Assembly (NCBI GenBank): GCA_964016885.1
Contig: OZ024764.1
Location: forward strand, 16,864,001-16,928,000
DNA from: Eledone cirrhosa
Lineage: Eukaryota
DNA: 64,000 bases
Direction of reading: 5' to 3'
Positions 1 to 64,000 of this stretch are shown here, in pieces; position 1 is the stretch's first letter; every line of letters starts with the position of its first letter. Both the position numbers and the translations under genes were made by a program. The notes under the pieces are model-generated. The model saw only the letters and a list, made by a program, of their open reading frames with translations, was not told the DNA's origin and made no database searches.

Positions 1-57
1 AGAAAGGGGTGGCGTTGGTGGGGGTGGGAGGGTATGTATATATACACATACATACAT

Positions 58-250
58 ATAGGAACCAGTAAGACCCCGACAGCTGAGCTCAAGCCGTTTC
101 GACGGCTAATTCTGGACTGAATTAGCCGTCGAAACGGCTTGAGCTCAGCTGTCGGGGTCCTACTGGTTCCTATTACCCACTCTACTACCTCAAGTATTGA
201 GTACTTTGGTGCATTATGGTCCACCTGGTTCCTTACCACATTTCCTTCGG
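58..250 (+). mobile_element. Fold-back (55-bp arm) non-coding element carrying the 3' half of a type I hammerhead motif; probable Penelope-like pLTR remnant
   Basis: 58-112 is the reverse complement of 119-173 (1 mismatch). The right arm reads GTC-GAAA-CGGC[TTGAGCTCA]GCTG-TC-GGGGTC. Related copies lie at about 53705-53850 and 54720-54780. Confidence 0.55.
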
Positions 251-694
251 CATACATACATACATATATATACACATATATATATTATTACTATATATAT
301 ATATATATATACACACACACATTTACATACACACATGTATGTGTAAATGTGTATGTCTTCCCCCTGGGGCGTCCTTCACCCTCACCCCCAGCTCCACCGC
401 ACCCACATTACTTTGCCTCATCAGCTAAGACCCTTCCTTAACTTCGTGTCTCCCTCCCCTCCCCCATAACATTCTCTTCCCCCTCCTTTGCTTCTTTTCT
501 TTCTTTCTCTCTTTCTTCTTTGCCCCCCCCCCCCCCTCCTCCCATCTTTCCCCCCCTACAGCAATAACCCCCCCACAAAGCCCTTACAGGATGAGAGGTA
601 CATCCTCATATCATTGAAACATGTGTATATACTGTAAATATTTATAATTATATACGCTGTTTGTGTATGCCTGTGTATGTATATATGTATATAT

Positions 695-1036
695 ATCATC
701 ATCATCATCATCATTTTACGTCCGCTTTTCCCTGCTTGCAAGGGTGGGATGGGAACTGGTTCTGGCTTGATCTCTACAGCTGGATGCCCTTCCTAACACC
801 AACCTCATTTACAGTGAGTGCTGGGTGCTTTTTTGCCGTGGCACCTCCACGACCACTTTGCAGTGGAATGATAGGGACCCCAGTCCCTATCATCTCATTT
901 CTACAGCTGAGTAAACTGGAGCAATGTGAAATAAAGTGTCTTGCTCAAGGAAACAACACATCACCCGGTCTGAGAATTGAACTCACAACCTTTCGATTGC
1001 AAGGCCAATGCTCTAACCACTAAGCCATGCGCCTCC
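695..1036 (-). mobile_element. tRNA-derived SINE (family A, CORE-like centre, RTE-derived 3' tail)
   Basis: The minus strand has an A-box-like TGGCTTAGTGG, a B-box-like GTTCAATTCT and a CORE-like CCTTGAGCAAGACACTT. Its tail CCCACCCTTGCAAGCAGGGAAAAGCGGACGTAAAA(TGA)n is identical to the RTE LINE 3' end at 30857-30912. Confidence 0.85.
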
Positions 1037-1081
1037 TATATGTATATATATCATCATCATCATCGTTTAACGTCCATCTTC

Positions 1082-1286
1082 CAGCTGTAGAAATGGGATG
1101 ATAGGGACTGGGGTCCCTATCATTCCACTGTAAAGTGGACGTGGAGGTGCCACTGAAAAAAGAGCACCCAGCACTCACTGTAAATGAGGTTGGTGTTAGG
1201 AAGAGCATCCAGCTGTAGAAATCAAGCCAGAATCAGTTCCCGTCCCACCCTTGCAAGCAGGGAAGGGCGGAAGTAAAATGATGATG
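1082..1286 (+). mobile_element. 5'-truncated SINE family A copy, inverted relative to 695-1036
   Basis: Reverse complement of about 700-910; ends in the RTE-type tail and (ATG)n. Confidence 0.8.
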
Positions 1287-1289
1287 TGT

Positions 1290-2705
1290 ATATAAGTATG
1301 TATATATACACACACATATATATATGTTTGTGTATATAAGTATGTATATAAGTACACACACATATGTGTGTGTGTGTGTGTATTATATACATACGTGTGT
1401 ATACAAATATATATATGTATGTATGTATGTATACATATATATGTATGTATGTATGTATGTATACATATATATGTATGTATATATACATATATATGTATGT
1501 ATGTATGCACACTTGAACAGTTTTTCTTATTTTTTCCTTTTATCTGTTTTTGTAAGTCTTTCTCAGACTGTCCTATTAAAATGACACACACATACACACA
1601 AGCCCTCACTCACACATACACACAAGCCCTCACTCACACATACACACACAAGCCCTCACACACACACACAAGCTCTCACTCACACATACACACACGAGCA
1701 CTCACACATACACACAAGCTCTCACACACACACACAAGCCTTCACACTCAGACACACACACACACAAGCCCTCACTCACACATACACACAAGCCCTCACT
1801 CACACATACACACAAGCCCTCACACACAAGCCCTCACACTCACACATACACACACAAGCCCTCACACTCACACATACACACACAAGCCCTCACACTCACA
1901 CATACACACACAAGCTCTCACACTCACACAAGCCTTCACACTCAGACACACACACACACAACCTCACACAAGCCCTCACTCACACACACACACAAACCCT
2001 CACACTCACACACACACACAAGCTCTCACACTCACACAAGCCCTCACACTCACACATACACACACAAGCCCCCCTTCCACACACACTCACAAGCCCTCAC
2101 TCACACACAAGCCCCCCCCCCCCACACACACACTCACAAACCCTCACTCACACTCACACTCACACATACACACACAAGCCCTCACACACACACACAACCT
2201 CACACAAGCCCTCACTCACACACACCCTCACACATACACACACAAGCCCCCCCACACACTCACAAGCTCTCACAGACACACACACAAGCCCTCACACTCA
2301 CACATACACGCACAAGCCCTCACACACACACACAACCTCACACAAGCCCTCACTCACACACACAAGCCCTCCCCCCCACACACACACACTCACACAAGCT
2401 CTCACAGACACACACTCACAACTAGATCACAGCAGGACACAGTAGGACATGACAGGCAAAATTTTTGCTGGGAAGAAGGAAAGTTTTCTTAGTAGCTAAC
2501 TTCTGGACCCCACCCCCACGGCAGTCTACTCCCCCACACCACCCCACGGCAGTCTACTCCCCCACACCACCCCACAAACTCTTCCTACAACAACAACAAC
2601 ATCAATTACAAAACAAGTGTAAAAGAGAAAAGAAAAAAAACTTATTTTACTAGTTTGTCTATCTATCTGTTAATAAAGATCTCTCTCTCTCTATCTCTAT
2701 CTCTC

Positions 2706-2743
<38 letters not shown>

Positions 2744-2744
2744 C

Positions 2745-2778
<34 letters not shown>

Positions 2779-2803
2779 CTTTCTCTCTCTCTCTTAATCT
2801 CTA

Positions 2804-2854
<51 letters not shown>

Positions 2855-2926
2855 CTTTCTCTCTCTCTCTATCTCTATCTATCTCTCTCTCTCTATCTAT
2901 TTCTATCTCTCTCTCTCTCTATCTCC

Positions 2927-2960
<34 letters not shown>

Positions 2961-2971
2961 CTTTCTCTCTC

Positions 2972-3018
<47 letters not shown>

Positions 3019-3115
3019 ATCTCTATCTCTCTCTCTCTATCTGCTCTCTATCTCTCTCTATTTCTATCTGTCTCTCTCTCTCTCTCTATCTGCTCTCTAT
3101 CTCTCTCTATTTCTA

Positions 3116-3146
<31 letters not shown>

Positions 3147-3973
3147 ATGTCTCTCTATCTACCTACCTACCTGTCTATTTATCTTTCCATTTCACTATCT
3201 ACCTTTCACTTTACTTATCACGCCCTCCCCCTCCCCCCTTCTCTCCCCTCCCTCACTTTCTCTTTCTCCCCCCCCCCCCCTCCCCTCCCTCGCTTTCTCT
3301 TTCTCCCCTCTTTTTCTTCGCCTCTTCCCCTCCCCCTCTCTTTCTTCACCTCTCCCCTTCCTCCACCCCCCTCTTCCTATTCCATTCAGTTCACATCTTA
3401 ACACCCACTCCTCTCCCTACCACATCCTGCACCTCTAGGGTGGAAATATTTCTGCAAAAATCTTGTCACCCACATCCTTTTGTATATAAATACACACACA
3501 CACACATATACATATATATACACACACACTCACACATATACATATATACACATACACATATACATATATACACACACACATATACATACACACACACATA
3601 TACATATATACACACACACTCACACATATACATATACACACACACACATATACATACATACACACACATATATATATATACACACACACACATATACATA
3701 TATACACACACACATATACATATATATACACACACACTCACATATACATATATACACATACACATATACATATATACACACACACATATATACACACACA
3801 CACTCACACATATACATATACACATGCACTCACACATATATATACACACACATATATACACACACACACTCACACATATACACATGCACTCACACATATA
3901 GATATATATATATATACATATATACGCAGACACCCACATATATACACATACACTCACATATACACACTCACAC

Positions 3974-4050
<77 letters not shown>

Positions 4051-5285
4051 TACACACATACACTCACATATACACACTCACACACACATATATATATATA
4101 TACACACACACATTTATATATATATATATATACACACATACACTCACATATACACACTCACACACACACATATATATATATACACACACACATTTATATA
4201 TATATATATATACACACATACACTCACACACACATATATATATATACACACACACACATTTATATATATATATATACACATATATACACACATACACTCA
4301 CATATACACACTCACACACACACATATATATATATACACACACACACATTTATATATATATATATACACATATATACACACATACACGAATCAATTGACA
4401 AACTATAAGGTGCTTCAAATCATTTTATTAATATCTACACGCCTCTCAACATCAATATATATACACACATAATATATACACACATAATATATACACATAA
4501 TATATACACAAGATATATATATATACACATATAATATATACACAAGATATATATATACACATATAATATATACACAAGATATATATATACACATATAATA
4601 TATACACAAGATATATATATATATACATATAATATATACACAAGATATATATATACACATATAATATATACACAAGATATATATATATATATATACACAT
4701 AATATATACACAAGATATATATATATATATATACATATAATATATACACAAGATATATATATATATACACATAATATATATACAGAAACACACACATATA
4801 TATACACACACATATATATATATATACACACACCCACACACATATATATACATACACACACCCACACATATATATACACACACACACATATATATACACA
4901 CACATATATATATATACACACACACCCACACACATATACACACACACACATATATATATATACACACACCCACATATATATATACACACACCCACATATA
5001 TATATACACACACACACACACACATATATACACACACCCACACACATATATACACACACCCACACACATATATATATATACACACACCCACATATATATA
5101 TACACACACCCACATATATATATACACACACACACATATATATATACACACACACACATATATATATATACACACACCCACACACATATATACACACACC
5201 CACACACATATATATATATACACACACACCCACATATATATATATATATATATATATATACACCCACACCCACACCCATATATAT
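1290..5285. repeat. Compound microsatellite field: (TA/TG)n, (CA)n with ACAAGCCCTC motif, (CT)n, and a ~30-bp ATATAATATATACACAAG minisatellite at 4470-4780
   Basis: Low-complexity sequence read directly; the overlapping ORFs are dipeptide repeats. Confidence 0.95.
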
Positions 5286-5399
5286 AGTTTCTTGTTTATC
5301 TCTTACATTACATGATGGATATTGTAAAAGAGGGTTTTGTGAAAATTAAGAGCCAAAGATCTGGGGTAGGTAGCCCTTTTTTTCTTTCCCTGTTGATAG

Positions 5400-5541
5400 T
5401 ATCGTGTTCCCTAAGATTAACTTTGCCTTACATCCTTACAGGGTCGAGAAAATAAAGTACCAGTCATGTACTGGTGTCAAGTTAATTGACTTTTGCCCCT
5501 CTCAACAAAAATTGTTGGTCTTGTACCTAGAGTAGAAATTA
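5400..5541 (+). mobile_element. Partial SINE family B
   Basis: TTAACTTTGCCTT-CATCCTTACAGGGTCGA-AAAATAAAGTACCAGT...TTGTACCTAGAGTAGAAA matches family B copies such as 8168-8348. Confidence 0.7.
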
Positions 5542-6085
5542 TTGTTACTGTGTTATAGTGTTGGGCCCCAGTCAGTGGCGACGAGGAGTGCTCTATTACT
5601 ATGTTATAGTGTTGGGCCCCAGTCAGTGGCGATGAGGAGTGCTCTATTACTATGTTATAGTGTTGGGCCCCAGTCAGTGGCGATGAGGAGTGCTCTATTA
5701 CTATGTTATAGTATGTGTTGGGCCCCAGTCAGTGGCGATGAGGAGTGCTCTATTACTATGTTATAGTGTTGGGCCCCAGTCAGTGGCGACGAGGAGTGCT
5801 CTATTGCTATGTTATAGTGTTGGGCCCCAGTCAGTGGCGACGAGGAGTGCTCTATTACTATGTTATAGTGTGTGTTGGGCCCCAGTCAGTGGCGATGAGG
5901 AGTGCTCTATTACTATGTTATAGTGTTGGGCCCCAGTCAGTGGCGATGAGGAGTGCTCTATTACTATGTTATAGTGTTGGGCCCCAGTCAGTGGCGATGA
6001 GGAGTGCTGTATTACTATGTTATAGTGTGTGTTGGGCCCCAGTCAGTTGCGATGAGGAGTGCTCTATTACTATGTTATAGTGTGT
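5540..6085. repeat. 51-bp minisatellite (~10 copies)
   Basis: Unit ATTACTATGTTATAGTGTTGGGCCCCAGTCAGTGGCGATGAGGAGTGCTCT. Confidence 0.95.
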
Positions 6086-6277
6086 GTGTGTGTGTTTATA
6101 TATATATGTGTGTGTTTATATATATATGTGTGTTTATATATATATTTATGTGTGTGTGCGTGTGTATATATATATTTATGTGTGTGTGTGCGTGTGTATA
6201 TATAGATAGGTGTGTGTATATATATAGATATGTATGTGTGTGTGTGTGTGTATATATATATGTGGAGGGGCGTGTAT

Positions 6278-6690
6278 ATAATACAGTAAACATATAATAC
6301 AATAAACATGTAATACAGTAAACATGTAATACTGTAAACATGTAATACAGTAAACATGTAATACAGTAAACATGTAATACTGTAAACATGTAATACAGTA
6401 AACATATAATACAATAAACATGTAATACAGTAAACATATACAATAAACATGTAATACAGTAAACATATAATACAATAAACATGTAATACAATAAACATGT
6501 AATACAGTAAACATATAATACAGTAAACATGTAATACAATAAACATGTAATACAGTAAACATATAATACAGTAAACATGTAATACAGTAAACATATAATA
6601 CAGTAAACATGTAATACAATAAAACATGTAATGCAGTAAACATATAATACAGTAAACATGTAATACAGTAAACATGTAATACAGTAAACA
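6278..6690. repeat. 16-bp minisatellite
   Basis: Unit TAATACAGTAAACATG. Confidence 0.95.
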
Positions 6691-6694
6691 CAGG

Positions 6695-6972
6695 GGTTAT
6701 GTTACATATAGACACAACTCAGGAATTTAAGGCATTTGTGGCATTTCTACTATTCAGCTGTGATTTCAGTATGTTCCTTACACTCCTTATGTATTCAGAT
6801 CTTAGCACTTTCTCCATTTTATTATACTCGATATTATCTGCCTTCCTATATTTCTCTTTGGTGTCAATCTCTTTTATCATCTCACTTGTTGTTACCTCGA
6901 TTCCTTTGCTTCTCTTCAGTTTACCCTTCTTCATAACTAGGGCCCCACACTTATTAACACCAAATTCCATAC
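6695..6972 (-). mobile_element. Degenerate R4/Dong-type non-LTR retrotransposon RT fragment
   Basis: The translation MEFGVNKCGALVMKKGK...EYIRSVRNILKSQLNSRNATNALNS resembles the RT domain 6-8 region typical of R4/Dong elements. Confidence 0.65.
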
Positions 6973-6974
6973 AT

Positions 6975-7395
6975 ATATGTGTTGAGAGAAAAAACTGTGT
7001 TTAAAAGGGTTAAGTTGTAGTGTGCTGGAGAGAAGACTGAGATGGTATGGACATGTGATGTACATGGAGGATGACCGCTGGGTAAAGAAGTGCCAAGAAA
7101 TGCCAGTGGGAGGAAGACACAGTAGAGGCAGACCACGAAAAACATGGGCGGAGGTGGTGAGAGTGAAACTGTATAAGAGGGATAAGTTGTAGTGTGATGG
7201 TATGGACATGTGATGTGCATGGAGGATGACCACTGGGTAAAGAAATGCCAGTAGATGGAAGACCACGAAAAACACAGGCGGAGGCAATGAGACCAGACCT
7301 CAGATCACTGAAACTCACGGAGGAGATGACAAGTGGAGAGATGCTGTGCTGAATAAGGACCCGTCCCACCCTTGCAAGCAGAGAAAAGCAAACAT
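6975..7395 (+). mobile_element. RTE-clade LINE 3' fragment with internal duplication
   Basis: Encodes RRLRWYGHV...RGRPRKTW and ends in the CCCACCCTTGCAAGCAG tail. Confidence 0.85.
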
Positions 7396-7639
7396 AAAAT
7401 GATTTACCACAAAAATACAATAGTAAATATAGAGTAATGTAAATGCTAAAGGGTTAAACCTTGTTTACATTACATTGTCAATGATAGCCTCATAGCAAGC
7501 TATTGACTTAAGAAATATATCTTAGTAGCTATCATGTTTTACTTGTTCATTTATCAGCATTTTTACAGTGCTTATATATGGGAGAATTTTTACCTTATGT
7601 ATAATCCCCCAGCAAGCCAACATCATTTAATACTGCACA

Positions 7640-7795
7640 CTGTATCAGGCTCCAGCATTCAATAATCGGAAGAAGGAGGTAGGTGTAAAAGCCAAACTTG
7701 CTATCTTCAGTTCAGTTTTTGTGCCAACCCTTAACTATGGTTATGGATCTTGGGTAATGACGAAAGGAATATGGTCATGAATACAAGCGGCCATG
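7640..7795 (+). mobile_element. RTE-clade LINE fragment (second family)
   Basis: Translates KAKLAIFSSVFVPTLNYGYGSWVMTK...IQAA, the RTE post-RT motif. Confidence 0.65.
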
Positions 7796-7921
7796 TTCAT
7801 TCTGTCATTACAACAGCAGAGGTCCGACAAAGATTTTGATTCCAGAATCTATACAGATCGATACAGATCGAACCTTGAGCTGATCATTAATAAAACATGC
7901 GTCACCAATCAATAAACATAA

Positions 7922-8106
7922 ATGTTTCTACTTTAGGCACAAGGCCAGCAATTACCCAGTGTATTACTGGTACTTTATTTTATCGATCCCGTAAGGATGA
8001 AAGGCAAAGTTAACCTCGGCGAGATTTGAACTCAGACCACAAAGGGCCGTAACTCTATGCTGCAAAGCATGGCGTCCGACCCTCTACCAATCCTGCCAAT
8101 CCACCA
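7922..8106 (-). mobile_element. tRNA-derived SINE family B with ~18-bp TSD
   Basis: Head GGTGGATTGGCAG..GGTAGAG, B-box GAGTTCAAATC, centre TTTGCCTTTCATCCTTACGGG-TCGATAAAATAAAGTACC; flanked by the direct repeat CACCAATCAATAAACATAA. Confidence 0.85.
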
Positions 8107-8167
8107 CCAATCAATAAACATAATGAAGGCTTAACAAATCATCCTTGTATTATTATATTACACTCTG

Positions 8168-8348
8168 GGGCGGTGGATTGGCAGTATCAGTAGAGGGTCG
8201 GATGCAAAGAGTTACCTCCCTTTACGATCTGAGTTCAAATCCCGCCGAGGTTAACTTTGCCTTTCATCCTTACGGGGTCAATAAAATAAAGTACCAGTAA
8301 TACACTGGGATAATTGCTGGCCTTGTGCCTAAAGTAGAAACAATTATT
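8168..8348 (+). mobile_element. SINE family B, head-to-head with the previous copy
   Basis: Same consensus; flanked by near-identical ATTATAT(T/C)ACACTCTG repeats (TSD). Confidence 0.85.
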
Positions 8349-8450
8349 ATATCACACTCTGTCTAGCTCTACACCTCACCACTGACGTGACCCTAAACAT
8401 TGAGTGCTCACCTGGGTGAACCTACAGTAACTTCACGTTACACTCCCTGG

Positions 8451-8486
<36 letters not shown>

Positions 8487-8488
<2 letters not shown>

Positions 8489-8760
8489 CATCATCATTTA
8501 ACGTCTATCTTCCACCCTAGCATGGGTTAGACGGGAGTTGTCCCACTTGAGGCAAGATTAGTCGGGTGACCGTGTCTCGCTCGTATAGGACTGTCTGGCA
8601 GGTTTTCTACGGCTGGATGCCCTTCCTAACACCAACCACATTTACAGTGTGGACTGGGAGATTTTTACCGTGTTACCTACACGGCCACATTACACTGTGG
8701 ACTGTGTGTTATTTTGTTGTGACACCTACACGACCTCATTAGTTTGGACTGGATGTTGTG
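8487..8760 (-). mobile_element. SINE family A variant with alternative RTE-type tail
   Basis: Shares GCTGGATGCCCTTCCTAACACCAACC with family A; tail CCCGTCTAACCCATGCTAG as at 18215 and 33430. Confidence 0.65.
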
Positions 8761-9104
8761 GTACCAACATAACTTTACAAAGAAAGGGTTGTGTTGGAGG
8801 GAGGATAGAGTAGGGGTAGTGGTTTGGGTTGTATGTTTGGTTATATATATATATATATATATATATGTATCATTTGTCTATTATTTCTTCATAAGTACAT
8901 TTTAAACTTATGGCCTCGTTTAAATGATTTTTTATGTGGTTAATTTATACGGAATAGGAGAGGAAATATTGTATATATCTTATCTAATAGTTCTTCAGAC
9001 TTGCAATTTTATATATATTTATATATACTTAATACATTAACAGAGAAAGCTTTTAGCGATACTCCGACCAACTCCCATCTCACTCAACAAACATTAGGAT
9101 ATAC

Positions 9105-9866
9105 CTGAGATATATGCGACGGCTGGAGAGAAATGAGGCAAGCATGCTCCGTTGGATGTGCAGTGTAAATGTGCATGAACGATCCAGCATAAATGTGTTG
9201 AGAGAGAAACTGTGTCTGAGAGGGATAGAATGTAGTGTACGGGAGAGGAGACTGAGGTGGTATGGACATGTGATGTGGTGAGAGAGAAACTGTGTCTGAG
9301 AGGGATAGAATGTAGTGTACGGGAGAGGAGACTGAGGTGGTATGGACATGTGATGTGGTGAGAGAGAAACTGTGTCTGACAGGGATAGAATGTAGTGTAC
9401 GGGAGAGGAGACTGAGGTGGTATGGACATGTGATGTGGTGAGAGAGAAACTGTGTCTGAGAAGGATAGAATGTAGTGTACGGGAGAGGAGAATGAGGTGG
9501 TATGGACATGTGACGTGTTGAGAGATAGAATGTAGTGTACGGGAGAGGAGACTGAGGTGGTATGGACATGTGACGTGTTGAGAGATAGAATGTAGTGTAC
9601 GGGAGAGGAGACTGAGGTGGTATGGACATGTGATGTGCATGGAGGATGACCAATGGGTGAAGAAGTGCCAGGAATTGCCAGTTGAAGGAAGACGTGGTAG
9701 AGGTAGACCACGAAAAACATGGGCGGAGGTGGTGAGAACAGACCTCAGATCATTGAAGCTCACGGTGGAGATGACGAGTGGAGAGATGCTGTGCTGAATA
9801 GGACCCGTCCCACCCTTGCAAGCAGGGAAAAGCGGACGTAAAATGATGATGATGATAATGATGATG
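9105..9866 (+). mobile_element. RTE LINE 3' fragment with 80-bp and 60-bp internal tandem expansion
   Basis: Nearly identical to 30425-30912; the unit is repeated at 9201, 9281, 9361 and 9441, followed by two shortened units. Confidence 0.9.
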
Positions 9867-9971
9867 ATATATATATATAAATCAAGAAAGAAGAGTGACA
9901 TGGTTTGCTATACAATAAGGGAGTTAATCATATTGCTTAGGGACTACCTATAACAATAATTTGTTATCCCA

Positions 9972-10003
<32 letters not shown>

Positions 10004-10354
10004 AGCACACATATATATATATAGACAGATATACAGATAGACAAATATACACACACATATATATATATATACATAGATAGATATATATATAAGCACACAC
10101 ATACACACACATATATATATATAGACAGATAGACAAATATATATACATACACACAAATATACACATAGATATATATATAAGCACACACATACACACACAC
10201 ATATATATATATACATACACGCAAATATACACACATATATATACATACACACATATATATATATATAGATATATATATAAGCACACACATACACACACAC
10301 ATATATATAAAGACAGATAGACAAATATATATACATACACGCAAATATATACAG

Positions 10355-10390
<36 letters not shown>

Positions 10391-10464
10391 CCACACACAC
10401 ATACATAAATATCTATAGAGACACATACATGTATATATATATACATACACGCAAATATATACAG

Positions 10465-10498
<34 letters not shown>

Positions 10499-11014
10499 CC
10501 ACACACACATACATAAATATCTATAGAGACACATACATGTATATATATGGACCCCACCTACACACACTGATTGTGTTTGGAGGTGAGACAGTGATGAACT
10601 TACAGGTGTGCAGGGTGGTGGTGGTGGGGGGGGGGCAGGCAGGTGTGGAACCTGATAATCATTATACTGAGGTGAACAGGTGGAAAATGTGGAGGGGGGG
10701 GGAGAGGTGGAGGATAAGGAAATTAAATGTGCCACTACCACCACCATCATTGCCACTGTCACCACCACCACCATCACCAATACCACCACCACCACCAATA
10801 CCACCACCACCACCACCAATACCACCACCAATGTACCTTTGAAGTCTTGTTCTTGTTTTAATTAGATCTCCCACCCACCTGTAAGTCTGCAGGACCAATA
10901 AAATGTTATACAGTTCACCTGTAAGAGGCTGAGAGGGTTGAGGTCACACTGCACTTGCTCAAACTACCACATAGTGTGTCTCCATGCCCCTATATATATA
11001 TATATATATATATA

Positions 11015-11720
11015 TAATTCGTAAAGACCTGAAAATCCGCCTCTTCATTGTTGTAGTGGAGTCTGTGCTGCTGTCCGGGTCTGAGATTTGGACACTGACC
11101 AAGAAACTCACTCAGATGGTGGATGGGTGCTACACGAGAATGCTGAGGATGGCTCTAAACATTAATCAGTATACACTGAGGATGAAGAGCTCAGAGCTGT
11201 ACGGGAGCCTCCCAAAAGTCAGCTCAAAAGTGACACAGATGAGACTGAGGTTAGCTGGACATGCTCACCGACATCCAGAGTTGACACTGCACTCAGTGCT
11301 CCTGTGGGAGCCCCTGCATGGACACACTGGAAGAGGGAGACCAAGGTTAACATATGTTGATGTCCTAAGGACAGACATCCAGAGTTGACACTGCACTCTG
11401 TGCTCCTGTGGGAGCCCCTACATGGACACACTGGAAGAGGGAGACCAAGGTTAACATATGTTGATGTCCTAAGGACAGACATCCAGAGTTGACACTGCAC
11501 TCTGTGCTCCTGTGGGAGCCCCTACATGGACACACTGGAAGAGGGAGACCAAGGTTAACATATGTTGATGTCCTAAGGACAGACATCCAGAGTTGACACT
11601 GCACTCTGTGCTCCTGTGGGAGCCCCTACATGGACACACTGGTCTGTTGGAGACGCAGGACATGGCAGCGATAATGAGGGACAGAGACCACTGGAGAGAA
11701 CTCGTCCATGGATCTCGGGG
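11015..11720 (+). mobile_element. RTE-clade LINE 3' fragment (third family) with 104-bp tandem expansion
   Basis: ORF 10984-11388: VESVLLSGSEIWTLTK...RMLR...RLRLAGH..RH...GRGRPRLTYVD; unit starts at 11271, 11375, 11479 and 11583. Confidence 0.85.
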
Positions 11721-13088
11721 AATTTTACCTGCCCTAGAATATATAGATAGTACCAATCTAGTTGTGGGGTCAATTCTTTCTTTGGAAGGAATCTGATCTG
11801 GACAGGGAGGGGCTCCACCAGGCTTAAAATGCTCAATAAATGCTGTATGTCAATACAGTGTACAATATATACACATATATGTGTGTGTGTATGACTGTGA
11901 ATGTGTATGTATCTGTATGTGTGTTTGCACATCTGTGTTGTAGTGTGTATGAGTGTTTGTGTGTATGTATGTATATAGATGTGTGTGAGGGCAGGTGTGT
12001 ATATGAATGTATGTATATGTATGTATATGAATGTGAGTGTGTGTATATATATGACTATGTATAATATGTATGTATATGAATGTGTGTATATATATATGTA
12101 TGTATATGAATGTATATATATGTATGTATATAAATGTGTGTGTGTGTATATATGACTGTATATATATGTATGTATATGAATGTGTGTGTGTATATATACA
12201 TATATATATGACTATATATATATGTATGTATATGAATGTGTGTGTATATATATATATATATATGACTATGTATATATATGTATGTATATGAATTTCTGTA
12301 TGTATATGAATGTGTGTGTGTATATATATATATGACTATGTATATATATGTATGTATATGTATGTATGTGTATGTATGACTATGTATATATATGAATGTG
12401 TGTATGTATATATATGTATATGAATGTATGTATATATATGTATGTATATGAATGTGTGTATATGAATGACTATATATATGAATGTGTGTATGTATATATA
12501 TGTATATGAATGTGTGTGTGTGTGTATATATATGACTATGTATATATATGTATATGTGTGTATATATATATGTGTGTGTATATGTATATATATGAACGTG
12601 TGTGTGTATATGTGTGTGTATATGTATATATATGAACGTGTGTGTGTATATGTGTGTGTATATGTATATATATGAACGTGTGTGTGTATATGTGTGTGTA
12701 TATGTATATATAAGAAAGGATTTTTTTTTTCGTTTGAACTCCACATGACTCTGGCACCCCTTCCCCCACAACACCTTTGAACCCCCTCCCCACCACCTGC
12801 GACCCTACCCTACACCTTTAAATATAAGAGGGCAGTAGGGTGCAAGGTATACTTACCTGCACTCCACCACCACCACCACCACCATATCAACACCACCACC
12901 ACCACCACCACCACCATCATCAACATCACAACACCACCACCAATACCACAACACCATCACAACATGACTATCAACAACACCACACCACCACTGCCACCAC
13001 CATCACTACTAACAACAACAACACCACCACCACTGCCACCACCATCACTACTAACAACAACAACACCACCAACACTTTCACCATCACC

Positions 13089-50897: not shown

Positions 50898-51109
50898 TAA
50901 TACTATTATTAATAATAAGGATGGCAACCCCCCCCCAAAACAATGGTTTCTTTATTAACCACAAAGGGTTTACAACAAAAATACAATATGAACAGCACAT
51001 GACAGTAGAATGTGGGTTTCTGTGATAGAGATGCATCTCTTAAGATTTTCCATTTTAGTTTGAAGTAGGACCTCTTGCTCCTGTGATTAATCTTTAGTAT
51101 GCTCTAGGC

Positions 51110-51317
51110 CAAAGGTTCTCAACGGGGGGCATATGCACCCCCGGGGCGCGTTTCGGAACTCCAGGGGGGCGTTTGGGAGCAAGGTCGTGTTAGGGGGGGC
51201 GTTTGGAGCGGGAGGAGGGGGGTCGGGGGGGCCATGGAAGGCTCTTTATTTTGGGGGCGTTTCGTGATTTAGAGGGACAAAAGGGGGCGTTTGGCCTAAA
51301 TGGGTTGAGAACCTGTG
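51110..51317. mobile_element. hAT (Charlie-like) MITE, G-rich
   Basis: TIRs CAAAGGTTCTCAAC / GTTGAGAACCTGTG and a perfect 8-bp TSD CTCTAGGC at 51102-51109 and 51318-51325. Confidence 0.88.
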
Positions 51318-51429
51318 CTCTAGGCGACATAAGGCACTGACAGAGCAATCTCCAATTAATACATAATACAGTATCAAGGGAGGCAAGTCATACAATTTTC
51401 TAGCATGCTAAAGGTTAAAAGAACAAGTG

Positions 51430-51739
51430 ATCATCATCATCATCATCATCATTTTACGTCCACTTTTCCCTGCTTGCAAGGGTGGGACAGGTCCTATTCA
51501 GTACAGCATATCTCCACTTGTCACGGTCCTTCGTCATCTCCTCCGTGAGCTTCAGCTATCTGAGGTCTGCTCTCACCACCTCCACCCATGTTTTTCGTGA
51601 TCTACCTCTACTGGGACTTCTTGGCGTTTCTTTACCTAGCAGTCATCCTCCATGCGCATCACATGTCCATACCATCACAGCCTTCTCTCCCACACACCAC
51701 AACTTATCCCTCTTATACACAGTTTCTCTCTCAACACAT

Positions 51740-51740
<1 letters not shown>
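51430..51740 (-). mobile_element. RTE 3' fragment
   Basis: Reverse complement of the RTE C-terminus and (ATG)n tail. Confidence 0.85.
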
Positions 51741-52198
<458 letters not shown>

Positions 52199-52206
52199 AT
52201 ATATAT

Positions 52207-52238
<32 letters not shown>

Positions 52239-52277
52239 ATATATATTATATATATATATATATATTATATATATATA

Positions 52278-52362
<85 letters not shown>

Positions 52363-52418
52363 ATATATATTATATATATATATATATATTATATATATAT
52401 ATATATTATATATATATA

Positions 52419-52495
<77 letters not shown>

Positions 52496-52733
52496 AATTT
52501 CTCAAGAGCGTGAACTTAATAAACTTTTATTTGTACTGCCTCTGTTTTTGTTCCCGTCCCAGTTTTCACTATATATATATACACATACATATACGATATA
52601 TATATATATACCCACATATATACATTATCTATCTATATATCTATACATATATAGAATATATATATATATATATATATATTAAAATAACAAATTAAAGTTT
52701 AAGCAAAGAATCGCTGCTTTCACCCTTAACGGG

Positions 52734-52788
<55 letters not shown>

Positions 52789-52922
52789 AAGTAAGTCCTT
52801 CATCAGTGACCCTCCAACCGTCCCAGGCATTTCATCGCTTTAAGGGCCAAAGATGTTGTGCCAACGCGCAGCTCCATTATTATCATATATATATATATAT
52901 ATATGGATATATTCTATATATG

Positions 52923-52998
<76 letters not shown>

Positions 52999-53138
52999 AT
53001 AATAATAAATGTGAAGACTAAAATCCGAAGAGGGTTCGATAAGGATAAATATATATGAAATATATAAGAGTCCTATATATATAGATAGATAGATATAGAT
53101 AAAGAAAGAATATATATACATATATATATCCATGTATA

Positions 53139-53240
53139 CCCGCCGAGGTTAACTTTGCTTTTCATCCTTACGGGGTCGATAAAATAAAGTACCAGTAATA
53201 CAGTGTAAATAATTGCTGGCCAAAAGCAGAAACAATTATT
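53139..53240 (+). mobile_element. 5'-truncated SINE family B
   Basis: CCCGCCGAGGTTAACTTTGC..CATCCTTACGGGGTCGATAAAATAAAGTACCAG. Confidence 0.8.
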
Positions 53241-53399
53241 TATAATTTTCAAATAGCAATGATAACGCCCTACCCCCGTAACCTCCATTGTCTATCGTAC
53301 TGCCCCTGTTCAAATATATACATACATATAAATATATATATATATATATACACACACACACCACACACGCACTATATATATGTCTACATATACACACAC

Positions 53400-53439
<40 letters not shown>

Positions 53440-54416
53440 TGTATACACGCAGGAAAGTGTATCAGTTGACAGCGACCCATAGACCAAGCCACACATACTT
53501 TTCATTCTCTCTCTGACAACAATTTCTGGTAAGGTTCGCACTTTTACATTTTATTTATTTAAATATATATATATATATCATTATATATATATATATATAT
53601 ATATATAAACAAATATATCATTATATATATATATAAACAAATATATCATTATATATATATATATAAACAAATATATCATTATATATATATATAAACAACT
53701 ATATATAGGAAAATGTTCAAGACCGCGACGGCAGAGCTCAAGCCGTTTCGAAATAGCCGTCAAACAATTTCCTATTACCCACTCTACTACCCTAAGTATT
53801 GAGTACTTTGGTGGGTTATGGCCCACCTGGTTCCTTACCACACTTCCTTCACACAATGTACTGGATTATTTGCTTTGTTATTTCTGTTATCGGGCGATGT
53901 GTTATGGTCCTTGGGCAAGACACTTTATTTCACGTTGCTCCTTCTACCTGGAGTTGTGACTGATAGATAGTATTAGCAATTGGAAAGACCAGTGGAAACA
54001 TTGTTTCCTCTGTCCGATTTGACGAAAGTCGACCGTTCCTTTTTATTCCTGTTTACTTTTATACACACCCATCCAATCCACACGTAAATACATGAATTGA
54101 CAAACTTGACTCCTTCTTCCTCCCGTTTGACCTGTGAGGAATTCCTTCCTTGCTCACATTTCGACCAGGTTTGATGGTCTTTATTCTCTCTCGTTCACGA
54201 TTTCTCCGAACTTTTATTCATAGAAATCTGGGACTTGACTCGTTCTTCCTCACTTTCGTTGCTTTACCATCTTTGTTTGTTTACACTCTCGCTCGTTCCC
54301 TTTATTTACATGTCCCAACGACTTTCTTTAGCCGTTGCTCGCACCAACCGGAGGTATATGGTCTTTAAAGCGATGAAATACCAATGATGGTTGGAAGATC
54401 ACTGATGTGGACTAAC

Positions 54417-54505
<89 letters not shown>

Positions 54506-54532
54506 TTATATATATATATATATATATTTATA

Positions 54533-54583
<51 letters not shown>

Positions 54584-54626
54584 ATATATATATATTTAGA
54601 TATATATATATATTTATATATATATT

Positions 54627-54701
<75 letters not shown>

Positions 54702-54784
54702 TTATATTTATCTATTAATTCGGATCTAGCTGTTGAAAACAGCCGGAGCTCAGCCGTCAGGGTCTTGACTCTTTTTCTATATAT

Positions 54785-54863
<79 letters not shown>

Positions 54864-55073
54864 AAAAGAGTCAGGACCGTCACAGACACACACATATATA
54901 TATATGTGTGTGTGTGTGTGTGTAAGTATTTCCGTAGAAAAGGTAGAGGAAAGAAGAGTGCTCTATGTATAGTGCAGAGCTATTTAATTACGTAATAAAC
55001 ACAATATAATTATCCCATTGCGCAAGGTTTCATAAGTTAGACGATTCTAATAGAAACGAAATATATACATATG

Positions 55074-55122
<49 letters not shown>

Positions 55123-55237
55123 TAATAAGAGGAATTCCAACTTTGTCTGATTTACTCGTTTTATTTACAATCCTTTAACATTTATAATGGTATTATAATG
55201 AAATAGTATGATAGAATATTAAATTCTAAGTGTTAAT

Positions 55238-55276
55238 TGAACAAGTACTTTCATGCTTTCGCAATCTTCAGGTTCA
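55238..55276 (-). ncRNA. Minimal type I hammerhead (minus-strand copy)
   Basis: Exact reverse complement of 55365-55403. Confidence 0.7.
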
Positions 55277-55364
55277 TAATATGTGGTGACAGTCAAGTTT
55301 GCAATTTTCAACTGTGAAATGTTCAACAGTTGAAAATTGCCAACTTGACTGTCACCACATATTA

Positions 55365-55403
55365 TGAACCTGAAGATTGCGAAAGCATGAAAGTACTTGT
55401 TCA
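55365..55403 (+). ncRNA. Minimal type I hammerhead ribozyme
   Basis: TGAAC-CTGAAGA-T TGC GAAA GCA T-GAAA-GTAC-TT-GTTCA: stem I TGAAC/GTTCA, GNRA-capped stem II, palindromic GTAC stem III. Confidence 0.72.
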
Positions 55404-55574
55404 ATTAACACTTAGAATTTAATATTCTATCATACTATTTCATTATAATACCATTATAAATGTTAAAGGATTGTAAATAAAACGAGTAAATCAGACAAAG
55501 TTGGAATTCCTCTTATTAATATAATCTTCTATACACAATCATACACATCCATGTATATTTATCTATCTCTGACC

Positions 55575-56160
55575 TGTGGGGCTATGTAGAACGACTATTG
55601 TCGCGGGTGGGACCAATCCAGTTGACCACCGAGTCCATTGTCATGATCAAACCGCCACCCTCTTTCAAAAACGAAGGAGAGGCGGTTTTCCTTTGTGTGA
55701 TAGCTATGGCGAAAGAGGTTGTATGGTGGACAAGGTTGAAAGGGCTGAGGTCAGACACCTTTCTCTCCGGCCAACAACTGATTCTTTTTTTCAAATACCA
55801 CTTTGGAAGAAGAATCAGGATGGAGGGAGAGGTGCTGTACCCCAGCAAGTTTTATGAAAGGTGGGTGAAAGTGGCGAGAATGGCCCGAGAGAATGGGCCT
55901 TCTCTCTATATCAGCCTGTAGGTTGAGGAAAAGGAGGAGGAGAGGAAAGGAGTACAAGCTCTTCGTACTCCTGGAGATGAGAGTTGCACATTTTTTTTCG
56001 GGGGTATGTGTTACCCATATAAACTGTCTCCCTCTATTGGGGAAAATCGACTAACTTTTAAATTCCATCTGTGATAACATTTTACACGTTTTTATTGTAT
56101 GTAAACTTCCCCCTTTGTATTTGTCCCCTTCTTGTTGCGCCCCTGTGGCTAATAAAGAAA
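55575..56160 (+). mobile_element. Tx1/L1-like LINE ORF2 C-terminus and 3' UTR
   Basis: ORF 55598-55921: LCVIAMAKEVVWWTR...FFKYHFGRRIRME...FYERW; 3' end AATAAAGAAA plus (TA)-rich tail; three copies in the window. Confidence 0.78.
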
Positions 56161-56463
56161 TATATCTATATATCTATATATATATAAAATATGTCTTTAG
56201 AATCACTAGATATAATATATACCAAATCCAGCAGCCTTTATTCTTATAGCTTGGTCTAATTGATTTTTTATATGGTTAATTATACTAATTGAGAAAGGAA
56301 TTGGTATATATTATAGCTAGTGATTCTAAAGACGTATTTTATGATGTATAGCTCTGATTATTTAATTTAATTTATTAATTTCTCATTGAGTCACAACGTG
56401 ACCGGTTGCAAAACACATATATATCTCTGACTTTATATATATATGTAAATCTTTATATATATA

Positions 56464-57279
56464 TAGTGTGACCAGAGCTTGCTGTGTGGTGTGGTCACTG
56501 TGGTGTGATAGTGTGACCAGAGCTTGCTGTGTGGTGTGGTCACTGTGGTGTGATACAGTGTGACCAGAGCTTGCTGTATGGTGTGGTCACTGGTGTGATA
56601 CAGTGTGACCAGAGCTTGCTGTGTGGTGTGGTCACTGTGGTGTGATAGAGTGACCAGAGCTTGCTGTGTGGTGTGGTCACTGTGGTGTGATAGTGTGACC
56701 AGAGCTTGCTGTGTGGTGTGGTCACTGTGGTGTGATAGAGTGACCAGAGCTTGCTGTGTGGTGTGGTCACTGTGGTGTGATAGTGTGACCAGAGCTTGCT
56801 GTGTGGTGTGGTCACTGGTGTGATACAGTGTGACCAGAGCTTGCTGTGTGGTGTGGTCACTGTGGTGTGATAGAGTGACCAGAGCTTGCTGTGTGGTGTG
56901 GTCACTGTGGTGTGATAGAGTGACCAGAGCTTGCTGTGTGGTGTGGTCACTGTGGTGTGATAGAGTGACCAGAGCTTGCTGTGTGGTGTGGTCACTGTGG
57001 TGTGATAGAGTGACCAGAGCTTGCTGTGTGGTGTGGTCACTGTGGTGTGATACAGTGTGACCAGAGCTTGCTGTGTGGTGTGGTCACTGGTGTGATACAG
57101 TGTGACCAGAGCTTGCTGTGTGGTGTGGTCACTGTGGTGTGATAGAGTGACCAGAGCTTGCTGTGTGGTGTGGTCACTGGTGTGATAGTGTGACCAGAGC
57201 TTGCTGTGTGGTGTGGTCACTGTGGTGTGATACAGTGTGACCAGAGCTTGCTGTGTGGTGTGGTCACTGGTGTGACCAG
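56464..57279. repeat. ~45-bp minisatellite (~18 copies) with internal GTGACCA/TGGTCAC dyad
   Basis: Unit GTGTGACCAGAGCTTGCTGTGTGGTGTGGTCACTGTGGTGTGATA. Confidence 0.95.
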
Positions 57280-57472
57280 CAATTACATGTGTGCAGGTAA
57301 GTGTTCAACAAGACACTATGATATGATAGTTCCCTGATCACACAGAAAACGACTATATATAAATGAACCACGATGACACCAAACTGCTATATTATTAATT
57401 TATTGTAAATAGCTTACGCCGAAGCTATACAGAAAATACACAAGAATTATAAACATTATTTGTTTGTAAAAG

Positions 57473-57559
57473 ACAGCAGCGAGGAGTACTGGGCAGCCTC
57501 TCTAATGATTTTTGAGGCAAGCCAGCACACTGGCAGTGTTACCTCGGATGATGGCGAGG
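57473..57559 (+). CDS. Candidate 87-nt exon
   Basis: GC-richer island with an AAAG acceptor and G|GTGAGG donor; open (D)SSEEYWAASLMIFEASQHTGSVTSDDGE, phase 1-1. Confidence 0.28.
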
Positions 57560-58037
57560 GTGAGGTGCTGGAAAAACCAATTTAAAACATATTTGTTATG
57601 TTATTTATGTATATATTTAAAAGATATTTGGTATGTTATTTATGTATATATTTAAAACATATTTGGTATGTTATTTATGTATATATTTAAAACATATTTG
57701 GTATGTTATTTATGTATATATTTAAAACATATTTGGTATGTTATTTATGTATATATTTAAAACATATTTGTTATGTTATTCTACTGTAAATTTATTTATA
57801 TGCTCTGTTTATATTTTCATTCTGAAAGAATTGCAAACAATTTGTAATGTTGTTTGTATGAAAGATTACAAGGTATGCTCTATAACCTGTAAAAAAAATA
57901 AAATAAAATAAAAAAGATTGAAAACAAATAATATTTTCAATGGCAACTCTATAGAATTAAATGTATTTGTCAAGAAAACTTCATGAACTTCACTGTCTTG
58001 GTTAAGAGGGAGAGCAAGAGATAGAGATTGAGTAAAA

Positions 58038-58315
58038 GAGAGAAGTTAAGAGTTTGTAAGACCACAAGGGGTCGGTAGAAGGAAAGAGGTTAAGAGTTTG
58101 TAAGACACCAAGGGGTCAGCAGAGAGAAGTTAAGAGTTAGTAAGACACCAAGGGGTCAGCAGAGAGAAGTTAAGAGTTAGTAAGACACCAAGGGGTCAGC
58201 AGAGAGAAGTTAAGAGTTAGTAAGACACCAAGGGGTCAGCAGAGAGAAGTTAAGAGTTAGTAAGACACTAAGGGGTCAGTAGAGAGAAGTTAAGAGTTAG
58301 TAAGACACCAAGGGG
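58038..58315. repeat. 40-bp tandem repeat (~7 copies)
   Basis: Unit AGAGAGAAGTTAAGAGTTAGTAAGACACCAAGGGGTCAGC. Confidence 0.92.
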
Positions 58316-58552
58316 ACTTTCTAGGTCTAAATCCCGTTTTCATTCGTGACCGAAAGGGGTCTTTACCCTTATATATGTATATATGTGTGTGTGTGGGTTT
58401 CTATATATATATATGTGTGTGTGTGTATATATATATATCTGCGTGTCACATTGATATATTTGTCAACAAAACTATATGTGTGTATATATATATATATATA
58501 TGTGTGTGTGTGGGTGTGTATATATATATATATGTGTGTGTGTGTATATATA

Positions 58553-61500
58553 TATTTCTAGCAAGTCAACCAACTCTGTAGAGGTCCACCACCCTCTCGC
58601 TGCTATTTCTAGCATGTCAACCAACTCTGTAGAGGTCCACCACCCTCTCGCTGCTATTTCTAGCATGTCAACCAACTCTGTAGAGGTCCACCACCCTCTC
58701 GCTGCTACTATTTCTAGCAAGTCAACCAACTCTGTAGAGGTCCACCACCCTCTCGCTGCTATTTCTAGCATGTCAACCAACTCTGTAGAGGTCCACCACC
58801 CTCTCGCTGCTATTTCTAGCAAGTCAACCAACTCTGTAGAGGTCCACCACCCTCTCGCTGCTATTTCTAGCATGTCAACCAACTCTGTAGAGGTCCACCA
58901 CCCTCTCGCTGCTATTTCTAGCATGTCAACCAACTCTGTAGAGGTCCACCACCCTCTCGCTGCTATTTCTAGCATGTCAACCAACTCTGTAGAGGTCCAC
59001 CACCCTCTCGCTGCTATTTCTAGCATGTCAACCAACTCTGTAGAGGTCCACCACCCTCTCGCTGCTATTTCTAGCATGTCAACCAACTCTGTAGAGGTCC
59101 ACCACCCTCTCGCTGCTATTTCTAGCATGTCAACCAACTCTGTAGAGGTCCACCACCCTCTCGCTGCTACTATTTCTAGCATGTCAACCAACTCTGTAGA
59201 GGTCCACCACCCTCTCGCTGCTATTTCTAGCATGTCAACCAACTCTGTAGAGGTCCACCACCCTCTCGCTGCTATTTCTAGCAAGTCAACCAACTCTGTA
59301 GAGGTCCACCACCCTCTCGCTGCTATTTCTAGCAAGTCAACCAACTCTGTAGAGGTCCACCACCCTCTCGCTGCTATTTCTAGCAAGTCAACCAACTCTG
59401 TAGAGGTCCACCACCCTCTCGCTGCTATTTCTAGCAAGTCAACCAACTCTGTAGAGGTCCACCACCCTCTCGCTGCTATTTCTAGCAAGTCAACCAACTC
59501 TGTAGAGGTCCACCACCCTCTCGCTGCTATTTCTAGCAAGTCAACCAACTCTGTAGAGGTCCACCACCCTCTCGCTGCTGCTATTTCTAGCAAGTCAACC
59601 AACTCTGTAGAGGTCCACCACCCTCTCGCTGCTATTTCTAGCATGTCAACCAACTCTGTAGAGGTCCACCACCCTCTCGCTGCTATTTCTAGCATGTCAA
59701 CCAACTCTGTAGAGGTCCACCACCCTCTCGCTGCTATTTCTAGCATGTCAACCAACTCTGTAGAGGTCCACCACCCTCTCGCTGCTATTTCTAGCATGTC
59801 AACCAACTCTGTAGAGGTCCACCACCCTCTCGCTGCTATTTCTAGCATGTCAACCAACTCTGTAGAGGTCCACCACCCTCTCGCTGCTATTTCTAGCATG
59901 TCAACCAACTCTGTAGAGGTCCACCACCCTCTCGCTGCTACTATTTCTAGCATGTCAACCAACTCTGTAGAGGTCCACCACCCTCTCGCTGCTATTTCTA
60001 GCATGTCAACCAACTCTGTAGAGGTCCACCACCCTCTCGCTGCTATTTCTAGCAAGTCAACCAACTCTGTAGAGGTCCACCACCCTCTCGCTGCTATTTC
60101 TAGCAAGTCAACCAACTCTGTAGAGGTCCACCACCCTCTCGCTGCTATTTCTAGCAAGTCAACCAACTCTGTAGAGGTCCACCACCCTCTCGCTGCTATT
60201 TCTAGCAAGTCAACCAACTCTGTAGAGGTCCACCACCCTCTCGCTGCTATTTCTAGCAAGTCAACCAACTCTGTAGAGGTCCACCACCCTCTCGCTGCTA
60301 TTTCTAGCAAGTCAACCAACTCTGTAGAGGTCCACCACCCTCTCGCTGCTATTTCTAGCAAGTCAACCAACTCTGTAGAGGTCCACCACCCTCTCGCTGC
60401 TATTTCTAGCAAGTCAACCAACTCTGTAGAGGTCCACCACCCTCTCGCTGCTATTTCTAGCAAGTCAACCAACTCTGTAGAGGTCCACCACCCTCTCGCT
60501 GCTATTTCTAGCAAGTCAACCAACTCTGTAGAGGTCCACCACCCTCTCGCTGCTATTTCTAGCAAGTCAACCAACTCTGTAGAGGTCCACCACCCTCTCG
60601 CTGCTATTTCTAGCAAGTCAACCAACTCTGTAGAGGTCCACCACCCTCTCGCTGCTATTTCTAGCAAGTCAACCAACTCTGTAGAGGTCCACCACCCTCT
60701 CGCTGCTATTTCTAGCATGTCAACCAACTCTGTAGAGGTCCACCACCCTCTCGCTGCTATTTCTAGCAAGTCAACCAACTCTGTAGAGGTCCACCACCCT
60801 CTCGCTGCTATTTCTAGCATGTCAACCAACTCTGTAGAGGTCCACCACCCTCTCGCTGCTGCTATTTCTAGCAAGTCAACCAACTCTGTAGAGGTCCACC
60901 ACCCTCTCGCTGCTATTTCTAGCAAGTCAACCAACTCTGTAGAGGTCCACCACCCTCTCGCTGCTATTTCTAGCATGTCAACCAACTCTGTAGAGGTCCA
61001 CCACCCTCTCGCTGCTGCTATTTCTAGCAAGTCAACCAACTCTTATTAGGTCCACCACCCTCTCGCTGCTATTTCTAGCATGTCAACCAACTCTGTAGAG
61101 GTCCACCACCCTCTCGCTGCTATTTCTAGCAAGTCAACCAACTCTGTAGAGGTCCACCACCCTCTCGCTGCTATTTCTAGCAAGTCAACCAACTCTGTAG
61201 AGGTCCACCACCCTCTCGCTGCTATTTCTAGCATGTCAACCAACTCTTATTAGGTCCACCACCCTCTCGCTGCTATTTCTAGCATGTCAACCAACTCTGT
61301 AGAGGTCCACCACCCTCTCGCTGCTATTTCTAGCAAGTCAACCAACTCTGTAGAGGTCCACCACCCTCTCGCTGCTATTTCTAGCATGTCAACCAACTCT
61401 GTAGAGGTCCACCACCCTCTCGCTGCTATTTCTAGCAAGTCAACCAACTCTGTAGAGGTCCACCACCCTCTCGCTGCTATTTCTAGCAAGTCAGCCAACT

Positions 61501-64000
61501 CTGTAGAGGTCCACCACCCTCTCGCTGCTATTTCTAGCATGTCAACCAACTCTGTAGAGGTCCACCACCCTCTCGCTGCTATTTCTAGCAAGTCAACCAA
61601 CTCTGTAGAGGTCCACCACCCTCTCGCTGCTATTTCTAGCAAGTCAGCCAACTCTGTAGAGGTCCACCACCCTCTCGCTGCTATTTCTAGCATGTCAACC
61701 AACTCTGTAGAGGTCCACCACCCTCTCGCTGCTATTTCTAGCAAGTCAACCAACTCTGTAGAGGTCCACCACCCTCTCGCTGCTATTTCTAGCAAGTCAG
61801 CCAACTCTGTAGAGGTCCACCACCCTCTCGCTGCTATTTCTAGCATGTCAACCAACTCTGTAGAGGTCCACCACCCTCTCGCTGCTATTTCTAGCAAGTC
61901 AACCAACTCTGTAGAGGTCCACCACCCTCTCGCTGCTATTTCTAGCAAGTCAACCAACTCTGTAGAGGTCCACCACCCTCTCGCTGCTATTTCTAGCAAG
62001 TCAACCAACTCTGTAGAGGTCCACCACCCTCTCGCTGCTATTTCTAGCAAGTCAACCAACACTCTAGAGGTCCACCACCCTCTCGCTGCTATTTCTAGCA
62101 TGTCAACCAACTCTGTAGAGGTCCACCACCCTCTCGCTGCTATTTCTAGCAAGTCAACCAACACTCTAGAGGTCCACCACCCTCTCGCTGCTATTTCTAG
62201 CAAGTCAACCAACTCTGTAGAGGTCCACCACCCTCTCGCTGCTATTTCTAGCATGTCAACCAACTCTGTAGAGGTCCACCACCCTCTCGCTGCTATTTCT
62301 AGCATGTCAACCAACTCTGTAGAGGTCCACCACCCTCTCGCTGCTATTTCTAGCAAGTCAACCAACTCTGTAGAGGTCCACCACCCTCTCGCTGCTATTT
62401 CTAGCAAGTCAACCAACTCTGTAGAGGTCCACCACCCTCTCGCTGCTATTTCTAGCAAGTCAACCAACTCTGTAGAGGTCCACCACCCTCTCGCTGCTAT
62501 TTCTAGCAAGTCAACCAACTCTGTAGAGGTCCACCACCCTCTCGCTGCTATTTCTAGCAAGTCAACCAACACTCTAGAGGTCCACCACCCTCTCGCTGCT
62601 ATTTCTAGCATGTCAACCAACTCTGTAGAGGTCCACCACCCTCTCGCTGCTATTTCTAGCAAGTCAACCAACACTCTAGAGGTCCACCACCCTCTCGCTG
62701 CTATTTCTAGCAAGTCAACCAACTCTGTAGAGGTCCACCACCCTCTCGCTGCTATTTCTAGCATGTCAACCAACTCTGTAGAGGTCCACCACCCTCTCGC
62801 TGCTATTTCTAGCATGTCAACCAACTCTGTAGAGGTCCACCACCCTCTCGCTGCTATTTCTAGCAAGTCAACCAACTCTGTAGAGGTCCACCACCCTCTC
62901 GCTGCTATTTCTAGCAAGTCAACCAACTCTGTAGAGGTCCACCACCCTCTCGCTGCTATTTCTAGCAAGTCAACCAACTCTGTAGAGGTCCACCACCCTC
63001 TCGCTGCTATTTCTAGCAAGTCAACCAACACTCTAGAGGTCCACCACCCTCTCGCTGCTATTTCTAGCATGTCAACCAACTCTGTAGAGGTCCACCACCC
63101 TCTCGCTGCTATTTCTAGCAAGTCAACCAACACTCTAGAGGTCCACCACCCTCTCGCTGCTATTTCTAGCAAGTCAACCAACTCTGTAGAGGTCCACCAC
63201 CCTCTCGCTGCTATTTCTAGCATGTCAACCAACTCTGTAGAGGTCCACCACCCTCTCGCTGCTATTTCTAGCATGTCAACCAACTCTGTAGAGGTCCACC
63301 ACCCTCTCGCTGCTATTTCTAGCAAGTCAACCAACTCTGTAGAGGTCCACCACCCTCTCGCTGCTATTTCTAGCAAGTCAACCAACTCTGTAGAGGTCCA
63401 CCACCCTCTCGCTGCTATTTCTAGCAAGTCAACCAACTCTGTAGAGGTCCACCACCCTCTCGCTGCTATTTCTAGCAAGTCAACCAACTCTGTAGAGGTC
63501 CACCACCCTCTCGCTGCTATTTCTAGCAAGTCAACCAACTCTGTAGAGGTCCACCACCCTCTCGCTGCTATTTCTAGCAAGTCAACCAACTCTGTAGAGG
63601 TCCACCACCCTCTCGCTGCTGCTATTTCTAGCAAGTCAACCAACTCTGTAGAGGTCCACCACCCTCTCGCTGCTGCTATTTCTAGCAAGTCAACCAACTC
63701 TGTAGAGGTCCACCACCCTCTCGCTGCTGCTATTTCTAGCAAGTCAACCAACTCTGTAGAGGTCCACCACCCTCTCGCTGCTATTTCTAGCAAGTCAACC
63801 AACTCTGTAGAGGTCCACCACCCTCTCGCTGCTATTTCTAGCAAGTCAACCAACTCTGTAGAGGTCCACCACCCTCTCGCTGCTGCTATTTCTAGCAAGT
63901 CAACCAACTCTGTAGAGGTCCACCACCCTCTCGCTGCTGCTATTTCTAGCAAGTCAACCAACTCTGTAGAGGTCCACCACCCTCTCGCTGCTGCTATTTC
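58553..64000. repeat. 51-bp satellite (>100 copies, runs off the window end)
   Basis: Unit GCTGCTATTTCTAGCA(A/T)GTCAACCAACTCTGTAGAGGTCCACCACCCTCTC; 54-bp variants carry an extra triplet. Confidence 0.97.

What the first reader, a model, noticed from the sequence alone, without database searches (positions are those of the whole stretch)
55118..55523. 400-bp palindrome with divergent hammerheads on both strands
Seen: the near-perfect ~198-bp arms each contain TGAAC-CTGAAGA-TTGC GAAA GCAT-GAAA-GTAC-TT-GTTCA, so either transcription direction yields one ribozyme plus its antisense. The U.U pair at the base of stem II is shared with the 48211 family. Established: Penelope-like elements often leave inverted pLTR arrangements carrying minimal hammerheads. 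With the motifs at 119, 17934, 20612, 48211, 48408 and 49895, at least four or five unrelated hammerhead-bearing families occupy this 64 kb with no PLE ORF. Inference: a dense, diverse population of ribozyme-bearing, (TA)n-associated fold-back retroelements inside one gene region.
Basis: partly seen in the sequence, partly recalled or inferred. Interest (0 to 1): 0.82.

Follow-up and report, generated by a model that had tools for sequence, protein, structure and literature searches.

The report
Back-to-back Penelope retroelement ends with ribozymes
This 400-bp palindrome is two back-to-back copies of the end repeat of a Penelope-like jumping gene, each with a hammerhead ribozyme motif; such pairs are known, but the more than a thousand joints in this octopus-like genome likely record two DNA copies made from either side of a cut and joined in the middle, plus rare copies likely made from self-cleaved or edited RNA.

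Summary
The palindrome is real (197 of 198 bases) and each arm holds a minimal type I hammerhead motif. It is not a separate kind of element. Each arm is the pLTR of an EN+ Penelope-like element, whose full-length copies (RT, GIY-YIG, Neptune/Nematis-type linker) lie elsewhere in this octopod genome. The genome holds 5,173 exact cores and 1,102 head-to-head joints at this site. The arrangement and the U·U variant are published. The new part is the copy statistics. Of 83 pairs, 75 carry the tail on one arm only; 20 of 91 have arms differing at two or more subfamily sites; the commonest joint has a one-base centre. These favour two cDNAs primed on both target ends and annealed head to head, over single-strand fold-back. 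About 43 copies start exactly at the predicted scissile bond, versus about 7 three bases upstream, suggesting cleavage in vivo. Three loci carry ADAR-like A-to-G clusters, one on both arms of a single strand. No RNA run was available.

The parts
55118..55315 (-). pLTR copy 1 (198 nt, no tail); outer end in a TATA run next to (CA)n
   Evidence: matches the 3' pLTR of full-length copy L031 at 100%
55238..55276 (-). minimal type I hammerhead motif, U10.1.U11.1, palindromic stem III, CUU triplet
55316..55325 (.). 10-nt filler that resembles scraps of the adjacent cDNA ends (inferred repeated anneal-extend cycles)
   Evidence: sequence; junction spectra
55326..55523 (+). pLTR copy 2 (198 nt); begins at ACAGTT, the inferred RNA 5' end
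   Evidence: TATAAAAGG at -31 and CCAAT boxes at -93, -130, -169 in copies that keep the 3' UTR
55365..55403 (+). minimal type I hammerhead motif; predicted scissile bond 55398/55399
   Evidence: excess of 5' ends at this bond
55524..55568 (+). PLE tail (~45 nt), on this arm only
48181..48330 (-). family B copy (U4A core, U.U, CUU), also a head-to-head pair with one tail; second copy at 48378-48527, degenerate copy at ~49897
17934..17994 (+). unrelated canonical-core type I hammerhead motif, in intron 1 of the DOK-like gene
20612..20658 (+). unrelated U3-A8 type I hammerhead motif, same intron
58..175 (.). family C head-to-head palindrome with the same architecture but no valid hammerhead core

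Best explanation
The palindrome is two copies of the end repeat (pLTR) of an EN+ Penelope-like retroelement joined head to head, likely made when the element's protein cut a (TA)n run, primed reverse transcription from both DNA ends, and the two short cDNAs annealed by their 3' ends. Shown: full-length copies begin at the same ACAGTT as the palindrome centre and encode RT and GIY-YIG. Inferred: the RNA starts at ACAGTT from a promoter in the preceding 3' UTR; priming occurs about 195 or 245 nt into the RNA, one site per DNA end, so one arm has the tail and the other does not; both cDNAs run off the RNA 5' end as ...AACTGT-3', which pairs with its twin at 4 of 5 bases. The hammerheads are passengers of the pLTR. 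Most templates were uncleaved; a few percent were likely cut at the hammerhead first. The insertion lacks the upstream promoter; if read through, it would form a 198-bp hairpin that buries the ribozyme and would be an ADAR substrate.
For: IDENTITY: L031 has pLTR-ORF-pLTR, and its 5' pLTR starts at the centre sequence. RVT_1 and GIY-YIG hits; DKG, C-x4-CxxC linker, CCHH. L079 holds two uninterrupted copies. RNA 5' END: TATA at -31; most arms start at positions 1-6; contig depth of runs X1 and X5 (kind unknown) steps up about tenfold at this site. TWO PRIMINGS: tail on exactly one arm in 75 of 83 scorable pairs (4 both, 4 none; p 9e-15 against 50%). The tailed arm is the shorter one at the centre in 14 of 31 asymmetric pairs (hand count), which copying of a tail-less first strand cannot give. 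20 of 91 pairs differ at two or more subfamily sites, L012 at five. 27 of the first 50 joints are AAC-W-GTT with a one-base centre. The same joints occur in both orientations to the tail and in several subfamilies. In vitro, a PLE protein cuts and extends both strands and starts at two RNA sites flanking the tail (PMC11167929, parts 1-2 of 4 read). CLEAVAGE: 26 of 52 hits examined (of 86) start exactly at the bond, against 4 of 56 (of 94) three bases upstream; estimates 43 (31-55) versus 7 (2-16).
Against: Arms are usually far more alike than random copies: discordance at subfamily sites is 6.5%, against 30% for random pairing and 2.1% background. 33 rare variants are shared by both arms, against 274 on one arm. 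L161's arms share 13 A-to-G changes. These fit one source locus, one RNA copied twice, arm-to-arm conversion, or fold-back in some copies; I cannot separate them. [quoted passage not shown] The 83 pairs come from loci picked by different patterns, 21 of them chosen for likeness to the window arm. The control five bases downstream of the bond also held about 9 truncations among 21 hits, so the peak has a 3' shoulder. The start site, cleavage and expression were not measured.
Confidence: 0.75

Rival explanations
1. One cDNA (or an antisense RNA, as proposed for rotifer Penelope) folds back on itself and is copied to make the second arm.
For: Arms mostly share subfamily and some private variants; L161 shares edits on both arms; the cDNA end can pair 22 nt upstream and L127 has that joint. 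Self-priming is the published reading (PMC3846280, passages).
Against: The tail sits on the shorter arm in 14 of 31; 20 of 91 pairs have discordant arms; the commonest joint would need a one-base loop.
Confidence: 0.13
2. The palindrome spreads as a unit, as a MITE-like or hairpin-RNA non-autonomous element amplified from a few masters.
For: Two joints dominate (27 and 12 of 50). L163 is edited A-to-G on both arms of one strand, so at least one palindrome likely passed through a hairpin RNA.
Against: Joints are diverse, the window's is unique among 53 scored, and the same joint recurs in both tail orientations and several subfamilies. Arms extend to variable lengths into the PLE 3' UTR and ORF. 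No target duplication is evident at the window copy.
Confidence: 0.07
3. The palindrome is a selected bidirectional ribozyme device or a retrozyme making circular RNA.
For: None of 16 subfamily sites falls in the 39-nt hammerhead (p about 0.02, inflated because many loci were picked by the core).
Against: That constraint acts on source elements. The units are head-to-head, not tandem; the insertion lacks its promoter; the hairpin (-319 kcal/mol) leaves stem I at probability ~0.
Confidence: 0.04
4. The palindrome is an assembly artefact of fold-back reads.
For: Arms are nearly perfect.
Against: Flanks are not mirrored, the tail is on one side, the arms differ at one base, and 1,102 joints recur genome-wide against 1 for the control.
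Confidence: 0.01

Closest known systems
Inverted pLTR structures of EN+ Penelope-like elements (PMC3846280 and PMC8557442, passages read)
   Same: Head-to-head inverted pLTR, 30-40-nt tail on one end, (TA)n targets, TATA and Inr-like motifs.
   Different: Here pLTR-only pairs number over a thousand joints, meet at one fixed site, and the promoter lies upstream of the repeat; the papers interpret the joint as self-priming or leave it open.
Minimal hammerheads of metazoan PLEs (PMC4209133, parts 1-2 of 4 read)
   Same: Type I, short stem I, small palindromic stem III; that paper already notes pairs 100-700 bp apart on opposite strands.
   Different: Stem II is only 3 bp plus U.U instead of a long helix with G10.1-C11.1; the triplet is CUU. 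U10.1-U11.1 is a known natural variant (PMC3088659, passages).
Poseidon from Anolis, in vitro TPRT (PMC11167929, parts 1-2 of 4 read)
   Same: Both strands cut and extended; two internal RT start sites flank the tail; uncleaved RNA is the main template.
   Different: That study saw no strand preference for start site and no reads at the cleavage site; here the two ends are anti-correlated and a minority of copies start at the bond.
Neptune/Nematis clades (features from PMC8557442 passages)
   Same: C-terminal GIY-YIG with CCHH, CX2-5CxxC linker, DKG motif.
   Different: Two overlapping ORFs with a U UUU UUA heptamer instead of one ORF; that paper's Fig. 1 legend allows a frameshifted ORF1 in some PLEs, but I could not see which clade.
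Non-LTR retrozymes (10.64898/2026.07.22.740005, part 1 of 5 read)
   Same: Non-coding, hammerhead-bearing, PLE-derived.
   Different: Retrozymes are head-to-tail tandems; this is a head-to-head pair.
L1 twin priming (recalled; only search listings seen)
   Same: Two primers on the two target ends, cDNAs joined by microhomology.
   Different: In L1 the two cDNAs cover different parts of one RNA; here both cover the same repeat, sometimes from different RNAs.

Membership tests
EN+ Penelope-like element | RT with DKG motif and C-terminal GIY-YIG with CCHH in the parent element | tested here: met
   (RVT_1 27.6-29.4 bits, just under the 29.6 cut-off; GIY-YIG above cut-off)
EN+ Penelope-like element | pLTRs flanking the ORF, bearing a hammerhead | tested here: met
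   L031, L073, L075
EN+ Penelope-like element | Tail on one end; inverted 5'-truncated copy | tested here: met
EN+ Penelope-like element | Single ORF (canonical form) | tested here: not met
   ORF1 (476 aa stop to stop) and ORF2 overlap in -1 frame in L073, L075 and both L079 copies; heptamer in 5 of 5 copies. A frameshifted ORF1 is a described option, so this lowers 'canonical', not 'PLE'.
Neptune/Nematis clade | CX2-5CxxC linker before the GIY-YIG | tested here: met
Neptune/Nematis clade | Placement in the RT phylogeny | not tested
   no named reference set among the hits
Naiad/Chlamys | N-terminal endonuclease, no hammerhead | tested here: not met
Type I minimal hammerhead | CUGAnGA, GAAA and UH core with stems I and II | tested here: met
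   (isolated motif folds so, -5 kcal/mol, z -0.4; not the MFE fold in the 245-nt arm)
Type I minimal hammerhead | Palindromic stem III allowing dimers | tested here: met
   AAGUACUU; two copies cofold through it
Type I minimal hammerhead | G10.1-C11.1 pair | tested here: not met
   U.U instead; a known variant
Type I minimal hammerhead | Self-cleavage at the predicted bond | not testable with these tools
   indirect only: excess of 5' ends
Non-LTR retrozyme | Head-to-tail tandem units each with a hammerhead | tested here: not met
MITE | Terminal inverted repeats with fixed target duplication, derived from a DNA transposon | tested here: not met
   asymmetric ends, RT parent

The most novel reading that the evidence does not exclude
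This family is a genomic record of the PLE cycle: a protein dimer primes both ends of a cut at two different RNA sites, often on two RNAs, and joins the cDNAs; its U.U/CUU hammerhead cuts in the germ line; and the resulting palindromes, when transcribed, become ADAR-hyperedited hairpins that are written back into the octopod genome, making PLEs both a large source of perfect dsRNA and a route from RNA editing to heritable sequence.
Probability: 0.4. Interest if true: 0.75.

Novelty: new member of a known kind. Interest (0 to 1): 0.5.

Why it matters
The object itself is ordinary for PLE specialists. Its value is as a test set. How PLE inverted structures form, and whether PLE minimal hammerheads cleave in vivo, are stated as open in the papers read (PMC8557442, PMC4209133, PMC11167929). 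Thousands of young copies with an intact parent give countable predictions: one tail per pair, an annealed one-base joint, and a peak of 5' ends at the scissile bond. About 45,000 U.U-type cores and many perfect hairpins in an octopod also bear on why octopus has unusually much dsRNA and hyper-editing (PMC5625713, passages).

Tried and rejected
Rfam scan: only microsatellite-driven miRNA matches among the rows shown, no hammerhead listed. DNA-transposon readings (piggyBac, Sola, ISL2EU-like ends; recalled features) were dropped once the tail and RT parent appeared. Sequencing runs: no RNA holder listed; the contigs laid cannot show starts, strand or editing. Search for antisense-edited copies: 36 hits, only L163 clearly clustered. 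L167 from the editing search was unrelated sequence and was dropped. The 48211 family's arm starting at its cleavage site was not counted as cleavage evidence, because stem I itself supplies the microhomology there. A possible exon at 57409-57582 found no homolog, so I cannot say the palindrome is intronic. That 117 of 120 homologs start inside ORF2 is no evidence for two ORFs, since fused proteins exceeded the length limit. Dropped before the cleavage counts: none; the 52 include 2 internal deletions, 1 unrelated hit and 1 tandem duplicate (counted among the 26); the 56 include 1 unrelated hit. Two relevant papers (Lunse 2017; Arkhipova 2017) were not held and may already cover some points. 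Searches for prior reports found none on two-ended priming in PLEs or on edited PLE retrocopies; the library omits most subscription papers. No supplements were read. Look-ups of earlier findings returned nothing.

Full report
OBSERVATION. The arms are 55118-55315 and 55326-55523, identical at 197 of 198 bases, with a 10-nt filler. Each holds UGAAC-CUGAAGA-UUGCGAAAGCAU-GAAA-GUAC-UU^GUUCA, pointing outward. A descriptor scan finds 6 cores in the window and none in 100 local shuffles. Four families have valid cores: this one (A), 48211/48408 (B), 17934 and 20612. The motif at 119 has none. The host is an octopod: six exons of a DOK-like PH/PTB gene map to 5315-27392, one of them 85% identical to an Octopus vulgaris protein. 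The palindrome lies 28 kb past the last matched exon.

IDENTITY. The arm is a young dispersed repeat: 870 first-look candidates, of which 40 were scored, at 98-100% identity, and 5,173 exact 37-nt cores. Some copies continue upstream through a 3' UTR into an ORF. L031 is a full element: pLTR, coding region, 3' UTR, pLTR, (TA)n. The protein has RT and GIY-YIG domains, DKG, a C-x4-CxxC linker and CCHH, the features given for Neptune/Nematis in PMC8557442 (passages). I built no tree. Named homologs include bivalve proteins at 49-63%. The palindrome is therefore two pLTRs head to head. The right arm carries a further ~45 nt, the PLE tail.

SCALE. Among the first 100 exact cores listed (start of C1), I count 23 head-to-head pairs, 13 of them short, and no tail-to-tail pair within 2 kb (hand count). 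That extrapolates to roughly 670 short palindromes with both cores exact. A pattern spanning the joint finds 1,102 sites against 1 for the control; it misses long fillers such as the window's and includes some short fold-backs. A looser U.U core pattern gives 44,844 matches against 308, about four fifths family B among the 100 listed.

THE RNA 5' END (inferred). The full-length copy, most solo copies and most palindrome arms begin at or within six bases of ACAGTT. Copies that keep the 3' UTR have TATAAAAGG at -31 and CCAAT boxes further up. ACAGT matches an initiator consensus I recall. Family C shows the same layout. The palindrome itself lacks this promoter.

HOW THE PAIR FORMS. From 91 distinct head-to-head pairs in the loci then held: the tail is on exactly one arm in 75 of 83 scorable pairs. 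It is on the shorter arm in 14 of 31 asymmetric pairs (hand count). Twenty of 91 pairs differ at two or more of 16 subfamily sites, and 18 of those 20 still have one tail. The commonest joint, 27 of the first 50, is AAC-W-GTT, what two cDNA ends ACTGT give when annealed at 4 of 5 bases. The same joints occur in both orientations to the tail and in several subfamilies. This fits priming on both target ends, as shown in vitro for Anolis Poseidon, which extends both strands from two RNA sites flanking the tail (PMC11167929). Against this: arms are mostly concordant (6.5% discordance versus 30% at random, 2.1% background) and share 33 rare variants (274 unshared). One source locus, one RNA used twice, conversion between arms, or fold-back in a fraction would all give this. 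The published reading is self-priming (PMC3846280, passages). I put two-ended priming at 0.75.

THE RIBOZYME. The motif is minimal: 5-bp stem I, 3-bp stem II with U.U, and a palindromic stem III that pairs between two copies. U10.1-U11.1 is a known variant (PMC3088659). Opposite-strand pairs 100-700 bp apart are already noted in PMC4209133. Most templates were uncleaved, since arms include the sequence 5' of the bond. To test for cleaved templates I counted copies with a foreign base just before a fixed position. At the bond, 26 of 52 examined (86 in all) are true 5' ends; three bases upstream, 4 of 56 (94 in all). Estimates are 43 (31-55) and 7 (2-16). Five bases downstream, about 9 of 21 are truncated, in a pattern covering about 70% of copies. 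L236 is two arms joined bluntly at the bond; L079 is two uninterrupted full-length copies, 99.5% alike, joined there. This is indirect evidence of cleavage in vivo. In a transcript of the whole palindrome the hairpin (-319 kcal/mol) removes the ribozyme fold.

EDITING FOSSILS. Among 256 arms, only L161 stood out: 13 A-to-G changes on both arms, 3 more on one. Two targeted patterns (19 and 16 hits) added L163 and L164. In L163 the sense arm has 11 A-to-G of 13 changes and the other arm 5 T-to-C of 5, so both arms are edited on one strand (p 1e-9 and 1e-5). None of 23 edited sense positions has a 5' G, against 10 of 60 A's, as I recall for ADAR. The simplest reading is a hairpin transcript edited and then reinserted. 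It rests on one locus, and such copies are rare.

VERDICT. A new, abundant member of a known kind. The copy statistics make two open PLE questions testable. No RNA data were available, so transcription, cleavage and editing of this locus are untested.

Noticed in passing
L079:4800-6227 and 6137-8461 (+); also L031, L073, L075: The parent element has ORF1 and ORF2 overlapping by about 90 nt in -1 frame, with a U UUU UUA heptamer in 5 of 5 copies; a programmed frameshift is likely. No stimulatory structure was established.
   Followed up: partly
L079:291-9062: An 8.7-kb palindrome of two uninterrupted full-length elements joined at the hammerhead cleavage site by GTT microhomology.
   Followed up: yes
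L161, L163, L164: ADAR-like A-to-G clusters fixed in genomic copies; in L163 on both arms of one strand.
   Followed up: partly
L169:2-358 and L172 (reverse strand) 3-566: Two family B copies have a GIY-YIG ORF about 1 kb upstream; L172's has a CxCX5C linker (Hydra-clade feature). If linked, two PLE clades share the U.U/CUU hammerhead variant. The link is not established.
   Followed up: partly
tail ends of family A, e.g. L036, L046, L054, L055: The tail end is followed by (ATCT)n in 39 and (CT)n in 27 of 121 ends scored, suggesting RT stutter at initiation seeds compound microsatellites.
   Followed up: partly
window 58-175 and 53719-53751: Family C has the same promoter, joint and one-tail architecture but only the GAAAC...GUC half of a hammerhead.
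   Followed up: partly
L092, L096, L100, L104, L111, L235, L247: Upstream sequence, in several cases recognisably the element's own ORF in sense orientation, is joined directly to the hammerhead 3' product, as if RT jumped from a cleaved RNA's 5' end to another RNA.
   Followed up: no
window 5315-27392 (+): DOK-like PH plus IRS-type PTB gene, six exons matched; two unrelated hammerheads lie in its first intron.
   Followed up: partly
window 29129-30595 (+): A 488-aa non-LTR-type RT ORF, with related fragments scattered through the window.
   Followed up: no
window 48181-48527: Two identical 150-bp family B copies 197 bp apart, a local tandem duplication.
   Followed up: no
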